Shown: one piece after another, positions 1 through 64,000 of the stretch | How positions within the stretch are numbered: position 1 is the stretch's first letter | Layout of the letters: the number at the start of each line of letters is the position of its first letter | Origin: a bacterium | GTDB lineage: Bacteria; Patescibacteriota; Microgenomatia; Daviesbacterales; UBA10151 | NCBI GenBank assembly: GCA_021786315.1 | Contig: JAJYNN010000002.1 | Span: 462,997 to 526,996 of the forward strand | Direction: 5' to 3' | DNA length: 64,000 nucleotides | Notes under the pieces: generated by a model | Seen by the model: the letters and a program-made list of their open reading frames with translations, nothing else | Told to the model about the DNA's origin: nothing | The model's database searches: none | Made by a program: the position numbers and the translations under genes

Positions 1-11
1 TAATCTCGATT

Positions 12-263
12 GTGAATGTTGGTAATGGAGCCAATGTTCCCCGGGTTTTTGATGCTTTGGCTAAGGCTAATTCTCCGGCTGGGGTAAAAAAAGTTACCTG
101 GCTCATTGATGGAGCCCAAAAGAATGTCCAAACAGCGGAACCTTTTGCCCAGCATGTAGAGTTTGCTGCTGGTGATAAGGGCTCACACACCATCACGGTG
201 ACTCTGGAAGATAACAATGGTCAGACATATTCCGCTTCTATTGGGGTAACGGTAGCGCTGTAG
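12..263 (+). CDS. C-terminal fragment of a protein whose start lies upstream of the window; function unknown
   Basis: ORF open to the window edge; no recognisable motif. Confidence 0.3.
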   Translation: MNVGNGANVPRVFDALAKANSPAGVKKVTWLIDGAQKNVQTAEPFAQHVEFAAGDKGSHTITVTLEDNNGQTYSASIGVTVAL

Positions 264-317
264 AATTTTTAATTTTAAATTTAAAATTTTCAATAGAAAT
301 TGAAAATTAGTAACTAC

Positions 318-2030
318 TCACACAAATTCGGTTATGTCTATTTCGAATACAGCTACTCTTTTATCTATTCCAAATCTATTGATAATTCTGGGATGGGCTT
401 CGCCCATGGCACCGGAATTCATTTTAAGGAATCGGGTTGGATGAAATACTAACCTTTCTCTCCCATCCTGGCCGTTTTCTTGCAAAGTGATGTTCAAGTT
501 TAGGGCTTTTGCTGCTTTCTGCCAGATTACATGAAGTGTTTTTAATGGGTTATCTGTTCCGTCAGACAAAGCCGCTGATAAAACATACTTTTCTTCCGGC
601 CCGCTTTCGCCGGGAATATAAACTTTGCCAATCTCAAAAATTCCCACCTCGGACATATTCTTAAGGTTTTCCGCAACCTTTTCTACTAAATTAGGCATGA
701 TACTGTTCCTTAGGTATTCGGTTTCCACTGACATCGGATTGGCAATTTTTATTAATCTCTCTGTTGGAATCTCAAAGTTCTTGAGAATCTGGGTGGGAAA
801 AAAGGAATAGGTTTGGACTTCATCAAGCCCGCTATCTGCCAGCGCTTTTTTAAGACTATAGATCAGCTCAAAAAGGCTTTGGTCAACTTTTTCCGGCATT
901 TTACCGACAAGCTCTTTGGCTTTGATATTCTCATACCCATACATCCTGGCCACTTCCTCCACCACATCAGCTTCAATCTCAATATCCAACCTCCAATATG
1001 GGGGCTTTACGTTCACGCAAGGCGTCACCTTGCCGTGTAAGGCGTCACCTTGCACAGGCTCAGCAACTTGGAAGTGAAGTTTTTCTAAGGCTGATTTGAT
1101 ATAGGCAGAATCAATGTCTGCTCCTACGAGTGAGCGAAGTTTTTCTTCAGATACCAAAATGTTCCTTGGCTCCTCTTTAAGGTTATCAATGATTGTTACT
1201 GCTGTAAGTGTTCCGCCTAGACCTTCATACATCTTTATGGCGGCTTCCAGGGCCTCAAACAACCTCTTTTTTGTTAACCCGTGTTGAAATCTCCTGCTGG
1301 CTTCTGAAGGCAGGGCTAAACGTCCGGCTGTTCTTCTGATGGAAGTCGGATCAAAGATAGCTGCTTCCAAAAAGATGGTTGTAGTCGAATCGCTAATTTC
1401 ACTATCCTTACCTCCCATAACCCCAGCCAACCCCACGGCTTTTTCGGTATCGGCAATGACTAAATCCACAGGTTCCAAAACCCTTTTCTTGTGGTCCAAA
1501 GTTTCCAGCTCTTCCCCGACCCCGGCAGTTCGAACTACCAGAGTTTGGTCTTTCACTCTGGAAGCGTCAAAAGCATGCAATGGCTGGCCATATTCCAACA
1601 TAACCAAATTGGTAACATCGGCCACATTATTAATGGCCCGCATTCCGGAACTGGCTAATTTCTTAGCCCAATCTTTTTCAGAAGGGGCAACCTTTAATCC
1701 CTCAATTTTGGCAATACAATAAAGCGGAGCCAGATCCAAAGCTTCAACCTCGACTGGGGTTTCTGACAGTTTTTGGGTAACCCAGCGATAACTTGATTCT
1801 TCTGATTCAGTAAACGAAACCTCAGAATCAGTTAAAGCTGCTACCTCATAAGCTACACCCCGAAGAGATAAAAGATCGGGTCTGTTATAACCCTTTAAAT
1901 CCAGCTCAATGTGGTCCTCAGTTACTTCCCTGACTCCGCCCTGGATCCGGGAGTTTAAAAGTTCTGCCAACTTTTCATCAGAGACACTGATTTTTACTAA
2001 TTCTTTTAACCAATTTAGGGAAACTTTCAC
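318..2030 (-). CDS. pheT: Phenylalanine--tRNA ligase beta subunit (short CPR-type form)
   Basis: MGGKDSEISDSTTTIFLEAAIFDP B3/4-like and catalytic-like core motifs; 4-nt overlap with upstream pheS. Confidence 0.9.
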   Translation of the reverse strand: MKVSLNWLKELVKISVSDEKLAELLNSRIQGGVREVTEDHIELDLKGYNRPDLLSLRGVAYEVAALTDSEVSFTESEESSYRWVTQKLSETPVEVEALDLAPLYCIAKIEGLKVAPSEKDWAKKLASSGMRAINNVADVTNLVMLEYGQPLHAFDASRVKDQTLVVRTAGVGEELETLDHKKRVLEPVDLVIADTEKAVGLAGVMGGKDSEISDSTTTIFLEAAIFDPTSIRRTAGRLALPSEASRRFQHGLTKKRLFEALEAAIKMYEGLGGTLTAVTIIDNLKEEPRNILVSEEKLRSLVGADIDSAYIKSALEKLHFQVAEPVQGDALHGKVTPCVNVKPPYWRLDIEIEADVVEEVARMYGYENIKAKELVGKMPEKVDQSLFELIYSLKKALADSGLDEVQTYSFFPTQILKNFEIPTERLIKIANPMSVETEYLRNSIMPNLVEKVAENLKNMSEVGIFEIGKVYIPGESGPEEKYVLSAALSDGTDNPLKTLHVIWQKAAKALNLNITLQENGQDGRERLVFHPTRFLKMNSGAMGEAHPRIINRFGIDKRVAVFEIDITEFV

Positions 2031-3082
2031 GATTTTTCCTCCTCATATTTTAAAAGTTTACTTAAATCCCCGCTTAAGAAAGTCCGGATATCATCAATCC
2101 CATACTTGAGCATTAAAATCCGGGAAGGTCCAAAACCCCAGGCAATTCCCGAATATTCTTCCGGATCAACGCCGCCATTTCTTAAAACTGTGGGATGGAT
2201 CATTCCGGCACCTGCCAACTCCAGCCAACCGGCAAAACCGCAAATCTTACAGCCCTTGCCCTCACAAAAGATACATTCGCCGTCTACTCCCACTCCCGGT
2301 TCAACGAAGGGATAGTACTTTGGCCGCATCCTGACCTTGATGTCTTTGCCGAAGATAGTCCTAAGGAAATATTCTGACAAATACTGCAAATTTGCCATGC
2401 TTAAGTTTTTATCCACATAAACAATTTCAAATTGCTCAAAGGTGTGTTCGTGGCGGGCATCCAAATTTTCGTAGCGGAAACAGCGGCCGATATTCATCAT
2501 CCTGATAGGCAGCTTATTTTCCCTCATAATCCTGACCTGGGAATTAGAAGTGTGAGTCCTCAGAAGCATCTTTCCCGGCTGGATCCCAAACTTTTCACTG
2601 TCTATATACATAGTGTCCCAAAGATCACGGGCCGGATGGTTTTCCGGGATGTTCAATAAACCAAAATTAAATTCGTCGGTATCTATGTGAGGTGCATCAA
2701 ATCTTTGGAAACCAAGCTTTTCAAAAAGCTCCACCACTTCTTTTTCAAAGGTAGTAAAGACGTGCAAATGGCCTTTTTTATCAAGTGGTTTGCCACCTTC
2801 AAGATCTAACTTCTCATTTTCCAGAAGCCGGTAACCTTCTTCCCGGATTCCTTCTCTTCTGGCTTCAATAACTGTTTCCAGCTCTTTCTTAATTTGGGCC
2901 AAAAGCGGGGCAACTTTGGGTAACTGGTCCTTGGGAAGATTGGGGAACTCTTTGGTGGCCAAAGTTATTTCCCCATTTTTACCAAAAAGAGCCAAAAAAA
3001 TCTCATCAAGATCTTTTAAATTTTTAGCTTTGGCAACCTTTTCTAAATAAGTATTTTTAATTTGTAATAACTTCTCTTCCAT
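2027..3082 (-). CDS. pheS: Phenylalanine--tRNA ligase alpha subunit
   Basis: Class II aaRS motifs: FRYENLDARHEHTFEQFE, RPKYYPFVEPG, GWLELAGAGMIHP. Confidence 0.9.
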   Translation of the reverse strand: MEEKLLQIKNTYLEKVAKAKNLKDLDEIFLALFGKNGEITLATKEFPNLPKDQLPKVAPLLAQIKKELETVIEARREGIREEGYRLLENEKLDLEGGKPLDKKGHLHVFTTFEKEVVELFEKLGFQRFDAPHIDTDEFNFGLLNIPENHPARDLWDTMYIDSEKFGIQPGKMLLRTHTSNSQVRIMRENKLPIRMMNIGRCFRYENLDARHEHTFEQFEIVYVDKNLSMANLQYLSEYFLRTIFGKDIKVRMRPKYYPFVEPGVGVDGECIFCEGKGCKICGFAGWLELAGAGMIHPTVLRNGGVDPEEYSGIAWGFGPSRILMLKYGIDDIRTFLSGDLSKLLKYEEEKS

Positions 3083-3121
3083 CTTGGGTTAAATTCTAAC
3101 ATAGAAGCCAGGAGTTGGAAA

Positions 3122-3562
3122 TCAGGGCCTGAATTTGGAGTTTCGTTTGACAAGTTTGGCGTTATAAACAATTTCCCTGACTTCCCCATCTTCCCCTTCA
3201 ATCTCGTTAGCCCCAGACATTCTTCTGAACTCTTGCAGGTAATCCGACAAAGCGGCTTTAAGCTCTTTGACCTCAGATCTTAAGCTTTTAACCTTTTCCG
3301 CCAGCTCAAAAACCTGGGGCTGTTTCATAATCTCTGCCCGGGTGGCAGATTTGATTTTTGCAGCTTCTTTGGCGGCCTCGGAGTGCGCCCGGTAAGTTTC
3401 ATCGTTTTCAAAGATGTCATCCAGCATCTCCTTGTGTTTTTTGGCTTCTTCGGAAATCCTATCAATACTCGAAACGTGGTTTTTAATCATCTGCTCAAGA
3501 TTGATGATAATAGCAGCCTGACTGGTGGTGTCAGCGGTTTGATTTACTTGTTCTTCGTCCAT
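3122..3562 (-). CDS. Hypothetical coiled-coil protein inserted between rplT and pheS
   Basis: ORF only; charged and helical, no motif recognised. Confidence 0.4.
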   Translation of the reverse strand: MDEEQVNQTADTTSQAAIIINLEQMIKNHVSSIDRISEEAKKHKEMLDDIFENDETYRAHSEAAKEAAKIKSATRAEIMKQPQVFELAEKVKSLRSEVKELKAALSDYLQEFRRMSGANEIEGEDGEVREIVYNAKLVKRNSKFRP

Positions 3563-3608
3563 GACAATCTAATATAGCGGAATTTTCCTGGTAAAAACAA
3601 GAGGGAAT

Positions 3609-3953
3609 TTATTTTGACTCGGAGATGACTTGCTTGAAGGCTTCGAGGTCGTGGGCGGCCAACTCAGCAAGCATTTTTCTGTTTAAGAGAATATTTTTCT
3701 CTTTCAGGGCAGCCATAAATTTGGAATAAGATAGGCCCTCGTTATTTAAGGCAATCCCCATTTGGGTAATCCAAAGTTTACGCATATCCCTTCTTCTTTG
3801 GCGGCGTCCGGCCAAGGCGTATTGACCAGCGTGCAAGCTGGCGGACTTTCCCTCTTTGATGAGCTTGCTGCGGCCACCTTGATAGCCCTTGGTAAGCTCG
3901 TGTAATTTTTTATGTTTTCTGTGTGCGGTCATGCCGCGTTTTACTCTAGCCAT
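3609..3953 (-). CDS. rplT: 50S ribosomal protein L20
   Basis: MARVKRGMTAHRKHKK...GQYALAGRRQRRR typical of L20. Confidence 0.9.
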   Translation of the reverse strand: MARVKRGMTAHRKHKKLHELTKGYQGGRSKLIKEGKSASLHAGQYALAGRRQRRRDMRKLWITQMGIALNNEGLSYSKFMAALKEKNILLNRKMLAELAAHDLEAFKQVISESK

Positions 3954-3957
3954 CTCT

Positions 3958-4026
3958 TGAATTTAGAATGCAGAATTTAGAATGCAGAATTAAATTCATA
4001 ATTCATTATTCTTAATTCCTAATTCG
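3958..4026. repeat. Imperfect tandem heptamer array (GAATTNN-type) in the rpmI-rplT intergenic region
   Basis: tgaatttagaatgcagaatttagaatgcagaattaaattcataattcattattcttaattcctaattcg. Confidence 0.6.
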
Positions 4027-4176
4027 TCTTTCCTCCTTTTCCTCTTACCTTTAACAGGTTAGTTATTTTACCATACCAGGAGCCTGATCTGTTGATTTGG
4101 GAATAAGTTTGGGCTCCCCGGTTTCCGGACATCGACCTGTTGGATTGTCGGAAATTGCGGACAGTTCTCCCCATTT

Positions 4177-4374
4177 TTACTTCCCCAGCATCCTCCTGAT
4201 ACTTTTTTCAATAGTTTTAGAAAGCTGGACAGGAACATGATGCCGTCTTAGCGCTTCGGCGCTTTTGTTTCGGCGTAAATGTCCGGAACGGAGTTGATGT
4301 GAACGCATAATCTTTCCGGTTCCGGTAATCTTAATTTTTTTCAATAATGTTTTTCTGGTTTTAATCTTTGGCAT
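4177..4374 (-). CDS. rpmI: 50S ribosomal protein L35
   Basis: MPKIKTRKTLLKKIKITGTGKIMR typical of L35. Confidence 0.9.
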   Translation of the reverse strand: MPKIKTRKTLLKKIKITGTGKIMRSHQLRSGHLRRNKSAEALRRHHVPVQLSKTIEKSIRRMLGK

Positions 4375-4441
4375 ATTTTTCTTTGGACAGATCCGGACAT
4401 ATCTTTAGGGAAATATCTAGTTTACTTCCCGGATCGTCCAT

Positions 4442-4978
4442 TCATGTCTCTTCCTTACTGCCCTGCTGGTTATTTTTTGCAGGACTTACTATTGTTGTTA
4501 AATTTCTCCCCTCAAACTTGGTTTCCCTTTCAATAACCACCTTATCCCCTAAGAAAGCCAGCGCCTGGGTAACTACCTGATGTCCGGCTTCCGGGTGGGC
4601 CATTTCCCTACCCTTAAACTTGACTGTCAGTTTTACCCTGTCACCGTCTTCCAGAAAGCCCACTGCTCTCTTTAAGCGCACTTCCAAATCGTGTTGAGCA
4701 ATCCGAGGAGAGAGCCAAATCTCTTTTAATTCCACTTCCCTGGCATGCTTTTTAGCAGCTTGCTCTTTCTTTTCTTCCTTATACCTAAACTTTTCAAACT
4801 CAACAATCCTGGCTACCGGAGGCTTTGCCTCAGGTGCAACCTCTACCAAATCCAAACCTTGTTCTTCGGCAGTTTTTATTGCTTCCTCGCGACTTAGGAT
4901 TCCAAGTTGGGTGCCGTCGGCATTAATTACCCGAAGCTCTGTCGCCTGGATTCTGTCGTTGATTCGGTAATATTTAAT
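4442..4978 (-). CDS. infC: Translation initiation factor IF-3 using a non-AUG (ATT, or the adjacent ATA at 4981) start
   Basis: ORF-track Met begins mid-protein (MDLVEVAPE). The same frame read upstream gives IKYYRINDRIQATELRVINADGTQLGILSREEAIKTAEEQGLDLVEVAPE, the IF-3 N-domain. It is preceded by the stop TAA and a GGAGGG RBS. AUU start is the known infC autoregulatory feature. Confidence 0.85.
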   Translation of the reverse strand: MKYYRINDRIQATELRVINADGTQLGILSREEAIKTAEEQGLDLVEVAPEAKPPVARIVEFEKFRYKEEKKEQAAKKHAREVELKEIWLSPRIAQHDLEVRLKRAVGFLEDGDRVKLTVKFKGREMAHPEAGHQVVTQALAFLGDKVVIERETKFEGRNLTTIVSPAKNNQQGSKEET

Positions 4979-5018
4979 TATTTATTTCCCTCCATTTCGA
5001 AAAACTCAACAAGCAATA

Positions 5019-6854
5019 TTAGCACAGGTTAGCTTTAGATTCAATCTTAGATTTTATATCCTTCAAAAATTCCTCAAAACCGACAGCGCCCAAGTCTTTG
5101 CCATCCCGGGTGCGGACGGCAACTTTACCCTCTTTTTCTTCCCGGTCTCCCACGATTAACATATAGGGAATCTTTTGCAGCTGGGCATCCCGGATCTTGG
5201 CCTGCATCTTCTCTGGCCGGGAATCGAGCTCGGCCCGGATATTTGAGGACTTTAATTGTTCGAGTAATTTTTGTGAATATTCCAGGTTCCTATCGGTAAT
5301 GGGTACAATTTGTACCTGGATTGGTGAAAGCCAGACCGGAAAAGCCCCGCCAAAATGCTCAAGCAGGAAACCGGCCATTCTTTCATGCGACCCCAAAGGA
5401 GCCCGGTGGATAATGTAAGGCATTTTTTCCTTTCCACCTTCGTCAATATAGGTTAAGTTAAATCTTTGTGGCATATAAAGGTCAAGCTGGGTGGTTCCGA
5501 TGGCGTACTCCTTGCCAATTGATGACTTAATGTAGATATCGAGCTTGGGACCATAGTGGGCAGCTCCGCCCTCTTCAATGACGAACTTAATTCCAGCCTT
5601 CTCTACAGCTTCTTTGGTGAGTTTTTCTGCTTCATCCCACATTTTGTCATCGCCATGGTACTTTTTGCGCAGATTTTTGGGATCCCTAACCCCAAGCACT
5701 GCCCACCATTCTTTAATACCCAGTTGGTCGTAGTAGTATTGGTGCATGTTCAAAACCGAGATAAACTCCTCCACTGCCTTTTCCGGTTGGACATAAATAT
5801 GGGCATCATTTTGGCAAAATCCCCTGACCCTCATTAGCCCATGGAGTGTTCCCGATCGCTCAAAACGGTACACTTGCCCGTATTCGGCGATTCTTAGGGG
5901 GAGTTCGCGGTAACTTCTGAGCTTACTTTTATAAATCATGTGGTGATGAGGGCAATTCATCGGTTTGAGGTAATACTTTTCCCCTTCGATATCAATTGGC
6001 GAATATAAATCCTCGGCATAGTATGGAAGATGCCCGGAAATTTTATAAAGGTCTTCCTTAGTGATATGCGGCGTATAAACCCTTTGGTAACCCCACTTAT
6101 TCTCGGTTTCCTTCGCCCAGTTTTCTATTTGCTCGCGGATAATTGTTCCTTTGGGAAGCCATAGTATCAAGCCTGCTCCAATCTCATCGGAAATGGTAAA
6201 GATTCCTAGTTCCTGGCCTAGTTTACGGTGGTCCCGTTTCTTGGCTTCCTCAAGCATATTCAGATATTCCTCCAGTTCTTCTTTGGTGGGAAAGACTGTT
6301 CCGTAAATCCTGGTCAACATCTTATTTTTTTCGTTCCCCCTCCAATAGGCTCCGGCAATAGAGAGAAGCTTAAACGGGCCAATTTGGGTAGTGTTTTCTA
6401 TATGTGGACCACGGCACAAGTCAGTGAAGCTGTCTAGCTTATAAAAACTGACACTTTCAACCTGGCTTACATTTGGTAGACGTTCTTCAGTGTCTAACTT
6501 TTCCAGGTCTTCTACTTCGGTATGGCCAGTTTCTTTAAGGTGCTCAATAAGTTCAGCTTTATAGAGTTGCCCCTCATTTTTCACAACATCCAAAGCCTTA
6601 TCGATTGGCATTTCCGATCTCTCAAAAGAAAGATTTTGTTTTTGGAGTTGCCTCATCTTTTCCTCGATCTTGGGAAGGTCTTCCTCAGTGATTGCCTTAG
6701 GGAGATCAAAATCGTAGTAGAAACCGTTCTCGATAACCGGGCCAACTCCAAATTTTGTACCTGGATAAAGCTCGTTGACTGCCGCAGCCAAAAGATGGGC
6801 AGTACTGTGACGCATTTTATTTAATTGTTCTTGTTTTTTATCGTCCATATGCAA
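5019..6854 (-). CDS. thrS: Threonine--tRNA ligase
   Basis: HSTAHLLAAAV editing-domain motif, class II core (FERSGTLHGLMRVRGF), C-terminal anticodon-binding domain. Confidence 0.9.
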   Translation of the reverse strand: MHMDDKKQEQLNKMRHSTAHLLAAAVNELYPGTKFGVGPVIENGFYYDFDLPKAITEEDLPKIEEKMRQLQKQNLSFERSEMPIDKALDVVKNEGQLYKAELIEHLKETGHTEVEDLEKLDTEERLPNVSQVESVSFYKLDSFTDLCRGPHIENTTQIGPFKLLSIAGAYWRGNEKNKMLTRIYGTVFPTKEELEEYLNMLEEAKKRDHRKLGQELGIFTISDEIGAGLILWLPKGTIIREQIENWAKETENKWGYQRVYTPHITKEDLYKISGHLPYYAEDLYSPIDIEGEKYYLKPMNCPHHHMIYKSKLRSYRELPLRIAEYGQVYRFERSGTLHGLMRVRGFCQNDAHIYVQPEKAVEEFISVLNMHQYYYDQLGIKEWWAVLGVRDPKNLRKKYHGDDKMWDEAEKLTKEAVEKAGIKFVIEEGGAAHYGPKLDIYIKSSIGKEYAIGTTQLDLYMPQRFNLTYIDEGGKEKMPYIIHRAPLGSHERMAGFLLEHFGGAFPVWLSPIQVQIVPITDRNLEYSQKLLEQLKSSNIRAELDSRPEKMQAKIRDAQLQKIPYMLIVGDREEKEGKVAVRTRDGKDLGAVGFEEFLKDIKSKIESKANLC

Positions 6855-7018
6855 AAAAATCCCCTCTGATCAACTTGATCATCAGGGACCCTAGATAGGA
6901 TGGTTCCACCCCGAAATTATACTTTTTGATCTGTTTCGTAGATCACCCGGGAAACTCCAAAGTTGGTGAGGCTTTTTCAACGCTTCTGAATAAATTGTAG
7001 GGCTGGCTTGAGTTCTTG

Positions 7019-7261
7019 TCAAATGATTGGCTGGTTGACTCCGGAAAATTGGCCCAAAAATGCTCCGATAGCTGCAAACACTCCGATGGTTTTTAGGAAG
7101 TAACCAATTATGGCCACGACCACCGTGGCTCCCACAACTGACCCAAAACCCCAGGCAAGGCCACCCAGGAAGTTATTTGCCATAATTTGCTTACGGCTAA
7201 GGTGAAGGTTAGTGGTTAATGGCCGTTCAAATGGCTGGGTCATATATCCATTTAACCACAA
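7019..7261 (-). CDS. Small membrane protein, unknown function
   Basis: Two hydrophobic helices with G/A-rich TM segments. Confidence 0.4.
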   Translation of the reverse strand: MWLNGYMTQPFERPLTTNLHLSRKQIMANNFLGGLAWGFGSVVGATVVVAIIGYFLKTIGVFAAIGAFLGQFSGVNQPII

Positions 7262-7435
7262 CTTGAGGTATCTGTGAAGATGGAGTAAAATGCGTGGGAT
7301 AAGGGATAAGTATTATGGAATATGGGTTCGAAAGATTTTTGTCCCGTAATACATACTACATGCCCCATTTCCCAAATAAAAAGGGCACTTTAAGTAGTTA
7401 TACACACGAAGCGTGGAACTACTGCAAGTGATCAA

Positions 7436-7511
7436 GGGCACTTAGCTCAGTTGGTAGAGCGTCTCATTGACGTTGAGAATGTCGGGGATTCGAGTTCCTC
7501 AGTGCCCACCA
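7436..7511 (+). tRNA. tRNA-Val (anticodon GAC), CCA encoded
   Basis: GGGCACT/AGTGCCC acceptor, D-arm GCTCAGTTGGTAGAGC, anticodon loop TTGACGT, T-arm GGGGATTCGAGTTCCTC, ends ACCA. Confidence 0.85.
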
Positions 7512-7514
7512 AAC

Positions 7515-8219
7515 TTAGGTAGGTTGTTGCATATTCCGGTTTTCACCGTCGCGCAGCATATCCGCTCCGGACACCGGTTTTTGAACTTCTTCTGTTTTTT
7601 GCTGTTCCTGAATCTCCTCGATTTTATCTTCTTCTGCCCTGACAGATTGGTCTAAATCAATAGCATCTTTGACTCCCAGCGCTGCCTTAAAATTGGCTTG
7701 CCTGTTGAGCCTTCTGTTTTTCTCGTCTTCCGACATAGCAGCCACCTTTTCTCCGCCTACCCGAAAAACGTCTTTCAGAAGCCTTTCGTTGGTGATCTCG
7801 ACTTTTTTGGCTTCGGTAGTAGAAAACTGCTCCCTAACCCTGGCAAAATTAACAGTTTGCTCCTGCTTTTTGGCATTATCTTCTGAGGTAGAAGGTTTTT
7901 CGGGTTTAGCACCCTTTCCTAAAACATCCTCTTTAATTAAGCTAAAGAGGTCTCCGGTTATTTCGACGGCAGCTTTACCAGTTTCTTCAGCAATTTTAAC
8001 TGTACCGGATACAATATTATCCCCCATGGGAAGTGATCCCAGGAATACACTAGGTATAGTAGTTCTAATTGGTTCATAAGCTTCTGAACTTGAGGGAATT
8101 TGGCCAAAATCCTCTTCTCTTTCGTATTGAGCCTCAAAAGAAGCAAAGCCACCTATCGGTCTGACCCGGTTTTGGTTTACCTTCTCTTTTGTCTGATTAC
8201 TAGCTGTTTGGTTTGACAT
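7515..8219 (-). CDS. Hypothetical charged (K/E-rich) protein
   Basis: ORF only. Confidence 0.4.
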   Translation of the reverse strand: MSNQTASNQTKEKVNQNRVRPIGGFASFEAQYEREEDFGQIPSSSEAYEPIRTTIPSVFLGSLPMGDNIVSGTVKIAEETGKAAVEITGDLFSLIKEDVLGKGAKPEKPSTSEDNAKKQEQTVNFARVREQFSTTEAKKVEITNERLLKDVFRVGGEKVAAMSEDEKNRRLNRQANFKAALGVKDAIDLDQSVRAEEDKIEEIQEQQKTEEVQKPVSGADMLRDGENRNMQQPT

Positions 8220-8352
8220 ATCCTAGACTTTGGGCAGTCTTTTATGTCTTTCTTAGCCTCATAGTGTATCACTTTGGAGGTGGAAGTCAAATGAGTCTTC
8301 TCACACATTAAGGAAAACTACCAGGCTTTTATCCGGTTTAGCCGATAACTAT

Positions 8353-8895
8353 CTATTGCTTAAGTTTTGTTGAAGTTTTGTAAACAGCCCAAGCTGCAAG
8401 CGATGAAGAATTCTTAAACTGGTTGTCCTTAATAAGCTGATCAATTTCCCTTTCTGACAACCAATGAGATTCTATTTCCTCCTCCTTGTCTAATTTTATT
8501 TGTCCCTTTTCTAGATCTTCTCCCAGAAAAACGTCAACTTTTGTTTCAGTCCGTCTGATATTTGAATAGAAATTTCCAAGGAGAGTTAGTTTGCCTACCT
8601 TAATTCCCGTTTCTTCCTCTAATTCACGACTAATTCCGGTTTCAATATTTTCTGATATTGGTACAAACCCTCCCGGAAATAAGTAAAACCATTCATTAGT
8701 GACATAAAAATATTCCTTAATCACTAAAATTTTGTCGTTTTTATCCCTGGCAATAACAGTTGGAGCATCTCCTCTATATTCAAATCGAAGGTAGCTAGTC
8801 TTTTCGCCATCCGGCAGCTCAACCTTGTCTTCCACAACGGTGAGTCTGGGATGATTAAGAATTTTTCTAGTTGATAAGCGCTTCCACATACACAC
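8353..8895 (-). CDS. NUDIX hydrolase
   Basis: Nudix box GGFVPISENIETGISRELEEETGI. Confidence 0.8.
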   Translation of the reverse strand: MCMWKRLSTRKILNHPRLTVVEDKVELPDGEKTSYLRFEYRGDAPTVIARDKNDKILVIKEYFYVTNEWFYLFPGGFVPISENIETGISRELEEETGIKVGKLTLLGNFYSNIRRTETKVDVFLGEDLEKGQIKLDKEEEIESHWLSEREIDQLIKDNQFKNSSSLAAWAVYKTSTKLKQ

Positions 8896-9034
8896 TAGTA
8901 TACAGAATAAGGCATTCTCAGCAAACTACGCAAAAGAATTGAGGAAAATAGTTGAAGCTAAAAGTGATCATAAAAATTTAGTTTGATCAAAAAAGGCGAT
9001 AAACTAACAAAAACCAAACTTGATTTTTCCGCGG

Positions 9035-9117
9035 TGCCCAGGAGAGGACTTGAACCTCCACGCCATTGCTGGCAATAGGTCCTAAACCTATCGTGTATAC
9101 CATTTCACCACCTGGGC
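9035..9117 (-). tRNA. tRNA-Leu (anticodon TAG), long variable arm
   Basis: RC reads GCCCAGG..GTGAAATGGTATACAC..ATAGGTTTAGGACCTAT..long arm..GGAGGTTCAAGTCCTCT..CCTGGGCA. Confidence 0.8.
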
Positions 9118-9146
9118 TTCTTTCGTATTTTATCAAAAAAGGGATA

Positions 9147-9923
9147 TTAACTAAACCTGGAGACTGCAGCCTGGTGGGCTTGGTTTTCTAAAGTATCATC
9201 CAAAGGTTCAAGTTTGATCTCTTTTCCATATTTTACTTCCAGGGCTTTTTTCAGCAACCAATCAGCAAGTTTGGGGTTTTTAGGCAGGAGTGAGCCGTGC
9301 ATGTAGGTGCCAACAGCATTCTTGTGGATACAGCCTTCGCTTTTGTCTTCCCCATTATTCCCGTGTCCTTTAACAACTGTACCTAAAGGTTTTGCCCCAT
9401 CTTTAAGATAGGTTTTTCCGGAATGGTTCTCAAAGCCTACAAGTGAATTAGGAATTAAGAATTTGGAATTATGAATTTCTTCGTTTTGCATTCTGAATTC
9501 TGCACTCTGAATTCGGATAACTATATTCCCGATCATCCGGTCAAAGCTGGCTTTGGTATAGGCCGGGAATAACCCTACTCCCGGAAGTTTTGGGCCTTCA
9601 TGCGGCTGGTAATAATCCCCCAATAGCTGATACCCCCCACAAATAGCCAGTAGCGGCACTCCTCTTTCTGCCTCTTCTTTAATAACCTTACCCTTACCAC
9701 TTTGTCCCAGATCCTTGGCTACTAATTCTTGGGCCTGGTCCTGGCCTCCTCCGAAAAAGAAAATATCCACATCCCCTTTCTTGAGCTTATCTCCTACTGA
9801 AATATGCCTGATTTCTACTTCAATCCCCCTCCACTGGGCCCGTTTCGTAAGGGTAATAATATTCCCGGTATCACCATAGATGTTCATTAAATCTGAATAA
9901 AGATAACCAAGGGTAATTTTCAA
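9147..9923 (-). CDS. gatD: Lipid II isoglutaminyl synthase glutaminase subunit GatD (CobQ-type GATase), TTG start
   Basis: GATase triad context AICGGYQLLG; adjacent to murT; carries an in-frame heptamer-repeat insert (EIHNSKFLIPNS). Confidence 0.8.
   Translation of the reverse strand: MKITLGYLYSDLMNIYGDTGNIITLTKRAQWRGIEVEIRHISVGDKLKKGDVDIFFFGGGQDQAQELVAKDLGQSGKGKVIKEEAERGVPLLAICGGYQLLGDYYQPHEGPKLPGVGLFPAYTKASFDRMIGNIVIRIQSAEFRMQNEEIHNSKFLIPNSLVGFENHSGKTYLKDGAKPLGTVVKGHGNNGEDKSEGCIHKNAVGTYMHGSLLPKNPKLADWLLKKALEVKYGKEIKLEPLDDTLENQAHQAAVSRFS
9446..9512. repeat. Heptamer array inside gatD coding sequence (in-frame)
   Basis: ggaattaagaatttggaattatgaatttc ... attctgaattctgcactctgaattcgg. Confidence 0.6.
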
Positions 9924-10001
9924 TTTTCAGTTTTTAATTTTCAATGAATTCTCAAATTCCAATTCTCAAACTTCGAAAATTGGTAGTTGGCACTTGAAAA
10001 T

Positions 10002-11291
10002 TTACTTTTCCTCCTTCCAGTAGTATTGCTTGATGCCGGATTTAGCTAAGATGGATTGCAGTTTTAGGAGGGCTGTATATGTAGGAAGGATGAATAAACG
10101 GCCTTCCAGACCCTTTACAGAGGCGTGAAAAGCCACTTGCAGGTCCTTTTCTGTCTCTAATGTTTTGGGGTCAAATCCGGCATATTTAAGTCTTAAGGCT
10201 AGATCCTCAGCCCTGATCCCCGAACAAATTATTCTTAAATCTATATTCCTAAATCCTAAATCTTCGAAGTTGGTATCCCAAATCCAGGAAACATCGGTCC
10301 CGTCAGCCAGGTTGTCATTTAAAGCTAAGAGTAACCTGTCCTCCGGTTTAATCTGGTCTTGGATTGTCCGGATAACCTGAGTGGCTCCTGTGGGGTTTTT
10401 AATTAAGAAAATATAGCCTTCCTTGTTATCTTTCAGGTTGAGTTTCTCCACCCTGCCAAAGGCTGGGGAAAAGGATTCCAGGCCACTTTTAATGTTTCCC
10501 AGGCTAACTCCCAGCTCAGAAGCTACAGCAAAAGCAGCCAAAAAGTCATAAATATGGTAGGTTCCGGGTAAAGGAAGCGTAAAATTTTGGTTTTTGACCT
10601 TAAATTTAGTTATATCTAATCCCTGAGGCTGGATATTGGTGGCTTCCAAATCAAGGTCATTCTTTTTTCTCAGTTGAGCTCTCTTTTCCCCGGCAATCTT
10701 ATAATCCGTTACCCCAAAAGTCTTAACTTCCCCTTTGAAGCTCTTTTGAAGCTCAAGCAGGTTTTCATCATCTCCATTTAAGAAGATTTTTACACTTGGA
10801 TTGACTTGGGAGAGAGTTTTCCCCCATTTTTTGACTATAGTATCCACTTCTCCGTACCTGTCCAGTTGATCCCGGAAAACGTTTAGAAAAACGATAATGT
10901 CGGGGTTAATCTTGGGGACAACAATATTGAAGGCAGCCTCATCCAATTCCCAAATGGCCAAATCGACAGAATTATGAATTATGAATTTAGAATTATGAAT
11001 CAAAGAAGACGCAATGCCTCTTTCTAAGTTAGAGCCAGTTTCGTTTCTGATAACCTTGATGCCTTGAGCCCCGGCAAACTGAGCCAGCATCCTTGAGGTG
11101 GTGGTTTTGCCGTTGGTGCCGGTAATGACCACGGTTTTTGGGATTTGCCTGCCTAGTTCCGCTACCAGGTTTGGGTAAAGCTTGAGGGCATAATAGCCTG
11201 GCGCAGCGGAACCGCCACCAATTTTTAAAACCTGGGTAGTTTTATGGATCGTTTTACCTAAAGTTATCGCTGCCGTCTTTTTAAGATTCAT
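10002..11291 (-). CDS. murT: Lipid II isoglutaminyl synthase MurT (Mur ligase domain plus DUF1727)
   Basis: Mur ligase P-loop TGTNGKTTTS; C-terminal DUF1727-like region; carries an in-frame heptamer-repeat insert (LIHNSKFIIHNS). Confidence 0.8.
   Translation of the reverse strand: MNLKKTAAITLGKTIHKTTQVLKIGGGSAAPGYYALKLYPNLVAELGRQIPKTVVITGTNGKTTTSRMLAQFAGAQGIKVIRNETGSNLERGIASSLIHNSKFIIHNSVDLAIWELDEAAFNIVVPKINPDIIVFLNVFRDQLDRYGEVDTIVKKWGKTLSQVNPSVKIFLNGDDENLLELQKSFKGEVKTFGVTDYKIAGEKRAQLRKKNDLDLEATNIQPQGLDITKFKVKNQNFTLPLPGTYHIYDFLAAFAVASELGVSLGNIKSGLESFSPAFGRVEKLNLKDNKEGYIFLIKNPTGATQVIRTIQDQIKPEDRLLLALNDNLADGTDVSWIWDTNFEDLGFRNIDLRIICSGIRAEDLALRLKYAGFDPKTLETEKDLQVAFHASVKGLEGRLFILPTYTALLKLQSILAKSGIKQYYWKEEK
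10968..11002. repeat. Heptamer array inside murT coding sequence (in-frame)
   Basis: cagaattatgaattatgaatttagaattatgaatc. Confidence 0.6.
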
Positions 11292-11320
11292 ACTTTAGGT
11301 AATTTTACCAATTTTGAGGT

Positions 11321-11914
11321 TTAGTAGTCGAGTTTTAAGGCCAAAACCCCGGATTGGCCGGCAATTTTGGGTTCGAGCTCGCGGGCATTCTCCACAGGGT
11401 TAGTTTGGGCATATTGACGCTCAAAACGGGAGATATCGTTTAGAAAGTAGTTTACATGAGTTCCCCAGGTATCTGAAGTTGAATAGATTGAATTGATGGA
11501 ATCGGGGTCGGTTAAGCCCTTATTTAAGTAATTTTGGCGCAAACCGGTAGCCACGGTATTGATACCGTCATCCCAGGAATCGAAGTAAATAGCTTGGTTT
11601 CCGTAAACACCCCATCCCCAGGCGTTGTAGCCTCCGGGGATGAATTTACCAAAGGTGGATTCCACACCGGCGATAGCCGGAAGCAGCTTCCAGTCAAGGT
11701 TGTTTTTGTCCGCAGCATCAATAAAGCTTTGGGCTTGGTATTGCATTGGAGAATCGTATTTAGCCAGGTAAGCTTGCAGGATTTCTGCACGTTTATCCAC
11801 AGGTTTAGCTTCAACATGGGCATAGGCCAAAACCGGCTTTTCCTGCTGAGTGGCGGGCATGGTGGAAAGAAATGGAATTATTAAAGCAAGGGCAAACAAT
11901 TTTTTGCTTAACAT
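11321..11914 (-). CDS. Secreted lytic-transglycosylase-like (SLT-domain-like) protein
   Basis: Signal peptide; LLPAIAGVESTFG resembles the SLT AIAxQES catalytic motif; paralogous to 12107..12754. Confidence 0.5.
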   Translation of the reverse strand: MLSKKLFALALIIPFLSTMPATQQEKPVLAYAHVEAKPVDKRAEILQAYLAKYDSPMQYQAQSFIDAADKNNLDWKLLPAIAGVESTFGKFIPGGYNAWGWGVYGNQAIYFDSWDDGINTVATGLRQNYLNKGLTDPDSINSIYSTSDTWGTHVNYFLNDISRFERQYAQTNPVENARELEPKIAGQSGVLALKLDY

Positions 11915-12106
11915 ATATTTCCCCTAGACCAAAAAATATCCTGGAATATGAGGGGACATACTCCAGGACGTGCAATATTATAAACTATAAGCTAATAAAA
12001 ATCAAATTATGTAGCTTACAGTTTGCGAGTCTTCGTGCCGAATCCTCTTAGGTTATCTAACTCTAAAAGTCAAATTAGAAAGATTACAAAAAGAGTATTT
12101 TTGAGG

Positions 12107-12754
12107 CTACATGAGCTCTTCCATGAATGAGGATACGCCAATGGCCCAGGCTCCTCCCTTTTGCAGTGATGGTGGTGTGTATTTGGGCATAATTTCTTCC
12201 GGGGTTTGCAGGCCCTGGTCGATATAATCTTTCTTCAGGCCTTGGGCTACCCTTTCAATTGCGCTTTCAAAGCTGTCAAACCTCATGACTTTACCTCCGT
12301 AAATCCCGTAGCCGAAGGGGTTGTAGGATTCATGAGGAAGAATTTTGCCTCCGTTAGACTCCTGCATCGCTATGGCAGGAAGCAGACGGTAATCCAGACC
12401 ATAGCGATCAGCAGTTGCAACGAAAGTTTCCCCAAGGCCATAAAGTGGGGATTTGCGGGATTTTAAGTAGTTGTCAATAATTAAGGCCCGGGCATCTCCT
12501 TTACCGATAGTGACTCCGAGAGTATTGTCGTCAATGTTTGCCGGGAGGGCCCGGTAAACTTGGTATGTAGTTCCCCTCGGTGTACCCATATATTGGGGGA
12601 AAGAAAGGTAAACCAGGAAAATTAAGGCAAAAGTGAGGGTGGCAACAGCTGCTAAATACCAGCTGCATGCTAAACCCATATTGGATAGCAAGAATTTCCG
12701 TCCAGTGTCCATCTGCTGGTTATCTAGATTAATGACTTGCCCATTCTTTGTCAA
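12107..12754 (-). CDS. Membrane-anchored lytic-transglycosylase-like protein (paralogue)
   Basis: N-terminal TM; LLPAIAMQESNGGK is SLT-like. Confidence 0.55.
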   Translation of the reverse strand: MTKNGQVINLDNQQMDTGRKFLLSNMGLACSWYLAAVATLTFALIFLVYLSFPQYMGTPRGTTYQVYRALPANIDDNTLGVTIGKGDARALIIDNYLKSRKSPLYGLGETFVATADRYGLDYRLLPAIAMQESNGGKILPHESYNPFGYGIYGGKVMRFDSFESAIERVAQGLKKDYIDQGLQTPEEIMPKYTPPSLQKGGAWAIGVSSFMEELM

Positions 12755-12941
12755 GGAATGCTAAAGATATCAGAATAAATCACTTGTAGAGGGGTTGAGC
12801 TTGAAGATTTTTGGAGCGGGAGACGGGATGATCACTCCTCGCTGCGTTCGGAGTTGAACCTACTTAGCTCTGCGAGATGCGTATATTCCAAATGCGGGTC
12901 TTACTCACAAAAAATCAGCCACAAGGGCCGACATTTTTATG

Positions 12942-13013
12942 AGCGGGAGACGGGATTCGAACCCGCGACATCCTCGTTGGCAACGAGGCACTCTACCACT
13001 GAGTTACTCCCGC
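12942..13013 (-). tRNA. tRNA-Gly (anticodon GCC)
   Basis: RC reads GCGGGAGTAACTCAGTGGTAGAGTGCCTCGTTGCCAACGAGGATGTCGCGGGTTCGAATCCCGTCTCCCGCT. Confidence 0.85.
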
Positions 13014-13181
13014 GAACGTTAGTGAGCGGTGAGCACTTCCGCAGCCAATTTTTGGTTGGCGAGGAGTACTCCCACATTTTGGTGCCGCAGCCTGGAATAG
13101 GGCTACTCGCTAAAGCGAGATCCTGTTCCTGTCTGCTTCAAAATTTGTCTTTGCTGACACAAGGTCAGCACGACAAACTTG

Positions 13182-13254
13182 TGCCGCAGCCTGGAATCGA
13201 ACCCGGATAAGACGCTCTTCAGGCGCCCGCCTTGACCAACTTGGCTACTGCGGC
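13182..13254 (-). tRNA. tRNA-Phe (anticodon GAA)
   Basis: RC reads GCCGCAGTAGCCAAGTTGGTCAAGGCGGGCGCCTGAAGAGCGTC..CCGGGTTCGATTCCAGGCTGCGGCA; one G-A mismatch in the T-stem. Confidence 0.8.
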
Positions 13255-13362
13255 TAGTCTACTAGACGCCAGCAAACGAGGTGTTAAACTTTGTAAACAC
13301 CGAGTTTACTGCGACGATCAAAACTAACCAATTTTATCTAATTAACCTCTGTTATGCAATTG

Positions 13363-13435
13363 TGGGCACTAAGGGACTCGAACCCCTGACATCTACAGTG
13401 TAAATGTAGCGCTCTACCAACTGAGCTAAGTGCCC
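13363..13435 (-). tRNA. tRNA-Val (anticodon TAC)
   Basis: RC reads GGGCACTTAGCTCAGTTGGTAGAGCGCTACATTTACACTGTAGATGTCAGGGGTTCGAGTCCCTTAGTGCCCA. Confidence 0.85.
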
Positions 13436-13488
13436 TCGCTTTGCTCGGTCACTTGCGATAGTTCCGCTACGCGTGTAACTATCTAAAG

Positions 13489-13582
<94 letters not shown>

Positions 13583-13593
13583 TTGGTTGCTTG

Positions 13594-13676
13594 TGCCGAG
13601 GACAGGACTTGAACCTGCACGCCTTTTGGGCACTACCACCTCAAGGTAGCGTGTATACCAGTTTCACCACCTCGGC
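13594..13676 (-). tRNA. tRNA-Leu (anticodon GAG), long variable arm
   Basis: RC reads GCCGAGGTGGTGAAACTGGTATACACGCTACCTTGAGGTGGTAGT..GCAGGTTCAAGTCCTGTCCTCGGCA. Confidence 0.8.
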
Positions 13677-13725
13677 AAGCCTGGATATTGTATCAAAAAT
13701 CACGTTCTATACCAAGTAAGATATG

Positions 13726-14607
13726 CTAGGAAAGTTTTTTGAGGTATTCTTTGAAGTCTTCCCCAAATTCCGGGTGTTTTAAGCCATATTCCACCACCGT
13801 TTTTAAGTATTCCAGCTTATTGCCTGTGTCGCGGTAAACTGCATTTTTGATTTCAATTGCGTGGACAGGCTTGCCCTGGTCAATCATGCCCTGAAGGCCC
13901 ATAAGGTAAACCAACTCTTCCCCCTCTTTAAGGTTGGGTTCGGCAGCTTCCAGGTGCTCAAAGATATCCGGAGTGGCCAAAAACCCGCTTACCACCGCTA
14001 AATCCGAAGGGGAATTTTCTCTTGTCTTGGGTTTTTCAACAACCTTACTGACCTTAATTACCCCCGGTTCGACAACTTCTCCTCCGGCAAACCCATACTT
14101 TTTATAATCCTCATCTGATTTGGCTCGGAGTGCGCCCAAGATAGGAGAATTGTATTTTTCATATGCCTCGATAAGTTGTTTGGCCCTTGAAGGCTCGGCA
14201 TCAATAAAGTCATCTCCCCAAAAGACCAAGAACGGGTCATTATCCATGATCTGTTTGGCATTTAAGATAGGGGTAGCATTTCCTTGGGGACCCTTTTGGC
14301 GGATGTAGATAAATTCCGCCATGTCGGAGATTTTTTTAACCGTTTCCAGCTCTTCCAGCTTACCTGCTTTAGCGAGTTTATCTTCCAGCTCATACTGGTT
14401 ATCAAAATGGTCCTCAATGGCTCTCTTGTAGAGCCCGGTGACAATGACAATGGTTTCAATTCCGGCATCAACAAGCTCCTCCACTACCCTTTGGATAATG
14501 GGTTTATCCACCAAAGGCATCATTTCCTTGGGCATGGCTTTTGTTTGGGGCAAGAAGCGGGTGCCAAAGCCTGCTGCAGGTATTAAAGCTTTTTTAATTT
14601 TTGACAT
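13726..14607 (-). CDS. galU: UTP--glucose-1-phosphate uridylyltransferase
   Basis: KALIPAAGFGTRFLPQTKAMPKEMMPLVDKP signature of GalU-type nucleotidyltransferases. Confidence 0.85.
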   Translation of the reverse strand: MSKIKKALIPAAGFGTRFLPQTKAMPKEMMPLVDKPIIQRVVEELVDAGIETIVIVTGLYKRAIEDHFDNQYELEDKLAKAGKLEELETVKKISDMAEFIYIRQKGPQGNATPILNAKQIMDNDPFLVFWGDDFIDAEPSRAKQLIEAYEKYNSPILGALRAKSDEDYKKYGFAGGEVVEPGVIKVSKVVEKPKTRENSPSDLAVVSGFLATPDIFEHLEAAEPNLKEGEELVYLMGLQGMIDQGKPVHAIEIKNAVYRDTGNKLEYLKTVVEYGLKHPEFGEDFKEYLKKLS

Positions 14608-14742
14608 ACTTTTTGAGTTCTCCTATGAAAACCCTCCGGTTTCCCAGAGGGTTTTGAAAAAATAATTTCTTCAAACCAAAAATTATATTACCAAATTATT
14701 TGCCAAAGGCAAACAAGATCTTTGACGTAAGTCAAAGTAGAC

Positions 14743-15036
14743 TTACTTCTTTTTTGAACCACCCCATTTTTCCCAAGCTACCAAAAGTCCGGCCAAACCA
14801 ACCAGCAAATAAACAACCTTTTCTAACATAGAGCCAGTTCCAAAAACGCTGCTTACCAAATTAAGGCCCATAAGACCTACCAAGCCTGTGTTCAAAGCGC
14901 CGATAACCACAAGAGGTAAAGTAACAGATCTAAATGACTTCAACTTTATCACCCCCTCTCTGATTAAGTATATATCCAGTATTAGATAGATTTTTTCAGT
15001 TGTCAAATTTGGCTTTGAAAATGGTTCAGGGGTCAA
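14743..15036 (-). CDS. DUF378-family small membrane protein (true start probably internal)
   Basis: IGALNTGLVGLMGLNLV motif typical of DUF378. Confidence 0.5.
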   Translation of the reverse strand: MTPEPFSKPNLTTEKIYLILDIYLIREGVIKLKSFRSVTLPLVVIGALNTGLVGLMGLNLVSSVFGTGSMLEKVVYLLVGLAGLLVAWEKWGGSKKK

Positions 15037-15150
15037 AACTTGGATAGCCGGGAGTTAATTTTGAGGGGAAAACGGTAATTTGGTATTCTCCATCATCCGC
15101 TAGCAGGATGAAAGAGAATTTATTTTAGCAACAAGGTGGTATTCTCATAA

Positions 15151-15534
15151 CTACCTCCTTTCATTGAATATTTCGCTAAAGTTATTTTTTATAAAAGCCA
15201 ACTCCGCTTTAAACTTTTTAAGCTGCTCTATTCTTTGGTCGATAGATAAAATATAGTCGGGCAGTTTGCTTTCTGCATACTCTTTGGCAGCATTACAGTC
15301 TTTGTCTGTGCATTTTTCAATCAGTCTCTTTATATCTACCAGCGGAATATCCAAGGCCCTGAGTGCTTTTATTAAACGTAATTGTCTGATATCTTCGTTC
15401 AGGAAAATTCTGTATTTATTGTCTGCCCTTTGCAGGGGTTTAAAAATCCCTTTTTCCTCATAAAACCTGATTGTCTTTGCGGACATTCCCACTATTTTTG
15501 AAACCTGCCCAATAGTAAATTGTTTATCATTCAT
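15151..15534 (-). CDS. MerR-family transcriptional regulator
   Basis: N-terminal HTH FTIGQVSKIVGMSAKTIRFYEEKGI; coiled-coil dimerisation region; a CTDKDC cysteine pair. Confidence 0.8.
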   Translation of the reverse strand: MNDKQFTIGQVSKIVGMSAKTIRFYEEKGIFKPLQRADNKYRIFLNEDIRQLRLIKALRALDIPLVDIKRLIEKCTDKDCNAAKEYAESKLPDYILSIDQRIEQLKKFKAELAFIKNNFSEIFNERR

Positions 15535-15705
15535 AATTGGAGATTACACCTTCCACTAACTGGAATGTCAAGAGGTAAAATAGTGCTGTGGGACATGGAT
15601 TAGGGCTACTTTGACTTCGTCAAAGATCCTGTCAAGCTTCGCTTGATCGAACCCGCTTCCTTGTGCCAAGAGCGCGGATTCTCGGTTCAAAAGCACCAAA
15701 TACCA

Positions 15706-15739
15706 AAAATCCAGCCACAAAAGGACTGGATTTTTGCTA
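15706..15739 (-). terminator. Hairpin plus U-tract immediately 3' of tRNA-Gln (also reads as a hairpin plus T5 on the + strand)
   Basis: AAAAATCCAG..loop..CTGGATTTTT stem followed by a T-run. Confidence 0.5.
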
Positions 15740-15810
15740 GCTGCGGGACATGGATTCGAACCATGATAGACGGATCCAAAGTCCGTCGTCCTACCATTAG
15801 ACGATCCCGC
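15740..15810 (-). tRNA. tRNA-Gln (anticodon TTG), U1-A72 first pair, discriminator G
   Basis: RC reads TGCGGGATCGTCTAATGGTAGGACGACGGACTTTGGATCCGTCTATCATGGTTCGAATCCATGTCCCGCAG. Confidence 0.8.
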
Positions 15811-15927
15811 AATATGGATTTCTAACCATGAAATTATATCTAATTGGTGAGGAATCATCAACCGGAGATGCTTTGAAAACTCCCTCCTCCTTGTTGACAG
15901 GTAATTAGATATTGTTAAGATGCTTCC

Positions 15928-16353
15928 ATGGAGGTCGACCGTTCAAAAGAAGTTCAGCTAGGTTTGACAAGGGCTGTTGTTATAGCGCTGCCCAGCTTAC
16001 CAATGTCAGAACACAGACTGGGAAGTACTCTAGTCAAAGCAGTCAATTACTTCGGCAGAACTGTCGATGGAGATACACCTGTAAAAGATCTTTGTTTGCC
16101 ATCCTGGCACCATTTTCATTCTTTGGAGGAATGGGAATCACCTCTTTATCCCCTAGCCATACAGCTTCCAGAGAGACTTGTAACTTCCTGGAATCAGGGA
16201 ATAACTATATTGGTAGTCAGATTTTTACGGACAGGATCTCAGGATGCATTTCTCCTGGATGATCTTCGGGCCAGAAGGGACTTAATACGGGGGGTGACCA
16301 GGGAATATCAAAAGTCTGCTTTAGTCAGAGCTGCTTTTCGTATTGGTTACTAA
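15928..16353 (+). CDS. Hypothetical protein; the coding status of this roughly 450-bp region is uncertain, and a second overlapping + frame is also open
   Basis: ORF only; GC-richer than its surroundings. Confidence 0.25.
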   Translation: MEVDRSKEVQLGLTRAVVIALPSLPMSEHRLGSTLVKAVNYFGRTVDGDTPVKDLCLPSWHHFHSLEEWESPLYPLAIQLPERLVTSWNQGITILVVRFLRTGSQDAFLLDDLRARRDLIRGVTREYQKSALVRAAFRIGY

Positions 16354-16408
16354 AAGTAAGGGAAATTATTTTTTCAAGAAATATCTTGTGATACTATTTT
16401 CTTATTAC

Positions 16409-16747
16409 ATGGTTAAGAAAAGAGTTAGGGGTGGCTTATCTTTCTTCTTTTTTGTCCTCATAGTTGGACTTATTTTAGCAGCCTTTAATATTGCTGCTGG
16501 CATTGGTTTTTCACTACGAATACCTGTTGTTGACCAAAATTTAATGGCTGGGGTGGCAATTGGGAAAAAAGAAGCGGTTTTGGATACATTTCCGGGCTAC
16601 CTTCGAAGGAATTTAGCTCAAAATAACACCTTTTTTAACCAAAGCAATACCATAACCATTTGGCTCGCTGAAGGAGCTTATATTATTATTTTCGGCCAGC
16701 AGCCTAATGCCCCTCTGGCTGACCTTCAGGCTAAACTTCTCCGCTAA
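16409..16747 (+). CDS. Hypothetical membrane-anchored protein (start chosen at the internal Met before the TM)
   Basis: Single TM helix; precedes the ZIP transporter. Confidence 0.35.
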   Translation: MVKKRVRGGLSFFFFVLIVGLILAAFNIAAGIGFSLRIPVVDQNLMAGVAIGKKEAVLDTFPGYLRRNLAQNNTFFNQSNTITIWLAEGAYIIIFGQQPNAPLADLQAKLLR

Positions 16748-16778
16748 TTTTTACCTAATCTGGTATCATATTAAGGAT

Positions 16779-17501
16779 ATGACAGTCCTTTTTACCTTCT
16801 TTGCCTTTGTCTCCACCTTTTTGGGCGGTTTGGTGGGGATAAAATACAAAGATAAACTACACCTTATATTGGGCTTTACTGCGGGTGTCCTACTAGCAGT
16901 TGTGTCTTTTGATATTTTCCCGGAACTGGTGGACCTTATCCGAAAAACTGGGATGGATTCCCTTTATCCGATGATTGCCTTGGTGGGGGCTTTTATGCTC
17001 TTTCACATCCTGGAGAAAGTGCTTTTATTGCATCATTCCCATGAGGATACATATGGTGACCATAAACATCCGCATGTCGGGCTGGTTTCTGCCCTGGCTT
17101 TATCTGGCCATTCGTTTCTGGATGGTGTAGGAATCGGTTTGGGGTTTCAGGTTTCTTCCCTTGCCGGGTTCTTAATTGCTTTGGCGGTTATTGCCCACGA
17201 TTTTTCCGACGGATTAAATACCGTCTCCTTAATGCTGATGCACAAAAACACTTCCAAAAGGGCAATTATTCTACTTTTTGTAGATGCTTCGGCGCCGATT
17301 TTAGGAGGCCTCTCCACCTTACTCTTTAAGGTTCCGGAGAATTTCCTGGTTTTATATTTAGGGTTTTTTGCCGGATTTTTACTTTATATCGGGGCTTCTG
17401 ATATTTTGCCCGAAGCCCACAGTCGGCATTCCTCATATAAAACTATCCTGATGACTCTTCTGGGGGTGGCCTTAATTTTTGTGGTAACCAGATTTACTTA
17501 G
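16779..17501 (+). CDS. ZIP-family divalent metal (zinc) transporter, ZupT-like
   Basis: HSHEDTYGDHKHPHV His-rich loop; HSFLDGVGIG and IAHDFSDGL ZIP signatures. Confidence 0.8.
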   Translation: MTVLFTFFAFVSTFLGGLVGIKYKDKLHLILGFTAGVLLAVVSFDIFPELVDLIRKTGMDSLYPMIALVGAFMLFHILEKVLLLHHSHEDTYGDHKHPHVGLVSALALSGHSFLDGVGIGLGFQVSSLAGFLIALAVIAHDFSDGLNTVSLMLMHKNTSKRAIILLFVDASAPILGGLSTLLFKVPENFLVLYLGFFAGFLLYIGASDILPEAHSRHSSYKTILMTLLGVALIFVVTRFT

Positions 17502-18363
17502 ACCAGCGGGAAAATATTCCGGTGGAAAGCACTCTTTCCCCGGTCTTTTCTTCCAGGCCCAGTTCCCCTGACTCAAAGCTCCCTCCTAAATTGCCCAGAT
17601 AATCCTTAAGAACGTTTTCTAACATTAAGGCGGAAGCGGAGATGGCATAAGCATTAACCAATACAAAAACTGGCTCATTTGTTAGGATCTGGCGGCAAAT
17701 TTGGACCAATTTAGGGAATGACTCATTAAAATCCCACTTCTCCCCTCCCGGTCCATGCCCGTAGATTGGAGGATCCATAATTATCCCGTCGTACCTTACC
17801 CCCCGTTTAATTTCCCTTTGGCAAAACTTGACGGCATCATCCAAAATCCATCTAATAGGTTTATCTTCTAAATTGGAGGCTTTTTGGTTCTCCTTGGCCC
17901 AGCCTATTGCGGGGTATGAGGCGTCAACGTGGGTGACTTTTGCCCCCGCGGAGGCTGCAGCTAAAGAGGCAATTCCGGTATAGGCAAATAGATTCAAGAC
18001 ACTTAGTGATTTCCCCGACTCCTCAATTTTTTCGCGGATAAAGTCCCACTGGATAGATTGCTCAGGGAATACTCCTGTATGTTTAAAAGGTGACAATTTA
18101 CAATAAAAAGTTAAATCTTTATATTTGACCAGCCACTTTTCCGGGACTTTGCTTTTAAAAATCCATTTCCCTTTATCACCGGATGTTTTTTGGAATTTGG
18201 CATCAAAGTTTTCCCAGGTTTGTTGATCAAGTTTGGGTTTCCAAATTGCTTGAGGATCGGGCCTGATTAAGAGGTATGGCCCGAATTTCTCCAGTCTTTG
18301 GCCATTGCCTGAATCGAGTAATTCGTAGTCACCCCATCCTTTAGTCTGTAGGATTTTCATCAT
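17494..18363 (-). CDS. Class I SAM-dependent (rRNA-type, RlmI/RlmK-like) methyltransferase
   Basis: Rossmann MTase motif NLFAYTGIASLAAASAGAKVTHVDAS; DPP-like IMDPPIYG motif. Confidence 0.6.
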   Translation of the reverse strand: MMKILQTKGWGDYELLDSGNGQRLEKFGPYLLIRPDPQAIWKPKLDQQTWENFDAKFQKTSGDKGKWIFKSKVPEKWLVKYKDLTFYCKLSPFKHTGVFPEQSIQWDFIREKIEESGKSLSVLNLFAYTGIASLAAASAGAKVTHVDASYPAIGWAKENQKASNLEDKPIRWILDDAVKFCQREIKRGVRYDGIIMDPPIYGHGPGGEKWDFNESFPKLVQICRQILTNEPVFVLVNAYAISASALMLENVLKDYLGNLGGSFESGELGLEEKTGERVLSTGIFSRWSK

Positions 18364-18410
18364 TCTATTTTAGCATTGTTACTTTCTTTACTGTTTTTTA
18401 TCTTGGGGAG

Positions 18411-19034
18411 TTGTATATTAATGACGTGTTTAAGCTTCCTGATTTACCATATGCCTATAATGCTTTAGAACCCTATATTGACCAAGAGACTATGCACATT
18501 CACCACGATGGGCATCATGCCACTTATGTTAAGAATTTAAACGAGATCTTAGCCGGACATGAGGATTTTTTAGGCATGGGTGTAGAAGAGTTGCTGCAAC
18601 ATTTAGACCAAGTGCCGGAAGATATCCGGATTAAGGTAAAAAATAACGCCGGAGGCCATTACCATCATTCTATTTTTTGGACAATATTAGCCCCTGAAGG
18701 AGGCGAGCCTTCCGGAAGACTTCTGGAAGCCTTAAATCAATCTTTTGGCAGTTTTGACGGTTTTAAAACCCAATTCAATAATTCCGCCTCCTCCGTCTTT
18801 GGCAGCGGCTGGACATGGTTGGTAAACGACGCCGGAAGTCTAAAAATAGTCAATTCACCCAACCAGAATTCTCCTATTTCCCTGTTGCAGGTACCAATTT
18901 TAGGAACCGACCTCTGGGAGCATGCTTATTATTTAAAATACAAAAACAAGCGAGCTGAATGGATTGAAAATTTTTGGAAAGTGGTTAACTGGAAAGAGAT
19001 TGAAAATAGATTAGGCGCCTCAGATTTTACCTGA
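18411..19034 (+). CDS. Fe/Mn superoxide dismutase
   Basis: LPDLPYAYNALEPYI, HHDGHHATYV, DLWEHAYYLKYKN metal-ligand motifs. Confidence 0.9.
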   Translation: MYINDVFKLPDLPYAYNALEPYIDQETMHIHHDGHHATYVKNLNEILAGHEDFLGMGVEELLQHLDQVPEDIRIKVKNNAGGHYHHSIFWTILAPEGGEPSGRLLEALNQSFGSFDGFKTQFNNSASSVFGSGWTWLVNDAGSLKIVNSPNQNSPISLLQVPILGTDLWEHAYYLKYKNKRAEWIENFWKVVNWKEIENRLGASDFT

Positions 19035-19048
19035 GGCGCCTTTGTCTC

Positions 19049-20038
19049 TTATTTCATTACGGAAACAAGCGGTATATGGTAAGTATAGTTTACTGATTGA
19101 AGGGTAGATGGCGGTGCTGGGTCAGCAACAATTGAAAATCGTTCATTAAGGCGGGCATAGCGGTTATTTACTATGACATAGAGCTTTCCTGACTGGGTTG
19201 GGCGGTCATTGCCAATCCGGAAGGTAATGGCTGTGTCTTCCCACATCACATCACCTGTCCGGGGGATAACCGACGCCAGAACAGCTACTCCGCCATCGTC
19301 GTGTGCCAGCCAGACCTGCAAGGAATCGACTCTGACGTCCGGAGTCAGGAAATTGTTTCCTGTAATCCGCACCGTGTCGCCCGGCCTGGCAGTAAGAGGC
19401 GTGACGCTGCTGATTGTCGGTCTGGGGTTAGTCCACCAGATGTCAGCGCACTTCTCCGCCTTATTGGTTCCTGTGTAGAGTTCGATTAATCCCTCGGCGC
19501 TGTTTTGTCCGGAATCCCACCAGTCTCCGGGTATGATTTCAACCCAGGATTGGCCGGAATCGGGTGTTAGGTATAGCGTCATGTTTGAGGTGTTACTCAC
19601 CAGGACTTTAGCTGCCTCACTGGGCGATGTTGACTTTAGTTTGAACTGTGGTCCGTTGGCGCAGACTGATGGATTCCACCTGGTTCCTGCGAACGGGTTT
19701 TCTCCGGGGTTCCCTATTTGGAATCCATATACCTGGTACATACCAGAGGACTCGGCGTCGAATTGGGCTCTCGTCCATTCCTGGTTGAGTTGCCGGGTGA
19801 CACCGCTAGGAAGACTATACCGGAAATAGGTTGTTGACTGAACCTGGGCAGCAGGATTGCTCCTGGCTTCCCATGAGGTCATCAAGTGTCCGCTGTTGTC
19901 GGGCTGGCTCCAGGTAACCGTCCAAAAGAAATAGGAAGGTCCTCCCTCTCCAACCGGAGATTCCAGGGTGGCGGCGCTGGCCCAACTTGACGAAAGCGCC
20001 ACAAGGATCGCGATGATTACTGCTGATACTCGCTTCAT
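19049..20038 (-). CDS. Secreted hypothetical protein (signal peptide, possible IPT/TIG-like C-terminus)
   Basis: N-terminal signal MKRVSAVIIAILVALSSSWASA. Confidence 0.5.
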   Translation of the reverse strand: MKRVSAVIIAILVALSSSWASAATLESPVGEGGPSYFFWTVTWSQPDNSGHLMTSWEARSNPAAQVQSTTYFRYSLPSGVTRQLNQEWTRAQFDAESSGMYQVYGFQIGNPGENPFAGTRWNPSVCANGPQFKLKSTSPSEAAKVLVSNTSNMTLYLTPDSGQSWVEIIPGDWWDSGQNSAEGLIELYTGTNKAEKCADIWWTNPRPTISSVTPLTARPGDTVRITGNNFLTPDVRVDSLQVWLAHDDGGVAVLASVIPRTGDVMWEDTAITFRIGNDRPTQSGKLYVIVNNRYARLNERFSIVADPAPPSTLQSVNYTYHIPLVSVMK

Positions 20039-20280
20039 TTTTCCTCCACGTTTGTCTCGTACCTTTTTCCCTTTTAAGATTTGAGAAAAAGCTTGTTATC
20101 TGTAATTTTAAAGAGCTATATAAAACCAAATATCGGCTAGGATTCAGACGGAAAACCGCACTGAGCTAACTTTAACTTGGAAACAATATTTTACTAAAAA
20201 AAGAGAATTAAATCAAATGCTATGAGCCTAATAAAATTAGCCTCTAACCTGAATTTAACATGATTATAGGATAAATTTAA

Positions 20281-20766
20281 TTATTCACCGGGTTTAAGCC
20301 ACTGGATATAGGCACAACCGGTAGCCTTTTTGGCTTCCTTGTCCCAGCCTGCAGTGGAACATTTCTTCATTCTTTTGCCGTTAGCTGTGGTGAATAAAAC
20401 CAAAGCTGCTCCGCAATCGGGGCACATTTCGTCTAAAGTTTCAGAAGTTCCGTTAATCCACTCAACATAGTCGCAACCTGTGGCTTGTTTGGCTTCCTTG
20501 TCCCAGCCTCCGGCGGAGCACTTTTTCATCTTCTTGCCAAAACGGGTCACTTGCATGATTAAAGCTGATCCGCATTTAGGACACTTTTCATCTAATTCCT
20601 GAGGCTCAACCTGCATCCACAAAACATAATCACAACCTTCGTTTTGCCTGGTTTGGGCATTCCAGGAACCGGCTGAACACCGGCGGAGCTTCCTGCCTGT
20701 TGGAGTTTCAATAACATCACCTAAAGCGGAGCCGCACTTTGGACAACTTTCGGAAGTATCTGACAT
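20281..20766 (-). CDS. Protein made of three tandem topoisomerase-type C4 zinc-ribbon modules
   Basis: Three repeats of CPKCGSAL..G(R/K)K..KCS.GGW....K...GCDY..W; the DNA also shows ~165-bp internal tandem repeats. Confidence 0.6.
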   Translation of the reverse strand: MSDTSESCPKCGSALGDVIETPTGRKLRRCSAGSWNAQTRQNEGCDYVLWMQVEPQELDEKCPKCGSALIMQVTRFGKKMKKCSAGGWDKEAKQATGCDYVEWINGTSETLDEMCPDCGAALVLFTTANGKRMKKCSTAGWDKEAKKATGCAYIQWLKPGE

Positions 20767-20835
20767 GAAATTTAGAATACCACAATTATTTAATAAATTA
20801 CAGATAATATTTTTGTTCTATGCTAAAAATTAGCA

Positions 20836-21159
20836 GTGATCTCCTTTTTAACAGTCTTTTTAAGGCTACTTCGGGGTCTATGGAATGGCTTTAAAATCCC
20901 TGAATTTCGGGCTTTAGCTTTGGTTTTGGCAGGCCTACTTCTTACCGGCACAATTTTTTACAGCCGGATAGAACACTGGAAACCCCTTGATGCATTGTAT
21001 TTTTGTGTAGTGATGTTAGCTACAGTTGGCTTTGGGGATTTGACGCCTAAAACGGATTTGGGGAAGGCATTTACCATTTTGTATATTTTTGTCGGAGTGG
21101 GGATTTTAGCCAGTTTTATAACTCTTTTGGCAACTTATTCCCAGAAAAAGAGGGATTAA
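20836..21159 (+). CDS. Two-TM pore-only potassium channel
   Basis: Selectivity filter TVGFGD between two TM helices. Confidence 0.75.
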   Translation: MISFLTVFLRLLRGLWNGFKIPEFRALALVLAGLLLTGTIFYSRIEHWKPLDALYFCVVMLATVGFGDLTPKTDLGKAFTILYIFVGVGILASFITLLATYSQKKRD

Positions 21160-21194
21160 TACTCCATTGAGGAAGTTAAAGCCATTCATTGTGC

Positions 21195-21395
21195 TTAAGT
21201 AATCTTGTGCCAAAGATCTTTCGCCTGGTCTTTGATATCGTCGACAACATTTCTACCCTTATCTTCGGCCTTTTTAGCCAACATATCCTGATGACTTTTA
21301 TTTTTGGCCATCTCTTTCATATGCTCTGTCTTCTCCCTTTCGTTGGCGGCGGTAAAGTCGCCTGCCGGACATCTCCAATATGCCATACCTCTCAC
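21195..21395 (-). CDS. Small charged hypothetical protein (CsbD-like character, uncertain)
   Basis: ORF only; K/D/E-rich. Confidence 0.3.
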   Translation of the reverse strand: MRGMAYWRCPAGDFTAANEREKTEHMKEMAKNKSHQDMLAKKAEDKGRNVVDDIKDQAKDLWHKIT

Positions 21396-21467
21396 CTCCT
21401 TTAAGGCTTATATCATGAAACACCCCAGTAAATTCCCTGTTATAAGGTGGCATGTAATCTGTAAGAC

Positions 21468-21845
21468 ATGGAGGTTGACTACTTATTAGAGAATGTTATT
21501 ATTAATATAGTGAAACTTCTTTTTAACTGGTTAATTTCTGCTTTGGTAATCCTCTCTGTCCCCTATATTCTTCCGGGGGTGCATGTTCAAAGCTTTACTG
21601 TGGCACTGGTTGTGGCGTTGGTTTTGGGTATAATTAATGCTTTCCTGCGGCCTCTCCTTTTATTTTTAACCTTGCCTTTAAATATCCTGACCTTTGGTTT
21701 ATTTACCCTGGTAATTAACGCCGTATTAATTATGCTTACAGGATCGCTTGTTTCCGGGTTTGTGGTGGATAACTTTTGGTGGGCTTTGCTTTTTGGACTG
21801 GCGCTTTCTGTAATTAATACATTCCTGCGTAAGATTTCCCGCTAG
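21468..21845 (+). CDS. DUF360 (putative 4-TM holin-like) membrane protein
   Basis: Four hydrophobic helices; PYILPGV..INAFLRPLL pattern. Confidence 0.6.
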   Translation: MEVDYLLENVIINIVKLLFNWLISALVILSVPYILPGVHVQSFTVALVVALVLGIINAFLRPLLLFLTLPLNILTFGLFTLVINAVLIMLTGSLVSGFVVDNFWWALLFGLALSVINTFLRKISR

Positions 21846-24490
21846 GTCACAAAGGCCGGGTTCTTAATATAGTATTTATTATCCGTAATGTAGTTTGTGA
21901 TAACGTAGTCGGCGTTCATATTGGTTGTTAAGGTAAAGTCTGCCATCTTAAAGTCATCGTTAAAGAAAATTACCGCTTTGATGTTGGGCATGGTAGGGAT
22001 GTCTTCTGACAGGGTTTGTTCAAACCAAAGGTATTTTAAGCCTCCGGCGCTTGAGGATGAGGTCTCAGCCACCATTATCGGCTTATGGTAATTGGATAAA
22101 ATAGTATAAGTATCATAAGCCAGACTCTTGAAGGAGTTCCAGTAGGTTACCCCCGGATTAGAGGTTCCCCAGTTAAACCCGGAAAAACCCACCCAGTCAA
22201 CATACTGGTCTCCCGGATAGTATTTAACAATAGAATCTCTATTGCCGTCGGCATCTGTGGCATTGGGAGCCCAAATCCACATGACATTATTGGCATGCTC
22301 TTCCTGGAAAATATTGTAAACATGTATCCACATCTTGATGTAATCATCAGGCGTATTGCCATTTATGTCTCCCCAGGGGTACCAGTTACCGTTCATCTCG
22401 TGGGCAAAACGGAGGAAGAAAGGTTTACGGTAGGCAGCTGCTTCCCTTGCCCATTGGTGGATGTAGCTGTCGTATTGGCCACTGGCTATAGCTTTGGGGG
22501 AGTATTGGGTTTGCTCGGTTGAGCCCTTAACAGGATCACCTTTTGACGGATCCCAAGGCTCCCAGGTAATTACCGGTACAACATTTTGGTTAGATAAAGC
22601 ATTCATAAAATTCAAATCAAATTGTGGTTCGCTTCCCCATTCCTGGTAAAACATGACCAATGATGGTTTTTCTCCGGAAATTACCCCCACTTCCGGATCT
22701 TTTGGGTGGGTATTTAAGCTTGGCAGGTAATAACCATAATAGGCTCCATTTTCCGGAATGACCAGCTTCTGTTGCTTAATGGTATTGGCGAGGAACAAGT
22801 TTGGCGATCCTTCTGTAGCAAAAGTATAGATACTTGTACTGTTGGTAATTAGCAGAATCACGGCTAAAGCAAATGCCGGTTTGACAAGGACTTTTCCGGA
22901 GAATTTTACCCATCTGAATAACAAATCCAGAGGTTTAAAAATAAAGTCTTCTATTGGCTGTATATGGTAATTCTCCCGAAAGATTAGATAAAACCCTAAG
23001 GCCAGGATTGTGGTATCGAAAGTTGCCCAGAAATAATTAAAAAAACCGCCCAAGTAATGAGTTAAACTATGGGTGATACTGTAATAAAGCCCGATGGCTA
23101 AAACAGCCAGGATTACAAGTTGTACTCGGTAAACATTAAACACGTTTTCCTTTTGGTATTTTTTGATTGTGACAACAAAACTCGACCTCTTACCTAAAAT
23201 ACTGGAGACAAGGGCTCTGACAAAAACCGGGAAGGAAATAACATCCAGGACGATACTTTTTAACGGTTCCCGGAAAAGCATCCCGAACATGACAAAGTTA
23301 TAAATCAAATATGGGCCGTAAATTAGAAGCAGAAAATTTATGGTGTTTGGCTTGATTGGTGAAATGCCGAAGAACAGATACGGAATTGGAGCCAAAATTA
23401 AGATTAAATCCCTGAGGCCGATAAGGTAATATGTCGCGGCCACTAAATAGTGGAATTTTTGTTTTAAGGTTAAGGGTCCGAAAAGTATGTGTTTAAAGTA
23501 AGCCCTGGTGACATCAAAGTTGCCCTTTGACCAACGCTGCTGTTGGGAAAAATATGCCTTTAGGGATTCAGGAGCCATACCGTAAGCTAATACCTTGGGC
23601 ATGAAAACTCCCCTTTTCCCTTTCATATGCAATTCCAAAGAAGTTGCATAGTCCTCAGTGATAAACCTGGTGTCCATCCCTCCGACAGAATTCAAGGCCT
23701 CACGCCTGATCATAAAATTCGTACCGCACAAAAACAGTGCGTTATTGTAACCTGTTGCCGGGCAAACATGGTCAAAGAAAAATATCTGGTGGGCGGCTGC
23801 CCCTTTAGCCACCCATGATTGCTCATTTTGGTATCTTTGCGGACTTTGGACGAAGTCGATCTTTGGGTTTTTAAACGGTTTTGTCATCTCCAGTAAAAAT
23901 TCGTCCGTTGCTTTAAAGTCCGAATCAAAAACAACGTCTAAGGTATTGTGGGGGTCAGGGGTTTCAAGGGTTTTTAATGCATTATTTATATTCCCTGCCT
24001 TAAAACCTCCCGGTATTTGACGGGTGATGCATCTTACCCCCATGTTTTCCGCCAGTTGTTCAATTTCCTGCCAGTTGTCCTTATCGGCGACATATCCGTC
24101 GTTTAAAACTACAACCTGGGGTCTGTGTACGGGTTTAATTGTTTTGGTATAGGTGTCAGCGGCATTCTTGGCTCCCTGGATAGTGTTTCTGACGATATCA
24201 GTTGGTTCCCCACAAACGCAAATCAATAGATTAATCCGCAGGTTACGGTCATAATTAATATCTTCCCATTTGTCGTAATTGCGCGGCCAGAGATTATAAA
24301 ACATGCCGAAAAGATGAAGAATTGTATGGGATTCAGCCAAAAATACAATAATGCTGAAGATGGCAATAACAGGAGTGAGATTTATATATTGGATACGGAA
24401 GTAAACATAAAACGAAAGTAAGATAACCCCTAAAATTAGAACAATTTTCTTCCCCAGCTCACGTAAACCTTCCATTGGACTGCTCTCCAA
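21842..24490 (-). CDS. Fusion of a processive GT2 glycosyltransferase (cellulose-synthase-like, N-terminal) and a GH26-like glycoside hydrolase (C-terminal)
   Basis: GT2 motifs DGY, DSDF, QSPQRYQNE, QQQRWSKGN (QxxRW) and multiple TMs; C-terminal WEPWDPSKG ... FLRFAHEMNGNWYPWG ... VAETSS, GH26/clan GH-A like. Confidence 0.75.
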   Translation of the reverse strand: MESSPMEGLRELGKKIVLILGVILLSFYVYFRIQYINLTPVIAIFSIIVFLAESHTILHLFGMFYNLWPRNYDKWEDINYDRNLRINLLICVCGEPTDIVRNTIQGAKNAADTYTKTIKPVHRPQVVVLNDGYVADKDNWQEIEQLAENMGVRCITRQIPGGFKAGNINNALKTLETPDPHNTLDVVFDSDFKATDEFLLEMTKPFKNPKIDFVQSPQRYQNEQSWVAKGAAAHQIFFFDHVCPATGYNNALFLCGTNFMIRREALNSVGGMDTRFITEDYATSLELHMKGKRGVFMPKVLAYGMAPESLKAYFSQQQRWSKGNFDVTRAYFKHILFGPLTLKQKFHYLVAATYYLIGLRDLILILAPIPYLFFGISPIKPNTINFLLLIYGPYLIYNFVMFGMLFREPLKSIVLDVISFPVFVRALVSSILGKRSSFVVTIKKYQKENVFNVYRVQLVILAVLAIGLYYSITHSLTHYLGGFFNYFWATFDTTILALGFYLIFRENYHIQPIEDFIFKPLDLLFRWVKFSGKVLVKPAFALAVILLITNSTSIYTFATEGSPNLFLANTIKQQKLVIPENGAYYGYYLPSLNTHPKDPEVGVISGEKPSLVMFYQEWGSEPQFDLNFMNALSNQNVVPVITWEPWDPSKGDPVKGSTEQTQYSPKAIASGQYDSYIHQWAREAAAYRKPFFLRFAHEMNGNWYPWGDINGNTPDDYIKMWIHVYNIFQEEHANNVMWIWAPNATDADGNRDSIVKYYPGDQYVDWVGFSGFNWGTSNPGVTYWNSFKSLAYDTYTILSNYHKPIMVAETSSSSAGGLKYLWFEQTLSEDIPTMPNIKAVIFFNDDFKMADFTLTTNMNADYVITNYITDNKYYIKNPAFVT

Positions 24491-24571
24491 GGGTTAAAAC
24501 GAAGCAAGGAGGCAAACGTAACACTAGCCTTGCGGTAAATGGAGTTAGCGGAGGATAGTTTTAGAAAAAGA

Positions 24572-25405
24572 TTATTTTTTACCGTTTCCGTTATTTCTTG
24601 TATGACCTTGGGGATTAGGTGAATCCTGTTTTGGGGACTGGTTCTCTGATGGCCGGTTTGAATTGTTGTCAGGATGAGGACTTTGGCTATTGTTTATTGG
24701 AGGTGAGATTGCAGGTGTTTGTTGTGAAGAACCGCCGCTTGGGGTAATGGCGCGGTTAGGGCTTATTTCAGGCGGCGCTTGCTCGATTATTAGGGTTGGT
24801 GCAGAAAGTGGGATTTGTTTACTGGCGCCTTCTATTTCAGGCTCACTTTTTTGTGTGTTTGGAAGGGCATCTTTTTCATCTTTTTCTATGTCTTTAACCG
24901 CTTTGCTTGCCTCCGGAAGCTTTTTATTTATCTGGTCATCGTCTAAATGGCCCACCTCTTTGACTTCTTCAATGCTTTGTTTATAACCATTAAGTCCTCT
25001 TTCTATTAAATCTGTTTTGCCTTGTTGTTCCAGCTGTCTTAATTCTTCTGCCCGTCGCTCCACTACTTTAAGCGCAAGGTCTGTCTTTAACTGTTGGGTT
25101 GGAACGGCAGCTATTGCTACTTGTTCTGTTGCTGTCTTGATGGGATAAAGGGGATCAGAAGGCAGTGAGGATTGGGAAGCAAAGGCTATACCTGCTCCGG
25201 ACACCAAAAATGCAAGTGAGGTTGCTGCGATATATCTTAATGGCTTAAAAAACCAGGATGTCTTTTTTGTAAGTATAGGTTGAGGGCTGGTAATATAGTT
25301 TAATAATCTTTTCCGGGTATTAATTTTAAATAAAGGGTCTGGTTTACTTTCATTAAGTTCTGAAAGGTTACTCAGAATTTTTTCCAAGCTTTTGCTTTTT
25401 TTCAT
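24572..25405 (-). CDS. Putative anti-sigma factor (single-pass membrane protein downstream of the ECF sigma)
   Basis: Gene context; one TM (LRYIAATSLAFLVSGAGIAFA); extracytoplasmic low-complexity tail. Confidence 0.45.
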   Translation of the reverse strand: MKKSKSLEKILSNLSELNESKPDPLFKINTRKRLLNYITSPQPILTKKTSWFFKPLRYIAATSLAFLVSGAGIAFASQSSLPSDPLYPIKTATEQVAIAAVPTQQLKTDLALKVVERRAEELRQLEQQGKTDLIERGLNGYKQSIEEVKEVGHLDDDQINKKLPEASKAVKDIEKDEKDALPNTQKSEPEIEGASKQIPLSAPTLIIEQAPPEISPNRAITPSGGSSQQTPAISPPINNSQSPHPDNNSNRPSENQSPKQDSPNPQGHTRNNGNGKK

Positions 25406-25536
25406 TTAGCTTTTTCTTGTTTCCCAATTTTAGCTATGAGCTTTTTTTTCATATTTATTTTTGTTTCCTTATCCGGGTTTACTTCCGACATGAATTTCAG
25501 ATGTTTTAAGGTATCTTCTAGTTTTATCTGAGTCAT
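25402..25536 (-). CDS. Possible 44-aa lysine-rich ORF between the sigma and anti-sigma genes; its TGA overlaps the downstream ATG (ATGA)
   Basis: Hand translation MTQIKLEDTLKHLKFMSEVNPDKETKINMKKKLIAKIGKQEKAK; not in the ORF track (<60 aa). Confidence 0.25.
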   Translation of the reverse strand: MTQIKLEDTLKHLKFMSEVNPDKETKINMKKKLIAKIGKQEKAK

Positions 25537-25539
25537 TTT

Positions 25540-26088
25540 TTAAGATTTCTGCCATTCTAACACCTTTTTTAAAGCCTTAAGCGCCCTACTTTGTAAAACC
25601 CTGACCTGCTCTACCGGTTTATCCAGGATTAACCCGATTTCCTTATTTTCCCGCTCTTCAATAAACTTAAAGATGATTATTTCCTGGTATGTGCTTGGAA
25701 GCTGCCTTATGCCTTGCAAAATCATTTGCTTTTGTATATTTTGCTCGGCGATATCCTCAGGATTTGGTTTCTTATCCTCTATTTCAGAAGTTTCATCGAG
25801 CTGGACGGATTGTTTTTTTGTGCGGTAATGGTCGACCAATTGATTGCGGGCAATCCTAAAAACCCAGGCTTCAAAAGGCAGCCCGTTATCGTGGTAGGTG
25901 CTTAACTTTTCATAAGCCTTTAAAAAGACGCTTTCGGTCAAATCCTCCGACTCCTCCTTATTTCCGGTTCTAAAATACATAAATCTGTATATGCGGTCAA
26001 TTAAGTAATCATATATTTTGCCAAATGATTCCCTATCCCCCTTTTGGGCGTTTTTTACCAATAATCGAATTTCATCCTGATCTTTCAT
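25540..26088 (-). CDS. ECF-type RNA polymerase sigma-70 family factor
   Basis: Region 2 (YRFMYFRTGNKEESEDLTESVFLKAYEK) and region 4 HTH. Confidence 0.8.
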   Translation of the reverse strand: MKDQDEIRLLVKNAQKGDRESFGKIYDYLIDRIYRFMYFRTGNKEESEDLTESVFLKAYEKLSTYHDNGLPFEAWVFRIARNQLVDHYRTKKQSVQLDETSEIEDKKPNPEDIAEQNIQKQMILQGIRQLPSTYQEIIIFKFIEERENKEIGLILDKPVEQVRVLQSRALKALKKVLEWQKS

Positions 26089-26228
26089 AAGTAGAAACGA
26101 AGAACTTGCAAAAACGTAACTTTGATGTTCCCTATATCTTGAAAGCTCCAGGGTCAGAGTAACTTATTAATGTGGAGGAAAGTACAGTAAAAGGTAATAA
26201 ACAGGAAAGAAATTAAAGCTTTACTTAC

Positions 26229-27449
26229 CTAGGGCATGTAAGTTTTAAATGCCTGCAGAGAAGTTGCCGAAGAATCGATGCGCCAGTCAGTTTCTTTATT
26301 TAAATCGAACCAGGTTATTTCAGAAACCTTAGGGAATAGGTTAGGTAGGGCGTTGGTAAACATATCTTTAACCCAAGCTGCCTTGTCTCCCCCTTGTTCA
26401 GCAGAAGCGGTTTCAGCGATATAGATTGGTTTGTTATATGTCCGGGTTAAGAAATTATAGGCGTTGGAAAAAACACCAGAGAAGCTTCTCCAACCTGAGC
26501 TGTTGGTGGTTCCGGAATTATAGCCATCAATACCGATAATATCTACGACATCATCCCCAGGGTAAAATTGGGAAGCAGTTGAGATATCCGTATAGGGCAC
26601 ATTGTCCGAGTTAATCGCCCACATCCAGGAAACGTTAGTTACGCCCTGGGCGCGGAACAGGTTTACGATATAGCGGTAAGCGGCCTTGTAATCATCCGGC
26701 CGGTTGCCCCAGGGGTACCAGTTGCCGTTCATTTCATGGCCAAAACGGATCACGACCGGACCGCCATAGCTTTTGACTGAGTTGGCAAAATTTATAAGGT
26801 AAGCATCCTGGCTTCCGGTTGGGATTGCTTTAAGGTAATCAGTTGATTGGTTCATGCCCTGAGACGGATCCCAAGGCTCCCAGGCAATAATCAGTTTCAT
26901 ATTCCTGGATTTGGCATAGGCAAGGTCGGATGAGCTTAGATCCCGGTAAGGTGAACCAAATTGCTTAAAGAAAGAAAGGTGACTGACCGGCTTACCCAGT
27001 TCTGATTCGACAGTGGTTACCCCGGTAGAAGTATTCCAGTCGTTAATAACCACTCCCATCTTAACGTTGGAAGTGACAGGCACTATTGTTGGCGCCGTGG
27101 TTGGGGTGGCAACCGGAGCGGAAGTTAGGGTAGGAGTCGCTGTACCAGATGAAGGTACTGATGTTGGAGCCACAGTGGGCTGAATGGAAGGGGCTACAGT
27201 CGGTGAACTGGATATGGTTGGGGATGGAGTTACACTGGGAGTAGACCCTGCGAACTTATCGTGGTTCTTGTTGCTATGAGTATTGGCAGCCAAAGCAACT
27301 TGGACCAAAGGGCTTAAGTTGCCAAGATTACCTTTCACGGCATAAGTATATCCTCCCAGGGCCAATAAGACTGTGGCCAGGATAACAGAGAGAAAGAGCC
27401 GTGGATTTTCCGAAAAAACTCTCCTGAGGAGAGCGGAGATTTTAGGCAT
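26229..27449 (-). CDS. Secreted/anchored GH26-like glycoside hydrolase with Pro/Thr/Ser-rich linker
   Basis: WEPWDPSQG ... IRFGHEMNGNWYPWG ... IYIAETAS; N-terminal TM; PT-rich linker. Confidence 0.7.
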   Translation of the reverse strand: MPKISALLRRVFSENPRLFLSVILATVLLALGGYTYAVKGNLGNLSPLVQVALAANTHSNKNHDKFAGSTPSVTPSPTISSSPTVAPSIQPTVAPTSVPSSGTATPTLTSAPVATPTTAPTIVPVTSNVKMGVVINDWNTSTGVTTVESELGKPVSHLSFFKQFGSPYRDLSSSDLAYAKSRNMKLIIAWEPWDPSQGMNQSTDYLKAIPTGSQDAYLINFANSVKSYGGPVVIRFGHEMNGNWYPWGNRPDDYKAAYRYIVNLFRAQGVTNVSWMWAINSDNVPYTDISTASQFYPGDDVVDIIGIDGYNSGTTNSSGWRSFSGVFSNAYNFLTRTYNKPIYIAETASAEQGGDKAAWVKDMFTNALPNLFPKVSEITWFDLNKETDWRIDSSATSLQAFKTYMP

Positions 27450-27552
27450 AACGGGTACCCATTCTATCGGGATTCTTACGCGTTTGCAACTTAATTCTTA
27501 CTCTAGTAGAAGGAGACTGACAAGATATAAAAAGCAGTTTTAAGGATTTCCC

Positions 27553-28137
27553 TTATCTAGAAACGAATGGGTTGTCTTTAATAAAAAATCTTAAAGGAAG
27601 GTCAATACTTTTAGTAATCCCTATCCTGGTAGAGGTAATAATTTCTACCTTCTGGTCTGATTCTTGAATGATTATGGGACCCCTGGTCAATTCTGCGCCG
27701 TTTAATTTGATATCTATCCCCATTGCTTGAGTTAGTTTAGCCGGACCGCTGCATAAGTTTTCAATATCCTCCACTCCCCGCCTCTTTTTCATCAATTCGA
27801 TACCTTCAAGAGGCTCTAATGATCTTATCAACACCCCTTCTCCTTTTCCTTTGGGTCCGGTAACTGTGTTGAAGCAGTAATACATACCATAGGTAAAATA
27901 AACATAAGCGCGACCCGGAGAATCAAACATCACAGCATTTCTTGGCGTTCGGCCTTTATAAGAGTGTGAAGATAAATCTCCGGCACTCAGATAAGCTTCT
28001 GTTTCGACAATTTTACCAACAGTGATTCCCTCCGGAAGATTTGTTACCAGGAAGCAACCTAAGAGCTCTTTAGCTACAGTTTCAGCTTTACGGGAATAAA
28101 AAGACCTGGGGAGTACCATTTTTACCCATTCTAACAC
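27553..28137 (-). CDS. DNA-3-methyladenine glycosylase (Mpg/AAG family)
   Basis: [45 protein letters not shown] typical of MPG. Confidence 0.8.
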
Positions 28138-28191
28138 GATTCATACCTAGCTTTTGTTTATTTTTAAACGCTAGAGGCTAACATAAAGCTT

Positions 28192-28443
28192 ATGAACATC
28201 CTTTCATGGATAGTTTTCGGACTGATTGTGGGAGTCATTGCCCACTATTTGGATCCGCGCCGGAATCAGGGGGGATTGTTGGGGACAACCCTTCTTGGGA
28301 TTTTGGGGGCTCTTCTTGGTGGGTTCCTGGGAGATTTGATCTTTGGGGTAGGAGTAACAGGTTTTAACCTCTCCTCCTTTATCGTGGCGGTCATCGGCGC
28401 GTTAGTCCTTTTATTTATCAGCCGGGCTGTCAGACAAGCATAA
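28192..28443 (+). CDS. GlsB/YeaQ/YmgE-family (transglycosylase-associated) small membrane protein
   Basis: LLGTTLLGILGALLGGFLGDLIFG glycine-zipper motif. Confidence 0.75.
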   Translation: MNILSWIVFGLIVGVIAHYLDPRRNQGGLLGTTLLGILGALLGGFLGDLIFGVGVTGFNLSSFIVAVIGALVLLFISRAVRQA

Positions 28444-28532
28444 AGAATCTAACGGAATCCTTACGGATAATTTATTGGTTTGTTACGCCCTGTCTCTAAA
28501 ATCAAGTTTGTAAGAATGTAAGATTTTTCACT

Positions 28533-29219
28533 ATGCAGCAGCTATATTCTCTGCCATCTTTGGAACTATTTTTCTCGCAATTCGACCTTCAACATTTTAA
28601 AAAGAGGGATTCGATCCTTCAGGCAGAGACTAACCCCATGTACGTATATTTTGTAAAGAGCGGGTATATCCGGGTATACCGTGTTTCTGAGGATGGCGAA
28701 GAACTTACCCTGGTCATACTTAAACCGGGCGACTTATTCCCCTTTGTCTGGTCAGAAAATGATCTCCCCAACCATTATTATTTGGAAGCATTGACTCCGG
28801 TTGATGTTCTAAAGGTCCCCAAGGAGAAGTTTTTGTCATTTTTGGAGTCACAACCAAGGCTTACTTATGAGCTCACAAGCTATCTTCTAGTCCGTTTCGG
28901 AGGACTCTTAACGAGAATGGAATATTTAATTTTTGGTAACGCCTATACCAAAGTGGCTGCTACCTTACTGGTATGTGCGAAAAGCTTTGGTGAGCAGCAA
29001 GGCAACCAGGTTATGGTTAATTTGCCCTTAACCCACAAGGATATTGCCACTATGGTGGGAATTACCCGGGAAACTACCTGCCTGGAGATGAAAAAGTTAG
29101 AACGCCAGGGGTTAATTTCCCACCAGGGCCGTTATTTCATTATTAAGGATCTTCAGGGCTTGGAACACGAATCCCTTCTGGACGAGGAGCAAGACTCCTT
29201 CTTAAACCATTCGTTGTAA
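28533..29219 (+). CDS. Crp/Fnr-family transcriptional regulator
   Basis: cNMP-binding beta-roll and C-terminal HTH THKDIATMVGITRETTCLEMKKLERQGLI. Confidence 0.75.
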   Translation: MQQLYSLPSLELFFSQFDLQHFKKRDSILQAETNPMYVYFVKSGYIRVYRVSEDGEELTLVILKPGDLFPFVWSENDLPNHYYLEALTPVDVLKVPKEKFLSFLESQPRLTYELTSYLLVRFGGLLTRMEYLIFGNAYTKVAATLLVCAKSFGEQQGNQVMVNLPLTHKDIATMVGITRETTCLEMKKLERQGLISHQGRYFIIKDLQGLEHESLLDEEQDSFLNHSL

Positions 29220-29221
29220 TT

Positions 29222-30979
29222 TTATTTAATTTCCAGTGGCTGGTTTTGTGATAAACGCGAATAGACATAGGCCGTTTGGTCGGAAGGTGATAAAAGATAA
29301 GCCTGCCGGGCGGCCATTAATGCTTCATCCGTCTTTTTCAGATTATAGTCAGCTATGGTCAAAATTAACCAAAGCTTTGCATTGTACGGAAGGAGTTTAA
29401 GTGATTCTGTAGTAAAATCGCGGGCTTTCTGGTTGTCTTTATCCTGGAAAAGCAGAATATTGGCGTAGTTTTCATAAGCCAAGTAATATTGGCCGTTATC
29501 GATAGCCTTTTTGTAGTATTCCTTAGCTTTTTGGTAATCTCCCCTTCTTTCGGCAACTACCCCTAAATTATTCCAGTTAGTCCACCATTTTGGGGCCAGC
29601 TGGGCAGATTTTTCAAAATGGATGGCCGCTTCATCCATCTGCCCGTGTCTAAATAGCTCCACCCCGTAATTGTTTTCCAAATCAAAGCTGTTTTGGGAAA
29701 CCTTAATATCGTGGCCATATAAAGTTAAGCCGTCTTTCCAGTCGAAATTACGGATAAAAGTTCGTGCTGAGAGGGCGAGAATGATTACCAGGAGACAGGC
29801 GGTAAAAATTTTCAATTTCCAGGTACCAATTTTCAATGAATTTTCAATTTTGGAATTTGCAAAGATGGTGCCAGCCATACCTAGTAGCCCCACCATGGGA
29901 AGGTAAAACCAGCGGTCAGAATAAGTTAAGTCCAAGGGAAAAATTTGCAGATGCATCCCTAAGCCTGTTGTAAACCAGACAAAGAAAAATAAATAAGCTT
30001 TAAGGTCTTCACTTTTCTTTTTCCACAAAATTGCCGCAATTGATACTAAAATAACAAACAAGGTTAGATCCACCATTAGCGGCATCGTAAAGTTATTCCA
30101 GGTTAAGGATTTCACTGCCCAGTGCTGGTTAATGGCTAGATTCTTGGGAAAAACAAAAGTTTTAAGGTAGGAAAAAATTATTTTGGGGATGCTTAAAATC
30201 CGTTCCGAAAGCGGCATGACGGTAATCGGGGACAATCCGTGTTTATTAAAGAAGATCCCGGCCACCACAAACCTCAGGAATGAATATACCCCGGCTACGG
30301 TGCAAATAGCACCGATATACCGCAAAAGTTCGTGGCGCTTAAAGAATAAAAAGTAAGCTCCAATGATTATTATAAAACCAACCCCGGTTTCTTTGGAAAG
30401 TAACGAAGCAAGCAGCAGTCCGGTCAAAATTAACCACCTCTTGAGGCTGATAATCCCTTTTGTGGCATAATTTAATCCCAAAACGCCAAAGAAAAAGAAC
30501 AGGATATCCTGCAGGTCAGAGATATAAACAACGGTTTCGGTGTTTAGAGGATGAACTAAAAAAATTAACGCCAGGAAAAAGGATAAAGTCTCCTTTTTGA
30601 GAATGCGCTTAAGAATCAGGAAAACAATTACTGAACTTGCAAGGTGTATGGATACCTGGAGAAGGTGGAAAAAGAAGGCATTGGGGCCAAAAACTGTATA
30701 AATTAAGGAAAAGAAAACGGTCATTAGCGGCTTGTAATATAATCCCCCTAACGTACCTGAGCCGCCGCTGTTAAAGGTGCTTTCAGAAAAAAACTGGAAA
30801 ATATTGCCGATGGAGTGTACCGGTAAGTTGTTTAAAACCTGTTCCTCATCATCCCAGACAAAACCATTAAAAAGACTGTTAAAATAAAGAAGTAAACCGA
30901 TTACTATTAGTAGAATCACCCATTTATTTTTCATGAAAGCAGAGTTAACCTTAACAGTATAGCTTGTTTTGATAATCAA
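29222..30979 (-). CDS. GT-C-like polytopic membrane glycosyltransferase with C-terminal TPR repeats (TMTC/PMT-like)
   Basis: ~11 TMs; FVWDDEEQV first-loop acidic motif; C-terminal TPR repeats; an in-frame heptamer repeat insert. Confidence 0.55.
   Translation of the reverse strand: MIIKTSYTVKVNSAFMKNKWVILLIVIGLLLYFNSLFNGFVWDDEEQVLNNLPVHSIGNIFQFFSESTFNSGGSGTLGGLYYKPLMTVFFSLIYTVFGPNAFFFHLLQVSIHLASSVIVFLILKRILKKETLSFFLALIFLVHPLNTETVVYISDLQDILFFFFGVLGLNYATKGIISLKRWLILTGLLLASLLSKETGVGFIIIIGAYFLFFKRHELLRYIGAICTVAGVYSFLRFVVAGIFFNKHGLSPITVMPLSERILSIPKIIFSYLKTFVFPKNLAINQHWAVKSLTWNNFTMPLMVDLTLFVILVSIAAILWKKKSEDLKAYLFFFVWFTTGLGMHLQIFPLDLTYSDRWFYLPMVGLLGMAGTIFANSKIENSLKIGTWKLKIFTACLLVIILALSARTFIRNFDWKDGLTLYGHDIKVSQNSFDLENNYGVELFRHGQMDEAAIHFEKSAQLAPKWWTNWNNLGVVAERRGDYQKAKEYYKKAIDNGQYYLAYENYANILLFQDKDNQKARDFTTESLKLLPYNAKLWLILTIADYNLKKTDEALMAARQAYLLSPSDQTAYVYSRLSQNQPLEIK
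29806..29860. repeat. AATTTTC-type heptamer array inside the 29222..30979 coding sequence (in-frame)
   Basis: aaaattttcaatttccaggtaccaattttcaatgaattttcaattttggaatttgc. Confidence 0.5.
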
Positions 30980-30982
30980 TGT

Positions 30983-31735
30983 ATGAAGTATTTGAACGAA
31001 TATATCAAAGTTGCTCCCATGTCTCTCGCCTTCTGGCGGGTTCTTGAGGCTAATGCGCTTGGTAAAGTTAAACTCTCCCGTCCAATTCTAGATATCGGCT
31101 GTGGCTTTGGAGAGTTTTCCGGTGTCTTTTTTAAAAGTTTCGTTGAAGTGGGTGTTGATATTTCAGAGAGGGATTTATTGCTGGCGAAGGAAAAACAAAA
31201 ATATAAAAAATTAATTTTAGCAGATGCCCGGCAGCTACCTTTTCCTAACAATAAATTTAAAAGCGTAATCTCTATTAGCGTTCTGGAACATATCCCGGAA
31301 GTCGAAACGGTTTTTCCTGAAATCTTTCGAGTTTTACAGCCGGGAGGAATCTTTACTTTTACCGTTCCCACCTCAGTCCTCAATGACGCATTGATCTTGC
31401 CCCCGCCCCGCGGGTGGTGGTTAAAGGTTTACCACTGGTCTTTTAAACATAAAGTTATTTTACCGAAAAATACCTGGATTAACTGGTGTAAAAAAGCTGG
31501 ATTTGAAATCAAAGAGTCCTCAGGGACGATTTCCCGAAAACAATTACTTGCTTTTCAAGCAGGTCTCCCTTTGGCTTTACCATCGCAAATACATAGGTTG
31601 TTTTTTACCAAGAGATTAATAGTTTTAACTTCTTTCCGAAGATGGTTGCTAAGAAAAGTCATTTACATTTTAGGAGAGACTTCAACTCCATCAGATGCCA
31701 ACATCATTATTATCGCCCAAAAACCAAAATCATGA
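30983..31735 (+). CDS. Class I SAM-dependent methyltransferase
   Basis: ILDIGCGFGEF motif I and LQPGGIFTFTVP post-II motif. Confidence 0.7.
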   Translation: MKYLNEYIKVAPMSLAFWRVLEANALGKVKLSRPILDIGCGFGEFSGVFFKSFVEVGVDISERDLLLAKEKQKYKKLILADARQLPFPNNKFKSVISISVLEHIPEVETVFPEIFRVLQPGGIFTFTVPTSVLNDALILPPPRGWWLKVYHWSFKHKVILPKNTWINWCKKAGFEIKESSGTISRKQLLAFQAGLPLALPSQIHRLFFTKRLIVLTSFRRWLLRKVIYILGETSTPSDANIIIIAQKPKS

Positions 31736-32559
31736 CCCGTTGCCCTATTTGTTTATCCTCTAAATTTAAAAATATTTTCTCGACGAGAGCCTCTGCACGA
31801 AATAAAGGTAAATATCAAATTACCCAGTGTTGTAAATGCCATCTGGGGGTTTTGACACCCTCACTAAATGAAGAAGAATTAAAGCAAATTTACCAGGAGA
31901 ATTATTTTAAAGATGAGGCCCCGGTAGAAAATTCGGATGCGGCAGTTAAATTTCAGTTTGTTAGGAGACATCTACCGGCTGATTTTAAACTGCTTGATTT
32001 TGGGTGTGGGGTGGGGAACTTTTTGGGTATTTGCCAAAAAGAAGGTTTTTTTTGCCAAGGGTTTGATATGTCTGAATTTGCGGCAAAATATGTATCACAA
32101 AAATATAAGATACCTGTAAAGACTGGTAAACTACAAAAAGGATTGTTTCCTGCTAACTTTTTTGATGCAATAGTTGTCTTTGACGTTATTGAACATATCT
32201 CGGATTTTTCAGAAGCAATTCGATTATGGAACCTGTGGTTAAAAAAAGGAGGAACATTATTTATTACAACTCCAAACTTAGAAAGTTTAGATGCAAAAAT
32301 ATTAGGAAGATTTTGGTATGGTTATCAAAAAATACCACAACATCTTAATTATTTTAATCCTGATTCCATTAAAATTTTGTTAAATAGATATCATTTTGCC
32401 AATATCAAAATTAGGGGTTGGGGATTTAGCCGGAATTTAGAATTTTTTGCCCAAAAATTATTTCGCCGAAGTCATATACCTATACTTGGTGTACTTCTTA
32501 GAAGGATAAATGTTTTTTTCCCTATAGTTGATATGATGGTTATAGCCCAAAAAGACTAA
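31732..32559 (+). CDS. Class I SAM-dependent methyltransferase with N-terminal zinc ribbon; start reassigned to the ATG overlapping the upstream stop (ATGA)
   Basis: CPICLSSKF..CCKCHLGVL ribbon; LLDFGCGVGNFLG motif I; LKKGGTLFITTPN. Confidence 0.65.
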   Translation: MTRCPICLSSKFKNIFSTRASARNKGKYQITQCCKCHLGVLTPSLNEEELKQIYQENYFKDEAPVENSDAAVKFQFVRRHLPADFKLLDFGCGVGNFLGICQKEGFFCQGFDMSEFAAKYVSQKYKIPVKTGKLQKGLFPANFFDAIVVFDVIEHISDFSEAIRLWNLWLKKGGTLFITTPNLESLDAKILGRFWYGYQKIPQHLNYFNPDSIKILLNRYHFANIKIRGWGFSRNLEFFAQKLFRRSHIPILGVLLRRINVFFPIVDMMVIAQKD

Positions 32560-32560
32560 T

Positions 32561-34075
32561 ATGAAGTTCCTCGCACTTTTTCTGCTTATCGCTATAGCAA
32601 CTTCGTTCTCCTTAAGTTGGCTTTTAAACGATCCGCCTGTTTGGCCTGATGAAGCAATTTATGCGGATATAGCGGCAAATGTTTTAAACGAAAATAGATT
32701 AGGTACGAACCTTTGGCAAGGAACGATCCCGAATGTTGAACAGCATGCCTTCTGGTATCCTCCGGCTTTTTTCTATACGCTTTCTCTCTGGTTTAAAGTT
32801 ACAGGTTTCTCAATCGTTAGCCAGAGAACTCTGTCGGTTATTGTGGGGATTGGTTTTATATTGTTCTTCTACTTTGCGGGGAGAAATATTCTTGCCGGAA
32901 TGGGAAAGTATTCAAAAGTTTCTGATAGTTGGTTATTAATTTTCGTGATCGGGGCAATGATGGTAGATTTTATTTTCCAAAAAGCTAATCGAATCAGCCG
33001 TCCGGAGATTTTTGTGCTGTTTTGGGGGAGCTTGGCAACTCTATTTATGAGCAAATTATGGTTGGGTAAATCAACCAGGCTTAAGGAATACTTTTGGCTT
33101 GTACTTAGCGGTCTCTGTAGCGCTATGGCTTTTTTAAACCACACTATTGGAGCCTTCTTTTTTATTTTCTTACTAACCTCCCTTTTTATATATAACTCTT
33201 GGAGAGTCATTAAGTCATTTAAATTGTATTTATTTATACTCTCTTTCATACTTCCTCTGGTAATTTGGCTTATCAGCATTTTCCCTGATATTGCTATTCT
33301 TAAAGAACAGCTTTTTTTAGCAACGGTCAGGAAAAATCTGGAGGAGCCTTGGCTTTGGTCAGAGCTACTTAATCAAGGCTGGCTCCACCGGTTGATCTTA
33401 GCCAGTTATCTTACAATTACCTTTCTTTTCTTCCTGCTGTCTTTTAATCGCAGAAAGGAGCAACTACTCGTTTCAATAGGGCTAATTTTGTCTTGGGGCT
33501 TTTCCCTCTACGGCAAAATGGGATGGTACCTCGTTTTTCCTATCCCCTTTGTTTATTTGTCACTCCTGTTATTTTTAAAAAGAACATCTGCCAGATGGGA
33601 AGAAGGTAGATCGATCGGTAAAGAGTTATTTTTGTTTGCTGTTGCTGTAACTATAATCATCAGTGTACTAAACATAAACGTCAGTTATATCTCCAATATG
33701 AAATTTTTAGAGGATGACGAATACTCTTATGAAAGTTTTACTAAAGAGATACTGGAAAAAATCCCTGATCAAAAAACAGTATTTCTTTCAGCTATTCCTG
33801 ACCCTTACTTTGAATTTAAAAATCTCAAAAGATCAAACAGACTCTACGAGTTTCCTGTCTTACAAACTTCAAAAAAGAATTACCTTGATGTTTTAAATAA
33901 CACTGATTATATAATTTACAACGGCTCGTACGATTACTTGGTATTTGGAAATTTTTTACAAAGATATATTCTAAAAAATCAGTTACGGATCGAGAGAGTC
34001 GGGCATGCGAACCAATATGAGTTTTTAATTATTGAACTGAAGCCAAGAGACCAAAGGGATCAGTTACTTCAATGA
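32561..34075 (+). CDS. GT-C-like membrane glycosyltransferase (ArnT/PMT, GT39/GT83-like)
   Basis: PVWPDEAIYADIAANV resembles the ArnT/PMT first-loop DE..Y.EI motif; >10 TMs. Confidence 0.6.
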   Translation: MKFLALFLLIAIATSFSLSWLLNDPPVWPDEAIYADIAANVLNENRLGTNLWQGTIPNVEQHAFWYPPAFFYTLSLWFKVTGFSIVSQRTLSVIVGIGFILFFYFAGRNILAGMGKYSKVSDSWLLIFVIGAMMVDFIFQKANRISRPEIFVLFWGSLATLFMSKLWLGKSTRLKEYFWLVLSGLCSAMAFLNHTIGAFFFIFLLTSLFIYNSWRVIKSFKLYLFILSFILPLVIWLISIFPDIAILKEQLFLATVRKNLEEPWLWSELLNQGWLHRLILASYLTITFLFFLLSFNRRKEQLLVSIGLILSWGFSLYGKMGWYLVFPIPFVYLSLLLFLKRTSARWEEGRSIGKELFLFAVAVTIIISVLNINVSYISNMKFLEDDEYSYESFTKEILEKIPDQKTVFLSAIPDPYFEFKNLKRSNRLYEFPVLQTSKKNYLDVLNNTDYIIYNGSYDYLVFGNFLQRYILKNQLRIERVGHANQYEFLIIELKPRDQRDQLLQ

Positions 34076-35622
34076 CAATTTTTAAAAAACCATTATTAGG
34101 ATTAATTATAATTTGTTTGACGGCCGCTATATTCCGCTTGTTCTTTTTTAATCTAATTGAATTTAAGTATGACGAAGCATATACGGTTTTCCAAATGGAG
34201 CAGTTTTACATGCATCCTTACTTAATGCAGGTCGGTCCTCCCCAAAGCACGGGTGTTTACAACCCGCCTTTATTTAACTTCCTGATGATTATTTTATCTT
34301 TATTCTCCAGGAGCCCGCAGTATTTAAGCTTTTTGATTGCATTCATCAACGTAATCTTTGCAGGCATTTTTTATCTTGTGGTCAGGAAGTTTTATGGAAA
34401 ATTTACAGGGGTTATTGCCGGATTGCTTTTAGCCACTTCCCCCTGGAATATAGTCTTTTCCCGTAAAATTTGGATTCCTGACCTTTTAGGGCCGATGATG
34501 GTTATTGTTTTCTACTATCTCCATCAGGTGGTTTTGGCAAGGAAAGAAAAAGCCGTACTACCGCTGTTTATATTTTTAACTTTAATTCCCCAGATGCATG
34601 CTTCCGGGTTATTTTTTACCGCCGCTACTTTATTAATCTTTTTAATAACAAAAACAAAGCTTAATTTCAGGAAAGCTTTAATCGGAGTTGGTATCGGGTT
34701 AATTCCGGCAACGCCCTATATTATCCGCCAGCTTACATCTACCCCATTTTGTGTGGATTGCGTGGCATTTTTTACCTATCAGGGAGGAGCAAGGCCTTTT
34801 GACTTGGAAAACTTTCTCCGGCCGTTTAATTTCCTGGGTGGCTTTAATTTCCAAATTTTACTCGGTGAAAGCTACCCTGAATTTTTAAACGTACTTCCCT
34901 TCGGCAAAATTTTGTCTGTCCTATTTGTCGGTGAGATCTTATCTGTAATTGCCGCGGCATTTTGGATAGTTAAATCCCAAATAAAGTATCTGTTTCTTGT
35001 TTTGTATCTAGTTATCATCCCCATCCTCTACCTGGCAACTAAAACTCCAGCCTACATGCACTACTTTGTGGTTTTAAGCTTAATGGTTATCCTACTGCAG
35101 TCTCTCTTCTTTAAATCTATCCTAGAAGTCAAGAAGAACCAAACTACAATAGTTCTTATAGCAGCACTAATAGGCATTGTTCTGGCCGCTAACGTCATTT
35201 TTGAAATCTCATTGATCAAGTTCTTGTCATCAAAACAAAAAATTAACGGTGATTACGGTCCGGTTTTTTCTGTGACTCAAAATTACATTAAGGACCAAAC
35301 CGAAAGTTACCAAACTCTTCCTGATTATGGATTACTAAAAAGTTATTCCTATATGTTTGCCCAAACAAAGTTTTTACACCAAAAGTTAGGTGATTATTTT
35401 GCCCAAACCGGAAGAGCGGATTTGGCAATTTCAGAATTTCAAGAAGCATTGAATGAAAACAACAACGATAAATATTCCCGGGCCAACCTTGCCTATATTG
35501 ATATGCAGACAGGTAAACTTGATGATGCCAAAAAAGAGATCAACCTATTATCTGCCCAGGATTCGACCTTGTCTGCCAGGCTGCAAAATATACTGGATAA
35601 TATCAACAATAAAACCAAATGA
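34072..35622 (+). CDS. GT-C-like membrane glycosyltransferase with C-terminal TPR-like region
   Basis: Polytopic; KYDEAYTVFQM loop motif; TPR-like C-terminus; 4-nt overlap with the upstream gene. Confidence 0.5.
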   Translation: MTIFKKPLLGLIIICLTAAIFRLFFFNLIEFKYDEAYTVFQMEQFYMHPYLMQVGPPQSTGVYNPPLFNFLMIILSLFSRSPQYLSFLIAFINVIFAGIFYLVVRKFYGKFTGVIAGLLLATSPWNIVFSRKIWIPDLLGPMMVIVFYYLHQVVLARKEKAVLPLFIFLTLIPQMHASGLFFTAATLLIFLITKTKLNFRKALIGVGIGLIPATPYIIRQLTSTPFCVDCVAFFTYQGGARPFDLENFLRPFNFLGGFNFQILLGESYPEFLNVLPFGKILSVLFVGEILSVIAAAFWIVKSQIKYLFLVLYLVIIPILYLATKTPAYMHYFVVLSLMVILLQSLFFKSILEVKKNQTTIVLIAALIGIVLAANVIFEISLIKFLSSKQKINGDYGPVFSVTQNYIKDQTESYQTLPDYGLLKSYSYMFAQTKFLHQKLGDYFAQTGRADLAISEFQEALNENNNDKYSRANLAYIDMQTGKLDDAKKEINLLSAQDSTLSARLQNILDNINNKTK

Positions 35623-37640
35623 AAGATAAAATTTTAATCGTAATTTTGGGCTTCATTTTTACTGCCGTTTTTAGCTGGCCGTTTATTACTAAACTGCCGG
35701 CTTTCTCTTACGATCGGGGGGATTACCAGCTAACCGGCGGGGCGCTGTCTTATAACGAATATAGTATCCGCACCGGAAGGATTTTTAACCGCCAAGAATA
35801 CTTTAATGGTTACCAGTTTTATCCGCAGCCTGATACCTTAGTATATTCTGACCTGCGACTGGTTCCTTCCTTGATTTATTCTCCCATCTATTGGCTTACC
35901 CACAACTTTATTTTTTCCGTCAATACAACTACTTTTTTGACTTTTGTCCTAAGTTTTATTTCCGGTTTCTACTTTCTTTACTTTTTTACCAAACACAAAT
36001 TGGCCAGCATTGTTGGTGCCTTAGTTTTTACCTTCAACCCTTTAACCTACTCCCGTTTCCCGGAACACTTTGAGCTTCTGAATAAATACTTCCTGCCCCT
36101 GGTATTTCTCTTTGCCTTTAAATTTTTCACTAAGCCGAACTTTAAAAATGCCGTCTTTTTCTTTTTATTCCTGACCCTTAATGCTTTTTCGGCCACTTAC
36201 TTTCAGCTTTTTTCTTTCTTGATTCTGCCCGTTTTTGCCTTACCTTTTGTGGTCCAAAATTTCCGGCAAAAGCATTTTGAATATTTTGGCAATCTAATTA
36301 AGTTTAGTTTGGTTTTTATTATATTTATTCCGGTCTTTTGGTACTTTGACAGCGCTTATACCAACTTTTCCAGCCTGGAAAACTCCAGGAGAACAATTAC
36401 TGAAACCTCCTTTCTCTCTGCCCGACTGATCGATTACTTTGCCTCAACGCCAAATAATTTCTTATACGGGCCGTTTGTTAAAAGCATTGAGGAATTCCGC
36501 GCTCCCTTGGATCTGCAGGGGATCTACGGCAATTTTAATTACCAGGAACATACATTGTTCCTCAATATTATTCCGATGGTTTTGTTTATTCTTGGGGCAG
36601 GTGCGTGGTATCAAAGATTTAAGAGAAAAGAACTTCCTAAAACAGAGAAAACCTTATTTGTAAGTTTTTCTGTTGTTTTGGTTTCCACCTTTCTTCTTAG
36701 TTTCGGGCCTTATTTTGAGGGCTGGAACCTGAACGAGAGCAGCTTTCCTCTGCCCTACTATCTTCTCTATAAATTCATTCCTTTCCTGGAAGGCATCAGA
36801 GCTCCTACTAGAATCCTCTTTGTTTTTTACCTCCCCTTCTCCTTATTTACCGCCTATGGGGCCATCAAACTGTTAAGAAGCGGGAAAAGGAAAACAATGA
36901 TTATTTTTGGTGTAATCCTCGCCCTTTTATGGCTGGAAAATTTTACACCCGAACCTCAGGGTAAGTCATATGATACTCAATCCGCGGTTACTCCCCAGAT
37001 AGAATCGAGAATCGCTAAATTGGAGTTTTTACAAGACAAGAATACCCTGCATTTGCCTGTTATAGCACCTTCGGGGGATATAGAGAGTATCTATCTCCCT
37101 TGGGCTGCCGAAACCCACGAGAGGATTGTTAACGGCAACCGGGGCAGTTTCTTATCGGGCGAGCAGGGAGCGTTTTTAAAGGAGCTCAGTGAGAAACTGG
37201 ATGAAGATGAAATAAAAAAACTCCTCGCTTTAAAGGTCAATTATATTGTTTTCCATAAGGATCTTCTCGGAAAAGACTTTGGGGTTTACGGAAAATGGCA
37301 AAACCTGTACCAAAAAGGGGAAATTTATGAAGACAAGGAGATAATGGTGGTGGACTTATCGAAATACAATCTGGCTTTTACTATCTGTGATTTTAATAAG
37401 GATTTTGATGTCAGTGCAAAACAAGCCCAAATAAGAGAGGGCGGGCAAACTTTTTATGTTGTAGAGCTGAAGAATAAATCTGATTGTTACTACCCGGCAA
37501 TTTACCGCGATAAGTATAAAGAGGTTGATTTTTATATTAACCTGATTAAGCATATGGCTTTGATTAAACTCCCGCCGGTAATAGAACCAAACCAGACACT
37601 AACCTTTGCTGAAGTTTATAATAACTTAAGATGGAAATAG
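35619..37640 (+). CDS. Large polytopic membrane protein (YfhO/GT-C-like), putative glycosyltransferase
   Basis: ~13 TMs then a soluble C-terminal domain; operon overlap. Confidence 0.45.
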   Translation: MKDKILIVILGFIFTAVFSWPFITKLPAFSYDRGDYQLTGGALSYNEYSIRTGRIFNRQEYFNGYQFYPQPDTLVYSDLRLVPSLIYSPIYWLTHNFIFSVNTTTFLTFVLSFISGFYFLYFFTKHKLASIVGALVFTFNPLTYSRFPEHFELLNKYFLPLVFLFAFKFFTKPNFKNAVFFFLFLTLNAFSATYFQLFSFLILPVFALPFVVQNFRQKHFEYFGNLIKFSLVFIIFIPVFWYFDSAYTNFSSLENSRRTITETSFLSARLIDYFASTPNNFLYGPFVKSIEEFRAPLDLQGIYGNFNYQEHTLFLNIIPMVLFILGAGAWYQRFKRKELPKTEKTLFVSFSVVLVSTFLLSFGPYFEGWNLNESSFPLPYYLLYKFIPFLEGIRAPTRILFVFYLPFSLFTAYGAIKLLRSGKRKTMIIFGVILALLWLENFTPEPQGKSYDTQSAVTPQIESRIAKLEFLQDKNTLHLPVIAPSGDIESIYLPWAAETHERIVNGNRGSFLSGEQGAFLKELSEKLDEDEIKKLLALKVNYIVFHKDLLGKDFGVYGKWQNLYQKGEIYEDKEIMVVDLSKYNLAFTICDFNKDFDVSAKQAQIREGGQTFYVVELKNKSDCYYPAIYRDKYKEVDFYINLIKHMALIKLPPVIEPNQTLTFAEVYNNLRWK

Positions 37641-37647
37641 ACAAATT

Positions 37648-39138
37648 ATGAATTTAGAATTCAGAATTAAGAATTGGAATTGGTTATATTGGACTATACC
37701 GGTCTTTCTTTTTTTTGCTCAATGGATATTTACAGCTAACTCTATGTCTCAAATCCGCTACGAAGAACTGGCAGAATCTGTCCGTAACCCTTTTTGGCTC
37801 CAAAACCACACAATATATGACGGCGTTTCCAGTAATGTGGGGTGGTACGGAACTTTGCTGGTTATATATAAAATATTGGGGTTTACCTTAAATACAGCCA
37901 AGATCTACCGGTTAGTACTATCTTTAATATCGCTGTTTTCTTTAGCAGCATTGCTTAAAAAATTCCTTGGGGAGAAGTATGCCTGGATTCCACTTGTGAC
38001 AATTGGGTTGTCCCCCACTCTTTTGTATTTTAATACCTTACAAACTTCTTATGGCCTTGACCTGCAGTATTTCCCGATAACTTTATACCTTCTATCGACC
38101 ATAGACTTTAAGAAACTTTGGAATTCATTGTTCAAACAATCCTTAGTTTTTACAATTGCCATGATAGCCTGGATGTCCTATCCGACGTTCGTTTTCTATC
38201 TGCCGATTTTAGGGTTGGTATACCTTTATCAAATAAAAACACAGAAAGTCTATAGAAATTTCCTGCTCCTTGCCGGCGGTATCCTTGTTTCGTTTATATC
38301 ATTTGCCGCCCCTGTTGTTTTGGCTTTCCTTTACGTTAAGGATAAAAATCTATTGTTTTATGACCCCAAGGTCCAAAGCGGAATTTTCCGGGGAGCAGGA
38401 ACCCTGTATTTGAACTGGGGTAACTTTTGGCAAAACTTCTCAGGGACTTTGGGTGATCTCTTTAACTCGGCAGGAAGTTATTACTTTGAGGTATCTGTAG
38501 TGGATTTTTCCCACCTTCTTCCGCTTTTGGCAGTATTCTTCGTGGTTATTTTAGGAATTGTTTTAACGTTTCACCAGAAGAAAGCCCGCTTTCCGCTAAT
38601 CCTTATCTGGTTGGTGTTTATCACCAGTTTGATATTGGCAAACTTAACTTTTGATCCCAGCGGTAAGCCCGGTATCCGCCGCAGTACCAGTCTTCTGGCT
38701 AGCGTCTATGCCCTGTTTACAGTTTGCTGGTACTATACTGCGAAATGGAAAACTGAAAATTCCTCACTTAAAGTATTTGTTGTTGCCCTGCTCCTTATAA
38801 TCCCATTTCATCACCTATTGGCAATACCTTTTAACTTAGGAAACTTAACAGTGTCCAGCCCTTACCGGTACTCACTGCTCTTTGATGCAGCGGATACTCC
38901 GGCAAAGTCCTTAGATTTATTTATAGATGCCGCCCGGAAGCAAGACCTAAAACTGGGATGTAAAGACAAGGACGGGAAAGAAGCCACTTGCCGCTACGTC
39001 GAAGGCTATGCGGCAGTTGCTGGGTCTTGCCTGTGGAATAACTTAAACTGCCGTCCTATTTTAGGTTATGACGATAAAAAACAAGAGTTTATCCCCCTCA
39101 AGGTAGACCTTTGGGAAACCTACTACTGGAACCATTAA
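37648..39138 (+). CDS. Polytopic membrane protein, putative GT-C glycosyltransferase
   Basis: Polytopic; its N-terminus is encoded by a heptamer repeat (MNLEFRIKNWNW). Confidence 0.45.
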   Translation: MNLEFRIKNWNWLYWTIPVFLFFAQWIFTANSMSQIRYEELAESVRNPFWLQNHTIYDGVSSNVGWYGTLLVIYKILGFTLNTAKIYRLVLSLISLFSLAALLKKFLGEKYAWIPLVTIGLSPTLLYFNTLQTSYGLDLQYFPITLYLLSTIDFKKLWNSLFKQSLVFTIAMIAWMSYPTFVFYLPILGLVYLYQIKTQKVYRNFLLLAGGILVSFISFAAPVVLAFLYVKDKNLLFYDPKVQSGIFRGAGTLYLNWGNFWQNFSGTLGDLFNSAGSYYFEVSVVDFSHLLPLLAVFFVVILGIVLTFHQKKARFPLILIWLVFITSLILANLTFDPSGKPGIRRSTSLLASVYALFTVCWYYTAKWKTENSSLKVFVVALLLIIPFHHLLAIPFNLGNLTVSSPYRYSLLFDAADTPAKSLDLFIDAARKQDLKLGCKDKDGKEATCRYVEGYAAVAGSCLWNNLNCRPILGYDDKKQEFIPLKVDLWETYYWNH

Positions 39139-39140
39139 AG

Positions 39141-40634
39141 TTATTTTCTTTCCGACAGTGGCTTTAGTTTGGCAACGACAACCGAATATCCGTTTTGCTG
39201 GCCAACTAACACCTTCTCGGTGACATTCTTATTAATATAATCAGCCAGGATTTGATGTGGAATCCAGGTAAAAATTATATAGTCAGTTGAGTCTAAAACC
39301 TTCTTATATTTCACCGGATCAATGGGGAAATAGGGATCAGCAGTTTCATAAAACCTTAAGTTGGGATTATTTTTTAAATCAAAATATGGATCCGGTGTGG
39401 CTGATATAAATATCCCGGCCTTTTTATCCGGAGGGATCTCTTTCATCAGGTAATTTTCAATTGCGGCAGTATACTGATGATAGCTGTAACTACTTGTGCT
39501 CCAAAGAGACCTTTTACCGGAATCGGTTATTGCCAAATTGTCGTTGTTAAAAAACTGAATATTTAGATTAGCGATAACCAAAAGCAGGGGAACAATAAAT
39601 ATAACATTGGGAAGGTCATTTTTTATAAACCCGGCAGTTGCTAAAACTGATACCAACGCCAAAATTAGGAATGGCTGAAAGTAAAGCATATATCCCCCCT
39701 CTTTGGCCAGAAGTGAAAAAACAGCTGATACGGTTAAAGCAATGAACAAGGTCCGCAGCTTTTCATCAGCGCGGTTTTGAACAAAGCGGAACAAAAAGAT
39801 TAGGGCAATTGCAAACTCCATGGTTAGAAGAAAACGCCAGGATAAATCAGAGCTCCAGAGGACAAAAGCGAAAGGAGGCTTCAGACTTTTATCATGAAAG
39901 TGAGTCAGGAGGCTTTGGGCAAGCGGGAGGATTTGCTGCTGGTTGGTAAGAAACCATAGGAATATTCCTCCGGCAACAGGCAATCCGGCAAAGATTAAGC
40001 GGTAAAACTTCTTTTTTACGGAAGTATTCTGGAAAATAATTATCAGGAGAAGTATCAGCGGGACCATTGTTCCGGTGGGGTGAGTGAGTGCTGCCAGGGC
40101 AGCGAAGGTCCCCGGTATCAGGTAAAAAGAGAGCCTCTTTTTTGACTGGGCCAAAATAGCAGTCCAAAAACAGAGCATCATAAACAAAAGCATCTGCATT
40201 TCCATCCTCCCTAAGTGAGATGCCCGGGTAAAATTAATATTTAAAGAAAGAAGTAATGTTCCCAGAAAGGCCCAAGAGTGCCGTTTGAATATACGTTTGG
40301 CAGTGAGATAAAACACCGCTAAGGTGATGATGGCCAGAAATAAAGAAAAAGCCCGCAAAACTTCAATGCTTTGTCCAAAGAGGCCAATCCACCCGGACAT
40401 AAGATAAAAGTAAAGCGGCGGGTATCCAAGTTGGGTTTTTTCCAGGTCGGGGAAGATACCTCCGTAGATATTGGTAGAGATAGCTCCATGGATTAAGAGG
40501 TTGTCCGCCATCTGGTAAAAGACCGGTTCATCCGGCCAGACCGGCGGGTCTTTGAGGAAGAAAAGGTGGTTGACAAAAAGGAAAGGCAGAAGGGCCAGGG
40601 AGATGAAGATGAAGTACCGCCAGAAAACTTTCAT
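39141..40634 (-). CDS. GT-C-like membrane glycosyltransferase (paralogue of 32561..34075)
   Basis: PVWPDEPVFYQMADNLL, the same loop motif as the paralogue. Confidence 0.6.
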   Translation of the reverse strand: MKVFWRYFIFISLALLPFLFVNHLFFLKDPPVWPDEPVFYQMADNLLIHGAISTNIYGGIFPDLEKTQLGYPPLYFYLMSGWIGLFGQSIEVLRAFSLFLAIITLAVFYLTAKRIFKRHSWAFLGTLLLSLNINFTRASHLGRMEMQMLLFMMLCFWTAILAQSKKRLSFYLIPGTFAALAALTHPTGTMVPLILLLIIIFQNTSVKKKFYRLIFAGLPVAGGIFLWFLTNQQQILPLAQSLLTHFHDKSLKPPFAFVLWSSDLSWRFLLTMEFAIALIFLFRFVQNRADEKLRTLFIALTVSAVFSLLAKEGGYMLYFQPFLILALVSVLATAGFIKNDLPNVIFIVPLLLVIANLNIQFFNNDNLAITDSGKRSLWSTSSYSYHQYTAAIENYLMKEIPPDKKAGIFISATPDPYFDLKNNPNLRFYETADPYFPIDPVKYKKVLDSTDYIIFTWIPHQILADYINKNVTEKVLVGQQNGYSVVVAKLKPLSERK

Positions 40635-40641
40635 TTCCTCT

Positions 40642-42450
40642 TCATTTTACCTGATAAAGGGCATCAAAAAACATCCGCTGAATCGGGTGTCGTTTGTGGA
40701 GTTTTAAAAGCTTCCAAACATTCGGAATAGGATACTCATTTCTTTTAATATTGGAGTTGTCAGTAGTACGGGATTTTCGCCACTGTTTGGTATAAAACAT
40801 GCCGCGAGTTAGCCGGTCAATTTGCCTTAAATAGTTATCTATCTGTGGGCGGGTCATCTCATGAAGGGAGCTGATATTCAAAAACAGGTCAAAACTTTTA
40901 TCCGGCAGATATTCCATTTGTTGCGGCATTAAAAACCTAATACGGGCCGATTCAAATTCCCTTTTGATCTCCTTATAGGAAGCAAAAGGCCGGAAGCGGA
41001 AAATTTTTTCCCGGGGGTAAAGTTGGCTTAAATACTCCTGGGAGATAAACAATGCCGGGGGAATATCGATGATTGTGTATTTTGCCTTTGGTTTCGCCTG
41101 CAGAAAAGCATAACTAAGCCTACCGTAACCTGCTCCCAGCTCGGCAATATTTTTAGCCCCTCCTCTGCCTTTGGCAGAGTAGAATTCATAAACGGAGTTG
41201 CAAAGATCCTGGGAGATAACTTTTCCTTTATATCTGATAGCATACGGGTCTCCCAGCAGTGGTTCCTCTAATTTGTGCAGAAGTTTTAATTTATCGATGC
41301 GGGAAACATAATCGTAAAGATAAGCAACGGAGATGCGGTAGATGAAGCTGCTTACCAGGTTAAATCTTTGGATACCTGTTTGCGCCGTCGGTTTAATATT
41401 GTGACTTCTGAAAATGGGTGACAAGCTGCCTCTTACAAGCTCGCTAAAAATAGGTAATAGCTGCTGGGCTAAGATTTCCCAGGTTACCCAGTTAAAATAC
41501 TGGGTGTTTACCGAGCGCTTAAAGCCGATAAGACCCGAGGTTATCAGGTTGCGCGTGTGGCTGCGGTTTAGCTTTTTCCAAAAAGCTGAGGGTTGGTAGA
41601 TAGGAGGAGCTTGTTTAAGATGTTCTGCCATCGTTTTTAGCTCCTGCTGTTTGTCTTTGGACAACCCCAAAGAAGCACGCTCTTTGGCAGTTGTTTGATC
41701 TTTCCTTAGATATATCTTTCGGGTTTGGGCGACAAACCAAATTTTCCAGATGTAGAAAAAGATCAACACCGCCCATTTGGCTTGATCCAGAAAAGTCTCA
41801 GTAATGGATGACTTTCCTACCCGTCTGCGAAAATTGACCGGGATTTCAATAAACTTTACATTATTTTTTGCCGCCACAAGAACCCACTCAGTAATAAAGA
41901 TAGCTCCGTCGGACTGACATTCCTTAACAACTTTGTCCCAACCCCGGCGGTTAGTAAGCCTGAGGATACACCCAACATCGGTCAACCGGCTGCATAAGAA
42001 AAGGGTATTGATCAACCTGCCAAACAAAAAATCGAGCATCCGGCGGATAAAATGCATTGAGGCTCCCTTCTCAATCATTGAATAGTGGGTGCGGGTGGCA
42101 AAAACGGTATCAAAATCCTCACTGTAGGATAGAAGTTTGGCGACATCCTTACCGGAAAAGGTGCCGTCCGGCTCGGCAATAATCAGAAGTTCTGCTTTAG
42201 TAGAGGCAATACCTTTACGGATAGCGCTGCCTACTCCCTGGCGTGCTTCTTTGACCAGTTTTGCCCGGGTCTTCTGCACCTCTTTTTCAGTGCCTGTTTC
42301 GGCATTGTTATCAACTACAATGATCTCGTCGATGTATCCAGAGGCATCAAATTCGCGGATAGCTTTGTAGATTGAGCCTTTTTCTCTAAAGGTGGGGAAA
42401 ATTACAGCTACCTTTTTACCTTTCCACATAATATGCCCCGATTCTACCAT
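40642..42450 (-). CDS. GT2 polyprenyl-phospho-sugar synthase-like glycosyltransferase fused to a C-terminal SAM-methyltransferase-like domain
   Basis: N-terminus VAVIFPTFREKGSIYKAI..VVDNNAETG..AEPDG (DPM1/GtrB-like) plus TM anchor; C-terminus has AELGAGYGRLSYAF (E.G.G.G motif I). Confidence 0.7.
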   Translation of the reverse strand: MVESGHIMWKGKKVAVIFPTFREKGSIYKAIREFDASGYIDEIIVVDNNAETGTEKEVQKTRAKLVKEARQGVGSAIRKGIASTKAELLIIAEPDGTFSGKDVAKLLSYSEDFDTVFATRTHYSMIEKGASMHFIRRMLDFLFGRLINTLFLCSRLTDVGCILRLTNRRGWDKVVKECQSDGAIFITEWVLVAAKNNVKFIEIPVNFRRRVGKSSITETFLDQAKWAVLIFFYIWKIWFVAQTRKIYLRKDQTTAKERASLGLSKDKQQELKTMAEHLKQAPPIYQPSAFWKKLNRSHTRNLITSGLIGFKRSVNTQYFNWVTWEILAQQLLPIFSELVRGSLSPIFRSHNIKPTAQTGIQRFNLVSSFIYRISVAYLYDYVSRIDKLKLLHKLEEPLLGDPYAIRYKGKVISQDLCNSVYEFYSAKGRGGAKNIAELGAGYGRLSYAFLQAKPKAKYTIIDIPPALFISQEYLSQLYPREKIFRFRPFASYKEIKREFESARIRFLMPQQMEYLPDKSFDLFLNISSLHEMTRPQIDNYLRQIDRLTRGMFYTKQWRKSRTTDNSNIKRNEYPIPNVWKLLKLHKRHPIQRMFFDALYQVK

Positions 42451-42473
42451 ATGTATTTCTTATTTTTAGACAT

Positions 42474-43394
42474 TTGTGTAAGATCAGTGATATGAAAAGC
42501 GCTTGTAGACTTTGCGGAAGTGGAAACATTGCCAGTTTAAGCAAAAGCATGGATTATTCCCAATGCGGTGATTGTCAATTTGTCTGGAGTAAAAAAAGCC
42601 AAAATGTACACTACAATGCGGACTATTACCAAGGACGATCTTCACTTCTTTCAGCTGTCTTTTGCCTCATCTTTAACTTCTTCTATTGGCTCAGACGACA
42701 GTATGTAGGTGATAAGAAATATAAACTGTGGATTGATGTTGGGGCTGGTGACGGAGCTTTTCTAAAAACTGTAAAAGCAGACAAGCGAATTGGAGTGGAG
42801 ATCTCTTCCTCAGGAAGACAGATGATGCAGGATTTAGGACTAGATGTCCTCTCAGATAAGGAATTTCTAAAAAAATCCTGCTTTAAAGCCGATGTGATCT
42901 CTTTTTGGCATGTGTTGGAACATACCTCGGATCCGGAGAGTTATATCCAAGCCGCCAAACAAAACTTAGCCCCAACAGGCAAACTTGTTATTGGTGTTCC
43001 CAATATCAGCAGTTGGGAGTTTAAGCTGTTTGGCAAAAAGTGGTTTCACTATGCCCACCCTTACCATCAAAGGCACTTTTCTCCCAGTTCTCTTGGTTTT
43101 CTGCTGCAAAAAAATGGATTTCGAGTTAAGAAGAAGGATTACTTTTCTCCTGAGCATCATTTTTCCGGATTGTTGCAGTCATTTATTAACTGGCGGTCCG
43201 ACTCCAAGGATGTGTTGCATAAGCTAACCAAAAGAAGTTCGGAACAGTTTACGGGGATGAGTTTTGCCAACTGGCTTTGGGTATTATTTTGGATAAGTTT
43301 AGGACTTCCTTTAGTAGCTGCCTTCTGGGTTTTTGCTTCTTTGACTGGGCGCCCCGGAGCATTTGTGGTGGTAGCTACCCTTAAAAAACGTTAA
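42474..43394 (+). CDS. Class I SAM-dependent methyltransferase with N-terminal zinc ribbon and C-terminal TM
   Basis: CRLCGSGN..CGDCQFVW; WIDVGAGDGAFL motif I; LAPTGKLVIGVPN. Confidence 0.65.
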   Translation: MCKISDMKSACRLCGSGNIASLSKSMDYSQCGDCQFVWSKKSQNVHYNADYYQGRSSLLSAVFCLIFNFFYWLRRQYVGDKKYKLWIDVGAGDGAFLKTVKADKRIGVEISSSGRQMMQDLGLDVLSDKEFLKKSCFKADVISFWHVLEHTSDPESYIQAAKQNLAPTGKLVIGVPNISSWEFKLFGKKWFHYAHPYHQRHFSPSSLGFLLQKNGFRVKKKDYFSPEHHFSGLLQSFINWRSDSKDVLHKLTKRSSEQFTGMSFANWLWVLFWISLGLPLVAAFWVFASLTGRPGAFVVVATLKKR

Positions 43395-44944
43395 TCTTTG
43401 GAATAGATAATTAGATCTTTGCTTTGGAAAACCGGTTTTAAGAAAGAATACCCTAAGACCTTTGCTTGTGGGTTTTGGCCCAATTGTTTTTCTTCTTCGC
43501 CCCAAACTATGTAGGTAATATCTGCCTGATCCAAAAATCTTTTCGCGCTTTCCGTAGAAACTTTTTGAGAATAAAAAGCTGCCAGATTTTGAATTTTTTC
43601 TGAAGCATGGGGAGTCTGTAATAAATGGCCAAAATACACTCTTGCTTTTGTATTAGCAGGTATATAGTTTCCTAAAGTATATCCGCTTAAAACCCCGGCA
43701 TTGTCTTTATCGGCCAGATAGTCTAGAGCGTTTTTTTCGTCAATACTTAAATAAAACCAATGGTTGTCCTTTTTAACCTCCTGAATCCGTTCACTAAACA
43801 TAAAAAAGCTGGAAATAGATGTTAACACCAGAAACAATCCTATCAATATTTTTAAAGGCAATTTGGAAGTTTTAGAAATCTGGTCTAAAGCGAAGACAGA
43901 GAGAATAATTCCCGGGAAAAATAACCCTCTCAAATAAAATCGGGCAAATCCCAGGGGAATAAAGGCTAAAATTATACTTGTTATGAACCAAACATTCAGG
44001 AACATAACCCCCTCCCCTTTTGGCTTTTTTATGAACTGATAGATTAACAACGGGGTTAATACTCCATAGCCCGAGATAATCTGAAAGATATTAGGTGTGG
44101 TTAGATTTTGGGAAAGTACGCCGGAAAAACCATTATTCCCTTTTAAACTGAGGAAATAAGCCCAAAAGACAATTACTGCTGGTGTAAAGATAAGTAAAAA
44201 ATTGAAGAAAGGCTTTTTTTCTCCATCACGGAAATACAGGATTAGGGAATAAAGACCGGCTATAATGGCAAAACTCGCCAGGTAATAGGGGTAAAAAATG
44301 ACCAGAAAGCCAAGAGAAATAAGAGAAAAAACAAGCCATTTTCTTGTCTCCTCTTTTGTCGCTAAATAGAAGCTAACTAAAGATAGAAGATAAAAAATGA
44401 TTCCAAAGGCTTCATGGGGACGCTGGAATTGGCTGGCAAAAGTAAATCCGGTGATATAAAGGTCCGAGGATTGGAAATTAGGAAAAAATAACCATCCCAC
44501 TCCTCCACCCAGGGCAATGGCGATAGTTGCCATCAGTGAAATAAAACGGGCTTTTAAAAAGATCCTGCACAAAAACCAAAGTGTAACAAGCAGGATAAAA
44601 CCTGAGATAATTGCTGCCAGGTGAAAAAGTAACTGCGGTGAAGTTTGGGGAAACGCAAATCCTGTCAGTGTATAGACAGGATACATCAGCACTGAAGGAT
44701 GCGTTTGGGCAGTGTAGGTATTTTGCAGCAGTAGTCCGTGTCCTTGCCCCCACCTGATTGCTGCCACGTAAACATTGATATCCCAGGGGTCAAACCAGGA
44801 AGCCTGACCGGAAAAACTCTTTCCGGAAGGAGTGTTTTGCCAAGCGTAATAATCAGGAAAATGATAAACAAAAAGTATGGAGATGGATAATAGGAGAAGG
44901 GCAATAATTGTAAATATCTGTTTTTGTTTCATAACTACCACCAA
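43391..44944 (-). CDS. Polytopic membrane protein, putative GT-C glycosyltransferase
   Basis: ~12 TMs; part of the same island. Confidence 0.45.
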   Translation of the reverse strand: MVVVMKQKQIFTIIALLLLSISILFVYHFPDYYAWQNTPSGKSFSGQASWFDPWDINVYVAAIRWGQGHGLLLQNTYTAQTHPSVLMYPVYTLTGFAFPQTSPQLLFHLAAIISGFILLVTLWFLCRIFLKARFISLMATIAIALGGGVGWLFFPNFQSSDLYITGFTFASQFQRPHEAFGIIFYLLSLVSFYLATKEETRKWLVFSLISLGFLVIFYPYYLASFAIIAGLYSLILYFRDGEKKPFFNFLLIFTPAVIVFWAYFLSLKGNNGFSGVLSQNLTTPNIFQIISGYGVLTPLLIYQFIKKPKGEGVMFLNVWFITSIILAFIPLGFARFYLRGLFFPGIILSVFALDQISKTSKLPLKILIGLFLVLTSISSFFMFSERIQEVKKDNHWFYLSIDEKNALDYLADKDNAGVLSGYTLGNYIPANTKARVYFGHLLQTPHASEKIQNLAAFYSQKVSTESAKRFLDQADITYIVWGEEEKQLGQNPQAKVLGYSFLKPVFQSKDLIIYSKD

Positions 44945-46683
44945 TAAGGATTTTTCGATTTTTCCAGGTATTTTTGGATAGTTGGCGGGACAAAAATACT
45001 GTTTTGGGTATTAGCTAAGTTAGCCATTACCAGGTTTCCAACCGGAGAATCAGGAAAAAGGCTTAAGGCTTTTTCATCGAAAGCTTTAGCGCTGTTTAGA
45101 TTTTCCGTATTAAAGAGAAAGATGCTTGTTCTAAGGTATGACAAGTGGTTATCAAAAGAATAATCATCAGGTTTAATTTGGTCGAGGTCGATTGCTTTTA
45201 ACCCCAGTCTTTGGGCCGCCTCATCTTTTACTAAAATAATCATAAAATCATCCAGATAGACAACTTTCCACCTCGGATCTTTGGTGATAAAACTAAAGAA
45301 GGTTTTGGCCCAGGGAGTTTGGTCGGTGTGAGAGAAGATGATGGTTTGGAAATTATAATGTTTGTCCGCCTCGGCAAAATTTTCCGGAGACTCCTGCATG
45401 GGTATATAAATTTTTTGGAAAAAGCTGGCAGGATAGGCTTCCGGACGGCCGTCAACAAAGACTTTATACCGGGGGAATCCCCGGTAAATAATATAACTCC
45501 CAATATCAAAATTATTAAAAATTGGTTGGGGCAAGTTGTGGTCTAAAACAAAGTCCATCGCTTTCTGAACTTGGGCGCGATATTCAATTTTAGGTAAAGT
45601 GTTTTTATCACTATACCTATAGTAATCGCCGTCCAGGTAAATGAAGCTTTCAAAAAGCAAGATTGCAATAGTCAGCCCTGCTATGGATATAGTAATCCAT
45701 GATTTTTTAATGGTACCAAAATTTAAAACTGCGGCGGGTAAAGTAATTAAAGCTAAGTAGGGAAAACTACGGACATTAGCTAAGGCTAGTATTATTCCGG
45801 CAGAAACAAGTAAAGAATTTTTAAGGGAAAAGTTACGGCGGACTAAAGAAACTGCCAAAGAGATTACGGCGATTAAAATTGAGAGTTTGACGAATAAATA
45901 ATCCGGATCCTTAAAATTTAAGCTTTCCAGAAGGAACATACTCTGGTTCTCGGCAATGGTATAACCATAATTCCCAAACACCTGTAACGGATAAATGAGT
46001 CCCTTAAATGTATTTGGGTTGAGTAAACTTACAAGCGGCGACAGTAAACAAACACCAAGCAGGATTTTAAAACGGGAAAAATCTTTTTTGGAAAGAAAAT
46101 GGACAAGGAAAATCCCCTGCAAAATAAACCCAACCGGGAAATAAATATGAGTATTGACCCAGAGAAATTGGATTACCGGCAAAATATAGACTAATTTCGA
46201 CTTGGTATTTTCAAATCTTGTAAGAATAAAGTATGTAAGTGCTGTAAAAAGGAAACTTAATATTTCCGGCCTGAGCTCTACCCTATCCCTTAACGTGTGC
46301 AAAAAGATAAATCCAATAGGCAACACCAAAAGGTAACTTGACCTGGGGATAACAGACAAAACCAACCCTAAAGAAACAAGCAAAAGGGCAATTTTTATCC
46401 ACAGGATTGCACCTAGCCCAATTGATTGTTTTCCGTAAAATAATAAAATCTCAAATAAATAATGGTGGTTGATAAAAGGAAAATCCGGATTTGTATAGGA
46501 AAAAAGATTTGTTTTGGGGACTTGTCCGGTGGTGGCAATTATTTCACCAAGTTTAATGTGCCTGCCTAAATCCTGGTCAAAAGAAAAATCGGTCCGGAAG
46601 GAAAAAGAGAAAACAAAAAAGAGTAACAGGATTATTGCTAAAGGGATCCTTTTAAGGGAAGCTGCCATACAACGATTGTACAA
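44935..46683 (-). CDS. Polytopic membrane protein, putative GT-C glycosyltransferase
   Basis: ~12 TMs plus a soluble C-terminal domain. Confidence 0.45.
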   Translation of the reverse strand: MYNRCMAASLKRIPLAIILLLFFVFSFSFRTDFSFDQDLGRHIKLGEIIATTGQVPKTNLFSYTNPDFPFINHHYLFEILLFYGKQSIGLGAILWIKIALLLVSLGLVLSVIPRSSYLLVLPIGFIFLHTLRDRVELRPEILSFLFTALTYFILTRFENTKSKLVYILPVIQFLWVNTHIYFPVGFILQGIFLVHFLSKKDFSRFKILLGVCLLSPLVSLLNPNTFKGLIYPLQVFGNYGYTIAENQSMFLLESLNFKDPDYLFVKLSILIAVISLAVSLVRRNFSLKNSLLVSAGIILALANVRSFPYLALITLPAAVLNFGTIKKSWITISIAGLTIAILLFESFIYLDGDYYRYSDKNTLPKIEYRAQVQKAMDFVLDHNLPQPIFNNFDIGSYIIYRGFPRYKVFVDGRPEAYPASFFQKIYIPMQESPENFAEADKHYNFQTIIFSHTDQTPWAKTFFSFITKDPRWKVVYLDDFMIILVKDEAAQRLGLKAIDLDQIKPDDYSFDNHLSYLRTSIFLFNTENLNSAKAFDEKALSLFPDSPVGNLVMANLANTQNSIFVPPTIQKYLEKSKNPYWW

Positions 46684-46758
46684 CGCGGATCTCTGGTTTG
46701 TCTTGACGATATCCTATTGTGAAGGTACTATAAATCTAGAGAGGAGGTGATAATAAGT

Positions 46759-47019
46759 TTGAAAAAATTATACGTAGGTAATTTACCGTGGTCGGTAGAC
46801 AGCAATAAACTAAAAGAATTATTTGGCAAATATGCATCTGTAACTTCCGCCTCAGTGCTTACCGACCGAGAAACAGGAAGAAGCCGTGGTTTTGGTTTTG
46901 TAGAGTTTTCCGATGACAATGAAGCAAATCAAGCTATCCAAGAGATGAATGGTGCTGATATTGAAGGAAGAAAATTAGTTGTTAATGAAGCAAGGCCCAG
47001 GGAAGACCGCCGACCTTAA
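46759..47019 (+). CDS. RRM-domain RNA-binding protein (TTG start 9 nt after GGAGG)
   Basis: RNP2 LYVGNL and RNP1 RGFGFVEF motifs. Confidence 0.8.
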   Translation: MKKLYVGNLPWSVDSNKLKELFGKYASVTSASVLTDRETGRSRGFGFVEFSDDNEANQAIQEMNGADIEGRKLVVNEARPREDRRP

Positions 47020-47026
47020 TTTATTT

Positions 47027-47947
47027 TTAAAGTAAGTTAGCAAAAGCTGCTAAATCTATACTCCCACTTACCTTGATACGAGGCATGTTGTAAATTGTGC
47101 CCTCAGACTGCATCTTAGAAGCCCAAGTCCCTACAGCTCCCAAATATCCCGCCTTTTGAACCTCTGCAACTACCAGGTTGCTGCTGGCTCCTCCAGGGTA
47201 AGCCATAAAGTTGATCGGTACCCCCAGCTCATCCTGAAGGACTTTTTTGCTTTCAGTTAACTCACTATCCAGGGAAGAAATGGATAATGAAGGCAGATTG
47301 TAGTGGTGCACTGAATGGGCTCCATAGGTTATTAATCCCGATCCCGCCATCTCTTTAATTTGAGCCCAGGTTAGGTAATACCCCTGATTCATTAGTCCTG
47401 TGGGAATAAATACTGTTGCGTGGATACCATATTGTCGCAAAATTTGATAGGCATTGTAATAAAAGTCTTCATACCCGTCATCAACTGTTACAATAACCGG
47501 TTTAGGGGGCAAGCTTCCTCCGTTCATTAAAGCCGGATAAAGACTATCTAGCGTAATAGTGTTGTAACCGTTGTCATGAAGATACTTCATCTGTGCAGTA
47601 AACTTATCCGGAGAGATAGACAAGGCATCACGGGCTATGTCTTTAGGATTGGGGTTATTGCCGATATAGTGGTACAAAAGGATCGGTACCCTCAGCTCTC
47701 TTCCATTTATTTGCGGTGTATATATTTCGGCCTTTTGGGATTCCTTGGCCGGGGTGGCTGATGTGGTCGCCAGAGATGCGGATGAACTGGAATTTTTTAC
47801 TGTGTTGGTAAGCAGGGATTTTTTTATTGCAAAATTTAAAGGCGTTGAAGTTTTTTGCAAAGACAGAAGCGCAAGAAGAAATATAGAAATCCCTGAAAGA
47901 AGAAGTACGGACAAGGGAACCTTAAACCCAAAGAACTTTATCCTCAT
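47027..47947 (-). CDS. Polysaccharide deacetylase (NodB-homology) family protein, secreted/anchored
   Basis: VTVDDGYEDFY and His-rich HSVHHYN motifs; N-terminal TM. Confidence 0.75.
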   Translation of the reverse strand: MRIKFFGFKVPLSVLLLSGISIFLLALLSLQKTSTPLNFAIKKSLLTNTVKNSSSSASLATTSATPAKESQKAEIYTPQINGRELRVPILLYHYIGNNPNPKDIARDALSISPDKFTAQMKYLHDNGYNTITLDSLYPALMNGGSLPPKPVIVTVDDGYEDFYYNAYQILRQYGIHATVFIPTGLMNQGYYLTWAQIKEMAGSGLITYGAHSVHHYNLPSLSISSLDSELTESKKVLQDELGVPINFMAYPGGASSNLVVAEVQKAGYLGAVGTWASKMQSEGTIYNMPRIKVSGSIDLAAFANLL

Positions 47948-47994
47948 TAAACCATTTTAACAGTGGTCAAATTTAATGACTAGAGTTGGGTTAG

Positions 47995-48076
47995 TGCCGC
48001 GGGTGGGACTCGAACCCACAAGACCAAAGGCCAAAGGATTTTAAGTCCTTCGTGTATACCATTCCACCACCGCGGC
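47995..48076 (-). tRNA. tRNA-Leu (anticodon TAA), long variable arm
   Basis: RC reads GCCGCGGTGGTGGAATGGTATACACGAAGGACTTAAAATCCTT..GTGGGTTCGAGTCCCACCCGCGGCA. Confidence 0.8.
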
Positions 48077-48105
48077 GTGATCCTGTACTTATACCTTTTT
48101 TGCAG

Positions 48106-48177
48106 TCGGGGTGAGAGGAATTGAACCTCCTGCTTCTCGCTCCCAAAGCGAGCGTTCTGCCGATGAACTACACCCCG
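48106..48177 (-). tRNA. tRNA-Pro (anticodon TGG)
   Basis: RC reads CGGGGTGTAGTTCATCGGCAGAACGCTCGCTTTGGGAGCGAGAAGCAGGAGGTTCAATTCCTCTCACCCCGA. Confidence 0.85.
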
Positions 48178-48267
48178 TAGTTCTCCCCCAAACGCACCTG
48201 TAATTGTACCCTGAATTAGTTATTTTGTACACAGATTGAGCTTTCCTTTCTTGATATAATATTTGGT

Positions 48268-48675
48268 ATGGAAGATTGTATTTTTTGCAAAATTATCAGA
48301 GGCGAGATCCCTTCATACAAAGTCTATGAGGATGAGGATCATCTGGCTTTTTTGACCATCCAACCCATTAACCCCGGTCATACACTTGTTATTCCTAAAA
48401 AACATATATCTTATATTTTTGATATGGATGATAAGGATTTATGCCAACTTATGGTTGTCAGTAAAAAGGTTGCCCGGGTCTTGAAAAAGGCTTTTAGTCC
48501 CCGAACGGGCAAGATTGGGGTGATGGTTGCCGGAGGAGAAGTCCCCCATGTCCATATTCACCTTGTCCCTATGGACGATGAAAGCGACCTCACTTTTGCC
48601 AGACAAAGATCTAATGTCCCCTTGGAAGAGTTCGAGCAGACCCTGAAAAAGATAAAATCAGTATCCTTTGACTAG
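48268..48675 (+). CDS. HIT-family (histidine triad) hydrolase
   Basis: HVHIHLVP histidine triad; CIFCKII N-terminus. Confidence 0.85.
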   Translation: MEDCIFCKIIRGEIPSYKVYEDEDHLAFLTIQPINPGHTLVIPKKHISYIFDMDDKDLCQLMVVSKKVARVLKKAFSPRTGKIGVMVAGGEVPHVHIHLVPMDDESDLTFARQRSNVPLEEFEQTLKKIKSVSFD

Positions 48676-48705
48676 GGAAGTTTATTGGCCTATAATTAGT
48701 AAACT

Positions 48706-48978
48706 ATGGCAATTGAAACAGCTTCATCGCTTCCTCAACCAATTGAAGATTGGATAGTGAAAGATATCAACAGGCCTTCAAAGGGAATTATGGACCGTAC
48801 TGATAACGGGAAGCCTTTGACCCCGGAACAGCAGCTCGAACTCACACGTCAACAATGGCGGGAGTTTGCCAAAGCTTTACTGGAGATCGGAGACCCTGTT
48901 CTGGATATTTTGACCAGGTTTAGCAGTGCCCGGGAAAAAGCCCGGAAGCATGATCTTCAGCAAGATTTTGAAGTATAA
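48706..48978 (+). CDS. Hypothetical protein
   Basis: ORF only. Confidence 0.35.
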   Translation: MAIETASSLPQPIEDWIVKDINRPSKGIMDRTDNGKPLTPEQQLELTRQQWREFAKALLEIGDPVLDILTRFSSAREKARKHDLQQDFEV

Positions 48979-49060
48979 GACAATGTAATCAGACACAGCA
49001 AACCCGCTTATAATACCTTTAAGTAGTTACCAGGATCAGAATTTGATAAAATACCCATAT

Positions 49061-49133
49061 GCGCCCGTAGCTCAGTGGATAGAGCGCGACGGTTCTAACG
49101 TCAGGGTCGGGGGTTCGAATCCCTCCGGGCGCG
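49061..49133 (+). tRNA. tRNA-Arg (anticodon TCT)
   Basis: GCGCCCGTAGCTCAGTGGATAGAGCGCGACGGTTCTAACGTCAGGGTCGGGGGTTCGAATCCCTCCGGGCGCG. Confidence 0.75.
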
Positions 49134-49230
49134 CAAATTCAAAATTTGGGGTTTGCCTCCTAATTTTGAATTTACTCCTGGGTAGTCAGAATCCTCTTTG
49201 GGGTTTACATAATTTTCGCAGAAAATTACA

Positions 49231-49312
49231 GGATCGTTTTGACGAAGTCAAAAGGTAGCCCATTAGACAATGCGTTGTCGCAGGATCGTTTTGACGAAGT
49301 CAAAAGGTAGCC
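49231..49312 (+). repeat. Two direct copies of a 32-nt palindrome-containing unit (CAGGATCGTTTTGACGAAGTCAAAAGGTAGCCC) separated by 18 nt, immediately followed by a mature-like copy of the tRNA-Arg 3' end
   Basis: The two copies are identical; the unit is the same motif family as those downstream of tRNA-Phe and tRNA-Gln. Confidence 0.7.
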
Positions 49313-49382
49313 CTAATCCCTCCGGGCGCGCCACCCTATCTCCTTGCTTCCCAATCCAAAGATAGATTACTATTAAACTGAT

Positions 49383-50024
49383 ATGCGGAAAAAAGTTGTG
49401 CCCTTAATTTTTCTGGGGTTAGGTGTTTTTTTGATAGTTCAGGTAGTTATGCCTTTAGTGGCTTATAAATACTGGGAGTTTACTGCTTATAATGAAAACC
49501 AGGCACTTTTAAGCCCCAATCCGGGGGCAGGTGATGTTTTGGGAGTTTCCGTCAAAAACATTGATAACTTTCCCGCCTTTGTTTCTAATTCGGAAAGAAG
49601 AAGCTCTTTGCCTTATGAAGACTTTACCCTATCCATTCCCAGTATTAACCTTGGAGCTACCAGGGTTGAAGTTGAATCAAACAGCTTTGAACAGAGTTTA
49701 GCCCAAATGCCGGGAACCGCGTTGCCGGGAGAAAAAGGCAATGTTTTTATCACCGGCCACTCTTCCCTGCCTCAATTTTACCGGCCGGGAAATTTTAAGG
49801 CCATCTTTTCTCACTTACCGGAGGTGAAAAAGGGCGATGAGGTTATTATTGAAGCCGGCGGCCAGCGGTTTGTCTATACTATTAAAGGCATGAAGGTAGT
49901 TGATCCTTCGGAAACCTGGGTTATTAATCCTCCGGACAACAACGGCAGATATTTATCACTTATGACTTGTGTCCCCCCGGGATTATATCTAAAGAGGCTG
50001 ATAGTTTTAGCTGAACTTAATTAG
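49383..50024 (+). CDS. Sortase-family transpeptidase
   Basis: His motif FITGHSS, Cys motif LMTCVPP, N-terminal TM. Confidence 0.7.
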   Translation: MRKKVVPLIFLGLGVFLIVQVVMPLVAYKYWEFTAYNENQALLSPNPGAGDVLGVSVKNIDNFPAFVSNSERRSSLPYEDFTLSIPSINLGATRVEVESNSFEQSLAQMPGTALPGEKGNVFITGHSSLPQFYRPGNFKAIFSHLPEVKKGDEVIIEAGGQRFVYTIKGMKVVDPSETWVINPPDNNGRYLSLMTCVPPGLYLKRLIVLAELN

Positions 50025-50490
50025 AAGAAAATATTCGGTCAATTTCTATGGCGACACTTCCTTGGATTCGTTTGAGAGCTTGCTCAAAAGTAATACCAGA
50101 AATTGACGCTAAACGGACAATACGGTTACGACCTACTTCGTTTATGCCATAGCCTAAAACTGCCACCGGGAGATGGAACCTTACAGCTTCAGCTTCTAAC
50201 CGCTTTGCCTCGTCACTATTTTTTGTATCTTCGATGTTTCTTATCTCCGGACGAAGTGTGAATTTTAAGACCTCATTGTAAAGCTCAACGACATTGTACG
50301 GGTCAATTTCGTGCCGGCAGACAAAAAGATCCCTGCCATCTTCGGTGGGAAAAACACCCATAATGGTTTTAAAATCTACCCTATTCTCGTAATGGCCATA
50401 GAGGTTGTACGTATTCACATCCTCTTTTGGGGTAAGCTGGGCAAAACGTGACATTATGTTTTTATAAGAAATACTCTTATCGACTTCCAT
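50017..50490 (-). CDS. Hypothetical protein (start moved to the internal Met so as not to overlap tRNA-Gly)
   Basis: ORF only. Confidence 0.4.
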   Translation of the reverse strand: MEVDKSISYKNIMSRFAQLTPKEDVNTYNLYGHYENRVDFKTIMGVFPTEDGRDLFVCRHEIDPYNVVELYNEVLKFTLRPEIRNIEDTKNSDEAKRLEAEAVRFHLPVAVLGYGINEVGRNRIVRLASISGITFEQALKRIQGSVAIEIDRIFSSN

Positions 50491-50525
50491 ATTAAAAAAT
50501 CCAGCCAGTAAAGGCTGGGTTGGAT

Positions 50526-50597
50526 GAGCGGGATAGGGGGATCGAACCCCTGACATTCTGCTTGGAAAGCAGACGTTCTACCGCTGAACTAATCCCG
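50526..50597 (-). tRNA. tRNA-Gly (anticodon TCC)
   Basis: RC reads GCGGGATTAGTTCAGCGGTAGAACGTCTGCTTTCCAAGCAGAATGTCAGGGGTTCGATCCCCCTATCCCGCT. Confidence 0.85.
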
Positions 50598-50705
50598 CGA
50601 GTGTTACGAGCGAGGTTAGTGAAGTGGCAGGACCAGTCTGAAAGACTAGCCTACCGCCGAACTAATCCCGCAATAGGAAGTATTTTACCAAATTTTACTT
50701 AAAAT

Positions 50706-51017
50706 CTACAATCCCGGTTTCATTAAACAATAATTAAGTCTCGTCTTTGTGGTGGTAATTTGTAAATCATCTGACATGGTGCTAAGGGGGTCCTGTAATT
50801 TTTCTTTCACAAGTTCCAACATAGGCCGCTCCATCTCATCTATAGTAAAATCCATAGCTGAAATTACCCATATCTGTTTATTTAGACGGCATTTCGAACA
50901 GGTATAAATAACATCCAATAATAAAAATTGTCGGGAATTTCCTCCGCGTGCTTGACCTACCGTAGAAATTGAATCTATTTCATGTTTAAGCTCACAGGCA
51001 TGTTCTGCCTTCGTCAT
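50706..51017 (-). CDS. Hypothetical protein downstream of dinB
   Basis: ORF only. Confidence 0.35.
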   Translation of the reverse strand: MTKAEHACELKHEIDSISTVGQARGGNSRQFLLLDVIYTCSKCRLNKQIWVISAMDFTIDEMERPMLELVKEKLQDPLSTMSDDLQITTTKTRLNYCLMKPGL

Positions 51018-51065
51018 GCGGGAAATTATATAGGGGTTTAAGGCTAAAGTCTATTAAATTTACCA

Positions 51066-52307
51066 CTATATCTTGAATCTTCGGTCAGAAAGAAACGGAT
51101 TTGGCTTGCGTTTCATTGAACAGGAGTCTAATAGAATTCCTCTCATTAAGGTAAAGTCACCAAACTTACCATTCACTTTATCCAGAGTCTGCAGGATCTT
51201 TTCCTGCCTATTTACCTCGGGAAGCCAGGATAAATTCGCTGGTTTGAATGGTTTGAGGTTGGAAATGGCTACCCCAATCATCCTAATTTTCTCTCCATCC
51301 CAAATCTGGTGAAATATCTCCCAACCTCCTTGAAAGATTTCTAAACCATCAGTAGTGTAATTTTTCAAAGTTTTTTGCATCCCATCCCCATGAAATACCA
51401 TTTCTGCACCAGGTTGAAAAGCTGATCTATACCAGCAATGGATTGTCTTACCCGTCATTCTCTTCTTCCTTAGCCTCGCAGCCACCATCTCACTCATTTT
51501 AAGGAGGATTTGCCTGATCTCAGCCGGATCTTTTGTGTCGTGGTCAATTGTGTAGCGGTGGCCGATGGATTTGACCTCCTCTTTTTCATAAAAAGGTTTA
51601 ATGGGAGTATGATCTATCCCACGAGCCATGTTGTATAAAACTTCTCCGTAGGATTTGAAGGAGGCTAAAAGATATTCTTTAGGGGTTTTACGTAAAGTTT
51701 TAAAATCCCGGATCCCTAAGTTAAAAAGCCTCTTTTTCATCCTCGGGCCAATACCGCAAACATCATCAAGCTCTGCCTGGTCTAATACTCTTAAGGCAGT
51801 CTCCTGATCAGGTATAACCACTAACCCATCTGGCTTTTGCAAAGATCCGGCAAGTTTTGCCATTAACTTGTTATAAGAAATTCCAATAGAACAGGTAATC
51901 CTTTCCCCAAGCTCGACTCGGAGCCGCTGTTTGATCTCATGAGCTATTCTGATACTCTGACATTCCGATACTCCGTCACACTGGAGGAAACATTCATCAA
52001 TGGAAAACACTTCCAAGTAGGGTGTGTAATCCTTAAAAATGTTCAAAAACTTGGTGGTGCAGGTTAGGTATTTATCGGAATCTCCGGGAACAATGATAAT
52101 TTCCGGACAGACCTTTCTGGCTTCCCAAACCTGCATTCCGGTTTTTACTCCCCTTTTTTTGGCTTCAATAGAGGCCGTACAGAGGACAGTTCTTACTTCA
52201 CGGTCTCCTCCGGTTACCCCAACAGGTTTACCCCGAAGTCTGGGATTAGCTTGCTGCTCCACACTCGCGAAGTATGAATTCATGTCTATATGGAGGATTG
52301 TTTTCAT
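51066..52307 (-). CDS. dinB: Y-family DNA polymerase IV (DinB-like); start placed at the Met preceding the conserved ILHIDMNSYFASVE
   Basis: Y-family N-terminal motif and DE catalytic region (VFSIDECFL); the longer upstream extension is probably not coding. Confidence 0.8.
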   Translation of the reverse strand: MKTILHIDMNSYFASVEQQANPRLRGKPVGVTGGDREVRTVLCTASIEAKKRGVKTGMQVWEARKVCPEIIIVPGDSDKYLTCTTKFLNIFKDYTPYLEVFSIDECFLQCDGVSECQSIRIAHEIKQRLRVELGERITCSIGISYNKLMAKLAGSLQKPDGLVVIPDQETALRVLDQAELDDVCGIGPRMKKRLFNLGIRDFKTLRKTPKEYLLASFKSYGEVLYNMARGIDHTPIKPFYEKEEVKSIGHRYTIDHDTKDPAEIRQILLKMSEMVAARLRKKRMTGKTIHCWYRSAFQPGAEMVFHGDGMQKTLKNYTTDGLEIFQGGWEIFHQIWDGEKIRMIGVAISNLKPFKPANLSWLPEVNRQEKILQTLDKVNGKFGDFTLMRGILLDSCSMKRKPNPFLSDRRFKI

Positions 52308-52358
52308 GGTTTTAAAGGCGACCTCCTTGTCCGTATGGCAAAGTGTTGCCTTGTGCGT

Positions 52359-52401
52359 TTTTTCAAGGTGACGCCTGCCTTCGGACGAGGCGTCACCTTT
52401 T
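52359..52401 (+). terminator. Strong GC hairpin (GGTGACGCCT..loop..AGGCGTCACC) followed by T6 on the + strand, lying in the 5' leader region of dinB
   Basis: 10-bp perfect stem plus T6 read directly; the minus-strand reading has A-runs on both sides, so it terminates + strand transcription only. Confidence 0.5.
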
Positions 52402-52411
52402 TTAAGAGTCT

Positions 52412-52693
52412 CTAATTCTCTTCCTCTACCATTTCCAGAAACCACTTGAGCTTCCCGGTATCAAATTTTAGGCGGTAAAAATTACTGTTTGCCGAGACGG
52501 AGAAATGATAGAATATGGAAGCACCTGAGTGGGAGTTGTGAACGAGGTTAACAGCGTCGATTTTAATAGCCCGGCCTTTCCAGAAAAACAGGTATGGCTG
52601 TACCTGGGCGTTTTTAAAAAATACCCAAACGTTTACAGGTTCTAAAATCTCTACCATACAATGAATATATACCAAATAAAACCCGAAATACAA
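52412..52693 (-). CDS. Hypothetical small protein immediately upstream of dinB (a possible accessory factor of the Y-family polymerase)
   Basis: ORF only; context. Confidence 0.35.
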   Translation of the reverse strand: MYFGFYLVYIHCMVEILEPVNVWVFFKNAQVQPYLFFWKGRAIKIDAVNLVHNSHSGASIFYHFSVSANSNFYRLKFDTGKLKWFLEMVEEEN

Positions 52694-52694
52694 T

Positions 52695-54434
52695 ATGACA
52701 AATTACATTAAACTTATCTTTTTAATCTCATTCTTAATTCTGAATTCTATATTCTTAATTCGGCCTGCACAGGCTGTTGTTGATCCCCTATCCACCCCTA
52801 ACAATAAATTTGGGGTCCACATTATTACCGGCAGCCCCGACGAGGCTTCCCCTGCCGCCCAGATGGTAAACTCCTCCGGCGGAGACTGGGGCTATATTAC
52901 GGTTTTAATTGAAAGTAAAAATAGGAATCACGATCAATGGCAAGCCTTTTTTAATGATTTAAGACGCCGACACTTAATCCCTCTGGTAAGAATTGCTACC
53001 GAGCCTGAGGGAAATTATTGGAAAATTCCTTATAACGGTGAAGAACAAGCCTGGGCAGACTTCCTGGACAGCCTGGTTTGGCCCACCAAGAACCGTTATG
53101 TCATTATCTATAACGAGCCCAACCAGGGCCAGGAATGGGCTGGTAAAGTGGATCCGGCCTCTTATGCCCAGGTTTTAGATAAAACAATCACCGCTTTAAA
53201 GAATAAAAATCCCGATTTTTTTGTCCTCAATGCCGGACTTGATGCATCTGCCCCCGATAAATACCCCAGCTACGCTGATGAGACCACATTCTTAAGCCAA
53301 ATGGAGGCTGCAGTCCCGGGGATTTTTAATAAGCTGGATGGCTGGGTTTCCCATTCCTACCCCAACCCCGGCTTTGCCGGTTCCCCTGATGCCTCCGGAC
53401 GCGGGACAGTCAGGACTTGGGCTTGGGAGTTAAATTACCTGAAAAATTTAGGTGTAAATAAAACTCTCCCGGTGTTTATTACCGAAACAGGCTGGAAACA
53501 TGCTGAGGGGCTGGATTACGATAAATCCTTACCCAATGCCGATACAGTCGCCGATTATCTTAAGGATGCTTTTACCAATGCCTGGAATAGCAGCCAAATC
53601 GTGGCTGTTACCCCATTCCTGCTCAACTACCAACAGGCTCCTTTTGACCATTTCTCTTTTAAGAAGCTGACAGGAGAGCCGCAAAACCTGAAGATCCTTG
53701 GCGCTTCCTACCCGGATTATTACCCGCCATACCAAGCTATGATGGATCTGCCGAAGGTAGCCGGCCACCCTTTTCAGGAAAACAAAGCTGCTCTAGTAAA
53801 AGGCACTATTTACCCCTCAATTGTGGCCGGGGAAAGCTACACCATTCCCTTAACCTTTAAAAATACAGGGCAATCAATTTGGGAGGATGGTGAACCACTT
53901 GAGCTCAGGGTATTATCCGGAGGTGATGATTTTGGAATTCAATCCATTCAGCCTGCCATTGCCCAAAAAGTAGAACCCGGACAAAACGCTATCTTTAATG
54001 TAAATCTTAAAGCTCCCCAAGGCGGAGATTATCAAATTACCCTACAGCTATTTCACGGAGGCAAAGCTTTTGACCAAAACCCGTTTGTTTTCAATACCAA
54101 GGTTAAATCCCCGGTGATTTTACAGGTTAAAACTTCCCTTTGGGGCAAGAAAAATTCTGCCGGAAGTTATCTTTTAACCATCCTCAATAACGCTTTTAAG
54201 AGCAGTGTCGAGGTAACCATAGATGACCAGGGAATATCCAAACCTTTGGAATCACGCTATCTTTTGCCGGATTATCCTTTTACCTTTACCCTCCACAAAC
54301 CCTTCTATAAACCTAAGTCGATCAATGTTCAGGTTGTTTCCGGTATCAACCAGTTAAATTTTGGGACTTTAGAGCCTGACTTCTTATCAGCGATTTTAAA
54401 TCCCAAAGAGTTTTGGGATTTGCTTCCGTTTTAG
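52695..54434 (+). CDS. Secreted clan GH-A (GH5-like) glycoside hydrolase with C-terminal beta-sandwich domains
   Basis: Signal peptide; IIYNEPNQG (NEP acid/base) and VFITETGW (nucleophile) motifs; its signal-peptide region is encoded by a heptamer repeat. Confidence 0.55.
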   Translation: MTNYIKLIFLISFLILNSIFLIRPAQAVVDPLSTPNNKFGVHIITGSPDEASPAAQMVNSSGGDWGYITVLIESKNRNHDQWQAFFNDLRRRHLIPLVRIATEPEGNYWKIPYNGEEQAWADFLDSLVWPTKNRYVIIYNEPNQGQEWAGKVDPASYAQVLDKTITALKNKNPDFFVLNAGLDASAPDKYPSYADETTFLSQMEAAVPGIFNKLDGWVSHSYPNPGFAGSPDASGRGTVRTWAWELNYLKNLGVNKTLPVFITETGWKHAEGLDYDKSLPNADTVADYLKDAFTNAWNSSQIVAVTPFLLNYQQAPFDHFSFKKLTGEPQNLKILGASYPDYYPPYQAMMDLPKVAGHPFQENKAALVKGTIYPSIVAGESYTIPLTFKNTGQSIWEDGEPLELRVLSGGDDFGIQSIQPAIAQKVEPGQNAIFNVNLKAPQGGDYQITLQLFHGGKAFDQNPFVFNTKVKSPVILQVKTSLWGKKNSAGSYLLTILNNAFKSSVEVTIDDQGISKPLESRYLLPDYPFTFTLHKPFYKPKSINVQVVSGINQLNFGTLEPDFLSAILNPKEFWDLLPF

Positions 54435-54638
54435 AATTTACGCACAAATTGGTCTATTTTGATATAGTTGACAAGATTCAAATAATAGTGTATTATTACT
54501 TCACTTATTAACCGTAAGGCTAATAAGTATTTACTTACAAGCCGCAAGGCGAGTGAGTTCTCGAAAAAGGTCCCGCAAGGGACTTTTTTCGTGGAAAACA
54601 ATAGCCTTTTACCTTATAAACTGATAAAATACTCATTA

Positions 54639-54698
54639 TCGTGGTGGCTGTAGCTCAGCGGTAGGCTAGTCTTTCAGACTGGTCCTGCCACTTCACTA
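54639..54698 (+). repeat. 26-nt copy of the tRNA-His 5' end (tcG-1 plus acceptor plus D-arm to GCGGTAG) fused to a 34-nt element GCTAGTCTTTCAGACTGGTCCTGCCACTTCACTA, 14 nt upstream of the real tRNA-His
   Basis: Exact identity of 54639..54664 with 54709..54734; the 34-nt element recurs in inverted orientation next to tRNA-Gly(TCC). Confidence 0.7.
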
Positions 54699-54712
54699 CA
54701 TTCCCACTTCGT

Positions 54713-54788
54713 GGTGGCTGTAGCTCAGCGGTAGAGCGCCTGCCTGTGGAGCAGGATGTCGAGGGTTCAACTCCCTTCAGCCACCCCA
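54713..54788 (+). tRNA. tRNA-His (anticodon GTG) with encoded G-1 and encoded CCA
   Basis: G GTGGCTGTAGCTCAGCGGTAGAGCGCCTGCCTGTGGAGCAGGATGTCGAGGGTTCAACTCCCTTCAGCCACCCCA. Confidence 0.85.
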
Positions 54789-54789
54789 A

Positions 54790-55710
54790 CTATCGACAGC
54801 TATCCGGCAAGACAGTATAAAACCCATTGGTAACCGACCTTAAGATATCCGACAGCTCGTTTTGTTTTAAGGTGTTTGAATCGGTAATTTTTGTCGGGTT
54901 GTTGGGATCAAAATCAAATTTAACCTCCAAATTGTTTTGTGCCGAATCATTAACTTTAAAATTAATTACCGCTAAAGTATTTTTACTGTTAAACATGCCT
55001 ATTCCATCAGCATCCGCCAAATTTAGTTCAATCCTGCCCTTTAAATTGTCGTAATTATCCGCAGGAAAGTTATATTGGGAATAAGTCCCAACTTGACCCA
55101 CAATTGAGGTCACTTTTAGCTTTGTCGGATCAAAACTCAGCAAGATGTCCACCACATCGATCTTATTGCTATTGGGGTCAATATTTACTTTTAGGCTCAA
55201 GGTGCTGCCCTTTTTATAAGCTCCATTAGCCGGATATAGGGAAAGGGCGGCTCCGGAAGAATTGGCAGACACTACCGTATTCACGCTGGTAGTACCACAG
55301 GAAGGAGTCGGGGTTGGAGCTGCAGTAGGTTTTACAGTTGGTTTTGGGGTAACTGTTGGAACCCGGGTAGGAGCTGGGGTTGGATTTGAACCAAGCAGCC
55401 TTTGTTTTAATATCTCAATTGCCAAGAGAAGACCGTTTGAGCTTGAAGTGGTTGGAGTAGGTGCAACGGAAGAAGTGGCGGCAGTGGCCTCAGACTTGGT
55501 TAAATTGAGGATCCCGGAGGAGGTAGCAGCCAAACGCGAAGCTTCAACAATGGGAATTTTTGTGGGTCCGGGGGTAAGATTAGAAGTAATTATCGGTTTG
55601 GGATTATTTTGTTTGGGAGCGGTCAAAAAGTATGTCCCCCCAGCTCCTATCAAAGCGGTTAATAAAACCCCCAAAAGTATTAATACCGGAGCGAATCCCC
55701 TCTCTTTCAC
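54790..55710 (-). CDS. Secreted Pro/Thr-rich protein with C-terminal cohesin-like domain
   Basis: N-terminal TM/signal, PT-rich linker, beta-rich C-terminal domain. Confidence 0.45.
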   Translation of the reverse strand: MKERGFAPVLILLGVLLTALIGAGGTYFLTAPKQNNPKPIITSNLTPGPTKIPIVEASRLAATSSGILNLTKSEATAATSSVAPTPTTSSSNGLLLAIEILKQRLLGSNPTPAPTRVPTVTPKPTVKPTAAPTPTPSCGTTSVNTVVSANSSGAALSLYPANGAYKKGSTLSLKVNIDPNSNKIDVVDILLSFDPTKLKVTSIVGQVGTYSQYNFPADNYDNLKGRIELNLADADGIGMFNSKNTLAVINFKVNDSAQNNLEVKFDFDPNNPTKITDSNTLKQNELSDILRSVTNGFYTVLPDSCR

Positions 55711-55830
55711 TACAATTTATCATCTGACACTCAGGATATAAAAGCAATAAGATTATATTATCTCTTTCCATTGCCTTACTTTTTTAAGTCTTTTATTTAA
55801 AACAATTGCCCTAATATTGTTTTTACTCTC

Positions 55831-56316
55831 ATGGATTGGGTAAAGAAGCTAGCCTTTATTGTCTTTATTCTTTTAAGCCAACTGCCAATGGCTTTAATTC
55901 CTGCCCAACCCGCTTATGCCCAAACAATCCCCCAAAAAAGGATAGAGGTGGATTTAACCAACCAAAGGCTTTATGCCTACCAAGGCAATACGCTAGTCTA
56001 TAACTTCCCTATTTCTTCCGGAACCTTAATCCATCCCACCGTTACCGGAACTTATAAACCTTGGGGTAAGTATAGATATTACGAAATGATCGGGGGAAGC
56101 ACGGCAAACGGTGATTATTATGATCTCCCCAATGTTCCATATGTTGTGTATTTTTACCAGGGATACGCTATCCATGGAACCTATTGGCACAACAACTTTG
56201 GCCATCCCATGAGCCACGGATGTGTTAATGTCTCCATTCCCAATATGGCCCTGCTTTATCCCTGGATTGACTACTCCACCTCTATTACCATCTACGGCAC
56301 TACCCCCTCATACTAA
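55831..56316 (+). CDS. L,D-transpeptidase (YkuD domain)
   Basis: HGTYWHNNFGHPMSHGCVNV catalytic His/Cys motif; signal peptide. Confidence 0.75.
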   Translation: MDWVKKLAFIVFILLSQLPMALIPAQPAYAQTIPQKRIEVDLTNQRLYAYQGNTLVYNFPISSGTLIHPTVTGTYKPWGKYRYYEMIGGSTANGDYYDLPNVPYVVYFYQGYAIHGTYWHNNFGHPMSHGCVNVSIPNMALLYPWIDYSTSITIYGTTPSY

Positions 56317-56329
56317 ATATAAATATCTT

Positions 56330-56575
56330 ATAGTATTTGACTTTTAGAGATGGAAATGGTATTATTCAAGATACATTTAGGATCTGGTTGGGTTAATTTG
56401 CAACCTAAACCTGGTTTTACTTGTAAAAATTGCACTTTAATTTAATTGCGTTTGCTGGTAGCAAATTGGGAGTATCTACTTCCAGCTTGTTACCAGTAAA
56501 CAGGTGGGGTTTATTGAGTAGCTCGGGACCGACGGGGACCCGAAAATTTTAAAGAGTGACCTTAAAGGAGGACAC
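56330..56575 (+). promoter_or_regulatory. Long structured 5' leader of the 56576 gene (inverted repeats with G-U-compatible substitutions, RBS AAGGAGG)
   Basis: GTTTGCTGGTAGCAA ... TTGTTACCAGTAAAC arms; CGGGACCGACGGGGACCCG hairpin. Confidence 0.4.
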
Positions 56576-56995
56576 ATGGCTACTTTCTATCAAGATTCCA
56601 ACAATAGTGTTGTCGCCATCATGACAGAAGGCGATTATAAGCGAATGCTCGAGCGACGTGCCCTAGTTGACGAGACAGTCAAAAAAGGTTTGCCGCGACC
56701 ACAGTTGCCGCCGGTTACACCAATCTTTACTTTCTCATCTCCCGACCACCCTTCGTTCTTGTTTATGACTGGTAGTATCAACCTGATGAGAAAGCTACTG
56801 CACGGTCATAGCGTTATCCGAAGTGGTATCTGGGTGCCGTTTAGTAACGGCAGTGAGTGGAGCCTCAACGAGGAAGAAGCACGCTACGAGCGACAGTTTA
56901 GGACAAGTCTTGACCAAGCAATCGAAGCATTTGGACTGATGAAGTCCCAAGATTCAGCCGACAAGGTTGAGTCGACCATCGGTAGTCGTAGCTAG
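56576..56995 (+). CDS. Hypothetical protein (cassette gene 1)
   Basis: ORF with strong RBS; GC-richer than the genome background. Confidence 0.4.
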   Translation: MATFYQDSNNSVVAIMTEGDYKRMLERRALVDETVKKGLPRPQLPPVTPIFTFSSPDHPSFLFMTGSINLMRKLLHGHSVIRSGIWVPFSNGSEWSLNEEEARYERQFRTSLDQAIEAFGLMKSQDSADKVESTIGSRS

Positions 56996-57135
56996 ATCTG
57001 CTCAGTAAGCGAGCCCCACCCTCGCAATCAGCACCGGTAAGGTGAAGGGATAATGGATATGGATGTCGACGAGAGAAGCGAAAGCTTCAAATCAGAGATA
57101 ATTATATCTACCTAACACCCCCGGTGCTTTTCCGT

Positions 57136-57365
57136 TTATATCCTATAGAATTTGATTTTCACCCTCAAAAGTATTAAACTTTCATTTAACATTTAAGGCT
57201 AAATCAGGCTTTTTGCTGCCTGAGTTTGGCTTTAATTGTAATGTTTTTTGCACATTAACAGCTAAAAAGTTGCGAAAAAAAGCATGGCTCTTTTTAACCA
57301 TGAAGTATCGTGATTAGAAAGAGCTATGCTCAAATTACACGGATAACGCGAGGAGGAGGTTTTCA
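57136..57365 (+). promoter_or_regulatory. Conserved promoter-like block (TTATCCTATAGAATTTGATTT..AAAGTATTAAACTTT) plus ~200-nt leader with a 50-nt hairpin, upstream of 57366
   Basis: Block conserved with 57890..58113 and 59140..59229; hairpin arms GCATGGCTCTTT / AAAGAGCTATGC. Confidence 0.5.
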
Positions 57366-57791
57366 ATGATCGGCACAACTGGGTTTATGGATGAAGAAAA
57401 CTTTCAGGAGGTGGCGGACCGGATCGAGTTGATGTTTAGGGGAAAAAGATTAGCTTTTATGCAAACAAATGACAAGTATTTTCCCCCGGATTTAGAACCC
57501 GGCTGTACCTTGGAAAGCGTCTCAGCATTGAGATCGCTGAAAAGGATGGCAGTTCAGGTAACCTTGGTCATTACCTTGCCAAATGGCAGGAGACAGGGGT
57601 TATTTATCGAATCATCAACCGATACAAATGAGTGTGCTCATACGCGTTTCTCGTTCAGGGATGGAGCCCTATTTACCCTTCCCCGGACAGTCCCAGGATA
57701 TGGACCCCAACGGTACATCTGGATCAAGCTGGATGAACAGGCTGAGGAGAAAAAAGACAATTTATTACTAGCGATGGGGAGTAGAAGATAA
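57366..57791 (+). CDS. Hypothetical protein (cassette gene 2)
   Basis: ORF with RBS AGGAGGAGG. Confidence 0.4.
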   Translation: MIGTTGFMDEENFQEVADRIELMFRGKRLAFMQTNDKYFPPDLEPGCTLESVSALRSLKRMAVQVTLVITLPNGRRQGLFIESSTDTNECAHTRFSFRDGALFTLPRTVPGYGPQRYIWIKLDEQAEEKKDNLLLAMGSRR

Positions 57792-57827
57792 CAGAAAACC
57801 AGTTCGCAACTTAAGACTGTAACCGTG

Positions 57828-57872
57828 CATTGGGCGCTGTGGATTAAAACCCCAGCGCCCAATTGCGTTCTA
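57828..57872 (+). terminator. Intrinsic terminator (TGGGCGCTG..CAGCGCCCA plus TTGCGTTCT)
   Basis: Hairpin plus T-rich tail; the same design repeats at 59101..59143. Confidence 0.5.
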
Positions 57873-57889
57873 TACGCATATTACCTATA

Positions 57890-58113
57890 TCTTATCCTAT
57901 AGCATTTGATTTTTATTTCCCAAAGTATTAAACTTTACTTACACCTAAGGCTAAATTAAGCTAATTGCTGCTTAAATTTAGTTTTATGCGTAATCTTTTG
58001 CACATTAACAGTCCAATAGTCGCAAGAGAGCATAGCTCTTTTAGCCATAACTTAGGTTGTGGTTTGAAAGCGCTATGCTCTAAAAAAATAAAAACGTAGA
58101 GGAGAATAAGGCA
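57890..58113 (+). promoter_or_regulatory. Second copy of the conserved promoter-like block plus structured leader, upstream of 58114
   Basis: TTATCCTATAGCATTTGATTT..AAAGTATTAAACTTT..TTTGCACATTAACAG; hairpin GAGCATAGCTCTTT / AAAGCGCTATGCTC. Confidence 0.5.
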
Positions 58114-58587
58114 ATGACCCAAAGCCAAGGAGGACAGGTGTTAATTGGAGGACCATTCGATTACAGGCTAAATATGATAGCCGAACAGGAGAAAAGGACA
58201 AAGTCTTTTTGGGTGAATCCGCGTCATAAAATAGTGATCAAATACGGCGGATACAGGAAGGTCGAAATTTCGGAAGAACAGTCTATGGGTTTAGGTGAGG
58301 TCAGTTTTGAGCTGTCCGAAGGTACTATACCAACCACATTCCTGTTAGTTCCTGCAAAGCTTAACCATGCGGCCGAACACCAATGGATGTGGGGACACGG
58401 ACCGGTTATGCAAATGGCGGGATTACCCCCGCTGGACTATCAAATACCCGTGGAATGCTTCCGGAAAGAGATTAAGACTGTTGTGATCAAGTGTTATGAA
58501 GGAGTCACTCCTCAAAAAGTGGTATCTTGGCCTATTAACGGGCAAGAATGCACCGCCGCTTGCTACATCGTACTGAATTTAACCTAA
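58114..58587 (+). CDS. Hypothetical protein, paralogue A (CYEG-motif family)
   Basis: Paralogous to 58613..59086 (TVVIKCYEGVTPQKVV vs TVVVQCYEGIFPKDVV). Confidence 0.45.
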   Translation: MTQSQGGQVLIGGPFDYRLNMIAEQEKRTKSFWVNPRHKIVIKYGGYRKVEISEEQSMGLGEVSFELSEGTIPTTFLLVPAKLNHAAEHQWMWGHGPVMQMAGLPPLDYQIPVECFRKEIKTVVIKCYEGVTPQKVVSWPINGQECTAACYIVLNLT

Positions 58588-58612
58588 AAACCAAAACAAT
58601 AAGGGAGAGGTT

Positions 58613-59086
58613 ATGCTAGGAGGAATCTTCAGGCGCAGAGGTATGGCAAAGCTGGATTACCCGGCAACAGTCGAAGATCAGATCAATGAGAGGACAAAGG
58701 TTCTTAACGTTAACACAAAACAGGAAGTAGTAATTGTCTACTCCAAGGAAGGTCCTACTTTTTTCCAAGCTCCGTTTTCCGGCCGGGGACCGTTGGGCAT
58801 TTATGTCTTGCCCGGAACGAAGCCTACTTCGTTCTTTTTCGTAGTACCTGAATCTGATCCGGCGAAGGATCTTGTTCAGGGGATTGATAACTCCCCGGTG
58901 ATTCACGAGCCTGGTTTGCCGGCAGTGTATTCTCCGGTCTTAGTGGAGTATCTAAAACATGGTGTGAGGACAGTAGTTGTCCAGTGCTATGAGGGAATTT
59001 TCCCAAAAGATGTTGTTGAGCGTCACCCCCCTTACCAAACAACCTTTTTGGCCACTCATTACCTACAGTTACATTTTTGCGACTAG
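58613..59086 (+). CDS. Hypothetical protein, paralogue B (CYEG-motif family)
   Basis: Tandem paralogue, 25-nt spacing with RBS. Confidence 0.45.
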   Translation: MLGGIFRRRGMAKLDYPATVEDQINERTKVLNVNTKQEVVIVYSKEGPTFFQAPFSGRGPLGIYVLPGTKPTSFFFVVPESDPAKDLVQGIDNSPVIHEPGLPAVYSPVLVEYLKHGVRTVVVQCYEGIFPKDVVERHPPYQTTFLATHYLQLHFCD

Positions 59087-59100
59087 GACTAGTTTCGTGC

Positions 59101-59143
59101 ACTGGGCGCTATGGTTTTATACTGTAGCGCCCATTTGCGTTCT
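59101..59143 (+). terminator. Intrinsic terminator (TGGGCGCTA..TAGCGCCCA plus TTTGCGTTCTT)
   Basis: Same hairpin family as 57828..57872. Confidence 0.5.
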
Positions 59144-59229
59144 TATCTCATAGCTTTGATTTCAATTTTTCTTCCTCTTCCCTTACACACCTTTAGAGAT
59201 ACTTTAAACATTAAAAGTTAGGATGGGAG

Positions 59230-59616
59230 TTGAGAATGGATAGACATTCAGACCACAAACAACTAATTGCCGGTTGCTATAAACATCTTGAATCTATCTT
59301 TGCTGGTTCAAAAGAGGCTGTCTGCCTTTACCTGGATGACAGCAATAAAATCTGCAATAAAAAATTTGCCCAGCTTTTGGGTTATAACTCCCCCGATGAG
59401 TGGGCCAAAGTTGAACCGTTCTTAGAATCTTTTGTAGCTTATGACAGCCAGGCTTCGCTTACTACTTCTTATCTCTTGGCAATTGATAAGATGTTAGGCT
59501 CAAAACTCCGTGTTTTGTGGAGAGCCAAAACAGGGAAAATAATCCCGACAGACGTCATTATTATCCCGGTCATATTTAAGGATCATCTCTTCGCTTTGCA
59601 TCTTGTCTCGCCTTAA
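59230..59616 (+). CDS. Hypothetical protein (cassette gene 5)
   Basis: ORF preceded by a third copy of the TCATAGCTTTGATTT block. Confidence 0.35.
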   Translation: MRMDRHSDHKQLIAGCYKHLESIFAGSKEAVCLYLDDSNKICNKKFAQLLGYNSPDEWAKVEPFLESFVAYDSQASLTTSYLLAIDKMLGSKLRVLWRAKTGKIIPTDVIIIPVIFKDHLFALHLVSP

Positions 59617-60104
59617 TCCTCATTTGGGTTTTCCCGGTGGATATATTCCTGGATCACCGTAGGTAAGGTTTTATCCAAAGTTTTGGCGATATTTTTCTCC
59701 TGGTCTAAAAATTTTTTGCAAACGCTCACTGTTTCCTGGTCCCCAAAGTGTAAAGCCAAAGAGATTAATGTTTTATATGAGGCAATCTCCAAACAACCAA
59801 GTCCAAAGTCCACCACCATATCTCTTACTATTTGATCGCCTTTCGCTTTCTCAGCACTTGCCAAAAGCTCGGCTGATTTACCTAAGCCATCACCTTCCTT
59901 TTTAACAGGATTTTCCAGCCGTTTAATACACCCTTCCAGCCTTCCGGCTTGGGCATTTGCCATCTCTAAGTGTTTCTTGATACCAAGCTGAATAGCTGGA
60001 TAACCCCTGGCTTTTTTCAGGTGTTCTGTTAAGGTCTCAATAACCACCAGCTCCAAAGAGTAGGTGTTTTTGAGCCAGCGGATAAGCAGTTCCTGGTGGG
60101 TCAT
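59613..60104 (-). CDS. DUF892 (YciE/YciF-like) ferritin-like protein
   Basis: EIASYKTLISLA and HLEMANAQAGRLE match the YciE/YciF pattern. Confidence 0.65.
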   Translation of the reverse strand: MTHQELLIRWLKNTYSLELVVIETLTEHLKKARGYPAIQLGIKKHLEMANAQAGRLEGCIKRLENPVKKEGDGLGKSAELLASAEKAKGDQIVRDMVVDFGLGCLEIASYKTLISLALHFGDQETVSVCKKFLDQEKNIAKTLDKTLPTVIQEYIHRENPNED

Positions 60105-60105
60105 A

Positions 60106-60300
60106 TTACTCCATCTTGCCTATCTCTTCACTAATACCAACCGGGCCTCCGTATTCGCGTTCAGGAAGATTTCCCAAAGTGTTCATAACATTTTGGTCTG
60201 CTCCATTCCTTTTGGCGGTTTCCATGATGGTATTCTTATCAGCTGGATAGTTAATTCCTTTCAGGAATTTTTGTAGCTGTATGGGATTAATTAATGCCAT
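60106..60300 (-). CDS. DUF2795 small protein (start at MALINP)
   Basis: IQLQKFLKGINYPADKNTIMETAKRNGADQNVMNTLGNLPEREY typical of DUF2795. Confidence 0.6.
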   Translation of the reverse strand: MALINPIQLQKFLKGINYPADKNTIMETAKRNGADQNVMNTLGNLPEREYGGPVGISEEIGKME

Positions 60301-60420
60301 ATTCTCACCCCCTGAATACCAATATAACCAGGAAGCATTAGGATCAAACAATAGAGAGGTAATAATTTTGTTAAGCTTCAAATGCTGGACAAATAGCCAC
60401 AAACATATTAGAATCCGGGC

Positions 60421-61389
60421 GTGCTGCCTTTTAAAATATTGATTCCTGTCATCATCCTTATCGTTTTACCTCTCTCATTTTGGCAACCAAATGTTTTAAA
60501 CAATATCCGTCAGGCCGCTACATCAGTTGTTATTCCTCCAACCCCTGCTGCAAAGCCTGCTCCGGTGTCCACTCCTACCCCAACACTTACCCCAACTCCA
60601 TCTCCAACCCCCCGCCCTTTACCAACTTGGACTCCAACACCAAAGGCAATCAAACCTACCCAAGCCCCTCCTGTAGCGATAAACACGGCACCTCCGGGGG
60701 CAGGACATGAAAGACGGAGTGTGGTAACCAATGTCGGTGCCTTTAATGTTGACGTTATCGGGGCAGATTTAGGATCTACCCGGGTCATCGTGGATACGGC
60801 TTCAGACTCAACTTGCACCAATAATTGCCCCGTCCTTCCTCTTGCCACTTATGCGGCCAGAAACGGCGCCTATGCCGCCGTTAACGGTTCCTTCTTTTGC
60901 CCCGACACCTATCCCCAATGTGCCGGAAAAACTAACTCTTTTGATACCTTATTAATGAATAAAAATAAGGTCTATTTTAACTCTGACAACAATGTTTACA
61001 GCGTTGTCCCGGCTGTCATTTTCTCCAGCGGCAGTATCAGATTTGTTGGCCGATCCCTGGAATGGGGCCGGGATACCAGCCCTGATTCGGTTATTGCCAA
61101 TTACCCATTGCTTATTTCCGGTGGACAGGACATCTATTCCGGATCGGGAGATCCTAAATTTACCAATAAAGGCACACGGGATTTTGTGGCCAATAAAGGG
61201 AATATGGTTTATATCGGGACAATCTGGGGAGCAACTATGGATGATGCAGCCAAAGTATTAAAAGCTATGGGTATGGATAATGCCTTAAACTTGGACGAAG
61301 GCGGTTCTACAGCTCTGTGGTATGGAGGAAGTTACCTGGCCGGCCCCGGCCGCAATCTTCCCAACGCCGTCCTCTTTGTCCGTAAGTAG
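60421..61389 (+). CDS. Phosphodiester glycosidase (DUF2233/NAGPA-like) family protein with Pro/Thr-rich linker
   Basis: C-terminal NLDEGGSTALWYGG motif; N-terminal TM and PT-rich linker. Confidence 0.6.
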   Translation: MLPFKILIPVIILIVLPLSFWQPNVLNNIRQAATSVVIPPTPAAKPAPVSTPTPTLTPTPSPTPRPLPTWTPTPKAIKPTQAPPVAINTAPPGAGHERRSVVTNVGAFNVDVIGADLGSTRVIVDTASDSTCTNNCPVLPLATYAARNGAYAAVNGSFFCPDTYPQCAGKTNSFDTLLMNKNKVYFNSDNNVYSVVPAVIFSSGSIRFVGRSLEWGRDTSPDSVIANYPLLISGGQDIYSGSGDPKFTNKGTRDFVANKGNMVYIGTIWGATMDDAAKVLKAMGMDNALNLDEGGSTALWYGGSYLAGPGRNLPNAVLFVRK

Positions 61390-61436
61390 CCCTGCGCAAG
61401 AACTGCCCTTTCTGGGCAAGGCGTACCCTTGAAGCT

Positions 61437-62042
61437 TCAGGAAACTAGTTCGGAATATACAACCTGGCGGTTGGAATAGTTTCTGTCCGCCTGGTCCCAA
61501 ATTCCCACACAAGTAATTAGGTTCAACATCGGCTTATCAGCTGGCCCAAAAACCCTGTTTAGAGGGACCCGGTCAAAAGGATAGGAAATATTATCCGTGA
61601 CCACAAAAGTCAAAGTTTTGCCTTGATCGTTAGTCACCATAATTTGATCACCTTTTTGCAAATTAGCCAGGTAATAAAAAACCGCCGGGGCTCCGGTAAC
61701 AGTATCTAAATGTCCGTCAATCACCGCTCCGCCTTTTTCCCCCGGCTTATAGCCTAACTTATACCAAGCGACATCCACATTATTACTGGGAATATCCATC
61801 CTTCCCTGACTGTCTAAACCCACCTGTTCAACAGCAGTATCTATACCCAGTTTTGGGATAATCAATCTTCTAGGTATTCCCGCCTGAGTTTGTTGATGGG
61901 GAGCAGATGTTGGTACGGAAACACTTACGGCCGGAGTTGAGGAAGTAGTAGAAGTGTTTTTGGTTAACCTGCCAAGAAGCAGCCATCCGAAAACACCAAT
62001 AACTATTATTACCGGCCATATCCAGAGTTTAGAATTTACCAT
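61437..62042 (-). CDS. Sortase-family transpeptidase
   Basis: IDGHLD His motif, NLITCVG Cys motif, N-terminal TM. Confidence 0.7.
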   Translation of the reverse strand: MVNSKLWIWPVIIVIGVFGWLLLGRLTKNTSTTSSTPAVSVSVPTSAPHQQTQAGIPRRLIIPKLGIDTAVEQVGLDSQGRMDIPSNNVDVAWYKLGYKPGEKGGAVIDGHLDTVTGAPAVFYYLANLQKGDQIMVTNDQGKTLTFVVTDNISYPFDRVPLNRVFGPADKPMLNLITCVGIWDQADRNYSNRQVVYSELVS

Positions 62043-62062
62043 ACCGTGCGTATTTTAACGCA

Positions 62063-62311
62063 TTATCCCCTACCTGTCGCAGGTGCCCCAGCAGGAATTG
62101 TTACTCGGGTTGTAGGGGTAGGAGTCACTGTTGTAGTTGATGTTGGACTCGGTGAAACCGTAGTCGTTGGAGACAATGTTGCTGTCGGCGATACGGTCAT
62201 AGTTGGCGTTGTAGTAATTGTGGTGGTCTGGCCTAATGCCCCTGAAACCCAGGCCAAAAAGATCATCCCGGATGTAATCAAGGCTATCATTTCCGTCTTC
62301 ACAAACATCAC
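62063..62311 (-). CDS. Small secreted Thr/Pro-rich protein upstream of the sortase
   Basis: Signal peptide then TP-rich low complexity; the antisense + ORF is V/G-rich and judged spurious. Confidence 0.35.
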   Translation of the reverse strand: MMFVKTEMIALITSGMIFLAWVSGALGQTTTITTTPTMTVSPTATLSPTTTVSPSPTSTTTVTPTPTTRVTIPAGAPATGRG

Positions 62312-62919
62312 CTCCTTTATCTAAAAGACATTCTAGAGCTTATAGTTAAAAAAGGAGTGAGCTACATGTAAGAAAAGATTATGATTGCAAAGTAATCTCA
62401 AGTTTTGACCATAACTGCTTCAAATTGGATTTGTTATTTGGGGTGAACTATTATCCGGTTTGACTATGGATGAAGCCAAAGTCGGCAGAGCAAAGAAAAC
62501 CAAAAAAGTAATAATCATAAAAATTAAGAGTCCAACTAAAAACCCAATTTCAAATCCTTGTGTATCAGCCGCTATCATTGGTGGAAATCCGGGGTCGGTT
62601 TTTACATCTGGTGTATCATCTTGAAGCGGGGCGTCCATACAAATTTGTGAAAATTGTCAAACTGCCCCTTTTCACGGCTGTGCCTGTAACAGCGTTAAAA
62701 AGTATGAGTTGTGGAGTTATAGGGCTACCTTCGGCTTCGCCGAACGATCCTGTAATTTCTCTCCGCCAAAAGCGGATCGAAATTATTGACCTATTGCCTA
62801 TAATCCCCGCAGCTCTAACCTTTTGTGGCAGTAACTTTTTGAGAGTCATCTTCGTTCCTTTCAACCGCAATATTAGTCCTTTTTGTTGAAAGAATTACGA
62901 GGGGTGTGTAATAAAAATG

Positions 62920-63258
62920 TTAGAGACAAAGAGTGCAGTGGGTAGCAACCGGCAAAACGGCTAGTCTCTCCGGTTCAATTAGTTTTCCGCATCCTTCACA
63001 TTTTCCGTATGTGCCTTGTTGAAGTTTAGTTAAAGACTCTTTGATTTTTTGATAAAGGCTGTTTAAGCGGTCACTGGCAACAACCGCCTTTTCGTGGACC
63101 TCCTCTTCCCAACAACCGGTTCCTAATTCAAAAGGCACATCCACCGTTCCCAACATCATAGGGTCATTTTTTTGCAAAGACTTTAGCTGATTTTCCAGCT
63201 GTTGTTTTTGGTCCAGAAGATTCTTTTCTATATCCCTCAAAGTTTCAACGGGTAACAT
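62920..63258 (-). CDS. DksA/TraR-family C4 zinc-finger protein (start at internal Met)
   Basis: CEGCGKLIEPERL..ATHCTLC C4 finger after a coiled-coil region. Confidence 0.65.
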   Translation of the reverse strand: MLPVETLRDIEKNLLDQKQQLENQLKSLQKNDPMMLGTVDVPFELGTGCWEEEVHEKAVVASDRLNSLYQKIKESLTKLQQGTYGKCEGCGKLIEPERLAVLPVATHCTLCL

Positions 63259-63359
63259 ACAATCTTTATCTTGGCCTGAGGGGTTAAGAAAACAAATATA
63301 GTTCGGTAAGAAATCTGTAAGAAGCAAATAAGGAGGGAAGCTTATGGTAAAATTTGTTT

Positions 63360-64000
63360 ATGCGGTCTAAAAAGTTACTCTTTTTATTGTCTTTTGGACT
63401 ATTTGCAGCATTTGTATTTTTCTCCTATTTGGTAAGCAAAGAGAAGTTCGTCCAATTGGATTTTGACTTAACAGTTAAACTCCAAGACCACCTTTCCCGG
63501 CGGTTTGATTTGCCATTCTCCTTACTATCTCTTTTGGGATCAGCCGAAGTCACCGGAATAATTTGGGCAGGATTTCTCCTGTATTCCCTTCTAAGGCGCT
63601 ACTGGCTCGCCGCCGCCGCTTTATTTACTTTTTGGGGAGGGTTATTTTTAGAAATCTTTGGCAAGCTTTTTGTGTACCACCCAGGCCCTCCGTTTTTATT
63701 TTACCGGGGGGTTATAGACTTCAATTTCCCTTCCAGCTATGCCCATACAAATTACTCGTATCCATCCGGGCACTTAACCAGAACCAGCTTCCTTGTGTCT
63801 GCCTTGGTAGTCTATCTTTTATTGAAAGCACCTAAGAAATTTGGGATTCTGCCCCAACTTGGAGCTTTAGGATTTCTGGTAGCGATGATGGTTTCCCGGG
63901 TTTATTTGGGTGAACACTGGACCACCGACGTTATCGGCGGAACGCTTCTGGGAACTTCCCTTGGGATTTTTACAGCCATGACAGTACCACTCAAGAAAAA
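63360..64000 (+). CDS. PAP2-family phosphatase, 5' portion; continues beyond the window and is absent from the ORF track
   Basis: Hand translation gives YPSGHLTRT and SRVYLGEHWTTDVIGG PAP2 motifs plus TM helices; no stop before the window end. Confidence 0.65.
   Translation, partial: MRSKKLLFLLSFGLFAAFVFFSYLVSKEKFVQLDFDLTVKLQDHLSRRFDLPFSLLSLLGSAEVTGIIWAGFLLYSLLRRYWLAAAALFTFWGGLFLEIFGKLFVYHPGPPFLFYRGVIDFNFPSSYAHTNYSYPSGHLTRTSFLVSALVVYLLLKAPKKFGILPQLGALGFLVAMMVSRVYLGEHWTTDVIGGTLLGTSLGIFTAMTVPLKK

Follow-up and report, generated by a model that had tools for sequence, protein, structure and literature searches.

Short gene-less insertions with a conserved two-palindrome end at tRNA genes of a Patescibacteria genome

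Layout of the tRNA-Arg(TCT) locus

The window (the whole 64-kb stretch of DNA that was analysed) carries a tRNA-Arg(TCT) gene, an insertion of about 180 bp directly downstream of it and, beyond the insertion, a sortase gene (Table 1). The genome is that of a Candidatus Daviesbacteria bacterium (Microgenomates, Candidate Phyla Radiation, CPR), and homologues of the sortase carry a Daviesbacteria annotation. The tRNA gene reads on from GCGCGC into AAATT and thus ends without CCA. Its last 17 nt recur on the far side of the insertion, where AATCCCTCCGGGCGCGC (49315-49331) equals tRNA-Arg positions 58-74 and, with the CA that follows, gives a CCA at 49331-49333. The shared 17 nt span the T-stem 3' strand, the acceptor 3' strand, the discriminator and C74, far past the T-loop consensus, and by simple arithmetic a given 17-mer is expected by chance about 1e-5 times per 64 kb, both strands included. 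A preliminary description of this DNA had read the CCA-bearing 19-mer as copied from the 3' end of tRNA-Arg, and the 17/17 identity confirms this. It had also allowed that the repeated unit might be confined to this locus and the match to the T-loop consensus; we looked at both. The unit turned up at further loci as well as in other genomes, and the identity runs through the acceptor stem.

The left part of the insertion is a hairpin that, folded as DNA, reaches -11 kcal/mol (z = -5.64) and obtained no score in terminator prediction. It occupies the place where the sister elements at tRNA-Gln and tRNA-Gly-GCC have an intrinsic terminator. The internal spacer that follows ends in a degenerate look-alike of the T arm 5' half, and its similarity to the local tRNA is not significant.

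The right part consists of two modules, each a variable palindrome (palA) followed by a 33-nt unit with a second palindrome (palB). Both units read CAGGATCGTTTTGACGAAGTCAAAAGGTAGCCC exactly, with a chance expectation of none. The preliminary description had found these elements where they lie, but gave the units as 32 nt and the gap as 18 nt; they measure 33 and 19 nt. The palA2 sequence is unrelated to that of palA1. The two modules look as if they had been joined head to tail, and like neither a simple duplication nor a CRISPR-type repeat; a simple duplication is disfavoured because the identical 33-mers have unrelated preceding palindromes and no 17-mer stands between them. Nothing further supported the earlier suggestion that the module can amplify. 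It derived from this one tandem pair with its unrelated preceding palindromes, and no collection searched contained an array of more than two units, single units being found everywhere besides the Arg locus.

Table 1. Coordinates of the tRNA-Arg(TCT) locus and of related elements in the window
Feature	Position	Strand	Basis or remark
tRNA-Arg(TCT), functional gene, no encoded CCA	49061-49134	+	ARAGORN; Rfam tRNA 61.2 bits; sequence
Left direct repeat (attL side), last 17 nt of tRNA-Arg, positions 58-74	49118-49134	+	
Hairpin, left part of insertion: 12-bp A/T-only stem, 15-nt loop	49135-49173	+	DNA fold
Internal spacer of insertion, 36 nt, ending TTTGGGGTTTACA	49174-49209	+	Sequence
palA1, left palindrome of module 1, TAATTTTC-GCA-GAAAATTA	49210-49228	+	
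33-nt unit 1: CAGGATC, palB (G-TTTTGAC-GAA-GTCAAAA-G), GTAGCCC	49229-49261	+	Exact repeat; perfect 7-bp stem
19-nt inter-unit spacer holding palA2 (GACAA-TGCG-TTGTC, 5-bp palindrome)	49262-49280	+	
33-nt unit 2 (49281-49313) and T (49314), right end of insertion, abutting tRNA position 58	49281-49314	+	
Displaced original tRNA-Arg 3' end: positions 58-74 (right direct repeat) and CA	49315-49333	+	17/17 identity; 3' flank corresponds to L147 flank
Sortase gene, downstream neighbour of Arg insertion	49383-50024		
tRNA-Gly(GCC) element, type-2 insert: terminator, GCATCTCGCAGAGCTAAGTAGGTTCAA and 24 nt, ATCCCGTCTCCCGCTC (positions 59-74, 16/16), CA	12812-12940	-	tRNA at 12941-13013
tRNA-Phe element: ACAGGATC-TCGCTTTAGCGA-GTAGCCCT, ATTCCAGGCTGCGGCAC (positions 58-74, 17/17), CA	13080-13126	-	tRNA-Phe at 13181-13254
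tRNA-Gln(TTG) element: terminator, P0 hairpin, GGTTCGAT, palA, ACAGGATC, palB, GTAGCCCT, AATCCATGTCCCaCAGC	15585-15739	-	tRNA at 15740-15811; empty site L142
Fifth type-1 module, no tRNA partner: AGGTCAAT, palA, ACAGGATC, palB, GTAGCCCT, ATAACTCCACAACTCA	62700-62792	-	Module proper 62721-62792

Sister elements within the window

By a 14-mer scan with inspection of the flanks, four of the window's 13 tRNA genes proved to have a downstream copy of positions 58/59-74, in every case with a structured insert ahead of the copy. Variants of the 33-nt unit lie elsewhere in the window at 13099-13126, 15602-15632 and 62721-62753, all on the minus strand. The tRNA genes upstream of these elements score as normal tRNAs. 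CCA is present in three of the four downstream copies, against 2 of the 13 tRNA genes. The copy that lacks it, at tRNA-Gln(TTG), is 16/17 identical to positions 58-74, and its single mismatch breaks the acceptor pairing. The fifth module of type 1, directly after AGGTCAA, is on the downstream side of a DksA/TraR-like gene and has no direct repeat of its flank; among the few DksA-like homologue loci, which came only from identical strains, none was an empty site for it.

Empty sites

Sites without the insertion were recovered for two of the tRNA genes. At L142, the closest MerR homologue on another contig (the MerR homologue search gave few loci), an intact tRNA-Gln abuts the merR promoter, and a flank of about 60 nt is near-identical to the one after the window's downstream Gln copy. 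At L147 (GCA_043803605.1), a tRNA-Arg on the plus strand stands directly upstream of a sortase gene with no insertion, and the flank features TATCT.., CTTGCTT and TTACTATTAA match the sequence after the window's downstream Arg copy. Of the two empty sites, that for Gln is clear, whereas the flank similarity at the Arg site is modest. The closest relative recovered for the Arg locus, L132, whose sortase is 79% identical, lacks the module: its tRNA-Arg ends in GCGCGCAA, as does the upstream copy in the window, and a small ORF comes next.

From the empty sites at L142 and L147 it follows that the DNA between the two 17-mers is an insertion and that the fragment with CCA occupies the ancestral position. 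The 17-bp direct repeats that bound it are real, and the module is common to several tRNAs and genomes. That the module marks the end of an inserted element had been suggested beforehand and is supported here.

Several other readings were weighed as well. With its 33-nt repeat, 19-nt spacer and second repeat, the Arg locus resembles a two-repeat mini-CRISPR, and the insert lies exactly at T-loop 57/58, as would suit an intron in the T loop of the tRNA. Both readings were rejected, and we regard it as extremely improbable that either is right. No cas genes were found in the 64 kb and no arrays in the collections searched, and the supposed second spacer is native gene sequence, in agreement with the preliminary description, which had already argued against CRISPR. 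Against an intron, of group I or of the archaeal bulge-helix-bulge type, the upstream gene is complete without splicing, empty sites exist, and Rfam gave no group I/II intron signal. A retro-copy, arising where a reverse transcriptase stops at methylated A58 and taking its CCA from mature tRNA, was likewise rejected: tRNA priming would require a different orientation, just 4 of 11 downstream copies have CCA, and comparison with the empty sites places the copy in situ. A decayed tandem duplicate of the whole tRNA was rejected at five of six loci, where the stretch ahead of the module is no closer to the local tRNA than shuffled sequence (at L003, 22 nt are similar).

Sequence and fold of the conserved module

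The full type-1 module has the form T-palA-ACAGGATC-palB-GTAGCCCT, preceded by ..GGTTCRA and followed by A58 of the tRNA copy, which places it at T-loop 57/58, or at 58/59 if the terminal A is assigned to the module. Seven of the nine full-length (two-palindrome) modules have GGTTCRA or a near match as their left flank, with tRNA position 58/59 on the right. The sequences of palA and palB differ between copies, and the palindromes are nearly always perfect. Across the module copies, 118 of 120 stem pairs are Watson-Crick and two are G-U. For palB, with eight distinct sequences, all 39 cells are paired (100%), three pairs show compensatory changes, and the covariation score was reached by none of 500 shuffles. 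All eight keep a C-G pair beside a GAA or AAA loop, and most module loops are C-GAA-G or C-GCA-G. The preliminary description was silent on this variable hairpin with its kept pairing, on the position of the module at T-loop 57/58 (or 58/59), and on the downstream copy being the original gene end.

GNA triloops are very stable in single-stranded DNA. Because G-U pairs are nearly absent and the loops are of the C-GAA-G or C-GCA-G kind, hairpins formed in DNA would fit the module better than a selected RNA. A predicted RNA helix, GGUUC/GGAUC, around palA was set aside, since it needs the G-U pairs that are nearly absent from the real stems. Rfam searches, at gathering thresholds and at E <= 10, returned only tRNAs and no family for the module.

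Relatives in other genomes

Pattern scans of public collections found true relatives of the module only in Microgenomates and in unclassified metagenome bins. Elements of this kind lie at a tRNA-Glu (L002), at a tRNA-Trp (L003), where a 312-aa glycosyltransferase-like ORF stands as cargo between tRNA and module, and at a tRNA-Gln(CTG) (L129), whose copy ends in CCA. Further module relatives are L131 and L005, the latter identical to L128 and with a type-2 insert at tRNA-Phe. As the tRNA-Phe insert is of type 1 in the window versus type 2 in L005, independent acquisitions are indicated. A block of P0, AGGAAGCGGGTTCRAT and the module is common to the elements at Gln-TTG, Glu-CTC and Gln-CTG. The L003 module splits a 39-nt tRNA-Trp copy (positions 36-74), an arrangement that looks like a secondary insertion. 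Where tRNA-end copies were identified independently of the module, an insert lies at the junction in five of five, the exception being the recombinase island at L146. Viral contigs, phages and plasmids yielded no true match. One hit proved to be a coding tandem repeat (L058), and five others (L001, L004, L006, L127 and L130) were chance pattern matches.

These comparisons bear on the idea that the insert serves the host as a structured RNA or DNA, be it a 3' trailer or insulator, a CCA-ending tRNA-like decoy, or a shield against islands and phages. Such a role would suit the terminators that the inserts provide between tRNA and downstream genes, the high frequency of CCA in the window's downstream copies relative to its tRNA genes, and the upstream segments in L129 and L005, which are able to base-pair with the acceptor and T-stem strands of the copy. 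Yet presence or absence varies among close relatives, the Gln-copy mismatch breaks acceptor pairing, and G-U pairs are scarcer than is usual for selected RNA. The tRNA-like cloverleaf or minihelix closed by the upstream strand in L129 and L005 was rejected as not conserved, its closing helix being absent across loci as a shared feature. We hold a host function of this sort to be very improbable.

Recombinase and gene content

The insertion at the Arg locus contains no ORF, and Pfam searches of all window ORFs of at least 100 aa gave no match to an integrase or recombinase, a transposase (HUH/TnpA included), a reverse transcriptase, or a Cas, TnpB or Tn7-like protein in the 64 kb. Because neither the insertion nor the window ORFs supply a recombinase, the insertion is at most a non-autonomous or decayed member of the tRNA-targeting integrative elements.

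An autonomous analogue at the same sublocation is found in L146, where an island of about 5 kb with a classical island layout occupies tRNA-Arg(TCT). Its large serine recombinase (532 aa; Resolvase 6.6e-34, Recombinase 2e-15) is encoded by a gene overlapping the 3' end of the tRNA, and its cargo includes a ParE toxin gene; its right end is a GC-rich hairpin with a 16-nt copy of positions 59-74. This right end differs from the type-1 module, and no copy of the type-1 module was found beside a recombinase gene, so that the module may be tied to large serine recombinases by analogy only. L146, L128 and L129 belong to one groundwater metagenome series.

A miniature tRNA-integrating element as the best explanation

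The segment 49135-49314 is best explained as a miniature, gene-less, non-autonomous tRNA-integrating element, about 197 bp long counting one 17-bp repeat, with the 33-nt module as its conserved end; we put the probability of this reading at about 0.58. Integration would have occurred within the segment from T-loop position 58 to C74 of tRNA-Arg(TCT). The element would bring its own copy of 58-C74, leaving the tRNA gene intact: the upstream copy, lacking CCA and with the element hairpin next to it, would serve the working gene, and the former gene end, which encodes CCA and keeps its native downstream flank, would have been displaced to the far side as an attR-like sequence. The conserved terminal module, made up of ACAGGATC, a perfect palindrome of variable sequence and GTAGCCCT, would always abut T-loop position 58; the Arg locus has two such modules head-to-tail. 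Movement, whether present or past, would probably proceed by site-specific recombination in trans, through an enzyme encoded elsewhere, the leading candidate being a large serine recombinase like the one at the same tRNA site in a relative. The hairpin module may act as an element-side recognition or structural site, and would then probably be read as folded DNA.

A single element of this kind fits the recurrence of the insert type at the Arg, Phe, Gln and Gly-GCC loci and at L002, L003, L129 and L005. Several observations go against it, among them the lack of a type-1 module beside a recombinase gene, the different right end of the L146 island and the modest flank similarity at the Arg empty site. 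Serine and tyrosine integrases read double-stranded sequence, and palindromes that vary while their pairing is kept would be atypical sites for them. The fifth module (62721-62792) has neither a tRNA partner nor a direct repeat. The tandem pair lacks an intervening 17-mer, unlike the usual arrays from repeated integration, and the L003 module lies inside a 39-nt tRNA copy.

An alternative is two separate events, a history that we think unlikely though one to be taken seriously. An older integration would have left the displaced tRNA end and a T-loop-like left half (..GGTTCRA), and the module, T-palA-ACAGGATC-palB-GTAGCCCT of about 55-70 nt, would be an independent, PATE-like hairpin transposon that makes no target duplication, has no terminal inverted repeats, inserts after TTCR(A) and survives only in dispensable tRNA remnants. 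The GGTTCRA-like left flanks in seven of nine full-length modules, with tRNA 58/59 on the right, are what such a transposon would leave. Directly left of the L003 module stand 22 nt from the local tRNA (positions 36-57), L003 being the sole locus with significant similarity, and in L005 the module flanks form a T stem (GGAGG/CCTCT). The fifth module at AGGTCAA without a direct repeat, the use of the same position by the unrelated type-2 insert, the nearly all Watson-Crick stems with mostly C-GAA-G or C-GCA-G loops, and the head-to-tail modules of the Arg locus point the same way. On the other side, P0, AGGAAGCGGGTTCRAT and the module are inherited as one block at Gln-TTG, Glu-CTC and Gln-CTG, and the module-independent tRNA-end copies have an insert at the junction in five of five, the L146 island excepted. 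The left-end architecture, with a hairpin 1 nt from the junction, is unlike IS608-type ends, and the 64-kb window has no Y1 transposase (TnpA) or TnpB.

A guide RNA as an alternative

The conserved boxes and hairpin immediately 5' of a 16-17-nt tRNA match also call to mind a guide RNA. The module would be the scaffold and the 17-19 nt of tRNA-derived sequence the guide of a TnpB omega-RNA, Cas12 or CAST homing-crRNA type system, with TTCR at T-loop 54-57 as PAM/TAM and the guide starting at A58. TTCG or TTCA does precede the matched site in the gene; an IS605-type guide is the native flank beside the right end, which agrees with the empty sites; and the Arg locus has a repeat-spacer-repeat appearance. 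Nevertheless, we judge this reading very unlikely. The 64 kb hold no cas, tnpB or Tn7-like genes, promoter prediction finds no promoter before the module, and Rfam gives no match. The hairpin sequence varies between copies of one genome, unlike the repeats of a single effector, and the guide would match its own genome perfectly, in the intact tRNA gene 180 bp upstream. The 19-nt 'spacer', moreover, is palindromic and corresponds in position to palA of other copies.

A broader version holds that the module and the adjoining 16-17 nt of tRNA sequence form a programmable guide, of RNA or of folded single-stranded DNA, which, with TTCR as a PAM-like motif, steers a recombinase, transposase or nuclease encoded elsewhere to the T loop of any tRNA gene that the 17-mer matches. 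On that account, one family with one end could occupy Arg, Phe, Gln, Glu and Trp genes; we nonetheless rate it as very improbable.

Comparison with known systems

The kind of element proposed as the best explanation is already known, in tRNA-gene integrating elements and their non-autonomous derivatives. What seem undescribed are the tiny size, the two-palindrome conserved end with its pairing kept, and the presence of one such end at several tRNAs; literature searches turned up group I introns in Patescibacteria tRNA genes (PMC13011429) but no description of these elements. Williams is said to have set out sublocation classes for tRNA-gene islands in 2002 in Nucleic Acids Res. Large-serine-recombinase islands such as that of L146 fall among these att-bounded islands. 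Like the insertion described here, islands and prophages of the T-loop sublocation sit in the 3' part of the tRNA and supply a replacement 3' end, have a direct repeat from the T loop to the gene end, leave the displaced original end at the far junction and vary in presence among relatives. In contrast to them, the element here is about 100-200 bp long with no recombinase or other gene, and one terminal module serves several tRNAs, with palindromes that are variable but paired and hence atypical for integrase sites.

CIMEs (cis-mobilizable elements) of Streptococcus and decayed remnants of archaeal tRNA-gene islands are non-autonomous elements bounded by att sites. As proposed here, they keep attL and attR without recombination genes, are presumed to be mobilised in trans and show tandem accretion at tRNA sites. 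The present element differs in being one to two orders of magnitude smaller, and in belonging to a CPR family with a conserved structured end; no parent element was found for it.

PATEs (IS200/IS605-derived) and REP repeats resemble the module in their subterminal hairpins at both ends, lack of terminal inverted repeats and multi-copy state, in lying 3' of a short motif (TTCRA here), and in their Watson-Crick-only stems with GNA-type loops suited to single-stranded DNA. The module departs from them in that its left hairpin is right at the junction, no gene for TnpA, TnpB or RAYT (the transposase of REP repeats) was seen, and 17-bp direct repeats enclose most copies; in addition, its GTAG motif follows the hairpin on the 3' side, whereas REP has the reverse order.

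Homing crRNAs of type V-K CRISPR-associated transposons and TnpB omega RNAs form the comparison class of guide RNAs. A conserved hairpin segment followed by a tRNA match of about 17 nt, and a T-rich motif (TTCR) before the site, are shared with tRNA-targeting guides; here, by contrast, genes for an effector or for transposition are absent, the matching stretch is the native gene end and the hairpin is variable. Integron attC sites also keep structure while sequence varies and form the 3' end of an inserted, sometimes gene-carrying unit. An attC site was nevertheless rejected: the module has two independent, perfect short palindromes where attC has one long imperfect hairpin, its boxes are ACAGGATC/GTAGCCCT, with no R''/L''/L'/R' boxes and no RYYYAAC...GTTRRRY, and there is no integron integrase.

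Implications for tRNA target sites and for sequence annotation

tRNA genes are classic landing sites for islands and phages, and here they are apparently used by a family of gene-less elements of 100-200 bp, in a host whose very small genome probably has a single copy of each tRNA gene. With one conserved end at five or more tRNA identities, the choice of target calls for an explanation; if the adjoining 17-mer sets the target, the family would offer a simple natural example of sequence-programmed integration. In practice, the elements give false 'mini-CRISPR' and tRNA-fragment signals, mark rearrangement hot spots in CPR genomes and break short-read assemblies. At the module, the fifth one included, short-read contigs from this strain stop, as a multi-copy repeat would lead one to expect.

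Partial tRNA 5' ends and leader modules

At two loci in the window, tRNA-His and tRNA-Gly(TCC), we found a partial copy of the gene's own 5' end upstream of the gene. In both cases the partial copy is followed by a common module of ~34 nt (GCTAGTCTTTCAGACTGGTCCTGCCACTTCACTA) and then by the complete gene, with the promoter lying 5' of the partial copy. This arrangement is the D-loop mirror image of the T-loop inserts, in which an insertion after a tRNA gene is followed by the displaced tRNA 3' end. An identical tRNA-Gly(TCC) occurs without the 5'-end copy in one related genome (L139), and another (L135) has a different insert of 44 nt at the same site.

Further leader modules precede other tRNA genes. 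In front of each of the two tRNA-Val genes are GG(G)CACTT, equal to tRNA positions 1-8, a palindrome and GCAAGTGA; the palindrome covaries between the two leaders (AGTAGTT/AACTACT versus GATAGTT/AACTATC). Upstream of tRNA-Gly(GCC) are GTGGGAGTA, equal to positions 1-9, a hairpin and then a stretch ending in CTCACTAAC. A remnant, TTTAAGTAGTTACCAGGATCAG, is present 5' of the promoter of tRNA-Arg, and tRNA-Leu(TAA) is immediately preceded by CAGGATCAC.

Features at tRNA loci in the window and in related loci (L numbers) from public collections
Feature	Location	Strand	Remark
tRNA-His with upstream copy	window 54644-54713	+	copy of positions 1-22
tRNA-Gly(TCC) with upstream copy	window 50599-50671	-	copy of positions 1-21
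Further leader module	window 7380-7435	+	
Further leader module	window 13436-13495	-	
Further leader module	window 13014-13079	-	
Further leader module	window 49016-49040	+	
P0 region, Gln element	window 15646-15703	-	GAATCCGCGCTCTTGGCACA
P0 region, Glu element	L002 about 870-925		TAATCTGCGCTCTACACA
Second tRNA-end-like fragment	L005 775-800	-	TCGTTCGGCAC-AAA, after displaced tRNA-Phe end
tRNA-Pro island with large serine recombinase	L135 2126-5313		
Small stand-alone GIY-YIG nuclease gene	L135 12028-12279		~82 aa
Small stand-alone GIY-YIG nuclease gene	L139 4397-4645		~82 aa
Small stand-alone GIY-YIG nuclease gene	L141 about 30-310		~82 aa

tRNA 3' ends and possible fossils

Val(GAC) and His are the only tRNA genes of the window with a complete encoded CCA. 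Ten of the 11 genes without it have the discriminator and C followed by A or T (for example, GGCAC followed by AAG, or GCGCGC followed by AAA); the end of tRNA-Leu(TAG) reads GGGCACC followed by G. Three of the four displaced copies in the window carry CCA.

The P0 hairpin regions of the Gln element and its relative at tRNA-Glu resemble a decayed 3' end of a tRNA similar to tRNA-Glu, and fossil ends of tRNAs that hosted the elements previously may persist in them. The second fragment behind the displaced tRNA-Phe end in L005 suggests that remnants of tRNA 3' ends form tandem arrays.

Inversions and islands in relatives

Comparison of window positions 47994-50598 with L135, L139, L146, L147, L148 and L150 showed single tRNA genes (Leu-TAA, Pro, Arg and Gly-TCC) flipped in place between Daviesbacteria genomes, with the flanking protein genes remaining collinear. 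Leu-TAA and Pro are both inverted, their mutual order unchanged.

The region at tRNA-Gly(TCC) in L150 (15930-17480) and L153 (6166-7990) is a strain-variable island with no detectable direct repeat. The sortase protein is identical in the two contigs and the genes 3' of the tRNA differ, one contig having a 427-aa ORF and the other a Bro-N gene and a signal-peptidase-like gene. At tRNA-Pro in L135, the gene for a large serine recombinase (528 aa) overlaps the tRNA 3' end; this island of ~3 kb contains no tRNA end copy and lies between two copies of a 13-bp repeat, GTGGTTTAAGTTG, near positions 2186 and 5299. The GIY-YIG genes directly adjoin tRNA-Gly genes in three related genomes, 5' of the tRNA in one and 3' in the others, and may encode free-standing homing endonucleases at tRNA loci.

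Follow-up and report, generated by a model that had tools for sequence, protein, structure and literature searches.

Leader hairpins made from copies of adjoining tRNA gene ends in a Microgenomates bacterium

In the 64-kb stretch of DNA analysed here (the window), which comes from an uncultivated Microgenomates (CPR) bacterium, the genes for tRNA-Gly(TCC) and tRNA-His(GTG) are each preceded by a hairpin of approximately 70 nt that combines a direct copy of the tRNA's own 5′ end, a shared tip and an imperfect inverted copy. From sequence and folding predictions, we give a probability of roughly one half to the reading that these are insertion-derived hairpins, transcribed together with their tRNA and cut away by RNase P, that stem from a Microgenomates-specific process acting at gene ends. 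About half of the tRNA genes in the window have partial self-copies joined to small hairpins, and across the lineage there is an apparently undescribed habit of acquiring small hairpins which, on insertion, restore the interrupted gene end.

The initial annotation of this DNA reported a 34-nt sequence at two loci on opposite strands, joined at each to the 5′ part of the adjacent tRNA. This was borne out. Even with up to three mismatches allowed, the window contains just two occurrences of the 34-mer (GCTAGTCTTTCAGACTGGTCCTGCCACTTCACTA), one at 50617-50650 (−) and the other at 54665-54698 (+), and a match was found in none of 100 shuffles. An exact search for its 24-nt core found no match among the GTDB species representatives or in IMG/VR, which, together with the count of two in the window, speaks against a common genomic repeat. 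Both tRNA genes were placed by ARAGORN and Rfam (table 1). At the Gly locus, the copy of positions 1-21 differs from the gene only at position 14 (21/22 identical when the ambiguous G at 50650 is included), and a spacer of 18 nt follows the 34-mer. At the His locus, 54639-54664 and 54709-54734 match at 26 of 26 positions; this repeat takes in four nucleotides of leader in addition to G-1 and positions 1-21, and 14 nt lie between the end of the 34-mer and G-1. The junction of copy and 34-mer falls directly after GCGGTAG at both loci, as had been stated, with an ambiguity of 1-2 nt. The inserts are 45-53 nt long and contain no ORF. Their gene-end duplications differ in length (21 and 26 nt), as do those at the other loci described below (11-37 nt).

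Table 1. Positions of the leader hairpins, the 3′-side modules and their tRNA genes in the window.
Feature	Position	Strand	Remarks
Putative −10 box of tRNA-Gly(TCC) promoter, TAAAATAC	50680..50687	−	8 nt before the 5′ copy
5′ arm, copy of tRNA-Gly(TCC) positions 1-21	50651..50671	−	20/21 identical, A14 to G
Apical stem-loop GCTAGTCTTTCAGACTGGTC, 34-mer nt 1-20	50631..50650	−	sequence and folding
Inner 3′ arm CTGCCACTTCACTA, final 14 nt of 34-mer	50617..50630	−	pairs with D-arm part of the 5′ copy
Locus-specific spacer ACCTCGCTCGTAACACTC	50599..50616	−	7 nt at its start pair with the copy's acceptor 5′ strand; GCGGG with CUCGC
Functional tRNA-Gly(TCC)	50526..50598	−	ARAGORN and Rfam, 71.6 bits
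Putative −10 region of tRNA-His promoter, TGATAAAATAC	54622..54632	+	upstream of the 5′ copy; aligned with L028 and L030 promoters
5′ arm, perfect 26-nt copy (TCGT, G-1, tRNA-His positions 1-21)	54639..54664	+	sequence identity
Apical stem-loop, 34-mer nt 1-20	54665..54684	+	L028 has only AGGAAACCT at the equivalent place
Inner 3′ arm CTGCCACTTCACTA, final 14 nt of 34-mer	54685..54698	+	folding and arm comparison
Outer 3′ arm/spacer CATTCCCACT, then duplicated leader TCGT and G-1	54699..54713	+	CCCAC pairs with GGUGG of the copy
Functional tRNA-His(GTG), CCA encoded	54714..54788	+	ARAGORN and Rfam
3′-side module at tRNA-Phe	13082..13125	−	M tip CAGGATC-hairpin-GTAGCCCTA and copy of 59-74, then CA
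3′-side module at tRNA-Gln(TTG)	15585..15631	−	M tip and copy of 59-74, 1 mismatch
3′-side module at tRNA-Arg(TCT)	49229..49331	+	two tandem M tips and copy of 59-74, then CA
tRNA-Gly(GCC) 3′-end copy	12814..12829	−	behind a different module (M2), then CA

The 34-mer had been regarded as a discrete mini-element; folding shows that it is instead part of a larger structure. At each locus the leader, taken from the start of the copy to the 5′ end of the tRNA, is predicted to fold as one long hairpin, with energies of −34.4 kcal/mol for His (z = −5.0) and −33.4 kcal/mol for Gly (z = −5.7), and none of 200 shuffled leaders folded equally well. The first 20 nt of the 34-mer form an apical stem-loop and its last 14 nt pair with the D-arm part of the copy, whereas the locus-specific spacers pair with the equally locus-specific acceptor strands (CCCAC/GGUGG for His, CUCGC/GCGGG for Gly). 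Because the spacers and these 14 nt both pair with the 5′ copy, the 3′ arm is an imperfect inverted copy of the 5′ part of the tRNA; this arm continues into the spacer, so that the hairpin of approximately 70 nt, and not the 34-mer, has to be regarded as the unit. Read in the direction of the tRNA, the layout is promoter, A (the copy), a 20-nt apex, A′ (the inverted copy) and A again (the gene), so that the 34-mer corresponds to the apex together with the D-arm half of A′, and the spacers to the acceptor half of A′. Compared as DNA with the perfect complement of the 5′ arm, the 3′ arms are 65-77% identical (counts from 14/21 to 17/26), with modest shuffle P values for this inverted identity (0.01-0.14). 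In the shared 14-nt arm, CCACT complements AGTGG, whereas the His and Gly tRNAs have AGCGG. The strand in the sense of the tRNA is the better folder through its G-U pairs (−33.4 versus −26.1 kcal/mol for the antisense strand at Gly), which is compatible with a structure in the transcript. In the predicted fold of the full His precursor, the hairpin and the acceptor stem of the tRNA stand side by side as independent elements.

The first 7 nt of the Gly spacer resemble the 3′ end of the tRNA itself (ACCUCGCUC versus AUCCCGCUC). This similarity could point to a decayed tandem tRNA duplicate, in which the upstream pseudo-tRNA lost its middle and only the 5′ end and a degenerate 3′ acceptor strand were retained. 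Such an origin is scarcely plausible. Independent decay cannot yield an identical 34-mer at two tRNAs. The 14-nt arm complements the D arm and has no homology to the tRNA interior; ARAGORN and Rfam see no second tRNA at either locus, with an interior made up of the apex and the D-arm complement and no remnant of an anticodon or T arm; and a related locus, L028, has the same arms around an apex of 9 nt.

The position of the putative promoter would place the hairpin within the tRNA transcription unit. A motif of the TGATAAAATAC type is found 6-10 nt upstream of tRNA-Arg, tRNA-Leu(tag) and both 5′ copies, and at the Gly and His loci it adjoins the copies and not the real tRNA 5′ ends. The motif also aligns with the promoters of orthologous loci. 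With the tRNA promoter upstream of the copy, the hairpin would be transcribed as the 5′ leader of the pre-tRNA; a generic sigma-70 promoter scan did not call the proposed −10 boxes, so we infer co-transcription from the position of the motif.

Eight orthologous or related loci were fetched through homologues of DinB, which is encoded near the loci along with a sortase, a cohesin-domain protein and a HIT protein. The nearest DinB homologues (at most 72% identity) come from organisms named Daviesbacteria, Levybacteria or Microgenomates, and in the relatives tRNA-His lies behind the same gene for a protein of approximately 580 aa. In six of the eight (L030, L031/L032, L033, L034, L035 and L036), tRNA-His starts 8-13 nt after the promoter and has no insert, and tRNA-Gly(TCC) has no 5′ copy in the four genomes examined (L031, L033, L035 and L013). 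These empty sites at both genes support the earlier suggestion of an insertion that uses 5′ identity. At L028, on the other hand, the tRNA-His site is filled, with CGGTGGCTGTAGCTCAGCGGTA-AGGAAACCT-TGCCACTTTGCTACATTTCCACTTCGTG directly before the tRNA. Orthologous sites of both kinds, empty and filled, mean that the structure either was inserted or can be deleted precisely as a unit.

The filled site in L028 also reveals how the hairpin varies. Its apex is 9 nt long (AGG-AAA-CCT) where the window has AGG-CTAGTCTTTCAGACTGGT-CCT, and the identical 9-nt apex recurs with a matching arm at tRNA-Arg(TCT) of L028, as a 57-nt insert relative to tRNA-Arg of L030 and of the window. Both L028 hairpins fold strongly (z = −5.6 and −4.1). 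Each genome has one version of apex and inner arm that recurs at two tRNAs, namely His and Gly for the window and His and Arg for L028. Every arm departs from the perfect complement in the same way (CTGAG to CTTYR) and carries CCACT, which points to copying of a module between loci and not to independent local events. The His 3′ arm and spacer are identical at 25 of 29 positions (86%) between the window and L028, a level that equals the tRNA's own conservation and fits selection for pairing; coding DNA is approximately 68% identical between the window and either L028 or L030, and approximately 76% between those two. The term 'scar', applied to these sites in the initial annotation, undersells a structure preserved to this extent.

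How such an insert might be tolerated can be sketched as follows. An insert of approximately 45-70 nt would sit between the tRNA promoter and the mature 5′ end. A and A′ would be made first and would snap into a long hairpin before the tRNA, and this early pairing would keep A′, which is complementary to the 5′ half of the real tRNA, from disturbing tRNA folding. RNase P would then cut at the true 5′ end and release the hairpin. The arrangement may be 'addictive': lost pairing would free an anti-tRNA strand, for which reason the arms would be conserved, and the insert could exit only as a whole, via recombination between the two A repeats, which would account for the all-or-nothing presence observed.

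Between distant genomes the 3′ arm has evolved no faster than the tRNA, a rate equally compatible with a selected function and with this neutral, 'addictive' model. The leader hairpin, as a mimic of the tRNA 5′ half, might be a regulatory or decoy RNA. It could exert attenuator-like control over the maturation of its own tRNA, given that A′ can pair either with the copy or with the real tRNA, or it could be released in stable form and titrate some nuclease, modification enzyme or other factor with affinity for tRNA 5′ halves. Beyond the conservation of the His arm against a coding background of about 68%, the 5′ copies track their own tRNAs (those at L015 and L016 follow acceptor changes at positions 4 and 7), the G-U pairs favour the sense strand, and the three-segment A/A′/A layout permits alternative pairing. 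We nevertheless consider a selected role of this kind unlikely. Six of the eight tRNA-His orthologues lack the hairpin, as do the other tRNA-Gly(TCC) loci that were compared, which means that it is dispensable. The Gly copy has the A14 to G change, the apex is not constant between genomes, the 3′-side copies described below decay (one mismatch at Gln in the window, three mismatches at L020, a deletion at L014), and no ligand or protein partner is indicated.

The 5′ copies had been set apart as a separate class from copies of tRNA 3′ ends. Architecturally, that division does not hold: both types have one layout, consisting of the gene end, an inverted arm, a hairpin tip and a direct copy. Four further tRNAs in the window (Gly-GCC, Phe, Gln and Arg) are trailed by 16-nt copies of their own positions 59-74, and in three of the four the copy is preceded by the tip that we term M (CAGGATC-hairpin-GTAGCCCTA). 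Scans with the M pattern gave matches in Daviesbacteria and Microgenomates genomes and in groundwater metagenomes, and the stems of the M hairpins co-vary. An M tip is followed by a tRNA 3′ end from position 59 in L006 (Trp), L024 (Gln), L020 (Trp) and L014 (Asp), by the first 27 nt of lepA in L023, and by the first 37 nt of rplC in L002, where there is a second, nested layer. The displaced lepA and rplC segments differ from the functional copies mostly at synonymous positions (4/4 and 7/9, respectively), and a simple target-site duplication was rejected for these protein genes on that ground. In sodA of L003, the M tip forms a 57-nt in-frame insert. The upstream arm pairs with the copy in the 3′ modules at tRNA-Phe, L020 and L024. 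There are also 5′ copies with other tips, at L015 and L016 (Thr), L026 (Gln) and L006 (Thr), and L017 has tandem units of 55 nt at Arg and of 49 nt at Ser; these leaders likewise fold as hairpins. Tip families recur at unrelated loci and genomes. In a survey of 43 tRNAs, a sample biased to loci selected by M, approximately 10 had 5′ copies and about an equal number had 3′ copies. Some pattern matches were set aside: L004, L005 and L012 resemble, from their translation, a conserved coding segment of gyrB, and these three and L009-L011 all lack the flanking consensus of the family and were regarded as chance matches.

For the 34-mer hairpin and the M modules we claim a common architecture but no homology. 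Trained on 21 M tips, a covariance model retrieved the window's five M tips (36-62 bits) and gave no score to either 34-mer, even at E ≤ 10; for this reason the apex is not claimed as an M tip. The idea that the 34-mer is a reversed M tip was dropped, as the covariance model gave it no score and the letters 'CAGG...CCTA' that had suggested it are the closing pairs of a hairpin. Only a loose pattern, CAGGAYC-hairpin-AGCC, is common to both, with 0.02 matches expected per shuffled window.

Rfam 15 gave only tRNAs at gathering score and nothing usable at E ≤ 10. A Pfam scan of 40 proteins (36 ORFs of the window and four from related loci) gave only housekeeping and cell-surface domains; transposases (including HUH/RAYT), integrases, reverse transcriptases and Cas, TnpB or IscB domains were absent from this set. 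The M-tip pattern is absent from IMG/VR. Full-text literature searches turned up no account of hairpin-linked partial self-copies of tRNAs in CPR bacteria.

The boundaries of the copies bear on how they were made. The 3′-side copies begin at position 59 in all eight aligned cases, which corresponds to the classical reverse-transcriptase stop at position 58, and the 5′ copies stop at A21 in His and Gly of the window, in Thr of L015/L016 and in Gln of L026. These junctions are what might be expected if a hairpin RNA were copied by a reverse transcriptase that switched template to or from a tRNA, with blocks at the modified bases 58 (T-loop) and 20/21 (D-loop) setting the inner junctions, and the hybrid cDNA then entered the tRNA gene; integration of the Mauriceville retroplasmid is reportedly a precedent for this last step. 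CA follows five of 11 3′ copies, completing CCA where the adjacent functional genes have none, against about 0.7 expected by chance. The route is improbable all the same. The four leader nucleotides in the His copy mean that it was not copied from a mature tRNA, the Trp copy in L006 has the genomic GCA and not CCA, and CCA is equally well explained by a displaced gene end that encoded it (compare tRNA-Gly of L031 and several tRNA-His genes). The architecture recurs at the start codons of lepA and rplC, and no reverse transcriptase gene was seen in the sequence examined. A simple 5′ truncation of a retroelement was rejected, the left-hand terminator hairpin with its CCTTGTG loop being conserved.

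Tyrosine recombinases offer another way to place a copy of a gene end beside foreign DNA: a phage or island would have entered the tRNA gene carrying its own copy of the gene end and would later have lost its interior. Direct repeats of the tRNA end do flank foreign DNA here, the lepA and rplC copies differ mostly synonymously, as if from different lineages, a small cargo ORF lies between tRNA-Asp and the 3′ copy in L014, and L002 and L026 have nested serial relics. Yet both inserts in the window are 45-53 nt long with no ORF, and one tip is found at different tRNAs, each with its own copy, which is impossible for a single attP. Recombination at att sites has no use for an inverted arm, neither the M pattern nor the 24-nt core is present in IMG/VR, and there is no integrase among the tested ORFs. 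We regard this origin as quite improbable for the inserts.

A conserved tip followed immediately by 16-26 nt that vary from case to case and match a gene close by is also reminiscent of RNA guides, in which the tip would be the scaffold (of the crRNA repeat or TnpB omega RNA type) and the tRNA-derived stretch a guide homing the element to tRNA genes. The two tandem tips with a 19-nt spacer at tRNA-Arg and the presence of TTC/CTC before the matched sequence in tRNA genes are in keeping with that arrangement. It is highly improbable, because the target would be the intact neighbouring tRNA gene, the window has no cas, tnpB or iscB among its tested ORFs, Rfam gives no match, the copies diverge from their targets, and the upstream inverted arm would sequester the guide. 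A Cas12/TnpB-like guide with a TTC-type adjacent motif was rejected on the same grounds, as it would target the adjoining gene and no effector gene was seen.

We thus return to an insertion-derived leader hairpin. Its origin may lie in a Microgenomates-specific process that plants small hairpin tips at gene ends with inverted and direct copies of the end, the gene thus staying intact; within one genome, a single version of apex and inner arm would then be copied between tRNA leaders. The process might involve a non-autonomous hairpin element served by some enzyme, template switching by a polymerase with later copying from leader to leader, or the reverse-transcriptase route, and there is evidence against each of these candidates. 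A more specific proposal, which we advance tentatively and against the odds, is an undescribed 'self-repairing' insertion mechanism: an enzyme such as a reverse transcriptase or HUH nuclease would place hairpin tips at fixed positions of tRNA genes (after A21 and after A58) and at other gene ends, the interrupted end would be rebuilt by templated copying in both orientations, and the resulting mimics of tRNA halves would be expressed and kept for a role in tRNA maturation or as decoys.

CPR bacteria have tiny genomes with single-copy tRNA genes. If the preferred reading is correct, selfish or replication-born hairpins can enter essential genes without killing them, and they would supply tRNAs with new structured 5′ leaders and 3′ trailers. 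Genome annotation would be at practical risk from tRNA fragments, from pseudo start codons at lepA and rplC and from the in-frame insert in sodA. The fixed junctions (after positions 21 and 58) and the CCA after many 3′ copies make the mechanism directly testable.

The hairpin loci have features in common with several known systems. In the att duplications left by tyrosine-recombinase islands and prophages, a partial copy of the tRNA end forms a direct repeat beyond the inserted DNA, the gene remains intact and serial relics accumulate. The hairpin loci likewise have a direct repeat of the tRNA end, an intact gene and serial relics, but their inserts measure tens of bases, no integrase is found, both the 5′ and the 3′ ends are used, a single tip is associated with many tRNAs that each have their own copy, and an extra inverted copy makes the hairpin. 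REP/REPIN sequences are short, abundant intergenic hairpins of approximately 70-110 nt in lineage-specific families, mobilized by RAYT, with conserved arms and a variable loop. Short hairpins in lineage-specific families are seen here too, whereas it is the tip that is conserved and the arms that are copied from the neighbouring gene and specific to the locus; there is no RAYT among the tested ORFs. MITE-like palindromes, such as the Rickettsia palindromic elements, are small non-autonomous hairpin repeats tolerated inside genes. The M tip in frame within sodA of L003 is similar to the Rickettsia case; unlike MITEs, the modules have no terminal inverted repeats of their own, the arms being derived from the tRNA, and no short target duplication of fixed length, their gene-end copies measuring 11-37 nt. 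The right ends of IS200/IS605 elements and the omega RNAs of TnpB have a subterminal hairpin approximately 9 nt from a sharp end, with variable flank after it and no target duplication. The M tips, with a hairpin approximately 9 nt from a sharp end, share this feature, which does not apply to the 34-mer; the modules differ in having a gene-end duplication, and neither tnpA nor tnpB was found.

Short-range template switching, or quasipalindrome mutation, is described as a source of hairpins (PMC7954356). An inverted copy made beside its source in one step could yield the A/A′ pair, but this leaves unexplained the extra direct copy, the tips common to different loci and genomes, and the identical 34-mer at two tRNAs. 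In archaea, tRNA gene fragments and disrupted tRNA genes have been linked to integrated elements (PMC3293823), and partial tRNA copies made by mobile DNA beside tRNA genes are a point of likeness; the archaeal cases involve split or intron-containing genes, in contrast to the loci described here, where an intact tRNA gene is accompanied by a fragment that belongs to a leader hairpin. Of the nearest concepts, att duplications, REP/REPIN sequences and MITEs each differ from these loci in at least one defining feature, and template-switch hairpins would account for only part of the layout. We regard the structures as a new form of small palindromic insertion element, and there is a real chance that the mechanism underlying them is new as well.

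Downstream of four tRNA genes in the window (Phe, Gln-TTG, Arg-TCT and Gly-GCC), a terminator-like hairpin is followed by a conserved hairpin tip and then by a 16-nt self-copy, which reproduces positions 59−74 of the tRNA's own sequence exactly or nearly so. In all aligned 3' copies, position 59 is the first base and C74 the last. In five of 11 cases, the displaced copy is directly followed by CA, which yields CCA, and the functional genes adjoining these CCA-bearing copies are themselves without CCA. Of 13 window tRNA genes, only two encode CCA; the 11 without it all keep the C at position 74. The terminator hairpins immediately 3' of tRNAs with such modules share the loop motif CCTTGTG, and their stems co-vary between loci and genomes; the terminator may therefore be part of the inserted unit.

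Coordinates of the features described here (L numbers denote loci from other genomes or metagenomes)
Feature	Locus	Position	Strand
3' self-copy region	window	13082-13125	-
3' self-copy region	window	15585-15631	-
3' self-copy region	window	49229-49331	+
3' self-copy region	window	12814-12829	-
CA/CCA at displaced 3' copy	window	13079-13081	
CA/CCA at displaced 3' copy	window	49332-49334	
CA/CCA at displaced 3' copy	window	12811-12813	
CA/CCA at displaced 3' copy	L024, L035		
CCTTGTG-loop terminator	window	12905-12935	
CCTTGTG-loop terminator	window	13140-13175	
CCTTGTG-loop terminator	window	15700-15735	
CCTTGTG-loop terminator	L013, L014, L015		
Top-scoring window M tip	window	62720-62759	-
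CAGGATC, 5' of tRNA-Arg promoter	window	49031-49037	
CAGGATC, tRNA-Pro/tRNA-Leu(TAA)	window	48078-48092	
M tip in superoxide dismutase gene	L003	4990-5050	
M tip 5' of lepA	L023	3560-3710	
M tip 5' of rplC	L002	100-290	
tRNA-Arg(CCG) and tRNA-Ser(CGA) tandem units	L017	1700-2170	-
tRNA-Val leader hairpin	window	7391-7435	
tRNA-Val leader hairpin	window	13436-13497	
tRNA-Arg(TCT), leader hairpin and 3' copy	L028	7929-8050	
Small-RNA-like unit	window	~54468-54592	+

M tips, the conserved hairpin tips that begin with CAGGATC, also lie at protein genes. In L003, the tip and its upstream hairpin form a 57-nt in-frame insert, TLGLPSPSVNDPVISRRLE, within a Fe/Mn superoxide dismutase gene, whose reading frame is unbroken and whose two Pfam domains are both intact. 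Other tips stand immediately 5' of lepA and rplC. In front of each tip lies a pseudo-start, in which the opening 27 (lepA) or 37 nt (rplC) of the gene recur as a displaced copy that differs from the real start almost exclusively at synonymous positions; at rplC, two such layers are nested. With 61.7 bits, the window's top-scoring tip stands immediately 3' of a DksA/TraR zinc-finger gene, and no copy of its 3' flank was found anywhere in the window. The heptamer CAGGATC recurs just 5' of the promoter of tRNA-Arg and again in the interval that separates tRNA-Pro from tRNA-Leu(TAA); at this second site, the M-tip covariance model gives a weak hit (10.4 bits, E = 0.55).

Leader structures were also seen upstream of other tRNAs. 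In L017, tRNA-Arg(CCG) is preceded by three tandem 55-nt units and tRNA-Ser(CGA) by two of 49 nt, likewise in tandem; each unit consists of the first 15−18 nt of its tRNA and a linker that folds back on that stretch. In the relative L028, a 5' leader hairpin stands in front of tRNA-Arg(TCT), and the same gene also has a 3' copy (ATCCCTCCGGGCGCGC), which lies behind another kind of tip; the identical tRNA in L030 lacks both. The leaders of both window tRNA-Val genes hold a hairpin, AGTT...AACT, along with a segment similar to the complement of the 5' end of tRNA-Val, GCAAGTGA(C/T)C; they may be decayed forms of the leader-hairpin architecture, with similarity scores that are not significant.

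A small-RNA-like unit lies downstream of the ~580-aa gene and ahead of the tRNA-His leader hairpin; in it, a strong sigma-70-type promoter (TTGACA-17-TATTAT) is followed by three hairpins with CGYAAGG loops, the third being a terminator. The unit matched no Rfam family; its only resemblance, to RNAI, is one of shape and weak, at 28 bits where the cut-off is 47. Similar sequence, namely the terminal CCCCGCAAGGGG-T-run terminator, is found 5' of tRNA-His in L028, L030, L033, L034 and L036, and in L033 the similarity includes the first hairpin too.

Follow-up and report, generated by a model that had tools for sequence, protein, structure and literature searches.

Stem-loops at the 5' ends of mRNAs act as stabilizers in the ompA 5' untranslated region (UTR) of E. 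coli and in the aprE and ermC leaders of Bacillus, and hairpins serve as RNase III processing sites in the early R sites of phage T7 and in the rnc and pnp leaders. Intergenic repeats that carry promoters are represented by the Correia elements of Neisseria and the BOX elements of pneumococci. Members of the CPR/Patescibacteria cannot be grown alone and have genomes full of orphan genes, and how they control their genes is, to our knowledge, almost completely unknown. Here, we describe a locus in a CPR/Patescibacteria bacterium with a tiny genome that, like the Correia and BOX elements, provides a promoter and a transcribed stable hairpin beside genes within a block of ~150 to 200 nt. Our scan covered a 64-kb window, meaning the whole stretch of DNA that was analyzed, out of ~943 kb (roughly 0.94 Mb), and coordinates refer to this window. 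Three plus-strand units, with open reading frames (ORFs) starting at 56576, 57366, and 58114, all begin with copies of one promoter block and one leader. The features of these units and of a fourth, partial unit are as follows.

56324 to 56365, plus strand: predicted promoter of unit 1, with box TATCTTATAGTAT, -35 TTGACT (56337-56342), 17-nt spacer, and TG-extended -10 TATTAT (56360-56365)
56370 to 56504, plus strand: leader copy u1, with hairpins P1 (~56372-56425) and P2 (~56450-56501)
56524 to 56571, plus strand: gene A-specific module, a CGGGACC-GACG-GGGACCCG hairpin (56524-42) and then a GACCUU/AAGGAGG hairpin
56576 to 56995, plus strand: ORF A (139 aa), encoding a small CPR protein
57030 to 57138, plus strand: unit 1 terminator, an ~100-nt composite hairpin with GCACCGG/CCGGUGC closure and then UUUUCCGUUU (folding z -4.6)
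57139 to 57180, plus strand: predicted promoter of unit 2, with box TATCCTATAGAAT, -35 TTGATT (57152-57157), 17-nt spacer, and -10 TAAACT (57175-57180)
57186 to 57338, plus strand: leader copy u2, with hairpins P1 (57193-57235), Pm (57245-57280; loop ACAUUAACAG), and P2 (57281-57330)
57366 to 57791, plus strand: ORF B, a 141-aa orphan whose RBS, GGAGGAGG, is strong
57824 to 57880, plus strand: terminator T1 with flanks (hairpin 57829-57863)
57893 to 57934, plus strand: predicted promoter of unit 3, with box TATCCTATAGCAT, -35 TTGATT (57906-57911), 17-nt spacer, and -10 TAAACT (57929-57934)
57938 to 58087, plus strand: leader copy u3, with hairpins P1 (~57946-57986) and P2 (58027-58081)
58114 to 59086, plus strand: two-gene operon of ORFs C (58114-58587) and D (58613-59086), 157 aa each, with a 25-nt gap
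59096 to 59152, plus strand: terminator T2 with flanks (hairpin 59103-59133 plus T-tract)
59143 to 59229, plus strand: upstream region of unit 4, with degenerate box TTATCTCATAGC-TTTGATT and no good -10
59230 to 59616, plus strand: ORF E (128 aa)

We found the block TATC(C/T)TATAG-N-ATTTGA(C/T)TT at three positions of the window, 56324, 57139, and 57893, against a chance expectation of ~0.01, in agreement with the initial annotation, which had noted a conserved promoter-like block in at least three units. Consensus prediction gives a shared layout of a YATAG-N3-TTGAY box followed by a -10 box, and most of the other good TTGAY-N16-18-TAnnnT sites that the window contains lack the box. One more promoter-like copy lies at 20223 on the minus strand, upstream of a TIG-domain ORF. 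Gene A homologues in L084, L088, L096, L097, and L098 are preceded by the same box, as is a neighboring small gene in L096 and L097; the box is common to several CPR genera. Unit 4, which contains ORF E, is without a P1-Pm-P2 structured leader in the covariance-model scan; reading by eye suggests a possible second promoter, TTACAC-16-TAAACA, downstream of its degenerate box. Units A, B, and C-D each have their own terminator. The hairpin of the TGGGCGCT..AGCGCCCA type, initially assigned to every unit, is nevertheless confined to two sites, after B and after D (T1 and T2; 77% identity), and unit 1 ends in a different hairpin that also runs into a U-tract. Overall, the similarity between intergenic regions forms a mosaic, in which u3 and the unit 4 region (u4) share terminator and box and u2 and u3 share box and leader.

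The proteins behind these regulatory regions were initially described as a cassette family, a description that does not hold, as A, B, C/D, and E are mutually unrelated and paralogy is limited to C and D. The latter are indeed tandem paralogues, with 30% identity (E of 1e-15) and an invariant CYEG motif. ORFs A to D also lack recognizable domains, as first noted, with no match in Pfam, NCBIfam, PHROGs, or PADLOC, and E shows weak PAS-like similarity below the Pfam threshold. ORF A is conserved in other CPR bacteria. ORF B returned no homologue but itself among 5.8e9 proteins, and its reading frame has the top codon-usage score; C and D are orphans with no homologues in the collections searched. 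The end of ORF E overlaps a convergent DUF892 gene by 4 nt.

The units are flanked by YkuD, DUF892, and DUF2795 genes, consistent with their reported position between an L,D-transpeptidase and a DUF892/DUF2795 pair. Other Pfam-matched genes between 42.4 and 63.3 kb encode methyltransferase, deacetylase, HIT, sortase, Y-family polymerase, GH5-like, cohesin, NAGPA, and DksA/TraR proteins, and the ORFs at 43391-44944, 44935-46683, and 50017-50556 have no Pfam match. Contrary to what had been stated, the region is not GC-richer than its surroundings: its GC content is 0.433, compared with 0.422 across the window, and 35% of segments of equal size reach or exceed its value. The suggested role in stress or defense found no backing in PADLOC or PHROGs matches, nor in any recombinase, transposase, or other mobile-element gene within ~10 kb of the units. 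A prophage moron was rejected because A to E have no PHROGs match and the neighbors are chromosomal cell-envelope and stress genes, and a known anti-phage defense system was rejected because no PADLOC match was obtained at E values up to 0.1, a result with which a novel system is still compatible. Sequence variation at the locus is zero among the three metagenome samples that carry it.

The leader is 135 to 153 nt long and consists of three hairpins: P1 (~19 to 21 bp), Pm, a short A/U-rich hairpin displaying a conserved UUGCAC(A/U)UUAA, and P2 (~22 bp). Conserved unpaired nucleotides are UUGC, GUAA, and UUGCAC-UUAA. The outer P1 stem starts 0 to 4 nt from the transcription start predicted by the -10 boxes. 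If these predicted promoters are used, the transcribed part would measure ~175 to 205 nt, and the ~230 nt originally given for the leader includes the promoter. Minimum-energy, centroid, and ensemble folds all give three independent hairpins, with folding energies well below those of shuffled sequence for all three leaders (z of -5.1 to -6.9; -6.2 for an independent fold of u1). Minimum free energies on the plus and minus strands are -50.5 and -28.6, -59.5 and -40.7, and -54.0 and -41.6 kcal/mol for the three copies. The plus strand thus folds 12 to 22 kcal/mol better, which indicates that the plus-strand RNA structure is under selection.

The RNA motif is real, belongs to the plus strand, and has a structure maintained by compensatory change. 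Between u2 (57139-57365) and u3 (57893-58113), identity is ~75 to 86% over roughly 200 nt, and a covariance model built from these two copies only recovers the diverged u1 at full length (35.5 bits, E of 6e-8) and no other plus-strand site in the 64-kb window. Among 48 pairs compared between u2 and u3, 4 changed on both sides, 5 changed on one side and still pair, and 3 are broken. In the three-copy alignment, which was fitted to the model, standard pairs occupy 94.3% of pair cells and double-sided changes occur in 20 of 48 pairs, whereas 0 of 500 shuffles were as good and slid controls reached 36 to 51%; these statistics come from three related copies in one genome within 2 kb, and the covariation therefore rests on very few, related sequences. 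Stem columns of u1 are 47% identical to those of u2 and u3, with pairing kept. The arm differences of the 50-nt hairpin, initially read as G-U compatible, proved so in one case (G-U to A-U) and gave a U.C mismatch in the other. No significant covariance-model match to the full motif was found in ~130 kb around gene A homologues in other CPR genomes, and exact-pattern scans of public collections gave chance hits only. Only two parts reappear before the gene A homologues of other CPR bacteria: the P2 module, in which 13 of 27 predicted pairs changed on both sides in other species, and the promoter box. Of the 12 distinct gene A homologues examined, 11 have the GGACC pair of the gene A-specific module in their upstream region.

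With moderate confidence, we interpret the locus as three paralogous modules, each combining a sigma-70-type promoter that carries the YATAG-N3-TTGAY box with a cis-acting structured 5' leader, that drive units A, B, and C-D. Leader and promoter together most likely form a locus-restricted co-regulation module. The shared box is putatively bound by a single transcription factor or sigma variant; if so, the units, probably together with E and the gene at 19049-20038, would form a small regulon. The leader would act after transcription start without sensing a metabolite. For example, the 5'-terminal P1 may protect the mRNA from 5'-end-dependent decay, and the long duplexes or the single-stranded UUGC, GUAA, and UUGCAC-UUAA elements may be recognized by a trans-acting protein or be targets of RNase III-type processing. 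At 19 to 21 bp and 22 bp, the predicted P1 and P2 are as long as an RNase III substrate, a duplex of about two helical turns, needs to be. Because no obvious connection ties the shared motif to the Shine-Dalgarno sequence (SD) or to a terminator, we infer this mechanism from anatomy alone. The module would have arisen from the leader of the conserved gene A, whose P2 module and promoter box also occur in other CPR bacteria, and would then have been copied before lineage-specific orphan genes. A bolder version, that P1-Pm-P2 is a new cis-regulatory RNA class with a dedicated CPR trans-acting factor, an ATAG-box operator, and the character of a portable unit with which this lineage draws recently acquired or recently born orphan genes into the gene A regulon, strikes us as unlikely.

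Among alternative explanations, the similarity could be a neutral trace of segmental duplication or gene conversion between intergenic regions in the recent past, with hairpins that are functionless beyond an ancestral role in the gene A leader. This would fit a motif found in full at this locus only, the adjacency and 75 to 86% identity of u2 and u3, and the lack of variation among the three metagenome samples, and the 77% likeness of T1 and T2 suggests copying of intergenic DNA. However, the ORFs that follow the copies are not similar to one another, which means that duplication did not extend to whole units. Furthermore, 9 of the 12 differing u2-u3 stem pairs still pair, 4 of them by double changes, and the 47% identical stems of u1 leave 94% of cells paired, which would be unexpected without structural selection; we therefore regard neutral duplication as improbable. 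The initial annotation had itself raised a simple recent tandem duplication confined to one locus. In the sequences searched, the full motif is indeed confined to this locus, but, given the unrelated ORFs behind the copies and the diverged yet paired stems of u1, it is not such a duplication.

It is less probable still that P1 acts as a terminator within the leader or closes a distinct ~55-nt RNA, with the ORFs expressed by regulated read-through (attenuation). The upper P1 stem of u2, followed by GUUUGGCUUU, was flagged as terminator-like, and the P1 3' arm and tail are U-rich in all three copies. Nevertheless, the U-rich tract pairs with an upstream A-rich tract in the lower P1 stem, u3 has just two G-C pairs in its upper stem, the genuine terminators here (T1 and T2) have G+C-rich stems, and no alternative antiterminator pairing was seen in minimum-energy or centroid folds.

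The first proposal for this locus, a metabolite-sensing riboswitch or RNA thermometer controlling the downstream genes, now appears very doubtful. Although the 5' UTRs are long, structured, and covarying, with some conserved unpaired nucleotides, Rfam 15 searched at gathering scores across the whole window returned tRNAs only, and a search of 56250-59300 at E values up to 10 returned four chance hits of 16 to 22 bits to eukaryotic snoRNA, miRNA, and lncRNA models. The Rfam comparison called for at the outset thus places the leader in none of 4,227 families. The shared part consists of three simple hairpins with long, near-perfect helices, a multi-helix junction or pseudoknot is not evident, and folds of the three leaders contain no U-tract terminator 3' of P2. 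The SD is unpaired with a probability of 0.35 in u1, 0.44 in u2, and 0.92 in u3. In u1, the small GACCUU/AAGGAGG hairpin partly covers the SD (GGAGG, 56567-71), but it belongs to the gene A-specific module and lies outside the shared motif, which ends 22 to 70 nt before the SD. A ROSE or fourU thermometer was rejected because only u1 has such a hairpin. A generic riboswitch was rejected because neither a terminator/antiterminator switch nor SD sequestration is coupled to the motif, and because, rather than recurring across wide taxa before related genes, the full motif is found at this locus only and precedes unrelated orphans without a metabolic theme.

Equally doubtful is a small mobile or dispersed repeat of the Correia, BOX, or RUP type, with an outward promoter and a transcribed hairpin, of which this locus would be a local cluster from a genome-wide family. 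A modular, hairpin-rich block of ~200 nt with its own promoter, the mosaic similarity between intergenic regions, and the coverage of 64 kb out of ~943 kb all leave room for such a repeat. Yet in the 64 kb scanned, we found three clustered copies in one orientation, with the same placement relative to promoter and ORF, and no copy elsewhere. Terminal inverted repeats or target duplications are not visible at the similarity boundaries, a transposase or recombinase is absent nearby, and related CPR loci hold no copies. Finally, it is highly improbable that the palindromes act as DNA (operators or cruciforms) or belong to an antisense transcript: although the hairpins are near-perfect inverted repeats and the covariance model also scores P2 on the minus strand at 24 to 30 bits, the minus-strand fold is 12 to 22 kcal/mol worse in all three copies because G-U pairs would be A.C on the other strand, several changes are from G-C to G-U or from A-U to G-U, and no promoter-like site on the minus strand lies upstream of the copies, so that the original preference for RNA over a DNA operator is upheld by the G-U pairs, the compensatory changes, and the much better plus-strand fold.

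For the co-regulation module that we favor, the locus offers a testable pair, namely, a promoter box found across several CPR genera and a compensatorily maintained leader reused on unrelated orphans. If functional, the module would show how genomes of this reduced kind connect new genes to a control circuit that is already in place, and its RNA or DNA could be used as bait to find the regulator; a module restricted to this genome would be a local curiosity.

Compared with known systems, the locus resembles integron cassette arrays with attC in that small ORFs, mostly orphans and all on one strand, alternate with similar structured repeats, but each unit has its own promoter and terminator and the repeat lies 5' of the ORFs. 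An integron array was rejected because no R''/R' core sites (RYYYAAC / GTTRRRY) were seen and no integrase lies within ~10 kb; by sequence reading, a single ATTTAAC occurs upstream of P1, in u2 only, with no GTTRRRY partner. Unlike Correia and BOX elements, the copies have no inverted termini; they are few and clustered, all face one way, and keep a constant distance to the start codon. As in the orphan cis-regulatory leader or "motif" families of Rfam, the leader is sense oriented, upstream of genes, and covarying, with no known ligand or partner, but it occurs as three copies in one genome instead of in many taxa and matches no listed family. Like RNase III processing hairpins, those described here are ~20 to 22 bp long, sufficient for RNase III, have a bulge or internal loop that interrupts the helix, are found repeatedly between short transcription units, and are kept more in structure than in sequence. 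However, with a promoter and a terminator in every unit, the messages would not need processing to be separated, and there is no phage context. Three hairpins, conserved single-stranded elements, and the use of one leader on three unrelated genes set the locus apart from the ompA, aprE, and ermC stabilizers. In a comparison based on 5' ends predicted from -10 boxes rather than mapped, it resembles these stabilizers in having a stable hairpin at or near the 5' end of a long 5' UTR, clear of the SD and upstream of an otherwise accessible ribosome-binding site.

Between the gene of a YkuD L,D-transpeptidase (55831-56316) and a convergent DUF892/DUF2795 pair, the plus-strand stretch 56320-59616 carries five small ORFs, A to E, of which C and D form a two-gene operon and E a fourth unit.

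56576-56995, plus strand, ORF A, 139 aa
57366-57791, plus strand, ORF B, 141 aa
58114-58587, plus strand, ORF C, 157 aa
58613-59086, plus strand, ORF D, 157 aa
59230-59616, plus strand, ORF E, 128 aa

Contigs from other sequencing runs have the same arrangement, and the intergenic regions compared are 100% identical. By codon usage, the annotated frames score best, so the ORFs still look coding, yet they score lower than the long genes of the window. The initial annotation described the region as GC-richer than its surroundings, which it is not; a GC-rich island was rejected at 0.433 for the locus versus 0.422 for the window. There is no recombinase, transposase, or phage gene within approximately 10 kb of the locus, and an integron/attC, prophage moron, defense island, toxin-antitoxin pair, or sigma-54 promoter was rejected for absence of the respective features. 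The 3' ends of ORF E and the convergent DUF892 gene share 4 nt (59613-59616), and no terminator lies between the two genes. The window contains 13 tRNA genes in all, including a minus-strand cluster of six within approximately 750 nt (12942-13676) and one at 54714-54785, approximately 1.6 kb upstream of the locus.

The proteins do not form the cassette family that had been proposed. There is no mutual similarity among A, B, C/D, and E; only C and D are paralogues (E value of 1e-15), with an invariant CYEG. Word-indexed searches of 5.8e9 proteins returned no relatives of B, C, and D other than themselves, and these three are orphans. A profile of C and D searched with HMMER against 1.84e9 representatives matched only repetitive Ig-like proteins, at a borderline E value of ~3e-4 and across different families. 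These are unrelated multi-repeat surface proteins (SpaA, Big_6, and DUF11) matched by residues 40-106, and homology was rejected; the matches may reflect a small beta-sandwich or, as we took them, merely beta-strand composition. The AF2 model of C was unusable (pLDDT 49), and PDB sequence searches matched nothing. The earlier statement that no product has a recognizable domain holds: A to D match no family in Pfam, NCBIfam, PHROGs, or PADLOC, and E, a small stand-alone protein, has a PAS-like match below threshold (PAS_9, E value of 1e-3). With no PADLOC match for A to D, the suggested stress or defense role is unsupported.

Upstream of the genes, the 20-nt block TATC(C/T)TATAG-N-ATTTGA(C/T)TT occurs at 56324, 57139, and 57893, against a chance expectation of 0.01 matches. 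Each copy leads into a predicted sigma-70-like promoter, which reads TTGACT-17-TATTAT in unit 1, where a promoter scanner also picked it, and TTGATT-17-TAAACT in units 2 and 3. The YATAG box beside the -35 hexamer is also present before E, but there it lacks both a good -10 box at suitable spacing and the leader of three hairpins (P1, Pm, and P2) found in the other units. The box is absent from most of the window's other strong promoter-like sites. One minus-strand site with the box (20188-20226; box at 20223) reads CTCATAGCATTTGATT-17-TAAAAT and lies approximately 150 nt upstream of a 329-aa TIG/IPT-domain ORF (19049-20038, minus strand); P1-Pm-P2 is absent after it. Scans for the 20-nt box gave 64 single matches in metagenome contigs and 15 in viral contigs, all of which blastn indicated to be chance matches confined to the box.

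A hairpin terminator had been assigned to each unit. The hairpin TGGGCGCT...AGCGCCCA does occur with conserved flanks after B (T1) and D (T2), the two copies sharing 77% identity, but gene A ends in a distinct composite hairpin of approximately 100 nt plus a U-tract. The leaders before B and C-D (u2 and u3) have box and leader in common, and the regions before u3 and before E have terminator and box in common; these differing combinations make the intergenic regions mosaics.

Over approximately 200 nt downstream of the box, u2 and u3 are 75 to 86% identical. All three 5' regions fold much better than shuffled sequence (z scores of -6.9, -5.1, and -6.2, the last being that of u1, the leader of A) and fold alike, with a long P1 at the predicted 5' end, a short A/U-rich Pm, and a long P2. 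The diverged u1 folds independently into the same hairpins, and MAFFT with RNAalifold, run ahead of all modeling, already recovered P1, with seven double changes in it. A covariance model of 155 positions and 48 pairs, for which only u2 and u3 were used, was run over the whole window with filters off and recovered u1 at full length (35.5 bits, E value of 6e-8) exactly downstream of its promoter. No further plus-strand match appeared in the 64 kb, and the remaining matches with E values below 0.01 are reverse-strand echoes of the near-palindromic copies and the adjacent T1 terminator.

Of the 48 pairs, 12 differ between u2 and u3 (four double-sided, five one-sided but still paired, and three broken). 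In the three-copy alignment, which comprises three related sequences fitted to the model, standard pairs fill 94.3% of pair cells, and double-sided changes occur at 20 of the 48 pairs; none of 500 shuffled controls reached any of five measures, and sliding the partners by 1 to 3 columns lowered pairing to 36 to 51%. A rival reading is neutral duplication, in line with the adjacency and similarity of u2 and u3. Between u1 and u2/u3, stem columns are 47% identical and unpaired columns 55 to 57%, and stems that diverge more than unpaired columns are the mark of selection for pairing, not for sequence. Few as the copies are, they support the RNA structure well. Invariant among the three are the UUGC of the P1 loop, the GUAA that comes after P1, and two elements that top Pm, UUGCAC and UUAA; the Pm loop reads UUGCACAUUAACAG. 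The unpaired invariant elements are a candidate recognition site; a search of both strands of the window found no complementary partner for them.

A dispersed repeat that carries a promoter is another rival reading, in which further copies would lie elsewhere in the genome. The Rfam comparison proposed in the initial annotation matched the leader to no known RNA family, at gathering scores or at E values up to 10. The pattern TAAGGCTAAAT-N30-55-TTGCACATTAACAG had 0 matches in a genome contig collection that excludes the source genome, and the conserved-loop pattern had two in viral contigs, both by chance. Two covariance models of the full-length P1-Pm-P2 (R1 and R2) found no significant copy in approximately 130 kb around gene A homologues; a weak match at L084:2454-2556 (E value of 0.0014) was rejected as a terminator plus one hairpin. 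As far as searched, the motif is new and confined to one locus of one Patescibacteria (CPR) genome.

Among A to D, only A has homologues, ten in number with 52 to 63% identity. The MAGs in which homologues of A occur are labeled candidate division WWE3, Saccharibacteria, Patescibacteria, and Paceibacterota. In those genomes A stands alone amid housekeeping genes, which makes the array a feature of this genome only. A YATAG box adjoins the -35 hexamer upstream of A in five contigs of these other genomes (L084, L088, L096, L097, and L098), and in L096 and L097 also precedes the gene immediately upstream of A. We infer for the box a role as operator or promoter-specificity element in a small regulon to which gene A belongs in several CPR lineages. 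Three contigs have a long P2-type hairpin before A, with changes on both sides in 13 of 27 predicted pairs.

Window 56450-56516, P2 hairpin of gene A leader
L084:5870-5935, same
L090:1895-1950, same
L088:2800-2905, same

In all four, an invariant unpaired GGYGGG comes after the hairpin. Together with the cross-species covariation of P2, it suggests that the gene A leader is an RNA motif in its own right, undescribed and wider in distribution. The u2 and u3 modules probably arose when a promoter and leader of the A type were copied before B and C-D.

In another group of gene A homologues, the promoter is TTGACACTATRGG...TG-N-TAnAAT, with a CTATAG-like hexamer just after the -35 rather than before it. 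This string resembles the phage SP6 promoter core (GTGACACTATAG), but sigma-70 spacing and an extended -10 box are the better fit. The gene A terminator in the 3' untranslated region, RCGCYGYARGATATGGAAA...TTTCCCYCTATCTTRCRGCGTTTTT, is kept between species, and such sequence conservation is unusual for a terminator.

L083:~800-830, TTGACACTATRGG-type promoter
L087:~813-840, same
L092:~610-640, same
L093:~1775-1805, same
L095:~9890-9920, same
L083:1290-1345, conserved gene A terminator
L087:1325-1380, same
L092:1090-1145, same
L093:2285-2335, same

Two GGACC boxes, 4 to 9 nt apart, occur in 11 of 12 distinct gene A homologues examined, between a few and approximately 45 nt before the start codon, which they span in L098.

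Window 56524-56571, GGACC boxes
L083:834-856, same
L084:5946-5999, same
L087:880-900, same
L088:2929-2950, same
L090:1961-2008, same
L092:636-658, same
L093:1839-1859, same
L095:9958-9982, same
L096:9942-9962, same
L097:599-619, same
L098:~9978-9996, same

The boxes can pair as a GG(G)ACC/GG(G)ACC(C) hairpin with a central A.A mismatch, and in L084, L090, and the window, a second element of this kind embeds the Shine-Dalgarno sequence (SD). The hairpin element, which matches no Rfam family, may act as an operator of translation, perhaps for protein A itself. The exception, L099, is a Paceibacterota MAG contig with the most distant homologue; it bears a LOOT RNA (RF03000, 85.8 bits) at 5942-6060, unrelated to the leader finding.

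As to function, P1 as an attenuator that would end transcription early is a less likely rival reading. A riboswitch or RNA thermometer, as first suggested for this structured leader, misfits the anatomy, which consists of three simple helices with no terminator after P2 and an SD that is not consistently paired (unpaired probability of 0.35, 0.44, and 0.92 in u1, u2, and u3). Near-palindromic copies might act at the DNA level, but plus-strand RNA of the leaders folds 12 to 22 kcal/mol better than minus-strand RNA because of G-U pairs, in support of the initial view that the structure is one of RNA and no DNA operator. Of the two arm differences then quoted as G-U compatible, one is so, and the other makes a U.C mismatch.

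In all three units, P1 begins 0 to 4 nt from the predicted transcription start (near 56372, 57187, and 57940). The position of P1, the accessible SD, the size of P1 and P2, and the conserved single-stranded elements, which suggest a bound factor, favor a cis-acting leader that would not sense a metabolite. Such a leader, coupled to the shared transcriptional operator, would control how stable the mRNA is or how it is processed, or would offer a protein its binding site. We consider a selected, plus-strand, cis-acting leader likely, and any one specific mechanism a tentative choice. In having P1 at the predicted 5' end and an accessible SD, the leader resembles 5'-terminal stabilizer hairpins, and P1 and P2, each spanning approximately two helical turns and broken by a bulge or internal loop, have the requisite size of RNase III substrates.
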